NCBI GenBank assembly: GCA_012840225.1
Contig: DULU01000052.1
Coordinates: 20,483-84,482, forward strand
DNA: 64,000 nt
Direction: 5' to 3'
Origin: Bacillota bacterium
Lineage (GTDB): Bacteria; Bacillota; Limnochordia; DTU080
Below are positions 1-64,000 of this stretch, one piece after another. The notes beneath the pieces are model-generated. The model saw only the letters and a program-made list of their open reading frames with translations. It was not told the DNA's origin and searched no databases. The first letter of the stretch is position 1. Each line of letters starts with the position of its first letter. The position numbers were made by a program, and so were the translations under genes.

Positions 1-1635
1 GTGCGCACCCTCGCCGGGGCCGGAGCCCGGGTGATCGCCCTGGATATCCTTTTCTCGGAGTCCGGGGAGGAGCCGGCCGACGATCTGGAGTTGGCTCTGG
101 CCATCAAGGAAGCCGGCCGGGTGGTGCTCGCCAATAAAGTGACGGAGATCGCCGGGATGGGCCTCAAGGCTGTGCAGGTGAGCCATCCGGTGGCTGTGCT
201 GGATGAGGCGGCGGCCAGAGTCGGCCTGGTCAATATGGAATATGATGACGACAACTTCATCCGCCGCTCCTTCCTGGGCCGGGAATATAACGGGGTGGTG
301 AGGAGTTCCTTCTCCCTGGCGGCCGCCGCTTTATACCACAATATGTCCAAGGCGGAAGAGGAGGCTTTGGCTGCCGCCGCCTGGGGCAGGGAAGCGGAGG
401 TGGCCGGGCGGAAAGTACGTCTCGCTCCTGATGGTACATATCAGATCAATTATGCCGGGGGAGCGGGCACTTATCCCATCTACTCTTATTACCAGGTGTT
501 ATATGGTCTGATCCCCCCCGAGCGCTTCAGAGACCGCATTGTGCTGGTGGGGGCTACGGATGAGACCATGCACGACACCTTCGCCACGCCCTTTTTTGCT
601 GCCGGCGGCGGGCCCATGCCGGGAGTGGAAGTGCACGCCAATGCCTTGGCCACCCTGCTGGCGGGAAATGAGCTCGCCGGAGCGCCGTGGTGGTTCGATG
701 TCTTCTATATTGTTCTCCTTGTCTGGATGGTGTCGGCATATATCGGCGGGGTGGGGCCCTGGCGGGGGCTGCTCTTCACCGCCGGGCTGATGGTGGTGCA
801 TGTGGCGGTGGCTGTGGCGGCTTTTCTTTTCCGGGATTTCCGCTACCCTCTCATAGCTCCGCTGGTGGCCATCTTCAGCTGCTATGCCACCGTGACCGCC
901 TACCGCTTTTATGTTGAGGAAAGCGAGCGCCGCCGGGTGCGCAGCCTTTTCGGCCGCTATGTGTCCGATGAGGTGGTGCGGGAGATCGTCGACAACCAGG
1001 AGGAGATCGTCCTGGGCGGCCGGCGCCAAGAGGTGACCGTGCTTTTTTCGGACATCAGGGGTTTCACCCAGATGTCGGAACGTATGCGGCCTGAAGATGT
1101 GGTAACCATGTTGAATGAGTATTTCGATGCCATGACCGAGGTGATCTTCAACTGCGGCGGTACGGTGGACAAATTTGTAGGCGACTGCATCATGGCCATT
1201 TGGGGAGCGCCTGTGCCGGTCACAGATGGTGCCGCCAGGGCAGTGAAGGCGGCGGTGCTGATGCGCCGGGCGCTCTCCCGGCTGCAGGAGAAATGGCAGA
1301 AAGAGGGAAAAGTGTCCTTTGATACCGGTATCGGCATCAATACGGCCGAAGTGGTGGCCGGGAATATCGGGTCGCAGCGGCGGATGGAATATACGGTGAT
1401 AGGCGCCGGTGTAAACCTGGCGGCCAGGTTGGAGAGCGCCACCAGGGATCTGGGGGTACCTATCCTGATCAGCGCCGCCACCTATAAAATGGCCGGCTCG
1501 GCAGTGTTGGCCAGGCCTCTGCCGCCGGTGATGGTGAAGGGCATTGAGCAGCCGGTGCCGGTGTGGGAAGTGCTGGGCTGGCGTGAAGCTGATGGAGAGG
1601 AAATCCTGGTTGCCGGAGGCACTGGCTACAATTAG
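1..1635 (+). CDS. Class III adenylate/guanylate cyclase with N-terminal CHASE2-type membrane sensor region; 5' partial (runs off window start)
   Basis: C-terminal catalytic motifs FSDIRGFTQMSE...VGDCIMAIWGAP...TVIGAGVNLAARLE are typical of the class III cyclase homology domain. The upstream hydrophobic segments (WWFDVFYIVLLVWMVSAYIGGV...) are consistent with a CHASE2 architecture. The ORF is open from base 1. Confidence 0.75.
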   Translation: MRTLAGAGARVIALDILFSESGEEPADDLELALAIKEAGRVVLANKVTEIAGMGLKAVQVSHPVAVLDEAAARVGLVNMEYDDDNFIRRSFLGREYNGVVRSSFSLAAAALYHNMSKAEEEALAAAAWGREAEVAGRKVRLAPDGTYQINYAGGAGTYPIYSYYQVLYGLIPPERFRDRIVLVGATDETMHDTFATPFFAAGGGPMPGVEVHANALATLLAGNELAGAPWWFDVFYIVLLVWMVSAYIGGVGPWRGLLFTAGLMVVHVAVAVAAFLFRDFRYPLIAPLVAIFSCYATVTAYRFYVEESERRRVRSLFGRYVSDEVVREIVDNQEEIVLGGRRQEVTVLFSDIRGFTQMSERMRPEDVVTMLNEYFDAMTEVIFNCGGTVDKFVGDCIMAIWGAPVPVTDGAARAVKAAVLMRRALSRLQEKWQKEGKVSFDTGIGINTAEVVAGNIGSQRRMEYTVIGAGVNLAARLESATRDLGVPILISAATYKMAGSAVLARPLPPVMVKGIEQPVPVWEVLGWREADGEEILVAGGTGYN

Positions 1636-1664
1636 GGATGAGGTGTACGGTTTTGGCCTTTATG

Positions 1665-2522
1665 CGCATCTTCGGGGCTAGGGGAACTCATCCGGCGCCA
1701 GGGGCGGAATTTGCCGGGTATGGAGGCGAGACGGCTTGCCTGGCCTTTTTTGCCGACGAGGCCGAGGAGGACGGCCGGCTTCTGGATGTGGGGCCGCTCG
1801 TGGTGCTGGACGGAGGGACCGGAGTGATCTCCCTCGGTGCGGCGCTGGCGAGAACACCAAAAGGGAGGGCGCCGGAAAGACGGCCGGAAATCAGCATCTT
1901 TCTCACCCACCTGCATTACGATCATATCAGCGGCCTGCCTTTTTTTGCCCCCATCTACCAGCCCAAACGGCGGATTAAGCTCTACCTGGCCGAGGACATG
2001 GTGCCCTATCTCCGTCAATACTGGCAAAGACCGTTTTTTCCGTTGAACATCGCCGAGGTGCCGGCCGATTTGCAGCTTGTCGGTCTGGCGGAGGCCGGAG
2101 AGGAGCAGCTGTTGCCGGAATTGACGGTAAAATACCGGCGTCTCCCTTCCCCGGCTCACCTGGACGGGGTGGTCATGTACCGGGTGACCGGTCCGAGGGG
2201 TGAGGTGGCCTATATTACCGACATCGAACTGGTGGCTCCCGAGATCATGGCGGAGGCGACGGCTTTTGCCAAGGGGGCAGAGGTACTGGTATGCGACGCC
2301 ACCTATATGTCGGGAGAAGAGTATGAGCAGCATCGGGGCTGGGGACACAATAATATCGATATGGCCCTGACTCTGGCGGCAGAAGCCGGGGTGCGGGATC
2401 TCTATCTTTTCCATCACGAGCCGACGCGCCGCGATGCGGAGCTGGAGCTGATATTGGCCCTGGCCAAAACCAGGAGGGAGCGGGTTTTCCTGGCTTCGCC
2501 GGCGGTCCAGGTCTACCTTTAG
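1665..2522 (+). CDS. MBL-fold metallo-hydrolase
   Basis: Metal-binding motif HLHYDHISGL (HxHxDH) and later D/H residues typical of the metallo-beta-lactamase fold. The start is uncertain; the ORF opens at 1638 and the ATG at 1665 was chosen. Confidence 0.55.
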   Translation, partial: RIFGARGTHPAPGAEFAGYGGETACLAFFADEAEEDGRLLDVGPLVVLDGGTGVISLGAALARTPKGRAPERRPEISIFLTHLHYDHISGLPFFAPIYQPKRRIKLYLAEDMVPYLRQYWQRPFFPLNIAEVPADLQLVGLAEAGEEQLLPELTVKYRRLPSPAHLDGVVMYRVTGPRGEVAYITDIELVAPEIMAEATAFAKGAEVLVCDATYMSGEEYEQHRGWGHNNIDMALTLAAEAGVRDLYLFHHEPTRRDAELELILALAKTRRERVFLASPAVQVYL

Positions 2523-2628
2523 CTTTGTCCGGTTTTCTATCCCGGGGAACAGGCGGCGCGGCGGCGATTGTGGTATCATTGGTTTTATCGAAAACAGGAT
2601 TTGATTATTAATAGCGAGGATCAGACAG

Positions 2629-3312
2629 ATGGCTGAACCGATATATGCCGAGTATTTTTTTGATTTAAGCGGATGGTCCCATGCTTCCATATTTAAAGAA
2701 GGCGAGCCGGTCTGGCAGGCGCTGGAGAGGCTCCCGGAATACCTGGCCGGCTTGGGGGAGCCGGTGCTGCTCGGGACGGTGGAGCCCGGCGCCTGGGTCG
2801 GCGAAAAGGTCTATCTGGCTGAAGGGGCGCTGGTGCAAGCCGGGGCTATGGTGTGCGGGCCGGCTTACATCGGTCCGGGCAGCGTCATCCGCCACGGCGC
2901 CTATGTCAGGGAAAACTGCCTCATCGGCGCCGATTGCGTGGTCGGGCACTGCAGCGAAACCAAGGGCTGCATCATGCTGGACGGAGCCCAGGCCCCTCAT
3001 TTCAACTATGTGGGCGACAGCATCCTGGGGAGGAAGGTGAACCTGGGCGCCGGGACCAAGCTTTCCAACCTGAAAAATGATCGCAGCGAAATCACCGTGA
3101 CGGTGGCCGGGACCACCTATGCCACCGGCCGGAAAAAGTTGGGAGCGATAATCGGCGACCGGGTGGCCGTCGGCTGCAATGCGGTGACGAGTCCCGGTAC
3201 GCTCATCGGGCCCAACTCGTCCATATATGCCAACGTGGTGGTGCGCGGCTTTGTCCCCGCCTTGTCCATCGTCAAATTGAGACAGACCCAAGAGATCATA
3301 CCCATGAGATAA
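2629..3312 (+). CDS. Left-handed beta-helix (hexapeptide-repeat) transferase, GlmU C-terminal-like
   Basis: Repeated [LIV]-G-x-x-x-x hexapeptide pattern (VIRHGAYVRENCLIGADCVVGHCSETKGCIMLDGA...VNLGAGTKL...IGDRVAVGCNAV). An RBS-like GAGGA lies upstream of the ATG. Confidence 0.5.
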   Translation: MAEPIYAEYFFDLSGWSHASIFKEGEPVWQALERLPEYLAGLGEPVLLGTVEPGAWVGEKVYLAEGALVQAGAMVCGPAYIGPGSVIRHGAYVRENCLIGADCVVGHCSETKGCIMLDGAQAPHFNYVGDSILGRKVNLGAGTKLSNLKNDRSEITVTVAGTTYATGRKKLGAIIGDRVAVGCNAVTSPGTLIGPNSSIYANVVVRGFVPALSIVKLRQTQEIIPMR

Positions 3313-3350
3313 GCCGGCCGGCAGGCGGGTGATGGTCCATCGGCTACCAT

Positions 3351-5369
3351 GTGTGGTTCATAGCTCAAGCCTGTGCTCCTGATTCCTATCCCGATGCCAA
3401 AGGCGCTCCCGCTCCCGGCGGGCCGGCGGCGCCCACGAAGCCATTAAAGCCTCTCGGAGCTTCGCGAGCGCATCTATGTTGTCGCTGGGGGGTGGCACCA
3501 AAAGGCGCCTTGCCGCCCGCACCCGGGGCAACGCTCGCCACCAAGGCGCTGCCGCTCTGGTTGGCGGAGTTGCTGGCGAGGCGGCTTTTCGGCAGCCTGG
3601 CGGGTGAGCGGGTGCTCAGCTCCACCTTTTTTCCTTTATATAAAGTCTACTGGCGCCTGCGGGGAGCAGGCCTCGCCGCGGCCTGGGGCTTTAAGGATAC
3701 CTTATGGCAAGATAACCCATGGCAGGATACTCTCCGGCAGCAGGGAGCGACGCAGGAGCAGGATGTGGAGGTGGAGGTGGGAGCAGACAAAGCGGCGGCT
3801 GCCCCTCCAGCTGGGGCTTTGGCGGAGACGGTGCTCCGGGTCACCAGCGGCCGGTATTTATCTGTGAGCGAGATCAAGGCGGAGTTGCCTCGTGAGGAGC
3901 GGGCCGCTTTTCGGCAGGAGTATTTGGACGACCTGGTCCGGCGGGGATCTTTGCGCTTCATGGCGGCCGTAGGTCCGGGGGAGAGCGGCGATATAGAGTG
4001 CAGGCGCTGCGGCAGCCGCAGGCGTATCGCATTTTCCTGGTGCGCCCGCTGTGCCATAGCTTGTCCAGAATGCCCCGAATGCCGGGACATGGGCCGCATG
4101 CGGGGCTGTGATGCCTTATATACCGCGGCAGAGCCTCCGGCCCCGCCGGCCTTCCGGCAGGACACCACCCTGGCCGCCACACCTGCCGCACCGTCCGGCG
4201 TTACACTTGTCACACCTCTCCAGCCGGAGCTGCCGTTTGCCTTGTCCAAAGCCCAGGCTCAGGCAGCCGGGGAGCTGGCGGCGGCCTCTGCCGCCAGGCA
4301 ATCGCCGGTGCTGGTGTGGGCGGCTTGCGGGGCGGGGAAGACGGAAGTGGCCTTTCATGCCGTAGCGCGGGAACTGGAGAGCGGCGGGCGGGTGCTCGTC
4401 ACCGCGCCGCGGCGGGATGTGGTGATCGACCTCTACCATCGCTTGGAGGCCGCCTTTCCGGGCTGCCGGATTGGCGGTCTGTGGGGGGGAGGGCGCTTCC
4501 TTCCGGCAGCAGGGCCGTCGCCGCAACTGATTGTCGCCACCACGCATCAAGCCATGCGGCTCAGCGCTTCGTTCAGCCTGGTGATTCTCGATGAATGCGA
4601 TGCTTTTCCATATAATGTCACCCCCATGCTGCAGCGCACCATCGCCCGCCTGAGCGAAGGCGGCGTCTTCATCCAGATGACCGCCACCCCGGCTCTCTCC
4701 ACCCGGCGGCAGGTAGCGGCTTCCGGGCGCATCATTTATATCCCGGCCCGCCATCATGGACATCCTTTGCCGGTGCCGAGCCTGCACCTGGACAGGTCTC
4801 TCGCCTCCTGGCCGGGAGGAGGGGTAGAGGCAGGAGCAGGGGGCGAGGTTGGAAGATGGGGGGGCAGAGGGGGAAGCAGCCGTGAGGGCGCGGCCGGCGA
4901 TACGGGCCAGGTGCCTAAAGTGCTCGCTGAGGTGATAGGGGAGACTCTGGCCGGCGGCGGGCGGCTTTTGGTGTTCGTGCCCACCAGGGCAATGGTGGCT
5001 CCGGTAGCCCGCTCCTTGCAACAAAATTTTAACATCGAGGTGGCCGGGGTGCATTCCGCCTCGCCGGAGCGGGATCTGGTGCGGGAAAAGCTGCGGAGCA
5101 GGGAATTAGCCCTGGTGGTATGCACCACCATCTTCGAGCGAGGCCTGACCTTTCCGGGCGTAGATGTGGCCGTGCTTTTCGCCGATAACGAAGCGGTTTT
5201 CGACCGGGCGACGCTGGTGCAGATCGCCGGGCGTCCGGGACGCACCACCGCTTTTCCCGAAGGCCGGGTTTACTTCATCGCTGCCCGCAAAAGCCGGTCC
5301 ATGCTGGGCGCCGTCGAAGATATTCGTTATTTGAACCGCCTCGCCGGGGAACGGAAATTGCTGTTATGA
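3351..5369 (+). CDS. comFA: ComFA-like competence helicase (DEAD/DEAH-box, with Zn-finger); long, possibly over-extended N-terminus
   Basis: Cys4 zinc finger CRRCGSRRRIAFSWCARCAIACPECPEC followed by Walker A VLVWAACGAGKTEVAF and DExD-like ILDECDAFPY. Similar in order and motifs to B. subtilis ComFA (WAVCGAGKTEM...IIDEVDAFPY). It is followed by comFC. The true start is probably internal (GTG near 3765-3777). Confidence 0.65.
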   Translation: MWFIAQACAPDSYPDAKGAPAPGGPAAPTKPLKPLGASRAHLCCRWGVAPKGALPPAPGATLATKALPLWLAELLARRLFGSLAGERVLSSTFFPLYKVYWRLRGAGLAAAWGFKDTLWQDNPWQDTLRQQGATQEQDVEVEVGADKAAAAPPAGALAETVLRVTSGRYLSVSEIKAELPREERAAFRQEYLDDLVRRGSLRFMAAVGPGESGDIECRRCGSRRRIAFSWCARCAIACPECPECRDMGRMRGCDALYTAAEPPAPPAFRQDTTLAATPAAPSGVTLVTPLQPELPFALSKAQAQAAGELAAASAARQSPVLVWAACGAGKTEVAFHAVARELESGGRVLVTAPRRDVVIDLYHRLEAAFPGCRIGGLWGGGRFLPAAGPSPQLIVATTHQAMRLSASFSLVILDECDAFPYNVTPMLQRTIARLSEGGVFIQMTATPALSTRRQVAASGRIIYIPARHHGHPLPVPSLHLDRSLASWPGGGVEAGAGGEVGRWGGRGGSSREGAAGDTGQVPKVLAEVIGETLAGGGRLLVFVPTRAMVAPVARSLQQNFNIEVAGVHSASPERDLVREKLRSRELALVVCTTIFERGLTFPGVDVAVLFADNEAVFDRATLVQIAGRPGRTTAFPEGRVYFIAARKSRSMLGAVEDIRYLNRLAGERKLLL

Positions 5370-5458
5370 TCCCCGGAGCTTTTTCTTTTTTATGGCTTTT
5401 GCTATGATATGTGTGTATGGGCCAAGCTCGTGACGGGAACGATCGAAGGAGTTCGATA

Positions 5459-6292
5459 ATGTTCCAGAAGGAGAAGGTGCGACACCGTCTCCAGATCTAT
5501 CGTCACTTGACCGGTGGCCTGGCTAGGGTGAGAGAAGACTTTGGCGATCTTTTGTTTCCCCCGCCGGCCGGCTGCGGTTATTGCGGAAGCGAGCTTATGC
5601 CGCCCCTGATGCCTTGGTGGACACCTGAGAATGCAGTGGACCAAACTTTGTGCCGGCGGTGCCTGGAACAGGTGGTATTTACCTCCGGACCGGGATGCGC
5701 CCGCTGCGGCCGACCCGAGCAGGAGGACAGGCTCTGTGTGTTCTGCCGCAACGACATATGCCGAGTGAGCGGCGGAAGCGCTACCGTCTATGAAGGGATC
5801 ATACCTGAGCTGACGCGGCGCTTGAAATTTAAAGGCGCCAGGCAACTGGCGGCTGCACTGGGCCGGATGGCCGCCATCACCGGCATGAAGGTTGCGGCCG
5901 GATGGCCGGTGACGGCTGTTGTCCCGGTGCCCCTGCATCAGGAGCGACTAGCTGAGAGAGGTTATAATCAGGCCCAGCTGATTGCCGGCGAGGTGGCGAG
6001 ATGGCTGGGGCGCCCGCTCTGGTCCGATATTTTGCTCCGCACGAGGAATACTAAACCTCAGAGCGGTTTGGATATTGCCGATAGAGCGAAGAACATTGAA
6101 GGAGCCTTTGTCGCCGTTGATGTTAAAAATTTAAGCAGACGATCAATTCTTTTGGTGGATGATGTGCTGACCACGGGAGCCACTCTGACGGCGGCGGCTG
6201 CTGCCCTCTTGGTGGCCGGTGCCGGCAGCGTCAGGTTTGTCACCGCCAGTGTGACGGTGGCCCCACCTCAGCACTGGAAGGGAGATTATTGA
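5459..6292 (+). CDS. comFC: ComF family protein ComFC (phosphoribosyltransferase-like)
   Basis: N-terminal Cys-rich region and C-terminal PRTase motif ILLVDDVLTTGATL. RBS GAAGGAG lies 8 nt upstream of the ATG at 5459. Position immediately after comFA. Confidence 0.75.
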   Translation: MFQKEKVRHRLQIYRHLTGGLARVREDFGDLLFPPPAGCGYCGSELMPPLMPWWTPENAVDQTLCRRCLEQVVFTSGPGCARCGRPEQEDRLCVFCRNDICRVSGGSATVYEGIIPELTRRLKFKGARQLAAALGRMAAITGMKVAAGWPVTAVVPVPLHQERLAERGYNQAQLIAGEVARWLGRPLWSDILLRTRNTKPQSGLDIADRAKNIEGAFVAVDVKNLSRRSILLVDDVLTTGATLTAAAAALLVAGAGSVRFVTASVTVAPPQHWKGDY

Positions 6293-6449
6293 CCAGAGGC
6301 AGTGTAGTGTAATGGGACGGTAATTAGACACCTTACCGACCGGGGGGAAAGAACAGCCGGAAAGATACCGGCCAAAAAACACAGGGCGGCCCATCAGCCC
6401 GGCAGCCGGCCACCGGTAGCCAGGGTTGTGTTCAGGGAGGGAGAGCAGC

Positions 6450-6674
6450 ATGCTAGTTCTCACACGCAAGCGTGACGAAAGCATCATCATTGGTGACGAT
6501 ATAAAAATCACGGTAGTGGAAGTGCGCGGCGATCAGGTCAAAATCGGGGTGGAAGCGCCGCGGGTGATTCCTGTGCACAGGGAGGAAGTGTATCGGGAAA
6601 TTCAGGAGGAAAAGGAAAGAGCAGCCCAAATGCAGGAAGTCGTCGCCGAGGGAGAAAGCCGGCCCGAGATGTAG
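6450..6674 (+). CDS. csrA: Carbon storage regulator CsrA
   Basis: [48 protein letters not shown] is essentially the CsrA consensus. RBS GGAGGGAG lies upstream. Confidence 0.85.
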
Positions 6675-6697
6675 CAAATAAAAGAGTTTTCAGTCGT

Positions 6698-6750
6698 CCG
6701 GGCGCACTGGAGGCGGCCGGTGCGCCCCTTCGCCATGGCATTTCTTCTTT
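6698..6750 (+). terminator. Putative intrinsic terminator after csrA (GC hairpin followed by delayed T-rich stretch)
   Basis: Stem CGGGCGCAC...GTGCGCCC followed by cttcgccatggcatttcttcttttcc. Confidence 0.35.
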
Positions 6751-6756
6751 TCCAGC

Positions 6757-6785
6757 TTGCACAAATACCGCAGGCGCAGTATAAT
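6757..6785 (+). promoter_or_regulatory. Consensus sigma-A type promoter (TTGCAC-N17-TATAAT)
   Basis: -35 TTGCAC (6757-6762), a 17-nt spacer, and a perfect -10 TATAAT (6780-6785). It drives a ~370-nt untranslated region upstream of the zinc-ribbon gene. Confidence 0.55.
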
Positions 6786-7154
6786 AGGGTAGCCGTATTG
6801 CTCAGGTCTGTGGTTGAAAGTCGAAGCCAGCCGCAGGCAAAGCGACCCACGTAAGGCGACGGATAATCAGTCGCCGAGCATGGTGCGGCTTAGTGTAAGT
6901 CCTGCCCACCACTTCCCTTAGGCCTTTCTCCGATCCCCTCAGATTATTGGGTGGTATTGGGTGCCTTGGAAACCGGCAGCGCAGTAGATCTATCTATGTC
7001 ACAACAACATGAAGATCAAGGAAGTGGTGGAGAGAAGCCCGCCGATTGGCGAGGATTCCCGCAGGTGAGTGTGGGGGCAAAGACCAGGTCAGCTGGGCAA
7101 TAACGGTTATTCTTTTGCCGGTCGTCCATGCCGGGGAAGTGGGGGATTGGAGAA

Positions 7155-7439
7155 ATGCCATTTACGGACAAGACCCTGAAATGTAAGGACTGCGGTCAGG
7201 AATTTGTGTTTACGGCAGGGGAGCAGTCGTTCTACCAGGAAAAGGGCTTCCAGAACGAGCCGAGCCGCTGTCGTGAATGCCGGGATTCCCGCAAAAGGGA
7301 ACGGGAGTCGGGAGCACCGCGCCAGCTTTATGATGTGACCTGTGCCGATTGCGGCGTCCAGACGCAGGTGCCGTTCCAGCCGCGCGGCGACCGTCCGGTT
7401 TATTGCCGGGAGTGCTTCGCCGCCAGGAAGTCTGTATAA
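7155..7439 (+). CDS. Zinc-ribbon domain protein (two CxxC...CxxC knuckles)
   Basis: CKDCGQEF...CRECRDSR and CADCGVQ...CRECF motifs. RBS GGGGGATTGGAGAA is immediately upstream of the ATG at 7155. Confidence 0.6.
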   Translation: MPFTDKTLKCKDCGQEFVFTAGEQSFYQEKGFQNEPSRCRECRDSRKRERESGAPRQLYDVTCADCGVQTQVPFQPRGDRPVYCRECFAARKSV

Positions 7440-7666
7440 CGAGCGACCTGACGACCTGCCGTTCCGGAGGTGCGCCGATTTTCGGTAATTGTGATCATAA
7501 CCGCATCAATAATTGTTCAAAATGAGAAGAGAAAAGGTGGCCTGGTGCAGGTCGCCTTTTCTTTACCGGTAGAGCGTTGTCACCAAGGATTTAGCGCCGA
7601 TCAGTCCAAGTATATATATAAGAATCCGCCATACGGACTAAGGTAATCGTGAAGGGAGCGGTGGTT

Positions 7667-8218
7667 ATGGCTCAGGATAAGAAGTTGCGGATATCCGTCA
7701 GGGGCAAGAATATCGAGGTTACCGAAGCCTTGCGCCTCCATGCGGAAAAGAAGGTGCAAAAGATCGGCAAATTTTTCCGCGGTGGGGGAGCCGTCGATGT
7801 CGAGGTGGAGCTAGGCGTGCAGCGGGAGTTGCACATCGCTGAGGTCACGGTGAAGGTGGATGGGCTGATGCTCCGGGGAGAAAGCCGGACCTCGGATATG
7901 TATGCCAGCATCGACGCTGCCGTGGACCGCATTGAACGCCAGTTCAATAAATATAAAACCAAAATTTTGCGCCGCCTGCAGGGGACGCCGCGCCTCAGCA
8001 CCGAGCGGCCGGCTGAACCTGAGGAAGAAGAAGAGAAGGCGCCGGTGGTGGTGCGCTCCAAGCGCTTCGGCGTCAAACCCATGGATGTGGAGGAAGCCAT
8101 CACCCAGATGGAGTTGCTCGGCCACGACTTCTTCGTATTCCACAATGCCGCCACCCAGCAGTTCAATGTGGTTTACAAAAGGCGGGACGGCAACTACGGT
8201 TTGATTGAGCCCGATTAA
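7667..8218 (+). CDS. hpf: Ribosome hibernation promoting factor (long HPF, RaiA/YvyD family)
   Basis: N-terminal RaiA domain (KLRISVRGKNIEVTEALRLHAEKKVQKIGKFF) plus C-terminal dimerisation domain (VKPMDVEEAITQMELLGHDFFVF.N). Located upstream of secA as in B. subtilis yvyD-secA-prfB. Confidence 0.85.
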   Translation: MAQDKKLRISVRGKNIEVTEALRLHAEKKVQKIGKFFRGGGAVDVEVELGVQRELHIAEVTVKVDGLMLRGESRTSDMYASIDAAVDRIERQFNKYKTKILRRLQGTPRLSTERPAEPEEEEEKAPVVVRSKRFGVKPMDVEEAITQMELLGHDFFVFHNAATQQFNVVYKRRDGNYGLIEPD

Positions 8219-8464
8219 GCGGTGCTTTTGTCTTTGTGATGCGGTGTCGCCGGCCAACCGGCGGCACCGGTCGACCGGGTAGATAGGCCTTCCCTTGCCG
8301 GGCACCGGCCGTTTGGCGTGACGCCCGGCTGTCTTTTAGCGGGATGAATATGATCGGTTCAGTGGAGAAAATGGAGGATAAGGCAACTACCTGGAGAAAT
8401 ATTCCATGTGTATGCCGGAGGTCGGCAGGACGCTATAGGGATATAAGGTGGGAGGACTCAACAT

Positions 8465-9088
8465 ATGCCGGAGACGATTCCCGCACCTGAACTGATTGAA
8501 GCGGAGCTGCGGCAGTTGCGGGGAGTTATCGCTGTCCGGGTGGTTGTGTCAATGCAAAAAATAGAAGAAGTGCATGTTCTTGCCGATCGTACCAGGCCGG
8601 CCAAACAGATTGTGCGCGACATTGAGGCGGCTTGTGCCGCCCGCTTCAATTTGGATATCGACCACCGGAAGATCAGTGTAGCTCAGATAGAAGCCTCGCC
8701 TTCACCAGCTTTTTTTCGCTTATGCCTGGAAAGCGTGACCGTGGAGACGGGGCGCGACAATGCCACCGCCGTGGTCTGCATCTCGGCTCAAGGGGAAAAA
8801 TTTACAGGGAAGGCCACCGGTTTGGCCGCGCTGGTTCCCCTGGGAAAACTAGCCGCCTTGGCGGCGATCAATGCCGTGGATAATTATATGGCCGGGCAGA
8901 TGAGGTTGGAGTTAACCGATTTTGTCCCTTTCAGGCTGGCCGGCTGGTCGGGTTTTGTGGCGGTGGTGTCGGTGCTGCAGGGAGCCAGGGAAGAAAAAAT
9001 GATCGGTTGTGCCCTGCTGCACCGCAACGAACCGGAAGCCGGGGTAAAAGCGGTGCTGGATGCCATAAACCAGTATCTCCCGTCTTGA
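8465..9088 (+). CDS. Conserved hypothetical protein (two-domain, no recognised motif)
   Basis: Good RBS GGTGGGAGGA 7 nt before the ATG. Coding-like composition. Sits between hpf and secA. Confidence 0.5.
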   Translation: MPETIPAPELIEAELRQLRGVIAVRVVVSMQKIEEVHVLADRTRPAKQIVRDIEAACAARFNLDIDHRKISVAQIEASPSPAFFRLCLESVTVETGRDNATAVVCISAQGEKFTGKATGLAALVPLGKLAALAAINAVDNYMAGQMRLELTDFVPFRLAGWSGFVAVVSVLQGAREEKMIGCALLHRNEPEAGVKAVLDAINQYLPS

Positions 9089-9095
9089 GCCGTTC

Positions 9096-9125
9096 TTGTC
9101 CGCATTTACCCGTCATGTTATAATC
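9096..9125 (+). promoter_or_regulatory. Putative secA promoter with extended -10 (TTGTCC-N18-TGtTATAAT)
   Basis: -35-like TTGTCC at 9096 and TGTTATAAT at 9117-9125, followed by a small GC hairpin plus T6 before the secA start. Confidence 0.4.
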
Positions 9126-9204
9126 AATTTGGTTTAAACTGCACGACTTAGCCGGGCGCGGTAACCAGCCCCGGTTTTTTAAATGCTTGCCGGGAGGGTG
9201 AGCG

Positions 9205-12030
9205 ATGCTTGGTTTTCTGAAAAGAATGGTTGATACCAATACAAAAGAAGTGCGCCGCCTGACGGAAAGAGCTCAAGCCATCACGGCTCTGGAACCTGAG
9301 ATCAAAAAGCTCACCGACGACGAGTTGCGGGCTAAGACCGGCCAGTTTAAGGAAAGGTTGGCCAGAGGTGCCGGTCTGGATGATATACTGGACGAGGCCT
9401 TTGCCGTGGTGAGGGAGGCGGCACAGCGCACCATCGGCCAGCGGCATTTCGATGTGCAGCTGATGGGCGGCATCGTCCTGCATGAAGGGCGCATCGCCGA
9501 GATGAAGACCGGCGAAGGGAAAACCTTGGTCTCCACCTTGCCGGTTTACCTCAATGCCTTGGCCGGCCGCGGGGTGCATGTGGTCACCGTCAACGACTAC
9601 CTGGCCCGCAGGGACTCCGAATGGATGGGGCATATCCACAAGTTCCTGGGTCTCTCGGTAGGTTGCATCCTTCATCACCTGGATTACGCCCAGCGGAAGC
9701 AAGCCTATGCCTGTGATATCACCTACGGCACCAACAATGAGTTCGGCTTCGACTACCTGCGGGACAATATGGTCCTCCACCCTGAGCAGCGGGTGCAGCG
9801 GGAGCTTTATTATGCCATCGTCGACGAGGTGGACTCCATCTTGATCGACGAAGCCCGCACCCCCCTGATCATTTCCGGGGCAGCGGAAGAGTCGACGGAG
9901 CATTACTACAAATTTGCCAAGCTGGTGCCCAGGCTGCAGAGGGATGTGGACTACACCGTCGATGAGAAGACCCGCCAGGTGGCCATCACCGAGGAAGGTG
10001 TGGAGAAGCTGGAGCGCTGGCTGGGTGTGAACATGTTTGACGAGACGCACTTTGAGCTGACGCATTACATGCAGCAGGCGCTCCGCGCTCACTGCCTTTA
10101 CCAGCGGGACCGGGATTATGTGGTGAAAGACGGCCAGGTGATCATCGTCGATGAGTTTACCGGCCGGCTGATGTTCGGCCGCCGCTATGGCGACGGGCTG
10201 CATCAGGCTATTGAAGCCAAGGAGAATGTGCGCATCGAGCGGGAGACCCAGACTCTGGCCTCCATCACTTTCCAGAACTATTTCCGCATGTATCGGAAGC
10301 TGGCGGGCATGACCGGTACGGCGGAGACTGAGGAGGCGGAATTCCGGAAGATCTACGGCATGGACGTGGTGGTGATCCCCACCAATATGCCTATGATCCG
10401 TGAGGATCTCCCCGATCTGGTCTATAAGACCGAGAAGGGCAAATTTGAGGCGGTGGTCGAGGAGATCAACAGGCTCTATGAGGAAGGCCGGCCGGTGCTG
10501 GTCGGTACCATCTCCATCGAGAAGTCGGAAAGGCTGTCGGAGATGCTGAAGCGGCGGGGCGTGCCGCACCGGGTGCTGAACGCCAAGCACCATGAGATGG
10601 AAGCGGAGATCATCGCCCAGGCCGGGAGGTATAAAGCGGTGACCATCGCCACCAACATGGCGGGCCGAGGCACGGACATCGTTCTGGGCGGCAACCCGGA
10701 ATACCTGGCCAAACAGCGCCTGCGCGCCGAGGGGGTGCCGCCGGAGATCCTGGCCGAGCTGACCGAGCACACCAGGTCGAACAATCCCGAGGTGCTCACC
10801 GCCAAGGAAAAATATATGAAATATTATAAGGAAATCAAGGCGGAGACCGACAAGGAACGGGAGAAGGTGCTCGCGCTCGGCGGCCTGATGATCATCGGCA
10901 CCGAGAGGCATGAGAGCCGGCGCATCGATAACCAGTTGCGCGGGCGCAGCGGCCGCCAGGGCGACCCGGGGGCTTCCCGCTTTTATGTTTCTCTCGAGGA
11001 TGATCTGATGCGCCTCTTCGGTTCCCAGCGCATCGCCGGGCTGATGGACCGCCTGGGCTGGCAGGACGACCAGCCGATAGAGCACAAGCGTATCACCAAG
11101 TCCATCGAGACCGCCCAGCGCAAAGTGGAATCCTATTATTTCGATATCCGCGAGCAGGTGCTCAAATATGACGATGTGCTGAACAAACAGCGGGAAGTAG
11201 TCTACGAGCTGCGGCGCAAAGTGCTGATGGGTGAGGATGTGCACCAGCGGGTCCTGGAAATGCTGGGGGATGTGGTGAAGAAGCTGGTGCAGAAGTTCTG
11301 TCCCGAAAAGGTCCATGCTGATGAGTGGGACTTAAGCGGCCTGGTGGAGAGCTTCCATGAGCTGATCGCCGCCGACACCGGCCTCACTGCGGCGGACCTG
11401 GCCGAAGCCGACCGGACGCAGGTGCAGGAGATTTTGACCGGTAAGGCACGCTCGGCCTATGAAGCCAGGGAGACCACCCTCGGCGCCGAGCATCTGCGGG
11501 AGCTGGAGCGGCTCGTCATATTGCACTTCATCGATCTCAGATGGATGGATCACCTGCGCAATATGGACGATCTGCGGGAAGGGATTGGGCTCAGGGCCTA
11601 TGCCCAGAAAGATCCGTTGCTGGAATACCAGTTTGAGGGCTTTCAGATGTTCCAGGCCATGATGGACTCGCTATATGAGGGAGTTTTACGCTACCTCTTC
11701 CGGGTGCAGATCACCCAGGACGGCAAGGACAAAAGCGCCGGCGGGCGACGGGCGGTGCTGGGCGGCAGCCGGGCCGGGCGCCATCCCCTGGCTGCTCAGA
11801 CCAATCGGAGCGGGGACGGCAGCGGCAGCGGGGGCGGTTTTGCGGCCGGCGGCATGGCCGGGACAGGCACCATGGCCGGGGCCGGTGGTATGGCCGGCAG
11901 CCCGGGCGGTGCCGGGAGCGGCGGAGGCGGCGTCAATCAGCCGCGGCGGGCTCCGGCAAAGGTGGGCCGGAATGATCCGTGCCCCTGCGGCTCGGGTAAG
12001 AAGTACAAAAAGTGTTGCGGGGCCAACTGA
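9205..12030 (+). CDS. secA: Preprotein translocase ATPase SecA
   Basis: Full-length SecA motifs (DEAD motor, MAGRGTDI, C-terminal zinc-binding [14 protein letters not shown]). Contains an unusual Gly-rich insertion just before the zinc motif. Confidence 0.95.
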
Positions 12031-12062
12031 AGATATCATGGCAGCACAGAGGGGGAATAGGC

Positions 12063-13170
12063 TTGGTTGAACTGAACGACATAAGAGACGGCCTGGACGA
12101 GTTGAATAAAAAGATCACCCAGATGGGTGATTATCTTTGACATAGAAGGCACGAAGAAACAACTGGCCGTCCTGGAAGAGAAGATGGGTGCCGGCGATTT
12201 CTGGCAAAATCCGGACGAGGCCAAGAAGGTAACCAAGGAAGCGAGCTTCCTGAAAGACAGGCTCACCTCCTGGACGGAGGTGAAGCAGCAGCATGACGAC
12301 CTGGCCGTCCTATTCGACCTGGCGGTTGAGGAAAACGACGAGAATTCGTTAAGCGAAGTGGCCACGGCGCTCGCCGACCTGCGGAACACAGTGGCCCGGC
12401 TGGAGCTTGCCACCTTGCTCAACGGCGAATTCGACAACGCCAACGCCATCATTTCCATTCATCCTGGGGCCGGGGGCACCGAATCCCAGGACTGGGCGGA
12501 GATGTTGCTGCGCATGTATACCCGCTGGGCCGAGGAGCACCGCTATGAGGTGGAGATGCTCGACTACCAGCCCGGTGATGAGGCGGGTATCAAGAGCGTC
12601 TCTTTCCTGGTGTCCGGTCCTTATGCTTATGGCTATCTCAAGGCCGAGAAAGGAGTGCACCGCCTGGTGCGCATATCGCCCTTCGATGCCTCGGGGCGGC
12701 GGCACACTTCCTTTGCCTCCATCGATTGCCTGCCGGAAATCGCCGACGATATAGAAATCGAGATCGACCCGGCAGACCTGAAGATCGATACCTACCGCTC
12801 CAGCGGGGCCGGCGGGCAGCATGTCAACAAGACCGAATCGGCTATCAGGATCCTGCATATTCCCACCGGCATCGTGGTCACCTGCCAGTCCGAGCGCTCG
12901 CAGCACTCCAACCGGGAGGCGGCCATGAAGATATTGCGGGCCAAACTTTATGAAAAGCAAAGGGAGGAACAGCGGCAAAAATTGGAGGATCTGCGCGGCG
13001 AACAGCGGGAGATCGCCTGGGGCAGCCAGATTCGCTCCTATGTCTTTTGCCCCTATACCATGGTGAAAGATCACCGCACCAATGCCGAAACCGGCAACGT
13101 GCAGGCGGTGATGGACGGTGATCTGGATATGTTCATCGAGGCCTATCTGCGTTGGCAGGCTTCCCAATAA
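12063..13170 (+). CDS. prfB: Peptide chain release factor 2 with programmed +1 ribosomal frameshift
   Basis: Frame 0 from TTG 12063 (RBS AGAGGGGGAA) encodes LVELNDIRDGLDELNKKITQMGDYL then TGA at 12138 within the classic CTT TGA C shift site. The +1 frame continues DIEGTKKQLAVLEEK... through the RF2 domains (SPF, GGQ-type NKTESAIRILH) to 13170. Mirrors the E. coli/B. subtilis prfB recoding site. Confidence 0.85.
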
Positions 13171-13205
13171 TTTCTATAAACGGCGGGAGGGAAGAGCACC
13201 GGTTT

Positions 13206-13973
13206 ATGGCCAAAATATGGAAACTGGTGAAAATAGCTTTGGTGCTGCTTTTGCTTGTGGCCGCCGTTTTGGCCGGGAGCCAGTATTATTTGCCTCTGGT
13301 GCTGGAGAGGAGCCTGGAGGAGAGCATTTTGGCAGCGGTGGATGAGGCGGAGTCGGTGCGGGTGGAGATCGAGGCTTTCCCGGCCCTGCTTCTTTTGACC
13401 GGGCGCATTCCCTCTCTTTCGCTGGATGTGCGACAGGCGGTGTTCAACGGCCTGAATGTCGAAGCTTTCCTGGTGGACGGCGAGAATATCGTCGTTGATC
13501 TGCCCAAGTTGCGCCAGGGTGAGGGACTGGAAATCAAGAAGGCCGATTCCATGCGGGTTTCGGCGGTGGTGGCCGAAGCCGATCTGAATGCCTATTTTGC
13601 CAAGGAATCCGGGGACAGCGGGGTGAACATCCAGCTCGGGCCGGAGACGAGCACGGTCAACGGTAATCTGAGCGTGCTCGGGCAGAAAATCCAGCTTTCC
13701 GTGAAAGGGCATTTCCAGGTGATCGCGCCGGCGAGCGTGGCCTTCGTCATCGACGACATATTGGTGGCGCAGGCCCGGCTGCCGAGATTCATTACCGACC
13801 CGCTGGCCGGCAAATTTGCCGTCACCATCGACTTGGCGGACTCACCTATACCGCTGGAGATCCGCGATATCCGCGTCGCCGATCAGCGCTTATATATCTA
13901 CGGCCAGAGGCCGGCTCATCTGGTAAACAGCAATAATGCGAAAGGTAGGTCCACGAGAGAGCCGGCCGATTAG
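13206..13973 (+). CDS. Membrane-anchored DUF2993 (LmeA-like) family protein
   Basis: N-terminal TM helix (IALVLLLLVAAVLAG) followed by a beta-rich repeated region. RBS GGGAGGGAAG lies upstream. Confidence 0.5.
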   Translation: MAKIWKLVKIALVLLLLVAAVLAGSQYYLPLVLERSLEESILAAVDEAESVRVEIEAFPALLLLTGRIPSLSLDVRQAVFNGLNVEAFLVDGENIVVDLPKLRQGEGLEIKKADSMRVSAVVAEADLNAYFAKESGDSGVNIQLGPETSTVNGNLSVLGQKIQLSVKGHFQVIAPASVAFVIDDILVAQARLPRFITDPLAGKFAVTIDLADSPIPLEIRDIRVADQRLYIYGQRPAHLVNSNNAKGRSTREPAD

Positions 13974-13984
13974 GGAGGTGGCCC

Positions 13985-16393
13985 TTGCTGCACCGGCTGA
14001 GCTTCCGTTATCTCTATCTTGTGCTCGCTTTGACCTTACTCGTCGCCCTGCAGCCGCTCGTGGCCAGATGGCAGAGGGAAACAGCAGCCAGGTCGGTGGC
14101 CATGGTGGTAGATTATTATGCCTTTGAGCAGTTGGCGACGATCTACGGTTTGGACCGGGCGGAGCTGTGGCCAGAGCTGCGGGGGGCCGGCGTGTGGGGA
14201 GCGGCGCTGGGTGAGTTGACCTTGAACAAAGCGGCGGCTAGGGGGTATCTGCAGCTTCTCCAGGGCGGGGAGGTGCAACCTGTCCTGCGGGCCGGCGGCT
14301 GTGCCGCTTGCCGGGTAAATGAGGCGGCCGTCTATGTGCTTTGGTGGGAAGGTGGGCCGACGCCGCCTTGGCTCGTGGATTCTCTGCGGCGGCATGTGGC
14401 TGCGGGGGTGAAGGAGATCTTTCCTTTACCTGCCGATGCCGCTGCCGCTGCCGGTGCCGCTGCCGCTGCCGGTGCCGGTGCTGCTACCGCTGCCGCTGCC
14501 GATGTCGGTGAAGAGGGACTGGTGATCAGGGAAGTATCGCCTGTGCCCGTTGGACTTGCGCTGTCTGCCACACCGTTGGCCCCGGCGGCTGATTTGCCGT
14601 CGGCCTCGCCGCTGGCCTCGCCGCCGGCTGCTCTACCGGAGGCGCCTCTCACCACTGCCTTGCTGGCCGGGCTGGGTTTGGGTCTGGCCCCGGAAGATGT
14701 GGCGGCCATCCGGGCGGCCGGACTGGTGGTGGTGCCGCGTTTTGCTCACCATCCGACCATCACGGCGGCACAGGTGGCCTTCCGCCTGAAGCAACTGGAT
14801 GAACTGGACTTGACGGGACCGCTCATCTTTGCCGGAGTGCAGCTCCCAGGTTACCCGGCGACCACCGCCCTCTGGACTGAAGGATTGGCCGGGCGCCCCA
14901 ATCCGGTCGGCTTGATCGAATTTGCCAGGCAGCCCGGCACCGCTGCCGTAGTCGAAGGTCATGACCTGTTGGCGGTCCGGGTTCATTCCATCACTCCCGC
15001 CGAGATGGCGACCATCGATATCGATACAGCCATAGCCCGCTTCTGGCGCGCCGTGCGGGAAAGAAACATCCGCCTGCTCTACATACATCCCATCCCTCCC
15101 GAGCATCCGCTGGTGGCGGCGCGGGCGGCGGCCATAGCAGCGGAAGCGGGGACGGATACGAGGCCGGAAACGAGGGTTGAATCGGAGGGGGAAACGGGAC
15201 CGGACCAGCCTCCGGTGATCATCTCTCCGGCGGCTTATGCGGCGGCGCTGGTGGAGATCAACACCGCCTATATTGCCCGGTTGGCTGCCGAACTCAAGGC
15301 GGCAGGTTTCCGGTTGGGTCCTCCCAGCACCTTCCAGCCATACAGCGTACCGCAGGTGGTTTTGCTCCTTTTGACCATCGGGGTGGGGCTGGCCGGAGCT
15401 GCTTTGGCAAAGTTATTGCGGGCGCCGCGGTGGGTTTATATACCGGTCGTGTTGCTCGCTGTAGCAGCCGCAGGCCTGGCTCCCCTCCTGGGCTACGATA
15501 TCTTCATTAAGCAAACTGTCGCTTTGGCCGCCGCCATCATCTTTCCCAGCCTGGCGGTGTTAAGCGTGGTTCCGGGAGAGGCCCGGAAAGCGGGAACCGG
15601 AGAGAAGAAGGTGGGAGGAAGCGGAGAGACGGATACCGGCGGGAAGGCGGGGAGATCCCTCTCAGGCCACTGGCTCTTTCTTTACTGCCGGGCGGCCCTA
15701 TTTTCGCTGGTCGGCGGTCTCATCGTGGCGGCGGTGCTGGCCGATACCCGTTTCCTCTTGCAGCTCTCCCAATTTTTAGGTGTCAAGCTGGCGCATATCG
15801 CTCCACCGCTCATCGTCCTTGTGGCCTTTTTCCTACATTGCTGTTCCTTCTCCGCGGCGGTGGACCGGAGGCGGCTTTTTCCCGGTATCAAGGACATGAG
15901 AGGCCGGGTGAAGGAGTGGCTTCTGCAGCCCATTCCCCTGTTTTATGCCCTCGGGTTGGGTGCCGTAGTCGTAGGCGGCTTCGTTTACATCCTGCGCACA
16001 GGGAATCAGGCGTTGCCGGTCGGCGGATGGGAGCAAGCTTTGCGGCAATGGCTGGAAGAGGTGCTTCTGGTGAGGCCCCGCACCAAAGAGATCCTCTTCG
16101 GTCACCCGCTTTTGGTAGCGGCTCTGGCGTCGCGTCCGGCAGTGCGGGCGATGGGGGAACGGGCATCTGCCGCCGGCTGGCTTTTAGCCGGTGCGGCAGT
16201 GGGCCAGCTATCCATGGTGAACAGCTTCTCCCATATTCACACGCCGCTTTTGATCAGCTTGTGGCGCACCTTTCTCGGACTGGCCGTAGGGTTGCTGGTG
16301 GGCTATCTGGTGGTGAGACCTATTATTACCTGGCTTTGGAGCCTGAGCTCAGGCGGAGACGGGAAAGTCGGGGATGGAAAACAGCATGTTTAA
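13985..16393 (+). CDS. Large polytopic membrane protein, DUF5693-like (csaB-associated)
   Basis: Multiple TM segments and an Ala/Gly low-complexity tract. Located directly upstream of, and overlapping, csaB, as DUF5693 proteins are in Firmicutes. TTG start with RBS AGGGAGGTG. Confidence 0.55.
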   Translation: MLHRLSFRYLYLVLALTLLVALQPLVARWQRETAARSVAMVVDYYAFEQLATIYGLDRAELWPELRGAGVWGAALGELTLNKAAARGYLQLLQGGEVQPVLRAGGCAACRVNEAAVYVLWWEGGPTPPWLVDSLRRHVAAGVKEIFPLPADAAAAAGAAAAAGAGAATAAAADVGEEGLVIREVSPVPVGLALSATPLAPAADLPSASPLASPPAALPEAPLTTALLAGLGLGLAPEDVAAIRAAGLVVVPRFAHHPTITAAQVAFRLKQLDELDLTGPLIFAGVQLPGYPATTALWTEGLAGRPNPVGLIEFARQPGTAAVVEGHDLLAVRVHSITPAEMATIDIDTAIARFWRAVRERNIRLLYIHPIPPEHPLVAARAAAIAAEAGTDTRPETRVESEGETGPDQPPVIISPAAYAAALVEINTAYIARLAAELKAAGFRLGPPSTFQPYSVPQVVLLLLTIGVGLAGAALAKLLRAPRWVYIPVVLLAVAAAGLAPLLGYDIFIKQTVALAAAIIFPSLAVLSVVPGEARKAGTGEKKVGGSGETDTGGKAGRSLSGHWLFLYCRAALFSLVGGLIVAAVLADTRFLLQLSQFLGVKLAHIAPPLIVLVAFFLHCCSFSAAVDRRRLFPGIKDMRGRVKEWLLQPIPLFYALGLGAVVVGGFVYILRTGNQALPVGGWEQALRQWLEEVLLVRPRTKEILFGHPLLVAALASRPAVRAMGERASAAGWLLAGAAVGQLSMVNSFSHIHTPLLISLWRTFLGLAVGLLVGYLVVRPIITWLWSLSSGGDGKVGDGKQHV

Positions 16394-17555
16394 CCTGGTG
16401 CTCGCCGGCTACTTCGGTTTCGGCAATGCTGGAGATGAAGCTCTGCTTGCCGGGTTGTTATCCGGTATCAATAAAGCGGTGGCAGCCGGTTCCCTGACCG
16501 GCTGCCGTATCCGACCGGTGGTGCTTTCAGCCAAGCCGGAAGAGACACGGAAACTGCATGGGGTGGCGGCCGTCGACCGCCACCATCCGGCTGCCATATG
16601 GCAGTCTCTGGCGAAGGCGGATGCCTTCTGGCTGGCGGGAGGCGGCCTTCTGCAGCAGGCCACCAGCCGGCGCAGCATTTACTACTATTTGGGCCTGTTG
16701 GCCTTGGCCCAAGCCCATGCCTTGCCTACCTGCCTTTTCGCCCAAGGCGTCGGTCCGCTGAAGACTTCCGGCGCCGCCGTTCTTCTGCGCATATTGCTCC
16801 CAAGATGCTGTGGCATTTGGGTGAGAGATGATCTATCCCGGAGGGTGTTGCTGGAGGTATTCGGCGAACGGCACCGGAGGGGGCCGCAGATCCAGGTGAC
16901 CGGCGATCCGGCCTTCCTTCTGCCGCCGGCCATGGAGGGCGGGGAAGAGGAGAGAGAAAAGGCGCCCGGAGAAAGAATAGCTGCCGGAGGGTCGCGCTGG
17001 GTGGTGGCCTGCCGTTCCTGGCGGGAGGAACAAGGGTGGAGCGGGCGCTTGGCTGCCGGCTTGGCTGAGGCGGCCAAAACCGGAGGGGCCGCGCTTCAGC
17101 TCCTCGCCATGCAGCCGGAGCAGGACCTGCCGTTTAACCGGCAGCTGGCGGCGGCGCTGCAGGATAGGGGCGCTCAAGTTCATCTCCTTCCCCCGCCGCC
17201 GGATTTCCGCCGGGTAATAATGCACATTGCCGGGGCGGATTTAGTGATAGCCATGCGCCTTCATGCGCTGATCATGGCGGCCGGAGCCGGGGTGCCGGCC
17301 GTGGCGGTGAGCTATGATCCCAAGGTGGATGCCCTGGCGAAAGATCTGGCTATTCCGCTCGTCTCTATTGGGGCACTTAAAGCCGCAGAGGGAGACCATT
17401 TGCTGAGTGCCGTGATCTGCCGGGCGGAAGCCGAAGAGCGTTCCGGGGGCGGGACGGCGACGGCAAGGAAGGAGATGGCCGCCAGGCTCCAAAAGCAGGT
17501 GGCGGCCGATTTGGTGGAGGCGCTCGCAGTATGCGGAGTGAGAAAGAAAGAATAA
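16374..17555 (+). CDS. csaB: Polysaccharide pyruvyl transferase CsaB
   Basis: N-terminal MFNLVLAGYFGFGNAGDEALLAGLL matches the CsaB/PvcB pyruvyl-transferase family. Confidence 0.8.
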   Translation: MENSMFNLVLAGYFGFGNAGDEALLAGLLSGINKAVAAGSLTGCRIRPVVLSAKPEETRKLHGVAAVDRHHPAAIWQSLAKADAFWLAGGGLLQQATSRRSIYYYLGLLALAQAHALPTCLFAQGVGPLKTSGAAVLLRILLPRCCGIWVRDDLSRRVLLEVFGERHRRGPQIQVTGDPAFLLPPAMEGGEEEREKAPGERIAAGGSRWVVACRSWREEQGWSGRLAAGLAEAAKTGGAALQLLAMQPEQDLPFNRQLAAALQDRGAQVHLLPPPPDFRRVIMHIAGADLVIAMRLHALIMAAGAGVPAVAVSYDPKVDALAKDLAIPLVSIGALKAAEGDHLLSAVICRAEAEERSGGGTATARKEMAARLQKQVAADLVEALAVCGVRKKE

Positions 17556-17617
17556 GCGGCGAAGCTGCCGCTCGGACGCCTCCAGGGGAGGATGTGGCCT
17601 GGGAACGGGATGCACCT

Positions 17618-18445
17618 ATGGGGCGGGAGAGAACTTTTGAGCGGGATGCGGCCCTGGTTCTGGGGGTGGCGGTCCATCGCGTCGATCAGGCAGGAGCAGG
17701 CGACTTTGTTGCGCGCCTCGTGGAACGCAGGCGGGAGGCACTCCGCCGGGATGGCGGGGAAGCGGGCTGCTCTGCCATACAAACGGCTCACATTGTCACC
17801 GCCAATAGCGAACTGGTGATGAAAGCCGCTGCCGACAGAGAGGTCGGGGAGATACTGGCAGCTGCCGATCTGGTTGTGGCCGACGGCATCGGGGTGGTGT
17901 GGGCTGCCGGTTTTCTCGGCACTCCTTTGCCGGGCCGGGTGGCCGGGATAGATCTGGCCTTTGCCCTGATCAGGCTCGCGGCGGCGAGAGGATGGCGGGT
18001 GTTTCTCCTCGGCGGGGAGCCGGGAGTGGCGGCAGAGGCGGCGGCTTTTTTGTGCCGCAGGTTCCCAGACCTCCTCGTATCAGGCACACATCATGGCTAT
18101 TTCTCCCCGGTGGAAGAGGAGCAGGTGCTGCGGCAGATTGCCGATAGCCGCTCCGACCTCTTGCTCGTGGCTATGGGAGCGCCGAGGCAGGAGCGCTGGA
18201 TCGCCGCTCACCGCCGGCAATTGGGGGCGGCGGTGGCTATTGGGGTGGGCGGCAGCTTCGATATCTGGGCCGGACGGAAGCGGCGGGCGCCGTTATGGCT
18301 GCAAAGATGCGGGCTGGAATGGGCTTATCGCCTCGCCCGCGAGCCGGCGAGGATTTGGCGCATGTCCGCTTTGCCCCGCTTTGTTCTTGCCGTGCTGCGG
18401 CAGAAATGGCAAATAGGCGGAGGTGGCCGGGGAAAGGATAAGTGA
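17618..18445 (+). CDS. tagA: WecB/TagA/CpsF family glycosyltransferase (N-acetylmannosaminyltransferase-like)
   Basis: LGVAVHRVDQAGA...IVTANSELV...LVVADGIGVVWAAGFLG...FLLGGEPGVA...LLLVAMGAPRQERWI is the TagA family pattern. Start chosen at an internal ATG. Confidence 0.7.
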   Translation: MGRERTFERDAALVLGVAVHRVDQAGAGDFVARLVERRREALRRDGGEAGCSAIQTAHIVTANSELVMKAAADREVGEILAAADLVVADGIGVVWAAGFLGTPLPGRVAGIDLAFALIRLAAARGWRVFLLGGEPGVAAEAAAFLCRRFPDLLVSGTHHGYFSPVEEEQVLRQIADSRSDLLLVAMGAPRQERWIAAHRRQLGAAVAIGVGGSFDIWAGRKRRAPLWLQRCGLEWAYRLAREPARIWRMSALPRFVLAVLRQKWQIGGGGRGKDK

Positions 18446-18472
18446 TAAGCAAAGATATCCGAAGGGCAGAAG

Positions 18473-19336
18473 ATGAGGCGGCAAAAGATGCACTGGCGGC
18501 GGCAAGCGATGGCATATGCAGGAGTGACGCTGGGCGCACTCCTCGTGGCGATCGGATTGGACTGGCTCCTCGTACCCAACAAAATAGCCGCCGGCGGAGT
18601 GAGCGGCCTCGCCACTGTGTTGCACCACCTCTTCCGCTGGCCGGTAGGCGTCACCATGCTGGCCATCAACATCCCGCTCTTTGCCGCCGCCCTCAAGGTC
18701 AAAGGTCTTGATTTCGGCATCAAGAGCCTTCTCGGCGCTGTTTTGACCAGCATATTCGTGGACCTTTTCGCCCCCTGGGCCGCTCCCGTCACCACCGATC
18801 CGGCCTTGGCCTCCTTTTACGGCGGGGTGATCATCGGCGTGGGCGCCGGCCTGACCATCAGAGCCGGCGGTTCCACCGGCGGCACCGATCTGGCCGCACA
18901 GCTCCTGCACCGCTATACCAACCTTTCGGTGGGGCGGGCTTTGCTTATTGTGGACGGAGTGGTGATCCTATGCGCCGGCCTGGTCTTCCATGCCGAACTC
19001 GCTCTCTGGGCGCTGATCGCCGTCTTTCTCACCACCAAAACCCTGGATCTGGTCCAGGAGGGGCGTAGCGTGGCCAAGATGGCTTTCATCATCTCCGATC
19101 ATGCCAAGGAGATCGCCGCAAAGGTGCTGCGGGAGATGGACCGGGGCGTCACCGCCTTGCAAGGGCGGGGCATGTATTCCGGTCAGGACCGCGAGGTGCT
19201 TTTGGTCATCGTGTCCGGTTCGGAGATCGACTTTTTGCGGCAAGTGGTGCAAATCTGCGATCCGCGGGCCTTTGTGGTGATCACCGACGCCTTTGATGTC
19301 TTGGGGGAAGGATTTCGCACTCATTCCGCCCGTTGA
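18473..19336 (+). CDS. YitT family membrane protein (DUF161/DUF2179)
   Basis: Conserved YitT N-terminal topology (GLDWLLVPNKIAAGGVSGLATVL) and C-terminal DUF2179-like region. Confidence 0.65.
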   Translation: MRRQKMHWRRQAMAYAGVTLGALLVAIGLDWLLVPNKIAAGGVSGLATVLHHLFRWPVGVTMLAINIPLFAAALKVKGLDFGIKSLLGAVLTSIFVDLFAPWAAPVTTDPALASFYGGVIIGVGAGLTIRAGGSTGGTDLAAQLLHRYTNLSVGRALLIVDGVVILCAGLVFHAELALWALIAVFLTTKTLDLVQEGRSVAKMAFIISDHAKEIAAKVLREMDRGVTALQGRGMYSGQDREVLLVIVSGSEIDFLRQVVQICDPRAFVVITDAFDVLGEGFRTHSAR

Positions 19337-19367
19337 TCTGCCGGCCCGGATAAAGTATAATAAAGCA

Positions 19368-20747
19368 ATGAACAACTTCACCAGGCAAAAGAAGATTATC
19401 AGCATAATCATCGTCGCCGCCTTAGTGGTCGGTGTTTCCTGCTTTTTGTCCAGGCGGACCGGCGCCGGCGCCAACGTCGTCGACAGCCCCTTTGAGGACC
19501 TGCGCACCGTCATGGACGTAATCGCCTTAATAAAAATGGAATATGTGGAGCCGGTTTCGGCAGCCGATCTGATGCGGGCCTATCTGGAGAAAGGGACCAT
19601 CAACGGTATGCTGCAGACCGTGTTGAACGACAGGTACACTCGCTATCTCGATCCGCCGGCATATAAGCAGATGCAAATCGATACCACCGGTACCTTTGCC
19701 GGCATCGGCATCACCGTGGGCATGTTGGACGGCCAGGTGACGGTGATCGCCCCCATCCCCAACACCCCCGGCCATCGCCAGGGCTTGCGCAGCGGCGACC
19801 GCATCGTGAAGATCGACGACCGTGATACCCAGTATATGGGCCTCGATGAGGCGGTAAGCCTGATGCGGGGGAAAGAGGGCACCTCCGTTACCCTGACCAT
19901 CGAGCGGGGCAAGAAAGAGAAGAAAGTTTTTGAGGTGACCATCGTCCGGGCGGTGATCGAAGTGCCCAGCATCACCTCGGCCAAGGTGTTGGCCGCCCCG
20001 GAGTGGCCCACGGCCTACCCGATCGGGTATATCCGCATGACCCAGTTCAGCGAGCGCACGGCTCAGGAGCTGGACCAGGCCATGAAAACCCTTGAGGAGC
20101 AGGGCATTCAGGGTTTGGTGCTCGATCTGCGCTACAACCCCGGCGGCCTTTTCACCACGGCTATCGAGGTGGCCGACAGATTCCTGACCGACGGCCCGAT
20201 TGTGCATAAGGTGGGGCGCGGCGGACAATCCAGAGAGACCTACAGCGCCAAGCAGCCCGGCACCTACAGGGCGATGCCCCTGGTGGTGCTGGTCAATGAA
20301 TGGAGCGCCAGCGCCTCCGAGATCGTCTCGGGCGCCTTGCAGGACCAGGGGGTCGCCGTGCTGGTCGGGACCCGCACCTTCGGCAAAGGGCTGGTGCAGT
20401 CCATCATCCCCATGCGGAACGGTTCGGCGCTTTCGCTCACCTCGGATCGCTATCAGACGGCAGGAGGCCGCGATATCGATCAGCAGGGCATTGAACCGGA
20501 TGTGGTAGTCGAGTGGCCCGAGCCCGAAGAAGGAGCTGTCCAGGAAGAGAGCCTGGCGGAAGATGAGGCCGGGGAAGAAGAGAGCGAAGAGATAGTGGAT
20601 GAGCTTCTCCCTCAGGAAGAAGAGGAGTGGCCTCTGCCCGACGATATCCAGCTTCTCAAAGCGCTAGAGGTGCTGCAGGATAAACAGCCCGCTCCGGCGG
20701 CGACACCCGCTGCGGCTTTTGGATGGGAATTGCCGCTCGCCGGATGA
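19368..20747 (+). CDS. ctpB: Carboxyl-terminal processing protease (S41, CtpB-like) with PDZ domain and acidic C-terminal tail
   Basis: N-terminal TM, PDZ (GDRIVKIDD), S41 catalytic region (LVLDLRYNPGG...NEWSASASEIVSGALQD...GKGLVQ). Confidence 0.8.
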   Translation: MNNFTRQKKIISIIIVAALVVGVSCFLSRRTGAGANVVDSPFEDLRTVMDVIALIKMEYVEPVSAADLMRAYLEKGTINGMLQTVLNDRYTRYLDPPAYKQMQIDTTGTFAGIGITVGMLDGQVTVIAPIPNTPGHRQGLRSGDRIVKIDDRDTQYMGLDEAVSLMRGKEGTSVTLTIERGKKEKKVFEVTIVRAVIEVPSITSAKVLAAPEWPTAYPIGYIRMTQFSERTAQELDQAMKTLEEQGIQGLVLDLRYNPGGLFTTAIEVADRFLTDGPIVHKVGRGGQSRETYSAKQPGTYRAMPLVVLVNEWSASASEIVSGALQDQGVAVLVGTRTFGKGLVQSIIPMRNGSALSLTSDRYQTAGGRDIDQQGIEPDVVVEWPEPEEGAVQEESLAEDEAGEEESEEIVDELLPQEEEEWPLPDDIQLLKALEVLQDKQPAPAATPAAAFGWELPLAG

Positions 20748-20795
20748 TGACGACCGCCTTTTCCCGCCTATTTTTGGCAATAGGATATAAGGACC

Positions 20796-22091
20796 ATGAC
20801 CTTGCTTGACTCCTATTGGCAGACAATCAGACTGCTGGTGCGCAGCTTACCTTATTACCTGCAGCGAGAGGATTTTCTGCTCATCATCGGAGTGGTTTTG
20901 TTGCTGGTATACGGGCAATACTCCCGTATTGCCGGCTACGAAAAGCGCCTTTTCGGAGCGGTTTTGCACCCGGCCTGGCCTCAGCTGTGGCGGTCTCTCG
21001 GCATGGGACTGATCGGCGGCCTCCTCGCCACGGCAATTTTCATCTTCACCGGCATTCCCTTAAGCGGGGCGGGGCTGTGGTATGTCTGGCTGGTGGCCAT
21101 ACTGCTCGCTCTCTGGCATCCCCGCTTTATCTGTTTTTCCTATGCCGGGGGATTCATTGCTTTAGCCGGCTTGATCTGGCCGCAGGCGGGCATCAACCCG
21201 CCGGCCATTATGGCGCTGGTGGCCGTGCTGCATCTGGTGGAAGCTTTGTTGATCAAAATCAACGGCGACTATGGCGCCATGCCGGTTTATGTCCGCTACC
21301 GCCCGGACATGCCCGACATGGTGGTCGGCGGCTTTGTCCTGCAGCGCTTTTGGCCGATTCCGCTTATCGCTCTGGTGGCGGTATGGGTAGCGGGGGATCT
21401 GCCGGCCGGCGAGCATGCCGTCATGCCCGACTGGTGGCCGCTGATCCGGCCGCAGGCCGTCTCCGCCGCCACCGACCTCAATCCGGTTTTCACCATGATT
21501 CCCGTGGTGGCGGCCTTGGGTTACAGCGATCTGGTGCTCACCTGCGAGCCGCGGCACAAAGCCGGGCATACGGCTTTCCTCCTCAGCCTCTTCAGTCTGG
21601 TGCTCCTGGGGCTGGCCTATCTCGCCCAGTTCCACCCGCTTTTTGTGGCCCTGGCGGCCCTCTTCTCCATCGCCGGCCATGAAGCGGTGATACACCTGGG
21701 ACGCCGCCGGGAACTCCTGGGCAAGCCGCTTTACCAGGCGGAGGCGGGAGCGATGGTCATGGATGTGCTGCCCGGATCGCCGGCGGCAGTCATGGGGCTG
21801 ACCAGGGGCGACATTATCCGCCGCATTAACGGCGAACCCATCCGCAGCAAGGCGGATGTGGCCAGGGCCATCGAGCCGTGGCTCATAGGTATGGAGATGG
21901 AAGTGACGGGGGCCTTCGACGGCCGCACCCGCACCCTCTACTATAAGGGTAAGGTACCCCCGCTGGGAGTGCTGCTCGTGCCTGAAGCCGGCGACCTTTA
22001 TTTTCTCGACCCCTATCAGGAAAGAGGGGGCTTGAGCCTGGTGAGGCGCTGGTGGCGGCGACTGACGGGAGGCTCCCGGCATGCCCGGTAA
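20796..22091 (+). CDS. minJ: Polytopic membrane protein with C-terminal PDZ domain (MinJ-like)
   Basis: Six or more predicted TM helices then a PDZ domain (VMDVLPGSPAAVMGLTRGDIIRRINGEPIRS). Sits adjacent to ctpB exactly as minJ in B. subtilis. No HExxH, so not a site-2 protease. Confidence 0.55.
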   Translation: MTLLDSYWQTIRLLVRSLPYYLQREDFLLIIGVVLLLVYGQYSRIAGYEKRLFGAVLHPAWPQLWRSLGMGLIGGLLATAIFIFTGIPLSGAGLWYVWLVAILLALWHPRFICFSYAGGFIALAGLIWPQAGINPPAIMALVAVLHLVEALLIKINGDYGAMPVYVRYRPDMPDMVVGGFVLQRFWPIPLIALVAVWVAGDLPAGEHAVMPDWWPLIRPQAVSAATDLNPVFTMIPVVAALGYSDLVLTCEPRHKAGHTAFLLSLFSLVLLGLAYLAQFHPLFVALAALFSIAGHEAVIHLGRRRELLGKPLYQAEAGAMVMDVLPGSPAAVMGLTRGDIIRRINGEPIRSKADVARAIEPWLIGMEMEVTGAFDGRTRTLYYKGKVPPLGVLLVPEAGDLYFLDPYQERGGLSLVRRWWRRLTGGSRHAR

Positions 22092-23127
22092 TAACTCGGA
22101 GAATCCGGGTGGGCGGCGACAGCTGGGCGGACAGCGGCGCCCGGACCGCTTATCCCTGGCCGGCCTGGCGGTGCTGCTGTTCCTGGCGCTTTTGGCGGGC
22201 TGCTACCTCCTGAAAGCCGTTTTTCCCTCCAGGAGTGTCCCTGTCACGGCTCCCCCTGCTGTTGTGCCGCCTTCCGAAACCGTGCCGCCCCTGCCCGAGG
22301 AGGAGGAAGAGGAGGCAGTCCTCAACGGGGCGGAGGCAGAGACCACCCCGGACCGGCGGGCGCTGCTGGAAATCATGGAAAGATCCTGGATCGCCCATCA
22401 GGAAGGCGACCGTCCCAAGCTGGCCTTGATCATCGACGACTGGGGCTATTACCGGCAAGCCGAAAATGATTTTCTGCAGATGGATCTGCCGCTTTCCATC
22501 GCCGTCCTCCCTTATCTCGGCCGCTCCCGCTCCGACGCCCTGGCGGCTCAGGAGGCGGGTTTCGATGTGCTGCTGCATTTGCCGATGGAGCCGGGGGGAG
22601 AGGATGAAACCCTGGTCAACGGGCAGAAAGGGATGATCACCACCTCCCAGAGCGATGAGGAGGTGAGAGCGGCCGTGGCCCAGGCTTTGGCCGAGGTGCC
22701 AGGGGCTATAGCCGTAAACAACCACATGGGCTCGAAGGCCACGGCCGATCTCCGGGTGATGCGGGCAGTTCTGGCTACCATAAAGGAGAACGGGCTCTTC
22801 TTTGTGGACAGCCGGACCACCGCTGCCACCAAAGGGCTGGTGGTAGGCGTGGAGCTGGACATGCCGGTGCTGGAGAGGGCCGTTTTCCTTGACGACCAGG
22901 ATGATGAGGAATATATCCGCTCCCAGCTGCTCAAGGCCGCCAGGATCGCCATGGCTGGGGGTTATGCCGTGGCCATCGGTCATGTCAGGGCGGCGACGGC
23001 CCGGGCCATTGCCGGAACGGTGGAGGAAATCAAGGATATGGGCGTTGCTCTGGTGCGCGTTTCGGAGTTGGTGTCTTCTGATAAAATAATTCTGCCGGAG
23101 TGGAAAAAGGAGCAGGAGATGGAATAG
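22081..23127 (+). CDS. Divergent polysaccharide deacetylase family protein (YibQ-like), probable lipoprotein
   Basis: Lipobox-like LLAGC after the signal region. ALIIDDWGY...VLPYLG...[11 protein letters not shown] motifs are typical of the YibQ family. Confidence 0.6.
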
Positions 23128-23216
23128 AGAAAGCGAATACCAAAGACGCTTCGGGAATAAGTGTTCGGCGCATTGGTGTTCGCCTGATGGTATTTCATGG
23201 AAGGTGTGGGCAAGGC

Positions 23217-25277
23217 ATGATGAGCAAAGCAGCCGGTGCCGCGTCCGGGCGGGCGCGCAAGCCGCCGGCTCAACCGTTCGAGGTGGTATCCGACTACCGA
23301 CCGGCAGGCGACCAGCCTCAAGCCATCGATGAACTGGTGGCGGCCGTGGAAGCCGGCGAGCGCTTCATCACCCTCCTAGGCGCCACCGGCACCGGGAAAA
23401 CCTATACCATGGCCAAGGTGATCGAACGGCTGCAGCGCCCCGCCTTGGTCATCGCGCACAACAAGATTCTCGCCGCCCAGCTCTGCAGCGAGTTCAGATC
23501 CTTTTTCCCCAAAAACGCCGTACATTATTTCGTCAGCTATTACGATTATTACCAGCCGGAGGCTTATGTGCCCCAGACCGATTTATATATCGAAAAAGAC
23601 GCCTCCATCAACGAAGAGATCGATCGCCTGCGTCACGCCGCCACCAGTTCTCTATTTGAGCGCCGGGACGTCCTGATCGTCGCCAGCGTTTCCTGCATCT
23701 ATGGGCTGGGCTCGCCGGCCGCCTACCTGGACATGACGGTCAGTCTGTCGGTGGGGGAGTGCCGGGACAGGGACGACATCCTGCGCCGGTTGGTGGCCAT
23801 GCAGTATAAACGCAACGACATCGGCTTCAAGCGGGGTACTTTCCGGGTGCGGGGCGATGTGATCGAGGTGATTCCCATCTACGAAGAGAACGTCATCCGC
23901 ATCGATCTCTTCGGCGATGAGGTGGAGCGTCTCCTCATGCTCGACCCGCTCACCGGCGAGGTGCTGGATGTTTTGGACAGCATCACCATCTATCCGGCTA
24001 CGCACTATATGACCCCGGAGGAGCAGATGACCAAAGCTTTGGCCAGCATCGAAGCCGAACTGGAGGAGCAGCTGGCCATCCTGCGCCGCCAGGGCAAGCT
24101 GCTGGAGGCGCAGCGGCTCGAGCAGCGCACCCGCTACGACCTGGAGATGATGCGGGAGGTGGGCTACTGCCAGGGTATCGAGAACTATTCCCGCCACCTC
24201 GACCAGCGCCAGGCGGGAGAGCCGCCGGCCACCCTGCTCGATTATTTCCCCCAGGACTACCTGATCATTGTGGACGAATCCCACCAGACCCTGCCGCAGG
24301 TGCGGGGGATGTATCACGGGGACCGCTCCCGCAAGGAGACGCTGGTGGAATATGGTTTCCGCCTGCCTTCGGCGCTCGACAACCGCCCCCTCACCTGGGA
24401 TGAATTCTATGAACGCATGCACCAGGCGGTATTCACCTCGGCCACCCCCGGCCCCTTTGAGCGGCAGGTCAGCTCCCGGGTGGTGGAGCAGATCATCAGG
24501 CCGACCGGCCTGGTCGATCCGGAGGTGGAAGTGCGGCCGGTAAGCGGGCAGATCGACGACCTGATAGCCGAGATCCGCCAGGTGGTTGCCAGGGGCGAGC
24601 GGGTGCTGATCACCACCCTCACCCGCAAGATGGCCGAAGACCTGACCGACTACCTGGCCGACGTGGGCATAAAGGTGCGCTACATGCACTATGAGATAGA
24701 AGCCCTGGAGCGAGTGGAGATCATCCGCAACCTGCGCCTGGGCAAGTTCGATGTGCTGGTGGGCATCAACCTCCTCCGGGAGGGTCTGGATCTGCCGGAG
24801 GTGTCCCTGGTGGCCATCCTCGATGCCGACAAGGAAGGCTTCCTGCGCTCGGAAACCTCGCTCATCCAGACCATCGGCCGGGCGGCCCGGAACGTGCACG
24901 GCAAGGTGATCATGTATGCCGACCAGATCACCGATTCCATGAGGCGGGCCATTGACGAGACGAACCGCCGGCGCGCCGTGCAGTTGGCTTTCAACCAAAA
25001 GCATGGCATCACGCCGGAAACGGTGCGCAAGGCCATACACGACTCCCTGCGGGTGGCCTCCGAGGAAGAAGCGGAAGCCAAGGCCAGGGACAAGAAGGCT
25101 CAGGCGAAAGCGGCGGCCGCCCGTCGGGTGGCGGCTTTGGATGCCAAGACGGTGGCCGCCCAGATCAAGAAACTGGAGGCCGCGATGATGGCGGCGGCGG
25201 AGAAGCTGGAGTTCGAGAAAGCCGCCGAGCTGCGGGATGAGATTGCCGAGCTGCGGGAACTGCTCGTGGAGTTATAA
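23217..25277 (+). CDS. uvrB: Excinuclease ABC subunit B UvrB
   Basis: [21 protein letters not shown]...[12 protein letters not shown]...[19 protein letters not shown]... C-terminal UVR domain ([15 protein letters not shown]). Confidence 0.95.
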
Positions 25278-25305
25278 TAATAATATTTATATTAAATTTA
25301 AAGGG

Positions 25306-28170
25306 ATGAAGCTCTTGAGCAACGGTGTCATCCGCGTGAAAGGGGCGCGGCAACACAACCTGAAAAATATCGATCTGGAGATCCCCCGCGGCAAACTGGT
25401 GGTCTTCACCGGCTTGTCGGGTTCGGGGAAATCGTCTCTGGCGTTTGATACCATCTATGCCGAAGGGCAGCGGCGTTACGTGGAATCCTTGTCCGCCTAT
25501 GCCCGGCAGTTTCTGGGCCAGATGGACAAGCCGGATGTGGACTTCATCGAAGGCCTCTCGCCGGCCATCTCCATCGACCAGAAGACCACCAGCCGCAATC
25601 CCCGCTCCACCGTGGGCACGGTGACCGAAATCTATGATTACCTCCGCCTGTTATATGCCCGCATCGGCCGGCCGCACTGCCCCACCTGCGGCAAGCCCAT
25701 CCGGCAGCAGTCGGTGGAGCAGATCGTCGACCAGGTGCTGGCCTTGGGCGAAGGGACCAGGATCCAGATCCTGGCGCCGGTGGTCAGAGGGCGGAAAGGG
25801 GAATACAAAAAGCTCCTGGAGGAGATCAGGAAGGACGGCTTCGCCCGCGTCAAGATTGACGGGGAGATCTATGAGGTGGGGGACACTCCCGAGCTCGACA
25901 AGAACAAAAAGCACGACATTGCGGTGGTGGTGGACCGCATCGTGGTGCGCTCCGAGATCGTCGCCCGCATCACCGACTCGATGGAGACCGCCCTGAAGCG
26001 GGGCGAAGGGGTGGTGATCATCGACGTGATCGGCCGGGAAGAGCTGATCTTTTCCGAAGCCTTTGCCTGTGTGGACTGCGGTTTCAGCTTTGAGGAGCTG
26101 ACGCCGCGCATGTTCTCCTTCAACAGCCCCTTCGGTGCCTGTCCCAAGTGCAGCGGCCTGGGAGAACGCCTGGAGATCGATCCGGAGCTGGTGCTGGACA
26201 AAAGCCTCTCCATCAGCGCAGGGGGCATCATCCCCTGGCGCAACAGTGCCAGCAAATGGCTGTCGAGCATGCTCAACGGCCTGTGCCGTGATTATAATAT
26301 CGACCCCAAGGCGCCGCTGGCCGAGTTGTCCGCCGAGCAGCTCAACGCCATCCTCTACGGCACCAAGGGACGGCAGATCAATTTCCCCTATACCAACAAA
26401 AGTGGCCGCACCCGCATCTTCACCTCCACCTTCCCCGGAGTGGTGAACCAGCTGCAGCGGCATTATCAGGAGACCTCGAGCGATTATATTAGAAACCAGA
26501 TCGAACAGTTTATGAGCACCCGCCCCTGCCCGGAGTGCCGGGGCAAGCGCCTCAAGCCGGAGAGCCTGGCCGTGACCGTCGGCGGCCTCAACATCATGCA
26601 GCTCACCGCCAAATCCGTGGACGAGGCCCGGAGTTTCTTCCAGGATCTGGCGCTCACCGAGCGGGAGGAACTCATCGCCCGCCAGCTCAAGAAGGAGATT
26701 CTGGCCCGGCTCGACTTCCTGACCAATGTCGGTTTGGGCTATCTTACCCTGGACCGGTCGGCCGGCAGCCTCTCGGGCGGCGAGGCGCAGCGCATCCGCC
26801 TGGCCACCCAGATCGGCTCCAGCCTGGTGGGGGTGCTATATATCCTCGACGAACCGAGCATCGGCCTGCACCAGAGGGACAATCACCGCCTCTTGGATAC
26901 GCTCAAGTCCCTGCGTGACCTGGGTAACACGGTGATCGTGGTAGAGCACGACGAGGAGACCATCAGAGCGGCGGACTTCCTGGTGGATATCGGTCCGGGG
27001 GCCGGGGTGCACGGCGGCGAGGTGGTGGCTGCCGGAACCATCGAGGATGTCATTGCCGCCCCGCGTTCTGTAACCGGCCAATTCCTGAGCGGCAAGCGCG
27101 CCATCCCCGTGCCGGCGGTGCGGCGGCCGACCAATGATAAATGGCTGACCATCAAAGGAGCCCGGGAACATAATCTGAAAAACATCGACGTGGCCATCCC
27201 CCTCGGGGTGTTCGTCTGTGTGACGGGCGTCTCCGGTTCGGGCAAGAGCACCCTGATCAACGAGATCCTCTACAAGCGGCTCGCCAGGGAGCTCAACCGG
27301 GCCAACACCCATGCCGGCGCTCACGACGCTATAGAGGGGCTGGAATATCTCTCCAAGGTGATCGATATCGACCAGTCGCCCATCGGCCGCACCCCCCGCT
27401 CCAACCCGGCCACCTATACCGGCGCCTTTGACGGCATCCGCCAGCTTTTTGCGGAGACGGTCGAAGCCAAGATGCGCGGTTATGGCCCGGGCCGCTTCAG
27501 CTTCAACATCAAGGGTGGCCGCTGCGAGGCCTGCCAGGGCGACGGCATCATCAAGATCGAGATGCATTTCCTGCCCGATGTCTATGTGCCCTGCGAGGTG
27601 TGCAAGGGGCGACGCTATAACCGCGAGACCCTCGAGGTGAAATATAAGGGCCACTCCATTGCCGATGTCCTGAATATGACGGTGGAGGAAGCCTGCGAGC
27701 TTTTCCGGCATATCCCGCGCATCAGCCGCAAACTCGAGACCCTTTTCGATGTGGGTTTGGGTTACATCACCCTCGGACAGTCGGCCACCACCCTCTCAGG
27801 CGGCGAAGCCCAGCGGGTGAAGCTCGCCACTGAACTGGCCAGGCGCAGCAACGGTAAAACCTTATATATCCTCGATGAGCCCACCACCGGCCTGCATATG
27901 GCCGATGTGGAGAAGCTCCTTTCCGTCCTGCACCGGCTGGTGGAGTCGGGCGACACGGTGGTGGTAATCGAGCATAACCTGGATGTGGTGAAGACGGCCG
28001 ACTATATCATCGACCTGGGGCCGGAGGGCGGCCATGAGGGCGGTCGGGTGGTGGCGACCGGTACACCCGAGGAAGTGGCCCAGGTGCCGGCGTCCTATAC
28101 AGGACAATTTCTCAGGCGCATCCTGGAAGCTGAAGCTCATCGGTCCAGGGAGGCGATAGCCGTCAAATGA
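25306..28170 (+). CDS. uvrA: Excinuclease ABC subunit A UvrA
   Basis: Two ABC ATPase modules ([35 protein letters not shown]; [11 protein letters not shown]) and Zn-finger CxxC motifs. Confidence 0.95.
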
Positions 28171-30251
28171 AGGCTCCGGACCAGCTCCCAGAGACCCTGC
28201 AGGAAAAACTGAAGCACATTCCCAACCGCCCCGGCGTCTACCTGATGAAAAACGAAGCCGGCGAAGTGATCTATGTCGGCAAAGCGGTCTCCCTGCGCCA
28301 GCGGGTGCGCAGCTATTTCCAGAAAAGCCGGGATGCCGGCGCCAAAGTGGCGGCGATGGTCAACCACGTCGCCGATTTTGATTACATCGTCACCGCCTCC
28401 GAGCTGGAAGCCCTGATCTTGGAGTGCAACCTGATCAAAGAGCACGAGCCCTGGTATAACATCCGCCTGAAAGACGACAAAAGTTATCCTTACATCATGC
28501 TGAGCAACGAACCCTTTCCCCGCCTGTCGGTGGTGCGCCGTCCCAAGGCGGAGGACCGGGTCTTCGGCCCATATACCGATGTGAAGGCGGTGCGCGGCAC
28601 CCTGGATCTCCTGCGCAAGTTGTTTCCCTTACGCACCTGCACCCTGGATCTCTCTAAAAATAGGCAGCATCGTCCCTGCCTGCTGTATCACATCGGGCGC
28701 TGCGGGGCGCCGTGCGCCGGCCTGCAGGATGAGGCAGATTACCAGGAGACGGTGGACCAGGTGGTGCTCTTCCTGCAAGGCCGGCAGTCGGAGATCATCT
28801 CCATGCTGCGGGCCCGCATGACCAAGGCCGCCGCCGCCCTGGAGTTCGAGAAAGCCGCCCGCCTGCGCGATCAGATCGCCGCCATCGAAAAGGTGATCGA
28901 ACGCCAGAAAATCGTCTCCGAAGCCAAAGTCGACCAGGATGTGCTGGGTTTGGCTGTCGCCGCCGATCTGGCCTGCATGCAGGTCCTTATGGTGCGGAGC
29001 GGCAAGATGGTGGGGAACGATCACTTTTTCCTGGATGTGGGCGAGGAGGACGACCAGGGCCGCATCATCGCCGCCTTTATCCAGCAATATTATGCGGAAG
29101 CCAGGATGATTCCGAAGGAGATACTGCTGCCCGGCGAGGTGGAGTCCCCGGCGGTGCTCGAGAAATGGCTCGGCCGGATCAAGGCGGGGCTGGAGCAGGG
29201 TGCCCGGCCGCCGGCGGTGGTCGGGGCTGCGCAGGGTGGGGCTGATGTGGGAGAAGTGAAAGATGAGGGAGATATGGGAGCTGAGAGAGATGTTGGAGCT
29301 GAGAGCGATGTAGGAGATGAGGGGGAGGAGAGCGGCGCCACAGGGAAGAGGCGCGACGGCCGCCGGGTGTATCTCCTGGTGCCTAAAAGAGGCTACAAGC
29401 GCCAGCTGGTGGAGATGGCCATAGAGAATGCCCGCCTGGTGTTGAAGGAGCGGGTGGAGCGGGAGAACCTGCGCCGCAGCCGGAACCAGGCCGGGCTGGT
29501 GGAATTGCAGGAACTGCTGGGCCTCCCGGCCCCGCCGGCGGTTATAGAAGCCTATGATATCTCCAACTTCCAGGGCGACGAAGTGGTGGCTTCCATGGTC
29601 ACCATGGTGGACGGGGAGCCGGACAGCTCGGGTTATCGCCGCTTCCGCATCCGCGGCTTTGCCGGCCAGGACGATTTTGCCGCCATGAAGGAAGTGGTGC
29701 GGCGCCGCTTTACCAGGGGCCTGAAGGAGCAGGCGGAACTGGCGGCCCTGCCGGAAGAGGAGCGGACGGCGGCGCTGCCCAATATGCGCTTTGCCCGCTT
29801 TCCCGATCTTATCTTGATCGACGGCGGTAAAGGGCAGCTTAACTCAGCGCTGGAGGCTTTGGCGGAAGTCGGCCGGCCGGATATCGCCGCCGTTGGGCTC
29901 GCCAAACGCCTGGAAGAGGTGGTGCTCCCCGGGCAGGACGAGACCCTGCGCCTGCCGGGCAATTCTCAAGCCCTGCAGCTCCTGATGCGCATTCGGGATG
30001 AAGCCCATCGCTTTGCCGTCACCTACCACCGCCAGCTGCGGGCCAAGAAGACCGCCGCTTCGGTGCTGGACGAAATTGAGGGAATAGGTCCCAAGCGCAA
30101 GCGCCTTTTGCTCAAGCATTTCGGCTCGCTGCGGGCGGTGCGCGCCGCCACCCTGGAAGAGCTGAAAGCTGTACCGGGTCTGCCGGCCGAGGTGGCGGAA
30201 CGTATAGCCAAACAGCTGGGGAATAAGGAAGGCGGATCTCCTTCACCTTAA
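28167..30251 (+). CDS. uvrC: Excinuclease ABC subunit C UvrC (with acidic low-complexity insertion)
   Basis: GIY-YIG N-terminus ([29 protein letters not shown]), UVR domain, RNaseH-like/(HhH)2 C-terminus. ATG overlaps the uvrA stop. Confidence 0.9.
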
Positions 30252-30481
30252 TATCCGTCAGCTCACTTTAAACTCTCTGATGATAGCCTTTCATTATTGC
30301 TGCCTGCCATTAAAAATATTAAGCTGTGACATTAATATTTATCATAAATCCCTTGACAAAGACGCGCCGGCGGCGCAAAATGTTGATGTCAATATATGCC
30401 GGCTCAGCCAGCGCATGGAGGGAGGCAAAGCCGGCACGGCCGCGGCTCGTTATTGAAGGACGGAAAGGAGTTGGGGGATGT

Positions 30482-30856
30482 ATGAGAAAACGACCTGCTC
30501 CGGGCACTTGTCCCGTATGCGGAGAGAGGATGCATTTGACCAGACTGGCTTGCGAAACCTGCGGCAGCAGCCTGGAAGGGCGGTTTGAACTATGCCGGTT
30601 TTGCCGCCTCACACCCGAACAACAGCAGTTTGTGGAAGTGTTCCTGGTGAACAGGGGGAACATCAGGGAGATGGAAAGGGTGCTGGGCATTTCCTATCCC
30701 ACCGTGCGCAGCCGGCTGGATGCCATCATCGAGACTCTGGGTTACACGGTGAACCGGGAAGATCAGGTCGACCAGGAGAAGCGCCGGGCGATCTTGGAGG
30801 CTTTGGAGAAGGGCGAGTTGAGTGTTTCGGAAGCGTTGCAGCGTCTGAAAAGCTGA
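30482..30856 (+). CDS. DUF2089-type protein (zinc ribbon + HTH)
   Basis: CPVCGERMHLTRLACETCG zinc ribbon followed by an HTH-like region (IREMERVLGISYPTVRSRLD). Strong RBS GGAGTTGGGGGATGT before the ATG. Confidence 0.6.
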   Translation: MRKRPAPGTCPVCGERMHLTRLACETCGSSLEGRFELCRFCRLTPEQQQFVEVFLVNRGNIREMERVLGISYPTVRSRLDAIIETLGYTVNREDQVDQEKRRAILEALEKGELSVSEALQRLKS

Positions 30857-30886
30857 AACTTGGTTTTTGGCATGGAGGTGCGAGGG

Positions 30887-32269
30887 ATGAAAGAAGAGCA
30901 GCTGATGATCTTACGGATGGTGGAGGAGGGCAAGATATCGGCTGAGGAGGCGGCCGCACTTCTTGATGCTCTGTTTCGGGAAGAAGACCAGCCGGGGGCG
31001 AAAGCGGTAGAGGCCACTGAAGCGGTGAAAGCGGCAGGAGCGACGAAGGTGGCGGAGCCCAAGGAAACCGTGGAGCCGGAGGAGCCCGGGGAACCCGGGG
31101 AGCCTGGAGAACCGGAGGAGCCTGTGGAGCCCGGGGAAGACGAAGCTGGCCGCATGTATGAAGAGATAGGCGAGCGGGCCGCTCAAATCGGCGTCACCTT
31201 CGGCGAACAGTTGGGGGCGCATATGGGCCGCCTGGGAGAACGCCTGAGCCGGGAGCTTTCCGCCCAGTTGGCTCACCTGGATAAGGCTTTGCGTCCTCTG
31301 GAAAAGTGGAAAGATATAACCTTCAGAATAGAAAAAATCAAAGATGTCGATCTGGGGAGCGGCGGGCTGCTGCGGCAGGAAGTGGTGGATGAATACACCG
31401 GCGAGTTTGCTCCCGGCGCGGAGTTGGTGAGAATCAACCTGCGCACCCGCAATGGACAATTGACGGCCAGATCGTGGGAGGAGCGCGGTTATAAAGTAAT
31501 CATCCGCAAAAAAGTGGTGGTGGAATCGGCGGGCGAGACGCCGGAGGAGTTGGCGGAGAAGGCCAAAAAGGCCGTCACTTATAGTTTCGGCGACAACTAC
31601 CTGGAGGTGCGGGCCAACGAAAGCAGAGTGGTGCCGATGGTGGCCGTTGAGGTCCTGGTGCCGGATAAACATAAATACCTCCTGGAGATGCACACCATCA
31701 ATGGAGGAATCATCTGCCGGGGATTGCGGCTCAGTCAGGCTTATATCAGCACCACCAACGGCGGCGTCAATACCGAGGAGCTGTCCGGTGCCGAGATGAG
31801 GGCGGAGTCCGTCAACGGCAGCGTCCAACTGGTCGATGCCGCTTTCAACACGGTGCGCATCACCACCACCAACGGTTCCATCCGCTGGAGCGGCAGCACC
31901 GGAAAGGCGACCTTGGCGACGACGAACGGCTCCATAACTGTGAATCTGACATCTCCACCTGTGAGCGGCGTCGGCAGTCGGCCCGGCGACGACCTGGATG
32001 CCGAAGCCAAGTATAACCTCACCACCACCAACGGCAGCATCAAAGTGGAAATCGATGCAGGTATGGAAAGCCTGCCGGTGCAGTTCGATGCCGCCACTTC
32101 CCATGGCAGCATTCGCCCCATCGGCGCCTGGCAGATCACCCATGAACATAAATCCATTGGTTCCAGAACGATGAGCGGTAGAGCCGGCACCGGTAAAGGT
32201 AATGGAGAAAAACCTTTGCTGTTGACGGCCCGGACCACCAACGGCTCAATCAAATTGATACGCCCCTGA
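30887..32269 (+). CDS. DUF4097/YvlB-like beta-helical 'putative adhesin' protein
   Basis: N-terminal EQLMILRMVEEGKISAEEAAALLDAL motif, acidic PEEPGEPGEPGEPEEPVEP linker, then repeated TTNGSI(R/T/K) beta-strand units characteristic of DUF4097. Confidence 0.6.
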   Translation: MKEEQLMILRMVEEGKISAEEAAALLDALFREEDQPGAKAVEATEAVKAAGATKVAEPKETVEPEEPGEPGEPGEPEEPVEPGEDEAGRMYEEIGERAAQIGVTFGEQLGAHMGRLGERLSRELSAQLAHLDKALRPLEKWKDITFRIEKIKDVDLGSGGLLRQEVVDEYTGEFAPGAELVRINLRTRNGQLTARSWEERGYKVIIRKKVVVESAGETPEELAEKAKKAVTYSFGDNYLEVRANESRVVPMVAVEVLVPDKHKYLLEMHTINGGIICRGLRLSQAYISTTNGGVNTEELSGAEMRAESVNGSVQLVDAAFNTVRITTTNGSIRWSGSTGKATLATTNGSITVNLTSPPVSGVGSRPGDDLDAEAKYNLTTTNGSIKVEIDAGMESLPVQFDAATSHGSIRPIGAWQITHEHKSIGSRTMSGRAGTGKGNGEKPLLLTARTTNGSIKLIRP

Positions 32270-32343
32270 TCTATAGACCTTATGAGAATGCCCTGTGAGG
32301 TAGCGGAAGAGCTACGCCAGAAAAATATGGGGAGGAATTTTAA

Positions 32344-32697
32344 ATGAAGGACGAAAAGCTCCAGATCCTGCGCATGCTGGAGGAAGGCAAAATCAATGCC
32401 GATGAGGCCTTCCAGCTCTTGTCCACCCTGGAGGAGAAAAAAGTGGTTCCGGCGCCGGCGAAAACGACGAAATTCCTGCGCATCGTGGTGAATGAAGGAG
32501 AAAGCGGGACCAAGGTGAATGTCAACATTCCCATATCTTTAATTAAAATAGCGCAACGGTTTATCCCCAAGAAGGTTTTGGAAGAACATCCGGAAATAAA
32601 CCTGGATGAGATCCTGATGGAGATCGAGAAAGGTGCCGAGGGCAAGCTGGTGGAAGTGAGAGATGGCCAAACCGAAGTGGATATTATCGTGGAATGA
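32344..32697 (+). CDS. Small protein sharing the YvlB-type N-terminal motif
   Basis: MKDEKLQILRMLEEGKINADEAFQLLSTL is near-identical to the N-terminus of the preceding gene. RBS GGGGAGGAA lies upstream. Confidence 0.5.
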   Translation: MKDEKLQILRMLEEGKINADEAFQLLSTLEEKKVVPAPAKTTKFLRIVVNEGESGTKVNVNIPISLIKIAQRFIPKKVLEEHPEINLDEILMEIEKGAEGKLVEVRDGQTEVDIIVE

Positions 32698-32849
32698 CGG
32701 GATAAGCGTGCGACCTGACGAGGGTGGAGAGCGGGCGGTATGATGGGATGGCCGGGATGGCCGCCGGTAGTCTTACTGGTCTTCCTTTTCGCTCTCCCTG
32801 CCTGCCGGAATTTATCATTAGGCATTATTTCGCCGGAGAGGTGCTTAGC

Positions 32850-33272
32850 ATGCCGCAGCCAATAATCAGACGCCGCTGGTGGCGGCCTGCCAATAGCAAA
32901 TTTTTCCTTGTTTACATAAAAGTGGAAGACATCCGCTTTCCCATCATCATCCCGTTCCCCCTGATCATCCTGGAAGAGCTCCTGACCGGACTGATGATCG
33001 TGACCTGGTTGGGAAAAGGCTTTTTGCGGCCGGGAGCGGTAAATTTTTTGGCCGGAGCCAAAGGTTGGGGTGGGCGCCATAAGGCTGCCGGCCGGGGGAA
33101 TAGGCCATACGGCTGGAGTGGGCTGAACGGGGTGAACATGCTGAATTATGTCGATCTTTGGCAGTGGCCGGCCGCCGCCCGCCAGGCTATAAGAACCTTG
33201 CGCCGCCAAGGTTCATATGATCTGGTGCATGTAAAGTCGGACGAAGCTGTGGTGCGCATCAGTTTAATCTAA
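32850..33272 (+). CDS. Hypothetical protein with one hydrophobic segment
   Basis: ORF with a good RBS (GGAGAGGTG 7 nt upstream). It fills an otherwise empty ~600-bp gap. No recognisable motif. Confidence 0.3.
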   Translation: MPQPIIRRRWWRPANSKFFLVYIKVEDIRFPIIIPFPLIILEELLTGLMIVTWLGKGFLRPGAVNFLAGAKGWGGRHKAAGRGNRPYGWSGLNGVNMLNYVDLWQWPAAARQAIRTLRRQGSYDLVHVKSDEAVVRISLI

Positions 33273-33295
33273 GGGAAAGGAAGAGGACGGAAGCG

Positions 33296-33637
33296 ATGTC
33301 GGGTATATTGACCAGATGGCTGATCAATACGGTGGCTTTGCTGATTGTGGCCTTTTTGATCGACGGCATCAAAGTGAGCGGTTTTGGAGCCGCCTTGATC
33401 GCCGCGGCGGTGCTGGGAGTGGTGAACGCCTTTATCCGGCCTGTGATCATGCTTTTTACCCTGCCGTTTAACGTTTTGACACTCGGTCTTTTGACCTTTG
33501 TGATCAACGGTTTTATGCTGCAGTTGACCTCGGCGGTGGTGAGCGGATTTGAAGTGAAAGGCTTGTGGGCTGCCATAATCGGCAGCCTGATCCTGAGCCT
33601 GGTCAGTTCTTTGCTCAGCTGGGTGATAGCCGTCTGA
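33296..33637 (+). CDS. YvlD-like / phage-holin-4 family membrane protein (DUF360)
   Basis: 113-aa protein with 3-4 TM helices (WLINTVALLIVAFLIDGIKVSGF...) as in B. subtilis YvlD. Confidence 0.65.
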   Translation: MSGILTRWLINTVALLIVAFLIDGIKVSGFGAALIAAAVLGVVNAFIRPVIMLFTLPFNVLTLGLLTFVINGFMLQLTSAVVSGFEVKGLWAAIIGSLILSLVSSLLSWVIAV

Positions 33638-33662
33638 TGGTAAGTCAATCGGGGAGAGACAA

Positions 33663-34463
33663 ATGATGCCTATACGACTGATAGCTATAGATATGGACGG
33701 TACCCTGCTCACCGATGACCTGCAGATTCCTTCTTCGGCCAAGGCGGCCATCGCCGCCGCCCGGGCCAGAGGGGTGCGGGTGGTGCCGGCGACGGGGCGC
33801 ATGTTCGTCTCCGCCTTGCCATATGCCAGGCAGATAGGGGCCGAAGGCCCGATCATCGCCTATAACGGCGCCAAGGTAGTCGATCTGGACGGTAGGGTGC
33901 GCAAACACCACCCGGTACCTCCGGAGGAAGCTTTGGCTTTGGTGGATCTGGCCGAGAAACATGATTTGTGCCTGCATCTTTATTTCGAGGACCAGACATA
34001 TGTACGCCGCTTCGATGAGGGAGCGCAGTATTATGCGTCCTTGGCCGGGGTGGAGCCGGTGGTCATGCCCGACCTGCGCCCGGTAGCCCGCCGGGGCACC
34101 ACGAAAGCCCTCATCGTGGACGATCCGGCGGCGGTGGAGCGGTGGTGCGGCGAATTATCCCGCCGGTTCGCCGGGCGGCTTTTGGTGACGCGCTCCCTTC
34201 CCCGCTTTGTGGAGTTCATGGCCGCAGGAGTCTGTAAAGGCGTCGCTTTGGCCGAACTGGCGGCCGAACTCGGCCTGGCTCCGGAAGAAGTGATGGCCAT
34301 CGGCGACAGTTATAACGATATAGACATGCTCACCTATGCCGGTGTCGGGGTAGCCCTCGGCAACGCCCAGCCGGCGGTGAAAGAGATGGCCGACTGGGTG
34401 AGCAGTGCCAATACCGATCACGGGGTAGCCAGAGCCATAGAAAAGTTTGTGTTGGCTTCATAG
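33663..34463 (+). CDS. Cof-type HAD-IIB family hydrolase
   Basis: IAIDMDGTLL (HAD motif I), ...ATGR..., ...GDSYNDIDML (motif IV). Confidence 0.75.
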   Translation: MMPIRLIAIDMDGTLLTDDLQIPSSAKAAIAAARARGVRVVPATGRMFVSALPYARQIGAEGPIIAYNGAKVVDLDGRVRKHHPVPPEEALALVDLAEKHDLCLHLYFEDQTYVRRFDEGAQYYASLAGVEPVVMPDLRPVARRGTTKALIVDDPAAVERWCGELSRRFAGRLLVTRSLPRFVEFMAAGVCKGVALAELAAELGLAPEEVMAIGDSYNDIDMLTYAGVGVALGNAQPAVKEMADWVSSANTDHGVARAIEKFVLAS

Positions 34464-34982
34464 ATGTGTTTAGGGCGCGGGAGTTTTATTATTTTGTTAC
34501 CGGATACCGTATACGGTATGCGCATATGGAACCATAAAAACTGGAGAAAAAGAGAGATAATGGAAGATATACAGTGTTTGGTAGAACTGGAATATAATAA
34601 ACCGCTTGATATAGCAGGACAGAGCCAAATATGCAAAGAAATAGGCAACCGGGACGACAGCAATGTCACATCCCTGTGGCATATGGCCTTGCTCTTCAGC
34701 AGTCGGGCCCGCGGCCGGGAAAGGAGGTGTTATCCCCCATCTGCCGGACGGAGGCCCTGAAGAGAAGAAGGTCGCCGGACGGAGCAAGCGACTAAGCCGG
34801 GGCGCATCAGGAAAAGGAATGAAAGGCGAGGAAACATGGACACTCCCTTTTATCGGCTGGTGCACCCCCACCTGGCAACAGATGCAGATGAAGCAAAAAA
34901 TGCCGCAGCCCCAAGGCGCAGCTGCGCCTGACGGGGCAAAGACACAGGAAAATGAACACCATCAAGGGGGATAACAAGCCAC

Positions 34983-36254
34983 ATGAAAAAATTGGTATCG
35001 CTTTTGACCGCAGTTTTGGCTCTGGCTCTGATCGGCACCATGCCTGCCGTCGCCGCCGGAGTCCTGAAGACGGACGGCAAACTTGCCGGGGAATACAAAA
35101 TACAGAACGGTAACCTGCCGGCTGCAGCCAACTTGACCACCGAGGTCAATCTGGCGGTGGAGGCTGAGGAGGAAGGCTGGCGGGCCGAGGCGGAGTTGGG
35201 TAACCTCATCGGCGGCGCGACCGCTTTGGGTGAGTATCAGATCGAGTTCCGCGATCCCAGGCTCAACCTCAGCTTCTGGGGTCTGGGCCGGGAATACCAG
35301 GAAGAGGATCTCACCGATCCATTTGAGTTCATAACCTCCGCACACAAATATATGGGCAATTTGAAGGCCCGGGCTATTGCCGGTCCGCTCACGGTGGATT
35401 TTGAGGACGACGGCGAGTTCTTCGTGTTCGGCGAGAAAGAGATCGCCGGGCAGACCCTCGGTATCGCCGCCCACCACAAATTGCCCTTGAGCAACGGCTT
35501 CACCGCTTTAGGCTACGACCGCATCAACCTGGCCGGTGTAGAGCTGACTGCCGGTGTGGGTGTCAACACCAAAGCCACCGCTCCCTCAGATCTGGCCTAT
35601 GCGGTGAAAGCCGAGGTGCCGGTACCTGTGGTGCCGGAACTGAAAGCTATCGCCCAGTTTAAGATCCAGCCGGCCGGCTTCAACGGCGCCGATGAAAAGG
35701 AAATCAAGCTGGAAGGCGTGCATGAGACGGACTTGCTGAAAGTGAACGGTTCATTCGCCAACGCCATGTCCAATACCACCGGAGCATTCAAACAGAATGT
35801 AGTGGAAGCCACAGCAGAGTGGCGTGGGGCCAAAGGCGAGCTGGACTGGGACGAGCAGTTTGAGAGCGATGAATACTTCAAGAACACGGCTCCTGCCGTC
35901 CGGGCGCAGCTCAACCGCACCACCACTCCGGGCGACGTGGTCGCTACCAAAATAGCCGTGACCGGCACCTCGCCCATCATTCCCGGACAGGTCTGGGTGC
36001 TCGGCAGCCTGGTTAATGAACCGGAAGCCAAGCGCACGGAGATCAAGGGCGACGGTTATATCAAGATGAGTGAAAAGATCATCCTGGAACCGGGTGTACG
36101 CTATGAGAAGGCTCCGGTCGAAACCATGGAGCTGATCGGCAAGGCCACCTATCAGATGAATGAAAACGGTAAAGTATGGGCCAAATATGCCCAGAAAAAC
36201 ACCGGAGGCACGAGGAACGACGAGATCAGCGCCGGATACGAAGTGCTGTTTTAA
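34983..36254 (+). CDS. Predicted outer-membrane beta-barrel protein (paralog A; signal peptide, C-terminal Y-x-V-L-F)
   Basis: Sec signal peptide MKKLVSLLTAVLALALIGTMPAVAAG. Beta-rich alternating composition. C-terminus ISAGYEVLF with terminal Phe and hydrophobics at -3/-5/-7. RBS AAGGGGGATAA is shared with the paralogs. Confidence 0.6.
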   Translation: MKKLVSLLTAVLALALIGTMPAVAAGVLKTDGKLAGEYKIQNGNLPAAANLTTEVNLAVEAEEEGWRAEAELGNLIGGATALGEYQIEFRDPRLNLSFWGLGREYQEEDLTDPFEFITSAHKYMGNLKARAIAGPLTVDFEDDGEFFVFGEKEIAGQTLGIAAHHKLPLSNGFTALGYDRINLAGVELTAGVGVNTKATAPSDLAYAVKAEVPVPVVPELKAIAQFKIQPAGFNGADEKEIKLEGVHETDLLKVNGSFANAMSNTTGAFKQNVVEATAEWRGAKGELDWDEQFESDEYFKNTAPAVRAQLNRTTTPGDVVATKIAVTGTSPIIPGQVWVLGSLVNEPEAKRTEIKGDGYIKMSEKIILEPGVRYEKAPVETMELIGKATYQMNENGKVWAKYAQKNTGGTRNDEISAGYEVLF

Positions 36255-36332
36255 TCGGACAGCGGTTTTCAGCCGGCGTTTGCTCCGGACCCAATAATAA
36301 AATAAATATAGAAAATAACAGAAATAGTGGTG

Positions 36333-36374
36333 AGAGCACCTGCACCGGTCGGCGCAGGTGCTCTTTCTTCTTTT
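36333..36374 (+). terminator. Rho-independent terminator
   Basis: AGAGCACCTGC-accggtcggc-GCAGGTGCTCT followed by TTCTTCTTTT. Confidence 0.65.
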
Positions 36375-36893
36375 CAGCTTTCAGCTTCCCTCAGCCGTCA
36401 GTTTCCCTCCGCTTATCTTTAATCTATGTTTTTATTGGTTTTATAGTTAAAAATTGCAATTGGCCGGAAGGAATTGGCGTTATCATGATGAAATATCGTA
36501 TAACTTCTGCAGCCGGATATGGGTACGAGGGGAATAAAAATAAAGTATGTAAGGTAATCCTTACATCCCTTGACGGGAAGCGATAAATTTACCAAAAAAG
36601 GCAGCGAACCAGCAGGAAAACGAGGATATTAGTAAAAACATACAAGGTGCATAGAGGGCGAAGGCTATAAGTCCGGATTAACTGGCGGTAGGGAAAGGAG
36701 GTGCACCCCGAGGTTTACCGCGAGTGCAGTGAATCACCGGACATAGCGGGGGGCTGGATGCCGGTAACGAAAGCGTCTGCTGTTCACTAATGGTAACAAG
36801 GTCACTTTAGTGAAGATATGGCGCTGTGTCCGGCCGGCAGTAAACATACGCATGCTCCTCTTAATAAATGAAAAAACTAAGGGGGTTCTATAA

Positions 36894-38240
36894 ATGAAGA
36901 AGCTAGTATTAGCTCTATGTCTAGTGCTGACATTGAGTGTGGCGGCATATGCCGACACCACAGTTGAGGTGGGTATTACCGGACAGGTCAAGTGGGATGC
37001 CAACGTAGCTCAGAAAGACGATCCCGGCTATGGGAGCCAACCGGTCCTCAAGGTAACAAGCAAGGGAACCGGCTGGACGGCCTCTTTTGATACCTTCTAC
37101 AACCGCTTCAAGCTCCAGGGCAGCGAAGGCCCGTTGAGCGTAGCGGTATGGGGAGGCTTTGGTCCCAGCGGTTTGGGCGTGGCGAGCTATGAGCGTGTAT
37201 CGCCCGTAGTCCGTCCGGACAGCACGTTCAACTGGATCCAGGGCGCTCAGGATTCCAATGCGAGCAACTGGAGATTCCGCACCGTATATAACCATAGCCT
37301 GGCCAAGTTGACCCTGGACTACGATAATCAAAGCGACCAAGCCATCCTGGCGGCTGAGAAGACCATCTCCGGCTTCGCTTCCGGTATTGGTGTCCAGCGT
37401 TCTACCAACCCGACCAAGGACGAGTCCGTCTTCGCCGCTTGGACCAGCGGCAAGATCGCCGGTGCGACGGTGGTCGGCGTAGGTGCCATCCAGGCGGTCA
37501 ACGGCGACACCAAGGATCGTACCAGCGTCGGTGTCAAAGCCACCTATACCATTCAGCCGATCAACGTCACGGCCATGGGTTACTTCATGGTGCGCGGCAA
37601 GAGCTTCGGCAATGTCACCACCGGTTATATCGAAGGTTCCAAGAACATCATCAACAACCTTGGCAACCTCTATGGTTACTTCAAGTATGATAAAAATGCT
37701 ACCACTGATGTCGTCACCACCAACATCTATGGTCGTCTGCGCCTGCGCGGCGATACCGGATCCGCGTTCAACTGGAACCTGGTAGACGGTTACACCAGGG
37801 ATCGCAGCTGGCTCAAGGTGAAGACCTACTCCAGCCAGTTCTACGTCCAGAGAACCCAGGCGGGTGATAAAGTCAGCCTGTTCAGGTTCTATGGCTTAGG
37901 CGTGGTTAAGTTGGATGTGGCCAAAGGTCTGTGGGTCCGTCCCGAGATCTACATCGAGCCCATCGCCAATGCTAACAAGGACAAGAGAACACTCGTCAAT
38001 GGCAATGCTTATCTGCAGCTGACCGACCGGGTCTTTGCCGAGGCGACCGGACAGTATCAGAATAGGAGCCAGGATGACAATCCTTCCAATAACTTCAGCG
38101 TTTCCATCGGCTTCTCCGCCGATCCGGTAACCGTGCATCTGGAGCCCACCAAGCGGGTAACGTTGAAGGTCGAGTCTTCGACCAGCACCGCCAATGTGAC
38201 CACCAATTCGGCTACGCTGAACTACCTCCTGGTCTTCTAA
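36894..38240 (+). CDS. Predicted outer-membrane beta-barrel protein (paralog B)
   Basis: Signal peptide MKKLVLALCLVLTLSVAAYA. ~55% identical to paralog C over its length (shared blocks QRSTNPTKDESV..WTSGKI, GRLRLRGD.GS...W.LVD.YTR, GLWVRPE.YIEP, LVNGNAYL.LTDRV). C-terminus ATLNYLLVF. Confidence 0.65.
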   Translation: MKKLVLALCLVLTLSVAAYADTTVEVGITGQVKWDANVAQKDDPGYGSQPVLKVTSKGTGWTASFDTFYNRFKLQGSEGPLSVAVWGGFGPSGLGVASYERVSPVVRPDSTFNWIQGAQDSNASNWRFRTVYNHSLAKLTLDYDNQSDQAILAAEKTISGFASGIGVQRSTNPTKDESVFAAWTSGKIAGATVVGVGAIQAVNGDTKDRTSVGVKATYTIQPINVTAMGYFMVRGKSFGNVTTGYIEGSKNIINNLGNLYGYFKYDKNATTDVVTTNIYGRLRLRGDTGSAFNWNLVDGYTRDRSWLKVKTYSSQFYVQRTQAGDKVSLFRFYGLGVVKLDVAKGLWVRPEIYIEPIANANKDKRTLVNGNAYLQLTDRVFAEATGQYQNRSQDDNPSNNFSVSIGFSADPVTVHLEPTKRVTLKVESSTSTANVTTNSATLNYLLVF

Positions 38241-38279
38241 TCGTCAAGATTTAGAAACAGAGGATAGAAACTTCAAAAT

Positions 38280-38390
38280 AGAACCGCTGTAGCCTGTGCT
38301 GCAGCGGTTCTATTTGTTTAGCGCTCTTCGACCATAACTACTTATCCTTGTAGCAGCACCGGTGCTCATAGCCGGTGCTTTTCTTTTTTT
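38280..38390 (+). terminator. Two tandem intrinsic terminator hairpins
   Basis: GAACCGCTG...CAGCGGTTC + TATTTGTTT (38281-38320), and GCACCGG-tgctcatag-CCGGTGC + TTTTCTTTTTTT (38355-38390). Confidence 0.6.
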
Positions 38391-38748
38391 AGCCCTTGGC
38401 AGCAGTTGGGATAGTTAATAGTAATATCCAGGCACAGCATGCGCAGAAAAGAAGGAAAACAGGGAAATGCAAAGAAACAATGATATACAAGAATGCATTA
38501 CAGGCGGAAAGCTTGGCTGTACTGGCGGTGGAGAAAGGAGGTGTTCCCCACAAGTTGGCCGCAAGGGCAGTGATCGCCAAGCTGAAGCGGGGAGCACGGT
38601 ATTAAGGAAAATGAAGGTTGGGGCAGCAGTCGGTGTGGTCTGGAAGGAAACTTGGACACTTTCAGCGGCAGCCGGTGCCGCCACAGCCGACCATAAGACA
38701 TTTACCTGCTCCTCCTATAGATGAAGCAACAACTTAGGGGGTTTATTG

Positions 38749-40086
38749 ATGAAGAAGTTAGCATTAGCATTATGCTTGGTGTTGACCTGCAGTTTCCTGG
38801 CGTATGCCGAGACTGAGGTGAAAGTCGGGGTAGCCGGCGAGACCACCTGGACACCGGGCGCCATCGTGAAGACCGACGGACAAGGTTTAGTGCTGAAAGT
38901 GAACAGCAAGGGAGAAGGATGGACGGCAACGTATGACTCCATGACCCAGCGCTATAAGATCCGGGCCGGTGAAGGTCCCTTGCGCGTTGATCTCTGGGGT
39001 GCGGACAATGGGAATAAAATCCCGGAGCGTTTGTCCTATTTGCGGTCGGATTCCAACCTGAACTATATTCAGGGTAGTCAGGATTCCGCCGACAACAACT
39101 GGAAGATGCGCGTGAGCTACGACCATGACCTGGCCGACCTGGTCCTGGATTACGACAATGCCACCAACCAGGCTATCTTGGCGGCGCAGAAGAAAATCGC
39201 CGGCTTTGATTCCGCAGTGGCTATCCAGCGTTCCACCGATCCGACCAAAGATGAATCCATCATCGGCGGTTGGACAAGCGGTAAAATCGGTCCGGTGGGC
39301 GTAGTCGGCGTGGCCGCCGTGAAAGCCAACAACGGCGATACCACCGACGCCATGAGCATCGGTGCCAAAGCGACGTACACCATCAAGCCGCTAGATATCA
39401 ACACCATGGCTTATGTCTCCAAGCGCGGCAAGAATTTCGGCGATGTCACCACCCTTTACGCCGAAGCTTCGAAGAACATCATCAACGGTCTGGGTAATCT
39501 CTATGCTAAGGTGCAAAACGACACCAAAGCTTCCGACGGTACCGTCACCAACACCGTATATGGACGCGTCCGCCTGCGTGGCGACAGCGGCAGCAGCTAT
39601 GACTGGGATCTGGTCGACACCTACACCAGGCAGCTCGACTGGTTGAAGACCAAGACTTATGCCGGTCAGGTTTATGCCCAGAACACCACGACCAACGGGC
39701 AGACCACTCTGCAGCGGCTGTATGGTATTGCCACCGTCAAGATGGATGTCGGCAACGGCCTGTGGGTCAGACCCGAAGTCTATATTGAGCCGGTAAACTC
39801 CATCGACAAGAATACCGGTAAAGCGGTGACCAGAACGCTCGTCAACGGCAATGCTTACCTGAAGCTCACCGACCGGGTCTCCTTGGAGTCCAATGTCTCC
39901 TTTGAAAACAGGAACACCTTCACCAAGGGTCCGAGGACTGCGTATGGCGCCGCCGTCGGTTTCCAGATGGATCCCACGGATGCCCACATCCAGTCCGACA
40001 AGCAGGTTAAGCTGGCCTATAACTCCAGCACCGTGGACGAAGTGACCAACAACACCGCCACTTTGAGCTATATGCTGGTCTTCTGA
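38749..40086 (+). CDS. Predicted outer-membrane beta-barrel protein (paralog C)
   Basis: Signal peptide MKKLALALCLVLTCSFLAYA. C-terminus ATLSYMLVF. RBS TAGGGGGT 6 nt upstream of the ATG. Confidence 0.65.
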   Translation: MKKLALALCLVLTCSFLAYAETEVKVGVAGETTWTPGAIVKTDGQGLVLKVNSKGEGWTATYDSMTQRYKIRAGEGPLRVDLWGADNGNKIPERLSYLRSDSNLNYIQGSQDSADNNWKMRVSYDHDLADLVLDYDNATNQAILAAQKKIAGFDSAVAIQRSTDPTKDESIIGGWTSGKIGPVGVVGVAAVKANNGDTTDAMSIGAKATYTIKPLDINTMAYVSKRGKNFGDVTTLYAEASKNIINGLGNLYAKVQNDTKASDGTVTNTVYGRVRLRGDSGSSYDWDLVDTYTRQLDWLKTKTYAGQVYAQNTTTNGQTTLQRLYGIATVKMDVGNGLWVRPEVYIEPVNSIDKNTGKAVTRTLVNGNAYLKLTDRVSLESNVSFENRNTFTKGPRTAYGAAVGFQMDPTDAHIQSDKQVKLAYNSSTVDEVTNNTATLSYMLVF

Positions 40087-40167
40087 TAAGAAGATATTGC
40101 AGTTAGCCAAACAGATGGCCAAAGGGATTGCGAGGCTCTGGCCATAAGGCCATAGTCCTCCTGAAGT

Positions 40168-40212
40168 AAACCGCCGCCGCCGCAGCTGCTGCTGCGGCGG
40201 TTGGCGTTTGGG
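40168..40212 (+). terminator. Intrinsic terminator-like GC hairpin
   Basis: AACCGCCGCCGCCGCAGC-TGCT-GCTGCGGCGGTT followed by GGCGTTTGGG. Confidence 0.5.
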
Positions 40213-40289
40213 TGGATAGGCATAGCCGGCTGAGTTGTGTGGCGGCCGATTTGGGTCAAATGGAAATGGGGTGGGTGCTCATTTGCCTG

Positions 40290-40319
40290 TTGACGGGGGA
40301 ATAGGAGTAGTGGTATAGT
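40290..40319 (+). promoter_or_regulatory. Sigma-A-like promoter (TTGACG-N18-TATAGT) upstream of the 40453 gene
   Basis: -35 TTGACG (40290-40295), 18-nt spacer, -10 TATAGT (40314-40319), followed by an AT-rich ~130-nt leader. Confidence 0.45.
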
Positions 40320-40452
40320 AAAACTAACGTACTGATTGTCTTTGGGGAACAGATACAAAGATATTAAAAATAAATATAACCAAATAACTAACCTACATAA
40401 GCGGGGCGAAAGAGTGAGCGGAGCAAACCGGTCAGGCTGTCGGCAGCTTCTC

Positions 40453-42039
40453 ATGCTCATAAAGATCTTTTGGGTAGTGCTTGTTATGTCCGCTGTCGTG
40501 GTGTGGCGGGCGAAAGCGGCAGAGGTGCATGGCACGCTGGCACTGGAGGGCAGCTACAATCGCTTTACCGGGTGGCGATTTGCGGAAAGCGAAGCGAAGG
40601 TGACTTATAAGCCGGCTTGGTGGCGGAATGCCGAGTTGGCCATAACCTTCAAAGACAGCCGGGCAGCTCTGGGCTATAAGTGGCTCCTGGAAGATAAGGT
40701 TTGGCGCATCGCCACCTGGCAGGGGGTCTGTCGGGAGAGCGGTTGGCGGGATCCTTTTTCTTTGGTGTCGCTCAGCGGCGTTCCGGTGGCCCCTTGGCGC
40801 CTGCGCCTGGAGCACAAAACTTGGGGTCTTGGGAGCGATCTGGCCCCCTCGCATCATGCTCTGCACTGGCGGAAGAGTATGGGAAAAATGCGTATCGGCC
40901 TGCTTTTTACAGGTAGCGGTGCTGCGGCGGCGTCCTTACCTGACGACGATGAAGATGATGATGGGGAAAGTGATGAGCAAATCGGCGGCGATGGCGATGA
41001 TGAAGATGCCGATGATAACGGCAGTGTTGCCGCCGGAAGCTTATTCGGCGTAATATATGCCCGCTATGATAACGGCGGTTGGTATGGTGCTTTTTCGCTC
41101 GCCGGGAGCCGGGCGGGCGGGAGAGAAGCCGGGAGCGACGGCCAAACGCGGGGCGCTTATGCTTTTGAGCTCAGGCATAGAAGTGATCGCTTCTATATTT
41201 CCCTGGCGGATAAATATAAAGAAGCCGGCTTCAAAAATCCTGATAAACCCCTCAGCCGGGTAAGCAAATTCCGGGTAGGCTGGAGGATTGGAAATTTCAC
41301 CCTCTTCCTGGAGGAGAGGATAGAGGAGGAAGGTAAGCGGAAAAGATGGCAGGAACTGGCTTTGGGTGTGCGTCCCAAGGCCAGGGCCGGCCCCCTGTCT
41401 ACCTTGATCACGGAGCGCCTGGTGGCCGCCGGGGGACCACTCTCCTGGTTGGTGCGCTGGGAAAGGTTGGTAGCGCCATCTTCCCGGTGGACCATGCAGG
41501 TGGAAGTGCGCGGCCCCTGGCGATCCGGCAGCCAGGGTGATAGCCAAGGCGGCAGCCAGGGTGGCAGCCAAGGTGGTAGCCAAGGTGGTAGCCAAGGCGG
41601 CAGCCAAGGTGGTAGTCAGGGTGGCAGTCTGGGCGGCAGTCTGGGCGGCGGCTGGGGCTGGCGGCTGGTTTTGGCCGAAAACAGGGATACCTGGCTCAAC
41701 TGGTATGTCACCTTGCCGGGCGGGAAGAGGGTGCTCACCAAATATTCGGTAATGGCCTGGAAGACGGCCATTCTCTACCAGTTGGTGCTCCCCGGAGGCC
41801 GGCAAGTGGGAGGTGAGTTGGCCGGCGGCGCCGAATACCGGGACCGTGACCCACCGGCAGTCCCACCTGCTCTTATGATCAGCGGTACCTGGTGGTCATG
41901 GAAGGTGAAGGCCGCCAAAAAACTGAATGACCGGATAACGCTCGCTTGGGAATATGAGCACCTATATGCCGATGATCTGCCGGCCGGGGCGGTCTGGCGC
42001 GAAAGTGGGCAAAAATGGCATTTGCTGTGGCAGTTTTAA
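40453..42039 (+). CDS. Secreted beta-rich protein with (GGSQG)n and acidic tracts, C-terminal beta-signal-like ...LLWQF (putative OM protein)
   Basis: Signal-like MLIKIFWVVLVMSAVVVWRAKAAEV. Poly-acidic DDDEDDDGESDEQIGGDGDDEDADDNG. Ten-plus GGSQG repeats. Terminal Phe with W at -3 and L at -5. The start is uncertain (ORF opens at 40336). Confidence 0.5.
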   Translation: MLIKIFWVVLVMSAVVVWRAKAAEVHGTLALEGSYNRFTGWRFAESEAKVTYKPAWWRNAELAITFKDSRAALGYKWLLEDKVWRIATWQGVCRESGWRDPFSLVSLSGVPVAPWRLRLEHKTWGLGSDLAPSHHALHWRKSMGKMRIGLLFTGSGAAAASLPDDDEDDDGESDEQIGGDGDDEDADDNGSVAAGSLFGVIYARYDNGGWYGAFSLAGSRAGGREAGSDGQTRGAYAFELRHRSDRFYISLADKYKEAGFKNPDKPLSRVSKFRVGWRIGNFTLFLEERIEEEGKRKRWQELALGVRPKARAGPLSTLITERLVAAGGPLSWLVRWERLVAPSSRWTMQVEVRGPWRSGSQGDSQGGSQGGSQGGSQGGSQGGSQGGSQGGSLGGSLGGGWGWRLVLAENRDTWLNWYVTLPGGKRVLTKYSVMAWKTAILYQLVLPGGRQVGGELAGGAEYRDRDPPAVPPALMISGTWWSWKVKAAKKLNDRITLAWEYEHLYADDLPAGAVWRESGQKWHLLWQF

Positions 42040-42304
42040 TCTCCGGACAGCGAATGGATTTTTTCGTCAGAAGCAGGGATTAAACCGATTTTCACCAAAT
42101 CATCCATTAAAGCAGGAAGGCGGCGGGTGATGGCGAAATATCGGTATGTGCCCCGGTGTGTGCGTTGCACCGAGCACCGGGCGGATTGCCGGCCTGCCGT
42201 TTTAGAGACGGAGATCAAGGCAGTAGAGCCCTGAACAGGACTCAGGTTCAGGGGTGCCAAGAATGAGTCTCGGCTGTAAGGCCGAAAGGAGGAGGAGCCA
42301 CGCT

Positions 42305-43414
42305 GTGGCACAAGTAATTCTTCAACATGTTACCAAGAGATTTGGTAACGTCATCGCTGTCAACGACGCTACTCTTGAAGTCAGGGACCGGGAATTTATG
42401 GTTTTGGTAGGTCCGTCAGGTTGCGGTAAGTCTACCACCTTGCGCATGGTAGCCGGGTTGGAGGATGTCACCGAAGGGAATATTTATATCGGTGAGACTC
42501 TGGTAAACAACATCCCGCCCAAAGACCGGGACATTGCCATGGTGTTCCAGAACTATGCTCTATACCCGCATATGGACGTATACAACAACATGGCTTTCGG
42601 TCTGAAGCTGCGCAAGTTCCCCAGAGCGGAAATCGATCGCCGGGTGCGTGAGCATGCCCGCCTGTTGGGCATCGAAAACTTGCTCGACCGCAAGCCGACC
42701 CAGCTCTCCGGCGGCCAGAAGCAGCGCGTGGCCGTAGGTCGGGCTATTGTGCGTGAGCCCAAGGTGTTCTTGATGGACGAGCCTCTGTCCAACCTGGACG
42801 CTTTGCTCCGGGTGCAGATGCGCGCCGAGCTTTCCAAGATTCATGCCCGCTTGCAGACCACTGCTATTTACGTGACCCACGACCAGACAGAAGCCATGAC
42901 CATGGGCGACAGGATCTGCGTGCTGAAAGACGGCGTCATTCAGCAGGTGGGACCGCCGCTGGAGATCTATGATCATCCGGTTAATGTCTTCGTCGCCGGC
43001 TTCATCGGCAACCCGCCCATGAACTTCGTCAACGGCTTCCTGAAGAAGGAAGGCGACAACTACATCTTCGATGCCAACGGCGCCTTCAGGGTGACCATCC
43101 ATCCGGACCGGGCGCGGCAGATCAAGAATATCGGCGCCTATGTCGACAAGGAAGTGATCCTGGGCATCAGGCCTGAGGATATCGACGATGCCAAAATTCA
43201 TCCCGGCGACGAGAGCAATACGGTAATTGCCATGGTCGACGTGGTCGAGCCGATGGGTGCCGAAAGCCTGATCTACCTGTCGAAAGGCGAAGCCCAGCTG
43301 GTGGCCAAAGTCGACCCGCACAGTGATGCCGAGGACGGAGTGGAGCATCCGGTGCGCCTGAACATGAAGAAGGTCCATATCTTCGACAAGGATACCGAGC
43401 AAGTCGTGGTGTGA
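42305..43414 (+). CDS. msmX: Sugar ABC transporter ATP-binding protein (MsmX/UgpC/MalK type)
   Basis: Near-identical core to B. subtilis MsmX (FMVLVGPSGCGKSTTLRMVAGLE...AMVFQNYALYPHM.VY.N.AFGLKLRK...LSGGQKQRVAVGRAIVREP). Solitary ATPase, as msmX often is. GTG start with AGGAGG upstream. Confidence 0.85.
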   Translation: MAQVILQHVTKRFGNVIAVNDATLEVRDREFMVLVGPSGCGKSTTLRMVAGLEDVTEGNIYIGETLVNNIPPKDRDIAMVFQNYALYPHMDVYNNMAFGLKLRKFPRAEIDRRVREHARLLGIENLLDRKPTQLSGGQKQRVAVGRAIVREPKVFLMDEPLSNLDALLRVQMRAELSKIHARLQTTAIYVTHDQTEAMTMGDRICVLKDGVIQQVGPPLEIYDHPVNVFVAGFIGNPPMNFVNGFLKKEGDNYIFDANGAFRVTIHPDRARQIKNIGAYVDKEVILGIRPEDIDDAKIHPGDESNTVIAMVDVVEPMGAESLIYLSKGEAQLVAKVDPHSDAEDGVEHPVRLNMKKVHIFDKDTEQVVV

Positions 43415-43475
43415 GTGTGAGGCCGCCCGGGTGAGTCTACCGGCCGCTTGAGCGACCAATTTGCGACAGTTCACC

Positions 43476-43510
43476 AAAAGGAGCTGGGTTGTGGCCCGGC
43501 TCCTTTTAGC
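43476..43510 (+). terminator. Rho-independent terminator after msmX
   Basis: AAAGGAGC-tgggttgtggcccg-GCTCCTTT followed by TAGC. Confidence 0.55.
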
Positions 43511-43588
43511 AAAGGGCACACCGTGAAATAATAGTGGAATACTATTGGTAGTGTTGATGACGATGATGATGAAGGGGTCGATAGGAAA

Positions 43589-44689
43589 ATGACGGGCAAG
43601 GCTGACAAGGCTAATCTCGACAACCTGGAATGGCTGGCGGAGCGGGATCCGAGCGGTATGCTCTCCCTGGTGGAGGGTCTGCCTGCCCAATGCCGGGAAG
43701 CCGAGCGCATTGCCCGCAGCCACCCTCTTCCTGACTGGCCCCGGCCGGAACATGTGGTGGTGCTCGGTATGGGCGGATCAGCTATCGGGGGGGATCTGAT
43801 CCGGGCTCTCGCCGAGTCTGAAGCCGGTGTGCCGGTGCTGGTGAACAGAGATTACAGCCTGCCCCGCTTTGTGGGGCCGGGCAGTCTGGTGATTGCTTCC
43901 AGCTATTCGGGGAACACCGAGGAGACCCTAAGCGCCTATAGGCAAGCCAGGGAGCGGGGTGCCAAAATAGTGGCCATATGTACCGGTGGCGAGCTGGCCA
44001 GGTTGGCGGCGGCTGACGGCTTTCCCATGATCCGCATTCCCGGCGGGTTGATGCCCAGGGCGGCCATCGGCTATTCCTTTGTGCCTCTGCTGGTCCTCTT
44101 TGAAAGGCTGGGCTTCCTGCCCGGTCAGAGAGAAGCTCTGGCCGAGATGTATCAGGTGCTGGAGGAGCAGGCCGGACAATTCGGACGCTCGAGCCCCGTG
44201 TCCGCCAACCCCGTATCCGCCAATCCGGTCAAGGAGTTGGCCTGGAAGCTCGTCGGGTGCATACCTTTGGTGATCGGCTCGCAGGGCTGGAAAGGCACGG
44301 TGGCCTACAGATGGAAATGCCAGATCAACGAGAATGCCAAAGCGCCGGCCTTTTGGAATGTATTTCCCGAAATGAACCATAACGAAACAGTCGGCTTTGA
44401 AGCCCCGGAAGAGCTGGTCCGCAGGATACATGTAATATTATTGCGTGATGAGGAGGATCCGCCGCAGATCGCCAGGCGGGTTGATGTGACGAAGGAACTC
44501 CTGTCCGGGCGGGTGGCCGGAATCACGGAGTTTTACACCCGGGGGAAATCGGCGGTGGCCAAGCTGTTTTCGCTGGTATATCCCGGTGATTTCACCAGCG
44601 TCTATTTAGCCTGCCTGCATGGAGTGGATCCCACACCGATCAAAGCCATCGATCGGCTGAAAGCAGAGCTGTCCAAAGTGAAGGGGTAA
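43589..44689 (+). CDS. Bifunctional phosphoglucose/phosphomannose isomerase (SIS-domain PGI/PMI family)
   Basis: VVLGMGGSAIGGDL and ASSYSGNTEETL SIS motifs. ~365 aa, the typical length for this family. Confidence 0.7.
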   Translation: MTGKADKANLDNLEWLAERDPSGMLSLVEGLPAQCREAERIARSHPLPDWPRPEHVVVLGMGGSAIGGDLIRALAESEAGVPVLVNRDYSLPRFVGPGSLVIASSYSGNTEETLSAYRQARERGAKIVAICTGGELARLAAADGFPMIRIPGGLMPRAAIGYSFVPLLVLFERLGFLPGQREALAEMYQVLEEQAGQFGRSSPVSANPVSANPVKELAWKLVGCIPLVIGSQGWKGTVAYRWKCQINENAKAPAFWNVFPEMNHNETVGFEAPEELVRRIHVILLRDEEDPPQIARRVDVTKELLSGRVAGITEFYTRGKSAVAKLFSLVYPGDFTSVYLACLHGVDPTPIKAIDRLKAELSKVKG

Positions 44690-44721
44690 TCTGTATGCCG
44701 TACAGAAACGGGGGGTAGCTC

Positions 44722-45009
44722 TTGAGGAAACGGCGACGTATCACGATTTATCTGCCTGAGAGTTTGCTGTATGAGATCGGACTGGTGATGCGCCAGACCA
44801 AGACCTGTCGCTGCCGCAGCGAGTTCATTCGCATGGGAATGGAACATTATGTGCAGGAGCAAAAAGAGGTGCACCGCCGGCTCGTCCTCCAGAATCGCCT
44901 GGCGGTGGGATATCAGATGATGGGGGCTCTCAATCTGGAATTGGCTGCGGAAGCAGACGACGATGCCGGCTGGCAGGATTACGAACAGGCTTTAGCGGAG
45001 GTAGAGTGA
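44722..45009 (+). CDS. ndoAI: Antitoxin EndoAI/MazE-like (ribbon-helix-helix)
   Basis: RITIYLPESLLYEI RHH N-terminus. Immediately precedes the MazF/EndoA toxin with a 4-nt gap. TTG start with GGGGGG RBS. Confidence 0.65.
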   Translation: MRKRRRITIYLPESLLYEIGLVMRQTKTCRCRSEFIRMGMEHYVQEQKEVHRRLVLQNRLAVGYQMMGALNLELAAEADDDAGWQDYEQALAEVE

Positions 45010-45012
45010 TAT

Positions 45013-45366
45013 TTGTTGGAGGTGCGCAGAGGCGATATCGTTTACGCAAATTTAAACCCGGTGATCGGTTCCGAGCAGGGAGGGACCAGGCCGGTGCTGG
45101 TGTTGCAAAACGACATCGGCAATCGCTTTAGCCCTACCACGATTGTGGCGGCCATCACATCCAAAATCAGGAAGGCGAAGCTACCCACCCACGTTGAGCT
45201 GAAGGCGGGGCACTATGGGCTGGAAAAGGACTCGGTGGTCCTTCTGGAGCAGCTCAGGACGATTGACAAGCGGCGGCTGAAGGAAAGCATCGCCCATTTG
45301 GATGAGAAAACCATGGAAAAGGTGAATCATGGTCTGGCTATAAGCGTGGGGCTGATCGAAATTTAA
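45013..45366 (+). CDS. ndoA: mRNA interferase toxin EndoA (MazF/PemK family)
   Basis: [58 protein letters not shown]...[16 protein letters not shown] is highly similar to B. subtilis EndoA (YdcE). Confidence 0.85.
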
Positions 45367-45511
45367 GATAAATAAGTATAGTCATTCCCAGGCCAGGGCC
45401 GCCGGCACAGCGATGTGCCGGCACTGCAGTTATTATTAGTAATTTATGGTAAGGTATTATTGTGTCCGAAGGCAGAGTGAAAATGAAAGTGGAAGGGGAA
45501 GGGGCGACGCC

Positions 45512-46288
45512 TTGCATCCAGTAGTATTATTGTCTGCCGGGGTAGACAGCGACGGGCAGAGATATGGTGGGCCGTTGATATATATTGAAGCGATAGTCAG
45601 AGCCGGAGGGGCGGCTTTGGTGGTACCGCCGGGGCAAAAAAGAGAAGTGATCGCCGACCTGTGCGAGCTGGCCGACGCCGTTTTGCTTCCGGGCGGTGTC
45701 GATGTGGATCCGAATTTATATAATGAAGAGCCCCTGAAGGTCAACGGGCGGATAGATCCTTATGCGGATGAAGTGGACATGCTGCTGGCCCGGCATGCCT
45801 TGACCACGGGAAAGCCGCTTTTGGCCATCTGCCGCGGCTGTCAGGTGATGAATGTAGCTGCCGGCGGCAGCCTGATCCAGGATATATATGCACAGAAATA
45901 TACCGAAAAGCAGCATACGCAAAATGCCCCTCGTTGGTACGCCACCCATCTGATTGATATTGTGAAGGGAAGTCTGTTACATAATGTGCTTGGGGTGGAG
46001 CGCCTGCCGGTAAACAGTTTCCATCATCAGGCGGTGCGTAGCCCCGGGAAAGGGTTGGTGGTGGCGGCCCGGGCTGAAGATGGGATAATTGAGGCGATTG
46101 AGTGCCCGGAGCACCCCTTTGCCATTGGGGTGCAATGGCACCCTGAAGCGATGGCGGGGAGGAACGCCGTGCAGCAGCAGCTTTTCGACCGGTTTGTGGC
46201 GGCGGCGACGGCGGAGAAGGAGAAGAGGATGAGGGAGAGGGAGAGAGTGCTGGGGAAGGCGAGCGATAGGGGGGAGGCGGCCATATGA
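45512..46288 (+). CDS. Gamma-glutamyl-gamma-aminobutyrate hydrolase family protein (class I glutamine amidotransferase, peptidase C26)
   Basis: LLAICRGCQVMNVAAGGSL (catalytic Cys) ... VQWHPE (His/Glu). TTG start with GGAAGGGG RBS. Confidence 0.65.
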   Translation: MHPVVLLSAGVDSDGQRYGGPLIYIEAIVRAGGAALVVPPGQKREVIADLCELADAVLLPGGVDVDPNLYNEEPLKVNGRIDPYADEVDMLLARHALTTGKPLLAICRGCQVMNVAAGGSLIQDIYAQKYTEKQHTQNAPRWYATHLIDIVKGSLLHNVLGVERLPVNSFHHQAVRSPGKGLVVAARAEDGIIEAIECPEHPFAIGVQWHPEAMAGRNAVQQQLFDRFVAAATAEKEKRMRERERVLGKASDRGEAAI

Positions 46289-47328
46289 GCGAAGTGGCGG
46301 TTCATGTCGTCCGGGGCGGCCTGGTGGAAAGCCGCCATCATCTCTCCCTGGCGATCTGCACGCCGTCCGGAGAGTTGCTGGCTTCCTGCGGCAATCCTGA
46401 ACGCCTCACCTTCTGGCGGTCGGCAGCCAAACCGGTACAGCTATTGCCGCTCGTGGCGGCGGGAGGAGCAGAGCACTTCGGCTTTACCGCCCATGAGCTC
46501 GCCGTGATGGCCGGGTCGCATAGCGGTGAGAAACCTCATGTGGAGGCTGTCCAGTCCATACTGCGCAAGATCGGTTTGGATCAGGAACATCTGCGCTGCG
46601 GCATTCATACGCCCAGCAGCCGGGCGGCGGCGGAAGAGCTGGCGAGAAGCGGCCGGGCGCCAAGCCAGCTGCATTGCAATTGCTCCGGCAAACATGCCGC
46701 CATGCTGGCGCTGGCTGTTTTGAAAGGCTGGCCGACGGCCGGTTACATAGAGATGAATCACCCGGTGCAACAGGAAATGTTGGCGGTGGTGGCGGCGGTG
46801 ACCGGGGTGCCGGCCGAGGTCATACCTGTGGCGGTGGACGGCTGCGGCGTGGTCACCTTTATGATCAGCCTGAGGGCTATGGCCCAGGCCTATGCCAGGC
46901 TCGCCACAGGGGAGGAACTGCCAAGAGCTCCAGGGTGGCGGGAGGCGGCGGCGCGGGTCTCGGAGGCCATGCGGACGCACCCCCATATGGTGGCGGGTAC
47001 GGGGCAGTTGGTTACCTCCCTGATGGCGGCTACCGGCGGGCGGCTCGTGGTAAAAAGCGGGGCGGAAGGTTTGATATGCGTGGGACTTCCCGAGCGAGCC
47101 TGGGGGTTGGCGCTGAGGATCGAGGACGGCAGCAGCCGGGCGGTGGGTCCGGCGGTGATTGAATTGCTGCGCCGCCTGGGAGCGGTGAGCGATGAGGAGG
47201 CCGGCTCACTGGCAGATTGGCATCGGCCGGAGATCCGCAATTTTTCCGGCAGGGTGGTAGGCTTGATCGAGGCGGTGTTTCCCGAACCGCTGGCCGCTGC
47301 TTTGGCCAGGCTGCGGGCCGGGTTGTAA
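46285..47328 (+). CDS. Asparaginase II family protein (PF06089-like)
   Basis: VHVVRGGLVESRHH...TFWRSAAKPVQ...GSHSGE..H...CSGKHAAMLA pattern typical of the L-asparaginase II family. Confidence 0.6.
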   Translation: MSEVAVHVVRGGLVESRHHLSLAICTPSGELLASCGNPERLTFWRSAAKPVQLLPLVAAGGAEHFGFTAHELAVMAGSHSGEKPHVEAVQSILRKIGLDQEHLRCGIHTPSSRAAAEELARSGRAPSQLHCNCSGKHAAMLALAVLKGWPTAGYIEMNHPVQQEMLAVVAAVTGVPAEVIPVAVDGCGVVTFMISLRAMAQAYARLATGEELPRAPGWREAAARVSEAMRTHPHMVAGTGQLVTSLMAATGGRLVVKSGAEGLICVGLPERAWGLALRIEDGSSRAVGPAVIELLRRLGAVSDEEAGSLADWHRPEIRNFSGRVVGLIEAVFPEPLAAALARLRAGL

Positions 47329-47338
47329 GGAGGCAGGC

Positions 47339-47713
47339 GTGATGCCGACGTTGATGCTGGTAGACGATGACGTGTCGGTGCGGGAGGTTTTGCGGGATTA
47401 TATACAGCTCTACTGCCCACAGTTTATAATAACTGCCGAGGCCGGCGATGGAGAGGAAGCAGTTCTCCTGGCGGAGCGCCACAAACCGGACGTGATATTG
47501 ATGGATGTGCGCATGCCGGTCCTGGATGGTATCGAAGCCACCCGCCGCATCAAGCAGGAGTTGGGCCTCGCCAGTTCGGTCATCACCTTTACCAGCTATG
47601 CCTACCCGGAGCTTGAGAGCGAGGCAAAAAAGGTGGGCGCTTTGCATCACCTGCGTAAGCCGTTCACCCTCGATGAGTTACAGAATGTGTTGACGTCAGT
47701 GGTGAAAGTATAA
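47339..47713 (+). CDS. Stand-alone response-regulator receiver (REC) domain protein
   Basis: LMLVDDDVSVREVL...PDVILMDVRMPVLDGIEATRRIK...K(P)F. Only 124 aa, with no output domain. Confidence 0.7.
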   Translation: MMPTLMLVDDDVSVREVLRDYIQLYCPQFIITAEAGDGEEAVLLAERHKPDVILMDVRMPVLDGIEATRRIKQELGLASSVITFTSYAYPELESEAKKVGALHHLRKPFTLDELQNVLTSVVKV

Positions 47714-48231
47714 TGGATAATTGTTCCGGCACCTCTAGCTGCTCTCGGTATCGCAGCGAAAATGCTGAGATGACTGCCGCTATCGGCCGGAGGCTGGGGG
47801 AAGCAGCCGGAAGCGGCGATATTTTTGTCCTGCAAGGTGATTTGGGAGCAGGGAAGACCCAGTTTATCAAGGGATTGGCGGAAGGATTGGGTCTGGACGG
47901 CCGCCTGGTGAGCAGTCCTACCTTTACCATCATGCAGCGTTACTCGGGAGGCCGCCTGCCGCTGCAGCACTTCGACCTCTACCGCCTGGAATCCGTCGCC
48001 GAACTTGAAGGCCTGGGCTTTGCCGAACTGGTGGATGATTGGCCGGGCGTGACGGCCATCGAATGGGGAGACCGCTTCCGCGAAGCCATGCCGCCTTGGG
48101 CAATTTGGGTCAACATTGAGCATGTCCGCCGGCCTGGCCAGGAAGATGCCGGGAGCATTCGTGTTATTTCTATTTGCCGGCCTGTGGAGGGACAAGCTCA
48201 GGAAGAGCGGGATGATGATGATGATAAGTGA
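47713..48231 (+). CDS. tsaE: tRNA t6A37 biosynthesis ATPase TsaE (YjeE)
   Basis: Walker A GDLGAGKTQFIKGLAEGLG, SPTFT motif. ATG overlaps the preceding stop. Confidence 0.8.
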   Translation: MDNCSGTSSCSRYRSENAEMTAAIGRRLGEAAGSGDIFVLQGDLGAGKTQFIKGLAEGLGLDGRLVSSPTFTIMQRYSGGRLPLQHFDLYRLESVAELEGLGFAELVDDWPGVTAIEWGDRFREAMPPWAIWVNIEHVRRPGQEDAGSIRVISICRPVEGQAQEERDDDDDK

Positions 48232-48279
48232 GGAGAGGAGAGGACCTGTGCAGTTGGGTTTCAGGAGAGGCGACGGCGC

Positions 48280-49035
48280 TTGAGGCTATTGGCACTGGAC
48301 ACCTCGACTTCTACCGGCGGGGCGGCACTTTGGGAAAATGGCCATATCCAGGATGAAATCCTCTTGGAAGTGGCGGCCACCCATTCCGAGCGGCTCCTGC
48401 CGGCGGTGGCATCGTTGATGAGCGCCGCCGGCTGGGAGGGAAGTTCATTGGCGGCTATTGCCGTTGCCGTCGGCCCAGGTTCCTTTACCGGATTGCGCAT
48501 CGGGGTGACGACGGCGAAAGCTTTAGCCTACGGCTGGAGTCTGCCTTTGATCGGGGTAAGCACCCTCGAGGCCATGGCCTGGCAGATCGCCGGGCGGAGC
48601 GGCATTGTGGCGCCGATCATCAATGCCCGGAGGGAGCGGGTATATGCCGCTGCCTATGATGTGAGCGCCTGCCCCGCTGCCCTGCCGAAAACGCTCCTGG
48701 CACCTATAAACCAGCGTGCCGACCGCTTCTTTCAGTCTCTAATCGACTTGGCCCTGGCCTCCCGGCAATCGGATGGGGCGCCGGCCGGCCAGCCGATAAT
48801 AATCATCGGTGAAGATATATCGTTATTTAAGGAGCAGATAGACAAGGTGTTGCGGGAGCGGTGGCAGCCGTTGCCCGCCCCGTTGCATGTGCTCAGGCCG
48901 GGGAGCGTGGCTTCCCTGGGCGCCAAGAGGTTCGCACAAGGCGAGCAGCATGATCTATTCTCCCTGACACCGCACTATGTCAGGAAAGCGGAGGCCGAGA
49001 TAAAGTGGGAGAGAGCGCACCAGCCATCACCATAG
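48280..49035 (+). CDS. tsaB: tRNA t6A37 biosynthesis protein TsaB (YeaZ)
   Basis: MRLLALDTSTSTGGAALWENG...AVGPGSFTGLRIGVTTAKALAYGW. Confidence 0.8.
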   Translation: MRLLALDTSTSTGGAALWENGHIQDEILLEVAATHSERLLPAVASLMSAAGWEGSSLAAIAVAVGPGSFTGLRIGVTTAKALAYGWSLPLIGVSTLEAMAWQIAGRSGIVAPIINARRERVYAAAYDVSACPAALPKTLLAPINQRADRFFQSLIDLALASRQSDGAPAGQPIIIIGEDISLFKEQIDKVLRERWQPLPAPLHVLRPGSVASLGAKRFAQGEQHDLFSLTPHYVRKAEAEIKWERAHQPSP

Positions 49036-49040
49036 ATCCC

Positions 49041-49496
49041 ATGCGGCTGAAAGATATCGCTGGTGTATTAAAAATAGAGAAAGCCTCATTCACCATACCC
49101 TGGTCGAAGCAGGCCTTCTATTCCGAGTTGCTGGAGAACGACAGAGCCTATTATTTGGTGGCCAAGGCGGGGGACCAGGTGTTAGGCTACATCGGTATCT
49201 GGTTGGTAGCCGACGAGGGGCACATTACCAACGTGGCCGTACATCCTGACTATAGGCATAGAGGTATCGGGCGCCGGTTGATGCTGGCCATCGAAGAGCT
49301 GGCCAGAGCCCGCCGGGTGAAGCGGCTGACGCTGGAGGTGCGGGTGTCCAACACCATCGCCCAGAATCTATATAAACAGCTCAATTTTGTCAGCGCCGGC
49401 ATCAGGCCCAGGTATTACCGGGATAATGATGAGGATGCCGTCATCATGTGGAAAGACCTGACAATAGATAATGAGTTTAGTTACCCGGGGAAATGA
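49041..49496 (+). CDS. rimI: Ribosomal-protein-alanine N-acetyltransferase RimI (GNAT)
   Basis: GNAT motif (HITNVAVHPDYRHRGIGRRLM). Located between tsaB and tsaD as in the canonical tsaEB-rimI-tsaD operon. Confidence 0.8.
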   Translation: MRLKDIAGVLKIEKASFTIPWSKQAFYSELLENDRAYYLVAKAGDQVLGYIGIWLVADEGHITNVAVHPDYRHRGIGRRLMLAIEELARARRVKRLTLEVRVSNTIAQNLYKQLNFVSAGIRPRYYRDNDEDAVIMWKDLTIDNEFSYPGK

Positions 49497-49567
49497 ACGG
49501 GTGGAGAGAAGAGCAACCTGAGGCGCGGCGTGCAACCTGGTGCGCAATCTGCTGAGTAGTGTTGAGT

Positions 49568-49624
49568 GGTGGGCAATCTGATGAGCGGTGGGCAATATGA
49601 TGAGCGGTGGGCAATATGATGAGC
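49568..49624 (+). repeat. 3 x 19-bp tandem repeat (GGTGGGCAAT[A/C]TGATGAGC) spanning the tsaD translation start
   Basis: Three tandem copies directly visible. The last copy contains the tsaD ATG codons. Confidence 0.8.
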
Positions 49625-50626
49625 GGCGAGTTATTGCTGGGAATTGAAACAAGCTGTGATGAGACAGCGGCAGCGGTGGTGGCGGAGGGGCGCACCATAC
49701 TTTCCAATGTAGTGGCCTCGCAAATTGACCTGCACCAGAAATGGGGCGGGGTGGTGCCTGAAGTGGCGAGCAGGCAGCATGTGGAAGCCATCATGCCGGT
49801 GATCGACAAAGCACTGAAAGATGCCGGAACGACGCCGGACAAGCTGGCCGCGATAGCGGTCACCTGCGGTCCCGGTCTGGTGGGAAGCCTGCTGGTCGGA
49901 TTGTCGGCGGCCAAAGCCCTGGCGTTTAGCGCCGGGAAGCCGCTGATCGGTGTCAACCATATTGAAGGCCACATTTACGCCAATTTTCTGGCGCACCGGG
50001 AAGTGACGGCGCCTTTGGTCTGCCTGACCGTGTCGGGCGGGCATACCAATCTGCTATATATGCCGGAGCCGGGTGTATATAAGGTGATGGGGCGGACCCG
50101 TGACGATGCGGCCGGAGAAGCATTAGATAAAGTCGGGCGGGTGATGGGGCTCCCATATCCGGCCGGAGCGCATATCGACCGGCTGGCCAGGGAGGGGAAG
50201 CCGGGAGCGGTGCAGCTGCCGCGAGGGCTGCTCGAGGGTCTGGATTTCAGCTTCAGCGGGCTGAAGACCGCCGCCATCAATTACCTGCATAATGCCGCCC
50301 AGCGGCATGAGGAAGTGAATATGGCCGATTTTGCCGCCGGCCTGCAGGAGGCGGTGGTCGATGTGCTGGTGGCGAAGACCATGCATGCCGCCGAACAGGT
50401 CGGGGTGGATATCATCATCATGTCGGGCGGGGTGGCCGCCAATACCCGCCTGCGCCGGCGTTTGCGTGAGGAAGCTGAAAGCGCCGGCAAACGCCTTTTT
50501 TACCCCCCGGTGGAGCTTTGCACCGACAACGCCGCCATGATCGCCAGCGCCGGCTATTTTCGCTACCGGCGCGGGGAATACGCTGATCTAACCTTAAACG
50601 CCGAACCCTCCCTGCGGCTGGAATAA
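49616..50626 (+). CDS. tsaD: tRNA N6-adenosine threonylcarbamoyltransferase TsaD (Kae1/YgjD)
   Basis: LLLGIETSCDETAAAVV...HIEGH...SGGVAAN motifs. The start lies within a tandem repeat, so the exact initiation codon is ambiguous (GTG 49607 / ATG 49616 / ATG 49619). Confidence 0.9.
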   Translation: MMSGELLLGIETSCDETAAAVVAEGRTILSNVVASQIDLHQKWGGVVPEVASRQHVEAIMPVIDKALKDAGTTPDKLAAIAVTCGPGLVGSLLVGLSAAKALAFSAGKPLIGVNHIEGHIYANFLAHREVTAPLVCLTVSGGHTNLLYMPEPGVYKVMGRTRDDAAGEALDKVGRVMGLPYPAGAHIDRLAREGKPGAVQLPRGLLEGLDFSFSGLKTAAINYLHNAAQRHEEVNMADFAAGLQEAVVDVLVAKTMHAAEQVGVDIIIMSGGVAANTRLRRRLREEAESAGKRLFYPPVELCTDNAAMIASAGYFRYRRGEYADLTLNAEPSLRLE

Positions 50627-50635
50627 TCCGGAAAT

Positions 50636-50700
50636 CCCTCCTAACCTCCTAATCTCCTAATCTCCTGACCTCCTAACCTCCTGACCTCCTGACTTCCTGT
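50636..50700 (+). repeat. Tandem heptamer array (CCTCCTRA / TCTCCTAA, ~9 units) downstream of tsaD
   Basis: cctcctaacctcctaatctcctaatctcctgacctcctaacctcctgacctcctgacttcct. The complement is an array of AGGAG(G) Shine-Dalgarno-like units. Confidence 0.7.
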
Positions 50701-50955
50701 CCCCCTACCCTTCTGCCCTCCAGCCCTGCCCTACCCACCTCCCCGGAGCTGAGAATATATAAATTATTCTAACCGTCTTCTTCCTTAAAGAAGGAATAGG
50801 CTACCGTCTGTGGAAAAACCAACAAAGTCCACCCAAACGGTCAGTGATCAGAGTCGAAGGCTGTCTCATCGGGAAACATGGGGCCTTTTATCTGGACTGG
50901 GCTTGAGAATATAGGGAATAACGCAAGTTTCAATATTTTATGAGGGGGAACGGAG

Positions 50956-52146
50956 ATGCCGTCTCGCGCTGAACGTATGTCTCTCTTGGGAACGGAAAAT
51001 GCCTTCGAGGTGTTGGCCGAGGTGAAGAAGCTTGAGGCCGCCGGGCGCCATATCATCAGTTTCGCCATCGGCGAGCCTGATTTCGATACGCCGGTCAATA
51101 TTAAGGAGGCGGGCATAAAGGCCATCCGGGAGGGATACACCCATTACAACCCGTCGGCCGGGATTATGGAGCTGCGGCAAGCTATTGCCCGTTATATAGC
51201 CAAGACCCGCCATATCCATGTCGATCCGGAAGAAGTGGTGGTGACCCCGGGGGCTAAGCCGATCATATTTCATGGGATCCTGGCGACTGTAAATCCGGGC
51301 GAAGAGGTAATCTATCCCAATCCGGGTTTCCCCATCTATGAATCGGTGATCAGGTTTGTGGGAGCCAAGCCGGTGCCCCTCGCTTTGCGGGAGGACCGCG
51401 AGTTCTCCTTCGATGTGGATGAGCTGCGCAGCAAGATCAATCCCAATACCAAGTTGATCATCCTCAACTCGCCGCAAAACCCGACGGGAGGCTGCCTGTC
51501 GCAGAGCGATCTGGAAGCGGTGGCGGAGATGGCCCTGCGCTATGATTGCTGGGTGCTCTCCGATGAGGTATACTCCCGGATGGTGTTTGACGGGGAATTC
51601 TACAGCATCGCCACCATTCCGGACATGAAGGAGCGGACCATCATCCTCGACGGCTTCTCCAAGACCTACGCCATGACCGGATGGCGCATCGGCTTCGGGG
51701 TGATGCCCAAGTCGTTGGCTATCGATGTAGCTCGCCTCGAGACCAACTGTGAGTCGTGTACGGCCACTTTCACCCAGATAGCCGGAATTGAAGCTTTGGA
51801 AGGCCCCCAGGACGCTTCGGCCGCCATGGTCGCCGAATTCAAAGAGCGGCGGCGCCTGATTGTGGACGGTCTGAACGATATCCCCGGCTTCAAATGCCTG
51901 ATGCCTAAGGGAGCGTTTTATGTATTTCCCAATGTCTCCGAGGCCTGTCGGCGTTTGGGGTTGAGGGGAGCGAAACAGTTACAAGAAAAGCTTCTTTATG
52001 AAGGCAATGTAGCTGTGCTACCGCGCTCCTCCTTCGGTTCCAGAAACGAGGGCGAGACCGAGGAATATCTGCGGTTTTCTTACGCCACCTCCAGGGAAGC
52101 CATCGTCGAGGGCTTGCAGCGGATTAAAGAAGTGGTAGCGAAGTAG
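50956..52146 (+). CDS. Pyridoxal-phosphate-dependent aminotransferase, class I/II (AspAT-like)
   Basis: Class I fold motifs including GFSKTYAMTGWRIG (PLP-Lys) and N-terminal LGTENAFEVL. RBS GAGGGGGAA lies upstream. Confidence 0.8.
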   Translation: MPSRAERMSLLGTENAFEVLAEVKKLEAAGRHIISFAIGEPDFDTPVNIKEAGIKAIREGYTHYNPSAGIMELRQAIARYIAKTRHIHVDPEEVVVTPGAKPIIFHGILATVNPGEEVIYPNPGFPIYESVIRFVGAKPVPLALREDREFSFDVDELRSKINPNTKLIILNSPQNPTGGCLSQSDLEAVAEMALRYDCWVLSDEVYSRMVFDGEFYSIATIPDMKERTIILDGFSKTYAMTGWRIGFGVMPKSLAIDVARLETNCESCTATFTQIAGIEALEGPQDASAAMVAEFKERRRLIVDGLNDIPGFKCLMPKGAFYVFPNVSEACRRLGLRGAKQLQEKLLYEGNVAVLPRSSFGSRNEGETEEYLRFSYATSREAIVEGLQRIKEVVAK

Positions 52147-52204
52147 AGCTGGGTATGGTATAGATTGGTAAAGTAAGGGGTCATACGGGGAAGGAGTAGT
52201 TTAT

Positions 52205-54241
52205 ATGGCGCTAGAGAAGAATCCTATCAGCCTTGTGCATTTTATGGCTTATCCTGGTCCGGGTAATACCCGCTCCGTGCAGAGAGGGGAAGCCAGGGCT
52301 GAGTACCTATTGCACACTTTGGAAGAGGTGCTGAATGATCCATATTTCCAGGGTGTGGAAATAACCTATATAAAGAATGATCAAATACGGGCCAAAGTGG
52401 CCGATCTGCTGAAAGCGTCGGGCAAAAGGGTGATATTCGGTGCCCAGCCCGTGCAGCTGATCAATGAGGACGGCCTCATTCCGCCCGGCGATATCTCTTG
52501 TCCCGACGAGGTCGGCCGGCGTCAAGCCGTGCAGCGGCTGAAAAAATGCCTGGAGCAGGCATATGAGTTAGGCGCGGTGGATTTCGGTTTGATAAGTGGC
52601 GCCGATCCTGGGGCGGCATCGGGTTTGGACAGGCGGGAAGCAGCCAAAACCCAACTTCTCAGATCTCTGCACGAATTGTGTGTGTATGCCGGAGAGCTGG
52701 CCCAAAAGCAGGGACGTACGCCCATCCGCATCACCTTGGAGCTTTTCGACCGCTCTACCGAACCGGGGCACAAGAACCAGCTGATCGGTCCGGCCAGGGA
52801 AGCGGTGGAGCTGGCTCGGATTATGCAGGATGCCTACGGCCATCGCAATTTCGGCTTGCTATATGATCTGAGTCATATGCCTCTCATCAAGGGGCGGAGC
52901 TTCAATGCCGAGACGCCTGAAGTGCTGCGGGAGTTGGCTCCCTTCCTCAATCATGTGCATATCGGTACCTGTGTTACCAATCCGGAGGACAAGCTATACG
53001 GCGACTCCCATCCTCGCCTGGACTATCCCGGCAGCGCCGTTACCCAGGAAATGCTGGCCGACTTCCTCAAAATGCTGGTGGATATCGGTTATGAGGGCGG
53101 CATCGGCTTTGAAGTGGTGCCATATGGGGACGAGCTTTCTTCGGCCGTGGTGCGCAGCACGCAAACCATCTTCGACATCGCCCGCAACCGGATCGATGTC
53201 AACTATTGCCTGGGAACCTTTTATTTCCAGCCTCGCCGCTTCTTCAACGAGACGTGGTTCGACATGCTGAACGAGTTGCGGGTTAGCCGGCCGAATGCCG
53301 TCGCCGAGGCTGCCGCCGCCCGCCGTCGCCGTTCCACCCTCACCGAGGACGGCAAACTGGTGATTGTGGCCGCCGACCATCCGGCCCGGCGGGTGACCCG
53401 CGTGGGGAGCGATCCCACCGCCATGGGCGACCGGATGAGTTATCTCGGGCGCATCGTCCGCACTCTCCTCGGTAAAGGCGTGGACGGGGTGATGGCCACA
53501 CCCGATATTATTGAAGAACTCCTGCTGATCGATGTCCTGCTCAAGGAGAAAGGCCGCAAGGAAGGCATTCTTGACGGCAAGCTGGTGATCGGTTCCATGA
53601 ACCGCAGCGGTCTGGCCGGCGTGGAATATGAGATGGACGACCGCCTCACCGCCATGACTGTGGAGCATTTGAAGCAGCTTAATTGCGACGGCGGCAAACT
53701 CTTGCTGCGCATTGATCCGGGGCGTCATTCCCGCTATTCTATCGCCACCATGGCCTATTGCGCCCAGGCGGTGAGCGACTGCCGCAAAGCCGGCTTGCCG
53801 GTATTTGTGGAGCCTTTGCCGGTGGAAGAGACGCCTGAGGGGTATAAAGTGGTGATGACGCCGGATGCCTTGATCCAGACCATCGGTGTGGCCACCTCGC
53901 TGGGCGGTTCAGCTCATCACATGTGGATCAAGGTACCGTATGTAAATGACTACCACCGGGTGGTAAAAGCGACCACCTTGCCCATTTTGATGTTGGGCGG
54001 GGCGTCCAAAGAAAATCCCTTGCCCACCATCAGGGAGTTTGAGCAAGGTATGGGCGAAGGTGCCAATGTGCGGGGCGTGATGGTCGGCCGGAATGTCCTC
54101 TACTGCGGCAAGGACGATCCCTTGGCCGTGGTGGAAGCGATCGCCATGATCGTGCACCAGGGCGCCGGCATGGATGAAGCTGTCCGCCATCTCGCCGCAG
54201 CCCGGGGCCGTTCCTACGACTGGTTTGAGACCCTCATTTAG
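52205..54241 (+). CDS. Two-domain fusion: N-terminal xylose-isomerase-like TIM-barrel (sugar phosphate isomerase/epimerase) + C-terminal class-I-aldolase-like (DeoC/LacD/Cgl0159-type) barrel
   Basis: N-terminal half (~1-330) has the sugar-phosphate isomerase/epimerase pattern (metal-binding E/D/H positions, GFEVVPYGDE). C-terminal half (~340-678) resembles DhnA/LacD-type class I aldolase-like barrels (KLVIVAADHP...GVDGVMATPD...KLLLRID...FVEPLP). Single uninterrupted 678-aa ORF. Confidence 0.55.
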   Translation: MALEKNPISLVHFMAYPGPGNTRSVQRGEARAEYLLHTLEEVLNDPYFQGVEITYIKNDQIRAKVADLLKASGKRVIFGAQPVQLINEDGLIPPGDISCPDEVGRRQAVQRLKKCLEQAYELGAVDFGLISGADPGAASGLDRREAAKTQLLRSLHELCVYAGELAQKQGRTPIRITLELFDRSTEPGHKNQLIGPAREAVELARIMQDAYGHRNFGLLYDLSHMPLIKGRSFNAETPEVLRELAPFLNHVHIGTCVTNPEDKLYGDSHPRLDYPGSAVTQEMLADFLKMLVDIGYEGGIGFEVVPYGDELSSAVVRSTQTIFDIARNRIDVNYCLGTFYFQPRRFFNETWFDMLNELRVSRPNAVAEAAAARRRRSTLTEDGKLVIVAADHPARRVTRVGSDPTAMGDRMSYLGRIVRTLLGKGVDGVMATPDIIEELLLIDVLLKEKGRKEGILDGKLVIGSMNRSGLAGVEYEMDDRLTAMTVEHLKQLNCDGGKLLLRIDPGRHSRYSIATMAYCAQAVSDCRKAGLPVFVEPLPVEETPEGYKVVMTPDALIQTIGVATSLGGSAHHMWIKVPYVNDYHRVVKATTLPILMLGGASKENPLPTIREFEQGMGEGANVRGVMVGRNVLYCGKDDPLAVVEAIAMIVHQGAGMDEAVRHLAAARGRSYDWFETLI

Positions 54242-54309
54242 TCGCTTCTCAGGAAGGTCACTTCTCAGGAAGGTCGCTTCTTAGGCAGGTTACTTCAGGA
54301 GGTTAGATT
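54242..54309 (+). repeat. ~4 x 16-17-bp tandem repeat (GTCRCTTCTCAGGAAG) ending in the deoR-family gene RBS/start
   Basis: tcgcttctcaggaag gtcacttctcaggaag gtcgcttcttaggcag gttacttcaggagg. Each unit ends in an SD-like AGGAAG/AGGAGG. The last unit supplies the RBS for the TTG start at 54310. Confidence 0.65.
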
Positions 54310-55071
54310 TTGTTTGCTGAAGAGCGCCGGAGAATGATAGCCGCTGATCTGCAGGTGCGGGGTCGGGTGCTGGCCGGCGAGCTGGCCAAGCGGTATGGTG
54401 TGACGGAAGAGACCATCCGGCGTGACCTTAAGTGGCTGGAAGCAGCGGGAAAAGCTGTCAGAACCCATGGGGGAGCGCTTTGGCGCGGCGAAGCCGGGCT
54501 GCTCCCCCCGCTCGCCATCCGGCAAGGCAAATCATACGCAGCCAAACGGGCCATCGGTGCTTACGCCGCCGGTTTAGTTAACGACGGCCAGGCGATATTT
54601 ATCGATTCGGGCAGCACGGCCCTGGAATTGGCCCGGTCCTTGCGCCAGAAGAAGAACCTGCATGTGGTGACCAATTCCCTGCTGGTGGCCAATGAGCTGG
54701 CCACCGGCGAGGGGATAGAGGTACATATGCCCGGGGGCACACTCCGGGCCGATGAGATGTGCCTGGTAGGCCCGGAAGCGGTGGCCGGACTGGCTCATTA
54801 TCGGGCCGATTTGGCCTTCATCAGCTGCGCCGGGGTAGATCCCAAAAGTGGTGTGGCCGTGTACAACTCCTTTCAGGCCGAAGTCAAGCGGGCGATGTTG
54901 CGCCATGCGGCCAGGCGGGTGCTGCTGGTGGATTCTACCAAGCTCGGACAGGTCGCCTTAGTACAAGTGGCGAAATGCGATGAATTCGACCTCATGATAA
55001 CCGACTCAGGAGCCGGAGAGGACAAAACGATTCTCTTCCGCCAGGCAGGCGTGGAAGTAGCGATCGCCTAA
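54310..55071 (+). CDS. DeoR/GlpR family transcriptional regulator
   Basis: N-terminal HTH (RRRMIAADLQVRGRVLAGELAKRYGVTEETIRRDLKWLE) and C-terminal DeoR sugar-phosphate-binding domain (IFIDSGSTALELA...VVTNSL). Confidence 0.8.
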   Translation: MFAEERRRMIAADLQVRGRVLAGELAKRYGVTEETIRRDLKWLEAAGKAVRTHGGALWRGEAGLLPPLAIRQGKSYAAKRAIGAYAAGLVNDGQAIFIDSGSTALELARSLRQKKNLHVVTNSLLVANELATGEGIEVHMPGGTLRADEMCLVGPEAVAGLAHYRADLAFISCAGVDPKSGVAVYNSFQAEVKRAMLRHAARRVLLVDSTKLGQVALVQVAKCDEFDLMITDSGAGEDKTILFRQAGVEVAIA

Positions 55072-55115
55072 CCGGCAGGCTTCGCTTTCGCTTTCGCTTC
55101 ACCTTTTATCTTGGT

Positions 55116-56537
55116 TTATTCGTTCTTCGCCTTCAGTATCTTCTCACGGTAATTCGTCATCTGCTTCTCCAGATAATTAACAAGCAAATTGTAGCCGGTG
55201 AGATCCCGCAAAGGCGCCCATGGAATAGCCTGCTTTATCTTCTCCGTTATTCTGGCCAGGCTCAAGTCCTCCCACCTGAAGATAAGGAGCGTTATATTTC
55301 TTTCATTGCAGATCTTCTGCTTGGTCTTATCCAGCCTCTTCTGCTTGGCTACTGCCGATTGATTATATAGATCGGTCGCCCGATAATGCTGCTCTCCGTT
55401 GAACTCGCAGGCCACATTCTGCTTTTCATAATAGCGGTCGAAGTGCATCTGCTCATGAGTATATGGATTCTTTAAAAAATCGGGTGTGGCATTGTCGACG
55501 CCGTTATCCCACTCCAGGATCAGATTTAGGGCCTCCCGCATCAGAGCTTCGCCACGGAATTTGGCCCGGTAGAGATTGTGCTCTGCCTTCAGCATCTTGA
55601 TCCTTACCGGGTTGCTGATATAAAACAGCTTATCTTTCGTCTTTTTCATGGTGCGGATGTCGATCCACTCTTCATCGCGCAGTTTGAACAAAGCTCGGCG
55701 TACCGTCTTAACATTCAAGTAGAGCATCTTGGCAATACTGGTATATGTATAGGTGGCTTCACGGGAGCTGCGCTTATATTTCGGCAAGGTTTGCAAGGTG
55801 CCATATATCAATCTGGCCTGCGCACCTAGACGCGTATCATTGACCAAATCAACCGGTATATAAACCTTCTTGCAATAATTGTAACGCGGCGTGAAAATCG
55901 TGGCGGCTAAAGCCTGGCGGCGCTCCCGAGCCTGAGCCTGGATTTGGGCCTGGATCTGAGCTAACTGTGCCTGGAACTGCTCCTCGTTCAGTACCTGAGC
56001 CTGATTTATTTCCTGAGCTTGAGCCTGTGTTTGGAGGCCTTGATTGCCGACCTGTGGTGGGAATGGCGGGAGCTGCGTCTGTGCTTGATGCCAGGCATTG
56101 ACCTGACCTTGGATGGGAGGTTGGCTTTTCATTTGGGGATCATTTTGTATCGGGTAGAATGCTTGAGGGGGAGTGGGATGAGAAGGAGTATGGATTGACT
56201 GCGTATGGGTTGACTGCACCGGCGGTTTGATCCAGATCTCCGGCTGCACCAACCACTTGTGGATATAGAGCTGGGAAAGAGCACAGCATACAGTAGGCTT
56301 GGACAACCCGATTCGCTCAGCTATCCTTGCCGGGCAATAGAGCTGATCAGGATCAATGCGGGCATCGTTGACATCCAAGGCTAAAGCCATCCAAACCAAT
56401 TTGGCCGAATTGGACAAATCTGGCTCCAGCAGGAGGTCTTTTGGCACCCACACCACTTTATTAATATTGATGATTTTGCTTGCCATAAAGCAACCACGCT
56501 CCGATTCCCCGGCATGGCTGCGCGCAAGCGTTCTCAT
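55116..56537 (-). CDS. Foreign-looking protein: two tandem winged-HTH domains, Gln-rich linker, C-terminal DUF559/Vsr-like (restriction-endonuclease-fold) domain
   Basis: Two homologous HTH modules (residues ~20-95 and ~215-300). Q/A-rich coiled linker QAQAQEINQAQVLNEEQFQAQLAQIQAQIQAQARE. C-terminal CEFNGEQHY...D...K...L...G..LLIFRWEDL resembles the E-x-D-G-x-Q-H...R(F/I) pattern of DUF559/Vsr-like nucleases. Local GC is ~45-50% versus ~62% in the flanks. Confidence 0.6.
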   Translation of the reverse strand: MRTLARSHAGESERGCFMASKIININKVVWVPKDLLLEPDLSNSAKLVWMALALDVNDARIDPDQLYCPARIAERIGLSKPTVCCALSQLYIHKWLVQPEIWIKPPVQSTHTQSIHTPSHPTPPQAFYPIQNDPQMKSQPPIQGQVNAWHQAQTQLPPFPPQVGNQGLQTQAQAQEINQAQVLNEEQFQAQLAQIQAQIQAQARERRQALAATIFTPRYNYCKKVYIPVDLVNDTRLGAQARLIYGTLQTLPKYKRSSREATYTYTSIAKMLYLNVKTVRRALFKLRDEEWIDIRTMKKTKDKLFYISNPVRIKMLKAEHNLYRAKFRGEALMREALNLILEWDNGVDNATPDFLKNPYTHEQMHFDRYYEKQNVACEFNGEQHYRATDLYNQSAVAKQKRLDKTKQKICNERNITLLIFRWEDLSLARITEKIKQAIPWAPLRDLTGYNLLVNYLEKQMTNYREKILKAKNE

Positions 56538-56810
56538 TCTGCTTCTCCACTCTGGCTGTGAATCCTGCCGGCGTGAAATAAAAATTATAAAGGTCGTATA
56601 TAAAACAGATGCAATATTAATTGGAATATAATTACAGCACGTAATGTAATAATTACATGATGTAACAGGCTGTCGATGATGGCCACTATATAAAAACCTC
56701 CAGTTCAGACCGTATCAGTCCACGGATATGACCATCGTTTCCCTGCTCTCTGTATAAAAGTATGAATCGGTTTGGGCGTACCGATGAGAGGTTAGAGTTA
56801 AACTGGATAA

Positions 56811-57320
56811 CGATTCGGAATAGTGGCATTACGAGGTGGGAAATAACAATAGGCCGGATCTGGCAAAAGGCCAGCTCAGAAAATCCGGGCTTCGGGGTGA
56901 AGGTATTTGTTTTCTCCCCCTCAGAAGTCAGACTAATCCGGATGGTTCGGATGAGTGCCGGACGACAAATACGGCCGGGGATTGGGAATAGTGGCATTAC
57001 GAGGCGGGAAAAAACAATAGGCCGGATCTGGCGAAAGGCCAGCTCAGGAAATCCGGGTTTCGGGGAGAGGGTATTTGTTTTCTCCCCCTCAGAAGTCAGG
57101 CAAATCAGGAAGGTGTGGATGAGTGCCAGGTGGCAAAAATGGCAGACGATTGGGAATAGAGGCATTGCGGGGCGAAAAAAAACAATGGGCCGGATCTGGC
57201 AAAAGGCCAGCTCAGGAAGACCGGGTCTGTGGGTGAGGGTATTTGTTTTCTTCTCTTTGGATGTCAGGCAAATCAGAAAATGGTGCATAAATGATGGGGA
57301 GCGGGAGGCACAAGTGGATA
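56811..57320 (+). repeat. Three tandem copies of a ~169-bp non-coding repeat, each containing the hairpin CTGGCAAAAGGCCAG
   Basis: Units begin at ~56811, ~56981 and ~57149 (GATTGGGAATAGTGGCATTACGAGG...GGCCGGATCTGGCAAAAGGCCAGCTCAG...GGTATTTGTTTTCTCCCCCTCAGAAGTCAG) with ~85-90% identity between copies. ORFs on both strands across it are repeat artefacts. Confidence 0.85.
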
Positions 57321-57478
57321 TAGACCAAGCGAGAATTCGGGTATGTATTTTCTAGCATGGGTTTTATGGTGGGAAAGAATGCTAAACTGTTAGAAAGAAT
57401 GCACAGCTGCGGACCGGCTAAAGGTTCCGGTCAGAGGTTAAGGCGGAAAGTGGAGTAGATGCAGCTCTGGCTGTGGTT

Positions 57479-58288
57479 TCAGTTTTCGGCATCCTGGCTG
57501 GATGGACGGCGCCATTCATAGCGGTAACTGGGCAAGAGATCCTTCACGAAGGAATCTACCGCTTGCTCCAGGACGCCGGCTCTCACCTGGGGAACGGCAG
57601 TCCGTCTTAATTTGGGTAGGAGAGATTCCGGAGGTGGGGAGTCGTAGTGCCAGGTCAGTACTTCCAATTCGCTTTCTTCGTTGCTTTCGCTAACCTTTTT
57701 GGACCAGATTATTTCTCCCGTACCGGCATTGATGATTCTGACCTGGACCGTCAAGTGGATGTTGGTATTCAGGCTTGAATACCAGTTGGGAGATCTTCCT
57801 TCAGAAGTGGACCCGATGCGGTAGGGAACCTGTACATATATATCTTCCATATAATAGGTCACTTCGCCGGTGATCAAAACATCGCAGGAGAGAGCTTTAC
57901 CTAATCTAACCGCTGTTTCGGGACTGGTAGCCTCAACTGGGGTGATACCTAATTTAGCTAGGACGGCGGCGGTTGAAGCTCTGTCCTGGACGGTAAAATA
58001 CCCTGAGGAGGCGGCTACCTGGCCGAGCAAATCAGCGAATTCTATAGCAATCCCCGGATCATTGGTGGCGTTCACAAAATCGAGGATGGCGATGTTATTT
58101 ATGTCGCCTATGGGAGCTAACGGAGGGACGAGTACTCTGACTCGCTCTCCCATACATCCGGAGAGAAGCACCGCTAAACCACCTATTAAGCATAAGTAGA
58201 GGAAAAGCTGCCGGCGGTGTCCTGTAGAATTAAATGATCCGAAATACTCGGCCCAAAAATGCTCGGCCATGCGTTTTGCTTTATGCAT
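57479..58288 (-). CDS. Lipoprotein with TolB-N/LpoB/CsgG-like fold
   Basis: Lipobox LLSGC after a hydrophobic h-region. GDINNIAILDFVN...LITGEV pattern is reminiscent of LpoB/CsgG-type periplasmic lipoproteins. Confidence 0.5.
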   Translation of the reverse strand: MHKAKRMAEHFWAEYFGSFNSTGHRRQLFLYLCLIGGLAVLLSGCMGERVRVLVPPLAPIGDINNIAILDFVNATNDPGIAIEFADLLGQVAASSGYFTVQDRASTAAVLAKLGITPVEATSPETAVRLGKALSCDVLITGEVTYYMEDIYVQVPYRIGSTSEGRSPNWYSSLNTNIHLTVQVRIINAGTGEIIWSKKVSESNEESELEVLTWHYDSPPPESLLPKLRRTAVPQVRAGVLEQAVDSFVKDLLPSYRYEWRRPSSQDAEN

Positions 58289-58530
58289 GATTGCCTGCTG
58301 CCTCCGGATATTTATTACCCAGCAAACCTGCGCATATTACGATCCAACGATCCGGCAATCGGTAAAGTAAGTTCGAAGTGAAGTTCGGCGGATAGCTTCG
58401 GCGGGGAAACGGCGATATCCTGCTTTTTATGGGCATTTGTGCTTATTGTTGTGAAGGCGGAGGCTACCAAAAACAGGGAAAAGAAAAAAGAGAACGAATA
58501 ATATATGGCTTGTTGGTGGTCTGCATTGAC

Positions 58531-58563
58531 ATTGGCATTGGCATTGCCAACGCCAATGCCAAT
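58531..58563 (+). repeat. Hexamer (GCATTG)n array forming a 12-bp perfect inverted repeat (ATTGGCATTGGC-N9-GCCAATGCCAAT)
   Basis: The inverted repeat is directly visible. It is flanked by further (CGCAAC/GCAATC) hexamers up to ~58585. Confidence 0.5.
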
Positions 58564-58645
58564 CGCAACCGCAATCGCAACAACAAGCTGCCTAAATACC
58601 ACTTAAACTACTCATTTAGTAAAACATGTCTGGGGGGAAGTGTGT

Positions 58646-59029
58646 ATGTCTAAAGAGCGCAAGATCATCATTAAGGCTGACCAGGTGGTAAAAGAGGCTG
58701 TTCTCAACAACTCCAAAACGGCCGATGCTATCTGGGAAAAGCTGCCCATCACCGGTCGGGCTAACCGCTGGGGTGATGAAATTTACTTTTCCATACCTGT
58801 GCGCATAGGTCCGGAAAACGGGAAAGAAGTTGTTGAGGTGGGCGATCTGGGATATTGGCCTCCTGGTAATGCCTTCTGTATATTCTGGGGACCCACACCG
58901 GCCAGTGTAGGCAACGAAATCCGTCCTGCCAGTCCGGTGAATGTATTCGGCCGCATCGTAAAGGGAGCCACTGATTTCAAGGCGGTACGTTCGGGCTGCC
59001 AGATCGAAATAAGAAAGGCTGAGGAATAG
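58646..59029 (+). CDS. Cyclophilin-like superfamily protein (PF04126-like)
   Basis: GDLGYWPPGNAFCIFWGPTP and ~125-aa length fit the cyclophilin-like (TM1367-type) family. RBS GGGGGGAAG lies upstream. Confidence 0.5.
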   Translation: MSKERKIIIKADQVVKEAVLNNSKTADAIWEKLPITGRANRWGDEIYFSIPVRIGPENGKEVVEVGDLGYWPPGNAFCIFWGPTPASVGNEIRPASPVNVFGRIVKGATDFKAVRSGCQIEIRKAEE

Positions 59030-59033
59030 AACT

Positions 59034-59900
59034 TTGATCGATGTAGCCTTAGTCCCTGGTGAAATTGTGGAGAAGAAGGTTTCGGCATCACAGGTGGTGG
59101 TGGTAATCGATGTGTTGCGCGCCAGCACTACCATCATCACCGCCCTTGAGGCTGGAGCGAGCAGTGTAATACCGGTGGTGGAAACGGAAGAGGCTATAAG
59201 TTTGAGCGCCTCTTTGGGAGAACAAACTGTATTGGGGGGCGAGCGGCAAGGCCGGCGCCTCTTGGGTTTTCATTTGGGTAATTCACCGCTGGAATATACG
59301 CCGGAGATTGTGCGGGGGCGGGTGGTGGTCATGACCACCACCAATGGTACCTTTGCTTTAAAGAAGGTGAAAGGGGCGCACGCTATTGCCGTAGCTGCTT
59401 TCCGCAATGCGGCGGCGGTGGCGGCGATGCTGAGAGCGCATCTATCCCAAGGCCGGCAGGTGTTATTGGTATGCGCCGGTACAGAACGCCGGTTTACGCT
59501 TGAAGATGCCTGCTTAGCCGGATTGCTGGTTGAATTGGTTACCGGTGGCAGTGAGCCCGGGGCGAGTGCATTGGTGAGTGGAAAGGAGTGCGAGAGGGCG
59601 GACGAAAAGGAGAGCGAGTGTGAGACGGAGAGCGAGTGTGAGATGGAGAGCGGAATAAGAGAAATATCCACCAGAGAAATATCCGCCTCGACGACCGGCC
59701 TCACCGACAGCGCCTGGGCGGCCTTGTCCTTATGGCGGGCGGTGGAGCGTAATCCCTATAATGCCGTCACCAGATCCAGGCATGGGCAACGCCTCATCGA
59801 GATGGGATTTGGGGCCGATGTGGAGTTTTGTGCTCGCTTGTCGGATTGCGACGTGATACCCATACTGCAGGACGGCCGCCTGATCAAATTAGGTGGATAG
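59034..59900 (+). CDS. comB: 2-phosphosulfolactate phosphatase family protein (ComB-like) with Cys/Glu-rich low-complexity insertion
   Basis: VVVIDVLRASTTIITAL...MTTTNGT...LVCAG motifs of the ComB family. Insertion ECERADEKESECETESECEMESGIREISTREIS near the C-terminus. TTG start. Confidence 0.6.
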   Translation: MIDVALVPGEIVEKKVSASQVVVVIDVLRASTTIITALEAGASSVIPVVETEEAISLSASLGEQTVLGGERQGRRLLGFHLGNSPLEYTPEIVRGRVVVMTTTNGTFALKKVKGAHAIAVAAFRNAAAVAAMLRAHLSQGRQVLLVCAGTERRFTLEDACLAGLLVELVTGGSEPGASALVSGKECERADEKESECETESECEMESGIREISTREISASTTGLTDSAWAALSLWRAVERNPYNAVTRSRHGQRLIEMGFGADVEFCARLSDCDVIPILQDGRLIKLGG

Positions 59901-59988
59901 GATGGATGTATAAGCTGATCAATATGGCGGAAAACTTGTCCAGAACCTCTTGCATTTGGCAATTAGGTTTACTATGATAGTGGTTGAG

Positions 59989-60015
59989 TTAGCACTCACC
60001 TGAGAGGAGTGCTAA
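59989..60015 (+). promoter_or_regulatory. CIRCE operator (HrcA binding site) upstream of groES
   Basis: TTAGCACTC-acctgagag-GAGTGCTAA is a perfect match to the CIRCE consensus TTAGCACTC-N9-GAGTGCTAA. Confidence 0.85.
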
Positions 60016-60239
60016 CAGCAAGGGACAACAGCAAGGGACAACAGCAAATGAGGGGCATACAGGCCGGTAGCTAAGTCAGGTCAGGTCAGGCGTCCGCTGG
60101 GGACGTTCGCTCATGAAGGCCTGGATAGCCCTCACTGGTTGCTGCTAAGCTAATAAGACAAAAAAGTTTAAACATAAACCAGTGCAAATACAAACAATTC
60201 TGTTATTATCATGATTCATTGCTGAAGGAGGATGCTCAA

Positions 60240-60527
60240 GTGAATCTGAAGCCGCTGGCCGATCGGATTGTAGTTGAACCAATTGAGGGTGATGAAAAGA
60301 CGGCAGGAGGTATCATTCTGCCCGATAATGCCAAAGAGAAACCGCAGCAAGGAAAGGTCTTGGCTACCGGTAAAGGCAGATTGGCTAAGAACGGTGAGAT
60401 TATGCCTTTGTCGGTGAAAGTTGAAGACAGGGTTCTTTTCCCGAGCTATTGCGGCACCGAAGTGAAGATCGGTGGCAAAAAGTATTTGATAATGTCGGAA
60501 AGCGACATCCTGGCCATTATCCAGTGA
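60240..60527 (+). CDS. groES: Co-chaperonin GroES
   Basis: [27 protein letters not shown]...GKVLATGKG is the Cpn10 consensus. GTG start with GGAGGA 8 nt upstream. Confidence 0.9.
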
Positions 60528-60619
60528 CAATGACCGGGCGCCCTCGACCTCATGGTGAATGGCGGATGTAATGGCCTTATTACCTATGCCAATTACCTCA
60601 ACAGGAAAGGTGATGATAG

Positions 60620-62275
<1,656 letters not shown>

Positions 62276-62299
62276 CCGGAGCCGGCCTAATCGAAGAAT

Positions 62300-62346
62300 C
62301 GGGAAAGAAAAAGCGGCGGGTGTGCGGTGAAGAACCGTCATCCGCC
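62300..62346 (+). terminator. Weak intrinsic terminator after groEL
   Basis: GCGGCGG...CCGCCG followed by TTTTCT. Confidence 0.4.
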
Positions 62347-62430
62347 GTTTTCTGCTTATCTGCTTATCTGCTTATCTGCGTACCTGCTTATCTGTGTACC
62401 TGCTCATCAGCGCATCTACTCATCACTCAT
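62347..62430 (+). repeat. Degenerate tandem octamer array (CTGCTTAT-like, ~10 units) between convergent groEL and the minus-strand OM-like gene
   Basis: ctgcttatctgcttatctgcttatctgcgtacctgcttatctgtgtacctgctcatcagcgcatctactcatcactcatctacttat. Confidence 0.6.
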
Positions 62431-63761
62431 CTACTTATAGGCATATGGTACTTTATATCCACGAAGCCGATGGCGGTCACTTTGTTGTATCCTTTTCTGT
62501 TCTTGGCATTCTGCACCGGACCCACCCCGAAGCGGGCCGAGAGCTCGACATTGGGGAGGAGTTGGTAGGTGGCGGAGGTATAGATCAGCTGTGCCGATTC
62601 CACCACCCCGGTCAGGAAGGAATTGTCTTTGGTCTTTTCGTAGCCGTCTTTTTCCCAGGTGTCGCCTATGCGGCCCTCGCCATGGCGCCGGATGATCAAA
62701 CCGACATCGGTAAAGCCAAAGATGGGGCGGGCAAATTGGTAGTTTAGATGCAGTTCGTCGCCGTCCGGGCCATATGGAAAGCCGAGGAGAAAGTCATGAT
62801 GCACATAATGACCGATGTCTTTTTGAAATGAATAGGTGTAATTATTCACCCGGACATATTGCAGGTTCAGTTTTCCAAAACGCCAAAGCGGCAGTTCCGC
62901 CCGGGCCAGGCCGGCTACCTGAAATATTTGATATGTACCGAACCAATGCGGCATGTCGTCCACCATCAGCTCGGCACCGATCAGCGCTCCGCCTTTGGTG
63001 CGGTACATGCCTTGCACGAAAGCGTAGACATTTACATCATTATTATTTATAAACCCGGCGTCCAGTCCCACCCATTGGGTCCAGTAATAAGGCCAGGGCA
63101 GAAAGGAGACCAGGTTTACGGCAAATTTGCGATTACATACCGCCGTTTCGCCGATGGCGGCGGTGGCTCCGCCGACGGTCAAGGTCAGGCGATGGGCCAA
63201 TAGATAACGATCATCTCCTGAAAGCCGGCCGATGATCTTGTCGACGGTGGCCGGACCACGCCTGAAGGAGTATTGCAGTTGGTCGTAGCCGGGGGCGTGT
63301 GGCGACAAAACGACGGTATCTCCCTGCCAGAGACTCCAGTTGTTGGCCAAGCGTCCGACTGAGACTTTTAACTTGGCGTTGTAGGCCAATTCGGTGGCTG
63401 TGGAAAGGTAGGCGGCCGAGATGCCGTTATATTCGTTAAGCTTGGCAAAGCGGCGGCTGACCTTCAGCGCCAGGCGCCAGGGAGGATCAGGGAGGGAGGT
63501 GGAGAGGGTGGAGGAGGCTGAGCCCGGTGACGGAGCGATCTGGAAGGTTACATCCTGGCGCATGGAGTCCATGAAGGTGTCGGGCGAGAGCACCTTGATG
63601 GAAACCTCGCTCTCGATGCCGCCGGCCTCACTTGCACCGCCGGCACTGGCTAAGGCGCAGGGCTTGGCGGCCATGGGGATGGGCATAATCATATGTAAAT
63701 GCGATAGGAGTATGGGGGTGCAGATGATGCAGATCAGGTACTTTACATATGGGCGTTTCAC
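62427..63761 (-). CDS. Secreted beta-rich protein, putative outer-membrane protein (Wzi/capsule-assembly-like?)
   Basis: 444-aa minus-strand ORF with N-terminal hydrophobic signal region, abundant alternating aromatic/hydrophobic beta-strand-like segments (GTYQIFQVAGLARAEL, ELHLNYQFARPIFGFTDVGLII). GTG start with AGGAGG upstream on the minus strand. Family assignment is tentative. Confidence 0.4.
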   Translation of the reverse strand: MKRPYVKYLICIICTPILLSHLHMIMPIPMAAKPCALASAGGASEAGGIESEVSIKVLSPDTFMDSMRQDVTFQIAPSPGSASSTLSTSLPDPPWRLALKVSRRFAKLNEYNGISAAYLSTATELAYNAKLKVSVGRLANNWSLWQGDTVVLSPHAPGYDQLQYSFRRGPATVDKIIGRLSGDDRYLLAHRLTLTVGGATAAIGETAVCNRKFAVNLVSFLPWPYYWTQWVGLDAGFINNNDVNVYAFVQGMYRTKGGALIGAELMVDDMPHWFGTYQIFQVAGLARAELPLWRFGKLNLQYVRVNNYTYSFQKDIGHYVHHDFLLGFPYGPDGDELHLNYQFARPIFGFTDVGLIIRRHGEGRIGDTWEKDGYEKTKDNSFLTGVVESAQLIYTSATYQLLPNVELSARFGVGPVQNAKNRKGYNKVTAIGFVDIKYHMPISR

Positions 63762-63819
63762 GTTGGGCTGAGCCTCCTGCGTCGGCGGATTGTGGATCGT
63801 AAATAATAGATCGGATCAG

Positions 63820-63955
63820 ATAAGTATTCGGTATGGAGATATGAGATCCTGTAGCCAGTAGCCTGTAGCAGGTAGCCAGAAGCCAGTAGCCGGTAGCGTT
63901 GGGGGAGGTGGCATGGGAGTTGGCATGGGAGTTGGCATGTGAGGTGCATGGGAGG
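63820..63955 (+). repeat. Two adjacent short tandem repeat arrays (GTAGCC[A/T/G] heptamers; GGCATGGGAGKT 12-mers) upstream of the minus-strand gene start
   Basis: gtagccagtagcctgtagcaggtagccagaagccagtagccggtagcg followed by ggcatgggagttggcatgggagttggcatgtgaggtgcatgggaggggacatgtgaggtggcatgggaggg. Confidence 0.6.
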
Positions 63956-64000
63956 GGACATGTGAGGTGGCATGGGAGGGCGACAAGTTTCGGTTAAGCT

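What the first reader, a model, noticed from the sequence alone, without database searches (positions are those of the whole stretch)
56811..57320. Three ~169-bp tandem non-coding repeats with internal hairpins (possible repeat RNA / iteron array)
Units starting at ~56811, ~56981 and ~57149 are ~85-90% identical and share GATTGGGAATAGTGGCATTACGAGG and GGCCGGATCTGGCAAAAGGCCAGCTCAG blocks. The latter contains the hairpin CTGGC/GCCAG, followed by GGTATTTGTTTTCTCCCCCTCAGAAGTCAG. They generate spurious repeat-containing ORFs on both strands. The array is not CRISPR-like: units are long and directly adjacent without unique spacers. It could be a structured ncRNA array, binding sites for the adjacent HTH protein, or a satellite-like repeat.
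Basis: seen in the sequence. Interest (0 to 1): 0.5.

Follow-up and report, generated by a model that had tools for sequence, protein, structure and literature searches.

The report
Repeat array of a nuclease insertion module
The three 168-bp repeats are real and non-coding, and they belong to a 2.4-kb inserted, apparently selfish DNA module whose single gene encodes a DNA-binding nuclease; related genes in related bacteria are also often flanked by their own long repeats, a combination that I did not find described.

Summary
There are 2.8 head-to-tail copies of a 168-bp unit at 56810-57276, with 85% matches and no indels. The array is non-coding and matches no Rfam family.

It is not a free-standing satellite. 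A syntenic relative has the flanking CsgG-like and DeoR genes 6 bp apart. Window 55072-57478 (2,407 bp, GC 49% against 58%) is therefore an insertion. It carries the array, a 28%-GC region with two TTAC-N5-GTAA palindromes, and the 473-aa gene.

That protein has two winged-helix domains resembling iteron-binding initiators. It also has a Vsr/EDxHD homing-endonuclease domain with invariant acidic and histidine residues.

Paralogous modules from the same samples carry homologous arrays in the same place (265 bp x2.4; one copy). Only a ~110-nt core is conserved: covarying inverted arms around the motif AAAAGSCCAGCT.

The protein family is confined to Limnochordia, Symbiobacteriaceae and related Bacillota, and is multi-copy. 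Direct repeats lie near the gene in 21 of 53 loci, against 9 of 80 control segments.

Best reading (about 0.4): a double-stranded DNA binding or target array for the adjacent nuclease. Main rival (about 0.25): a tandem structured-RNA array. The mechanism is unproven.

The parts
56810..56977 (+). Repeat unit 1 (168 bp). The conserved core is 56826-56935.
   Evidence: TRF, alignment A1, covariance-model match at 114 bits.
56978..57145 (+). Repeat unit 2 (168 bp). The conserved core is 56994-57103.
   Evidence: covariance-model match at 119 bits.
57146..57276 (+). Repeat unit 3, partial. The core 57162-57271 is kept and the spacer part has diverged or been lost.
   Evidence: covariance-model match at 110 bits.
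57001..57018 (+). 5' arm of the long-range inverted repeat in unit 2 (GAGGCGGGAAAAAACAAT). The same arm lies in units 1 and 3 at -168 and +168.
   Evidence: Folds, RNAalifold, pair counts.
57073..57090 (+). 3' arm of the long-range inverted repeat in unit 2 (ATTTGTTTTCTCCCCCTC).
57033..57044 (+). Conserved 12-nt motif AAAAGSCCAGCT between the arms. It also lies at 56865-56876 and 57201-57212. It is the only sequence block kept in all four paralog lineages.
   Evidence: Motif scan of all loci. Its local pairing partner differs between lineages, as read from the sequences.
56576..56700 (.). AT-rich region (GC 28%) between the array and the gene. It holds two palindromes, TTACAGCACGTAA (56632-56644) and TTACATGATGTAA (56653-56665). 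A perfect TATAAT lies on the - strand at 56589-56584, 47 nt upstream of the ATG. This is the presumed promoter and operator of the gene.
   Evidence: Sequence, direct repeat D5, palindrome scan, GC content. The block is conserved in L006 and L007, with equivalent palindromes in L008.
55116..56537 (-). Gene for a 473-aa protein: winged helix 1, a disordered Q/P-rich linker, a 44-residue helix, winged helix 2 (HTH_36-like), and a Vsr/EDxHD-type nuclease domain (about aa 347-472).
55072..57478 (.). The whole inserted segment (2,407 bp) between the stop codons of the DeoR gene (55071) and the CsgG-like gene (57479).
   Evidence: Empty site in syntenic loci L217 and L218, where the two genes are 6 bp apart. 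GC is 48.9% against 58.2% for the window.

Best explanation
The array is the cognate non-coding partner of the adjacent winged-helix/nuclease gene. The two together form a small inserted, selfish-type module.

Proposed mechanism:
1. The protein probably dimerises through its long helix. (Inferred.)
2. It binds the two TTAC-N5-GTAA palindromes at its own promoter to control its expression. (Inferred.)
3. It binds each 168-bp unit as double-stranded DNA. The two inverted arms (GAGGCGGGAAAAAAC / GTTTTCTCCCCCTC), about 72 bp apart, act as half-sites. The conserved central AAAAGSCCAGCT lies where the nuclease domain would sit. (Inferred.)
4. The units repeat every 168 bp, which is 16.0 helical turns, so successive sites face the same side of the helix, as iterons and centromere-like arrays do. 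(The period is shown. Its meaning is inferred.)
5. The array would then serve as a recognition, docking or target platform for the nuclease. It could sequester the nuclease or mark the element's own end. (Inferred.)
6. Copy number changes by unequal recombination. (Inferred from variable copy numbers.)

Shown here: the repeat is real and non-coding; it is part of an insertion; homologous arrays sit next to paralogs; a conserved core with covarying inverted arms exists; the protein folds are as stated.

Inferred: binding, dimerisation, the role of the central motif, and any nuclease activity.
For: Insertion:
- An empty site exists in a syntenic relative.
- The segment has low GC.

Cognate link:
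- Paralog loci L006, L007 and L008 carry the same order: array, AT-rich palindrome region, gene.
- L010, whose protein is 30% identical, has three diverged units of about 390 bp with the same architecture.
- Direct repeats lie near the gene in 21 of 53 homolog loci, against 9 of 80 control segments.
- Unit sequences are lineage-specific. The covariance model finds only the window's own lineage.

DNA-binding reading:
- PHROGs 'replication initiation protein' families match aa 225-310.
- Array periods in the family lie near whole helical turns: mean distance 0.155 against 0.246, P about 0.002.
- Other lineages' arrays are plainly made of operator-like sites. L184 and L185 have GTGCAAAC-N3-GTTGGCAC palindromes in 42-bp sub-repeats. 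In L150 and L203 the arms share TGCACAT.
- The inverted arms covary between paralogs. Paired cells are 93%, against 51-75% when slid, and 7 pairs changed on both sides. A symmetric dimer site predicts this as well.
- No canonical promoter or terminator lies within the units.
- The + strand unit folds no better than shuffles (z = 0.07).
- There is no Rfam match.

Nuclease:
- Catalytic-type residues are invariant in 20 homologs.
Against: - A 168-bp unit with arms 72 bp apart is far from any characterised iteron or operator.
- The units share no significant motif with the promoter palindromes. Three shared 7-mers were found and about three are expected.
- All 17 non-Watson-Crick 'paired' cells are G.U on the + strand and none is A.C. 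This favours single-strand folding over symmetric duplex sites. It is partly confounded by G-richness of that strand.
- The helical-phase test was devised after seeing the data, and some arrays in it may be coding.
- Only about 40% of homolog loci show repeats. Many of those loci are short-read MAGs that break or collapse repeats.
- Nothing here shows binding or cleavage.
Confidence: 0.4

Rival explanations
1. Tandem structured-RNA array. Each unit, or the whole array, is transcribed from the + strand, divergently from the nuclease gene. It folds into a stem-closed RNA of about 110 nt whose large loop displays AAAAGSCCAGCU. The RNA is bound or processed by the protein. It might act as a regulator or antidote of the nuclease in the manner of repeat-RNA antitoxins, or as a guide-like cofactor.
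For: - A closing helix of 17 pairs has compensatory changes.
- The wobble pairs are all G.U on the + strand, with no A.C, and RNAalifold does not recover the helix on the - strand.
- The arrays are G-rich on that strand beyond the flanks, including in L010, where the flanks have the opposite skew.
- In L010, terminator-like hairpins are enriched on the same strand: 8 found against 1.2 expected.
- An A/T-rich '-10-like' box followed by GCA precedes the core in every lineage, as read.
Against: - No sigma-70-type promoter or terminator lies inside the window, L006 or L008 units.
- The + strand unit is no more stable than shuffles (z = 0.07), while the - strand gives z = -2.3.
- The pairing partner of the conserved motif differs between paralogs, so internal structure is not conserved.
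- The covarying outer helix lies beyond the T-run, so the T-run cannot be the 3' end of such an RNA.
- Arrays lie on either side of the gene in other lineages.
- There is no Rfam family.
Confidence: 0.25
2. Single-stranded DNA hairpin sites used when the element moves or copies itself. The units would be origin-like or end-like hairpins, comparable to the subterminal hairpins of IS200/IS605 or rolling-circle origins. They would be nicked in the loop motif by the nuclease domain, and tandem copies would arise as by-products of initiation and termination.
For: - The module is an insertion.
- In a long-read Limnochordia MAG, at least 7 copies of a 1.9-2.0-kb element are 93-95% identical. Both ends carry the same 38-nt hairpin motif in direct orientation, and 2-4.6 tandem 94-bp units lie at one end.
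- In L164 and L198 the gene is flanked by direct repeats on both sides.
- Pairing is strand-asymmetric.
- The protein combines an initiator-like fold with a nuclease.
Against: - In the window there is no unit or hairpin at the other end. Only 45 bp lie between the gene's stop and the DeoR stop.
- No target duplication or terminal repeat was found.
- Vsr/EDxHD nucleases are known to act on duplex DNA.
- No HUH or other known single-strand transposase or Rep domain is present.
Confidence: 0.12
3. Neutral by-product. The array would be a locally amplified piece of the element's non-coding DNA, a satellite produced by slippage or unequal crossing-over at a hairpin-prone sequence, with no function of its own.
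For: - Copy number varies (1, 2.4, 2.8; 2.1-4.6 in the Limnochordia MAG) and units within an array resemble each other more than units of other arrays.
- The last third of the unit is free to vary.
- About 60% of homolog loci show no repeat.
Against: - A core of about 110 nt is conserved between paralogs whose spacers are unalignable.
- The arms covary.
- Arrays recur next to the gene in lineages whose proteins are only about 30% identical, with an enrichment of 40% against 11%.
Confidence: 0.1

Closest known systems
Iteron-type replication modules of plasmids (Pi of R6K, RepA of pPS10 or pSK41: Rep gene, iterons, AT-rich region, inverted-repeat operator)
   Same: - A protein with two winged-helix domains that superposes on Pi bound to iteron DNA.
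- Direct repeats in helical phase beside the gene.
- An AT-rich stretch.
- Inverted repeats at the gene's own promoter.
   Different: - Units are 168 bp, not 17-22 bp, and contain long-range inverted arms.
- The protein carries a nuclease domain.
- The module is a 2.4-kb chromosomal insertion present in several copies per genome.
- There are no plasmid relatives and no DnaA boxes.
EDxHD / Vsr-like homing endonucleases (I-Bth0305I; PMC3239194) and free-standing homing endonuclease genes of phages
   Same: - It is a single-gene insertion between conserved host genes, with presence/absence polymorphism.
- The nuclease domain alone is common in viral contigs.
   Different: - It is not in an intron or intein.
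- It is fused to an initiator-like winged-helix pair.
- It is accompanied by long tandem repeats and an operator region.
- It is multi-copy in bacterial chromosomes.
- No full-length relative was found in phage or viral collections.
Type III toxin-antitoxin systems (ToxIN, CptIN, TenpIN)
   Same: A tandem non-coding repeat lies directly upstream of a nuclease gene in a small, self-contained, often multi-copy module.
   Different: - The units here are 168 bp rather than about 36 nt.
- A promoter/operator region lies between the array and the gene.
- The favoured folding strand is antisense to the gene.
- The protein is not a ToxN/AbiQ-type endoribonuclease, and PADLOC gives no match.
Single-gene mobile elements with structured non-coding ends (IS200/IS605 with omega RNA, IS110 with bridge RNA)
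   Same: A compact element carries one nuclease or recombinase gene plus a conserved, structured non-coding segment at one end. There are no terminal inverted repeats.
   Different: - There is no HUH, RuvC/DEDD or TnpB domain.
- The structured segment is a tandem array.
- No evidence of RNA was obtained.
Winged-helix plus DUF559 proteins of Actinobacteria (from my own knowledge, not tested here)
   Same: An N-terminal winged-helix module is joined to a Vsr-like DUF559 nuclease. These genes are often multi-copy and their function is unknown.
   Different: I know of no associated repeat arrays for them. Sequence similarity to DUF559 is only marginal here (1 of 14 members, E = 0.0085).

Membership tests
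Iteron-containing replication origin | Adjacent initiator with tandem winged-helix (WH1-WH2) fold | tested here: met
   [not shown]
Iteron-containing replication origin | Short (about 17-22 bp) directly repeated binding sites | tested here: not met
   The unit is 168 bp, or 265 and about 390 bp in relatives. No shorter sub-period exists within it.
Iteron-containing replication origin | Resides on an autonomous replicon (plasmid or phage), with host-initiator boxes nearby | tested here: not met
   The context is chromosomal and syntenic, with an empty site. tblastn finds no match in 72,556 plasmids. No DnaA box lies in the AT-rich region.
EDxHD/Vsr-like homing endonuclease | Vsr-like catalytic fold with conserved acidic and histidine residues | tested here: met
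   [not shown]
EDxHD/Vsr-like homing endonuclease | Gene present or absent at an otherwise conserved site | tested here: met
   In L217 and L218 the CsgG-like and DeoR genes are 6 bp apart. In the window they are 2,407 bp apart.
EDxHD/Vsr-like homing endonuclease | Cleaves the gene-less allele near the insertion point | not testable with these tools
   This needs an enzyme assay on the L217-type junction.
Type III toxin-antitoxin | Short (about 34-40 nt) tandem RNA repeats on the toxin's strand, followed by a terminator and then a ToxN/AbiQ-type endoribonuclease gene | tested here: not met
   The unit is 168 bp. A promoter region, not a terminator, precedes the gene. There is no PADLOC match and the fold is Vsr-like.
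CRISPR array | Repeats of 23-55 nt separated by unique spacers, with cas genes nearby | tested here: not met
   Units abut each other and the 'spacer' third is itself repeated. No cas domains appear in the neighbouring genes.
Any described RNA family (Rfam 15) | Covariance-model score at or above the family's gathering threshold | tested here: not met
   The only window match is raiA at 6797-7101. In 56400-57600, even at E up to 10, there are only two chance-level matches.
Repeat-containing protein-coding gene | Third-codon-position bias of substitutions; frame kept in relatives; homologs | tested here: not met
   Substitutions fall 8/10/5, 7/6/8 and 9/7/10 over codon positions. The paralog period of 265 is not a multiple of 3. 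No Pfam or NCBIfam match was found. No gene is called there in L001 or L006. A database search with the ORF products was not run.
Known IS or transposon end | Recognised transposase family, terminal inverted repeats or target duplication | tested here: not met
   No transposase domain is present. No terminal repeats or duplication flank 55072-57478.

The most novel reading that the evidence does not exclude
The module is a new kind of mobile genetic element of Limnochordia and Symbiobacteriaceae. Its winged-helix/Vsr-type nuclease would work with RNAs made from the tandem array. Each stem-closed unit of about 110 nt would act as a cofactor, guide or antidote for the nuclease. That would make it an RNA-partnered nuclease system unrelated to CRISPR, OMEGA, bridge-RNA or type III toxin-antitoxin systems.
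Probability: 0.12. Interest if true: 0.9.

Novelty: new variant of a known kind. Interest (0 to 1): 0.6.

Why it matters
If the reading holds, this is an undescribed family of small selfish modules in a poorly studied branch of Bacillota that is abundant in biogas reactors and compost. The family couples an initiator-like DNA-binding module and a homing-endonuclease-type nuclease to long, fast-evolving, lineage-specific repeat arrays.

It would explain why assemblies of these genomes break at these loci. It would give a natural set of protein/repeat pairs with co-evolving specificity. It could reveal either a new way in which a nuclease gene is anchored or controlled by a DNA array, or a new nuclease-RNA partnership.

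If the array turns out to be a neutral by-product, the finding reduces to a new multi-copy nuclease gene family.

Tried and rejected
1. Rfam at gathering threshold on the whole window, and at E up to 10 on the region, found nothing relevant.

2. The metagenome DNA scan was wasted. The gapped pattern AATANT-N-AAAAA-N-AAAAGSCCAGCT was too loose. This used the single metagenome scan.

3. A covariance model of the unit core, searched over 69 sources (the window plus 68 loci), found only its own training lineage. Covariation therefore rests on three lineages.

4. The coding hypothesis for the 197-aa and 200-aa ORFs is rejected.

5. CRISPR and type III toxin-antitoxin readings are rejected on anatomy and on the protein family.

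6. A plasmid replication origin is rejected as membership.

7. A shared motif between the promoter palindromes and the units was sought. The count was at chance level.

8. Terminal inverted repeats or a target duplication around 55072-57478 were not found. A 17-nt, 82% direct match flanks the array (56778-56794 and 57424-57440), each preceded by a small hairpin. It is noted but unexplained.

9. Promoter and terminator scans inside the units of the window, L006 and L008 found nothing above shuffles.

11. Literature searches found no paper holding both 'Limnochordia' and 'tandem repeat'. The search on I-Bth0305I, homing endonuclease and Vsr listed no title describing such a module.

Full report
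**1. The observation**

Tandem Repeats Finder reports one long-period array in the window: 56810-57276, period 168, 2.8 copies, 85% matches, no indels. The three units align without gaps at 88% mean column identity.

- Units 1 and 2 differ at 23 of 168 positions.
- Units 2 and 3 differ at 21 of the first 131 positions, after which unit 3 diverges.
- The quoted 28-mer occurs three times and nowhere else in 64 kb. None is expected by chance.
- The quoted 30-mer is exact in units 1 and 2 only.
- An independent ENA assembly (L001) carries the same three units over an identical 941-bp intergenic region.
- Four other assemblies end within about 130-250 bp of the CsgG-like gene, three of them inside unit 3. 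This is what a repeat does to short-read assemblers.

The array ends near 57276-57300 rather than 57320.

**2. The array is non-coding and matches no known RNA family**

The period is 56 codons, which is why ORFs of 197 aa (+) and 200 aa (-) run through it. Several results argue against coding:

- Substitutions between units fall evenly on the three codon positions in both frames.
- The products match nothing in Pfam or NCBIfam.
- No gene is called there in L001 or in the paralog locus L006.
- The homologous array in L006 has a period of 265, which is not a multiple of three.

Rfam finds only a raiA RNA elsewhere in the window, and nothing credible in 56400-57600.

**3. Surroundings**

The array lies in a 941-bp gap between two genes on the - strand: a CsgG-like lipoprotein gene (57479-58288) and a 473-aa gene (55116-56537).

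Between the array and that gene lies a 28%-GC stretch. It holds two palindromes, TTACAGCACGTAA and TTACATGATGTAA. They are the only two TTAC-N5-GTAA sites in the window. A perfect TATAAT lies on the gene's strand 47 nt upstream of its ATG.

**4. The whole segment is an insertion**

A related genome (CsgG-like protein 53% identical) keeps the same gene order from hisD to tsaE. There the CsgG-like and DeoR genes are only 6 bp apart (L217 and L218). In the window they are 2,407 bp apart.

Hence 55072-57478 was inserted. It carries the gene, the AT-rich region and the array. Its GC content is 48.9% against 58.2% for the window. No terminal inverted repeats or target duplication were found.

**5. 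The protein**

The family is small. Only 20 clusters appear among 5.8 billion. The AlphaFold model (pLDDT 81.9) shows this layout:

- winged helix 1;
- a disordered Q/P-rich linker;
- a 44-residue helix;
- winged helix 2;
- a C-terminal alpha/beta domain.

PHROGs agrees. Residues 353-439 match 'homing endonuclease' and 'intron encoded nuclease' families (E about 1e-9 to 1e-10). Residues 225-310 match 'replication initiation protein' (E = 7e-6). Pfam gives only weak DUF2726 and DUF559 matches.

D367, E378, G381, H384, D403 and K406 are invariant in 20 homologs, so the nuclease looks intact.

There is no relative in plasmids. Phage and IMG/VR relatives share the nuclease domain only. PADLOC has no match.

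**6. Paralogous modules carry homologous arrays**

The samples that hold the window's locus also hold paralogs that are 49-75% identical over the half of the protein that aligns (P0003, P0004, P0005). They sit at unrelated chromosomal sites.

| Locus | What lies upstream of the gene |
|---|---|
| L006 | The conserved AT-rich block with two TTACATTATGTAA palindromes, then 2.4 copies of a 265-bp unit |
| L008 | Equivalent palindromes and one unit, next to an IS21-type transposase gene |
| L007 | The palindromes and a disrupted unit at the contig end |

Only about 110 nt of the unit is alignable between lineages, and the rest is unrelated. Units within an array are more alike than units of different arrays, so the arrays expand or homogenise locally.

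**7. Anatomy of the core**

Three features define the core:

- A long-range inverted repeat. In unit 2 it is GAGGCGGGAAAAAACAAT (57001-57018) and ATTTGTTTTCTCCCCCTC (57073-57090).
- An invariant A-run and T-run in the middle of those arms.
- Between the arms, the only block conserved in all four lineages, AAAAGSCCAGCT.

On seven units from three lineages the 17 arm pairs are 93% paired, against 51-75% when the partner is slid. Seven pairs changed on both sides. Only 0-3 of 500 shuffles reach the observed measures.

The pairing partner of the central motif differs between lineages. It is upstream CTGGC in the window and downstream GCTGG in L006. Internal structure is therefore not conserved.

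All 17 wobble cells are G.U on the + strand and none is A.C. RNAalifold does not recover the helix on the - strand. That strand is also G-rich, so mutational skew could produce the same asymmetry.

The + strand unit folds no better than shuffles (z = 0.07). The - strand gives z = -2.3.

**8. The wider family**

A scan of one genome per species found the full-length architecture only in a few related groups: Limnochordia, Symbiobacteriaceae, Thermaerobacter, Fermentithermobacillaceae and unclassified Bacillota MAGs. There are usually several copies per genome.

In a long-read Limnochordia MAG at least seven copies of a 1.9-2.0-kb element are 93-95% identical. Each has 2-4.6 tandem 94-bp units downstream of the gene. 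The same 38-nt hairpin motif lies at both ends in direct orientation.

Across 53 homolog loci, direct repeats of at least 35 bp lie near the gene in 21. They occur in 9 of 80 control segments from the same loci.

Unit sequences are lineage-specific. The covariance model of the window's core finds nothing outside its own lineage. The theme recurs nonetheless:

- L010 has three units of about 390 bp with GGCGAAAAAGTGGGC ... GCCCAGAGCTGGGC ... CATTTTTC.
- L184 and L185 have GTGCAAAC-N3-GTTGGCAC palindromes in 42-bp sub-repeats.
- L150 and L203 have arms built on TGCACAT.

Array periods lie closer to whole helical turns than random periods do (0.155 against 0.246 turn, P about 0.002). The window's 168 bp equals 16.0 turns. 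I devised that test after seeing the numbers.

**9. What it most likely is**

Four points are firmly supported:

- The array is real and non-coding.
- It is part of an inserted, compositionally foreign, single-gene module.
- It is the cognate partner of a winged-helix/homing-type nuclease gene.
- The gene-plus-repeat combination recurs across a bacterial class.

The mode of action is not settled. I favour a double-stranded DNA binding or target array (about 0.4), for these reasons:

- The initiator-like fold of the protein.
- The helical phasing of the array periods.
- The operator-like content of arrays in other lineages.
- The lack of transcription signals in the units.
- The poor + strand folding statistics.
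- Covarying inverted arms are also what a symmetric dimer site predicts.

The main rival is a tandem structured-RNA array on the + strand (about 0.25). It is supported by the stem-closed architecture, by the exclusively G.U wobbles, and by terminator-like hairpins on that strand in L010 (8 found against 1.2 expected).

A single-stranded DNA hairpin role in mobility (about 0.12) is suggested by the elements with hairpins at both ends in the Limnochordia MAG.

A neutral satellite (about 0.1) is disfavoured by core conservation between paralogs and by the recurrence of arrays.

**10. Comparison with what is known**

The module works most like an iteron or operator arrangement fused to a free-standing homing-endonuclease gene. 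It fails the membership tests for an iteron origin on unit length, replicon type and absence of plasmid relatives. It also fails the tests for CRISPR, type III toxin-antitoxin systems, any Rfam family and any known IS end.

The only membership met is the nuclease fold. The literature searches found no paper on such repeats in Limnochordia and listed no title describing such a module.

I rate it a new variant of known kinds, namely a selfish nuclease gene plus a protein-recognition repeat array. There is a modest chance that it is something categorically new.

Noticed in passing
window 6797-7101 (+): A raiA RNA (Rfam RF03072) matches at 143 bits over the full model length. It is the only Rfam match in the window and fits a Bacillota origin.
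   Followed up: no
window 50637-50721: An intergenic tandem array of the octamer CCTCCTAA/CCTCCTGA (about 10.6 copies) lies between the ORF ending at 50626 and the aminotransferase gene starting at 50956. The unit contains the anti-Shine-Dalgarno-like CCTCC. Its function is unknown.
   Followed up: no
window 56778-56794 and 57424-57440: Two 17-nt stretches are 82% alike (GTACCGATGAGAGGTTA and GTTCCGGTCAGAGGTTA). Each overlaps the 3' arm of a small hairpin with an 8-nt loop, and together they bracket the repeat array. They could be a duplicated terminator region or a scar of how the array arose, or a chance match.
   Followed up: partly
L008 155-1639 (shown reversed): A 494-aa ORF directly beside the single repeat unit looks, by my reading of its sequence, like an IS21-family transposase (IstA). 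I ran no family search, and no Pfam hit is on record for it.
   Followed up: no
L006 about 4797-6786; L007 about 630-2372: The paralog genes appear much longer than the called products P0003 and P0004. The N-terminal winged helix and a very long Q/P-rich low-complexity linker, itself made of 18-bp repeats (L006 5688-5889), lie upstream. Gene callers placed spurious opposite-strand ORFs there. The linker length varies widely between paralogs.
   Followed up: partly
L139-L142, L144, L149, L165 (Limnochordia MAG SBF912LR0HQ0069): At least seven copies of the homologous element, 93-95% identical, lie in one genome. In L140, L142 and L165 the right-hand array is followed by a degenerate copy of the sequence that follows the left-hand hairpin. 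This hints at tandem or nested copies.
   Followed up: partly
window 62351-62435 and 63848-63979: Several short-period tandem repeats (8, 7, 12 and 14 bp units) lie near the right end of the window, around and after the 444-aa ORF that has no Pfam match (62427-63761, - strand). I did not check whether they are coding.
   Followed up: no
window 59609-59652: An 18-bp repeat (x2.4) inside the ComB-like 2-phosphosulpholactate phosphatase gene encodes an acidic E/S/C-rich insertion that the ortholog in L217 lacks (253 aa against 288 aa).
   Followed up: no
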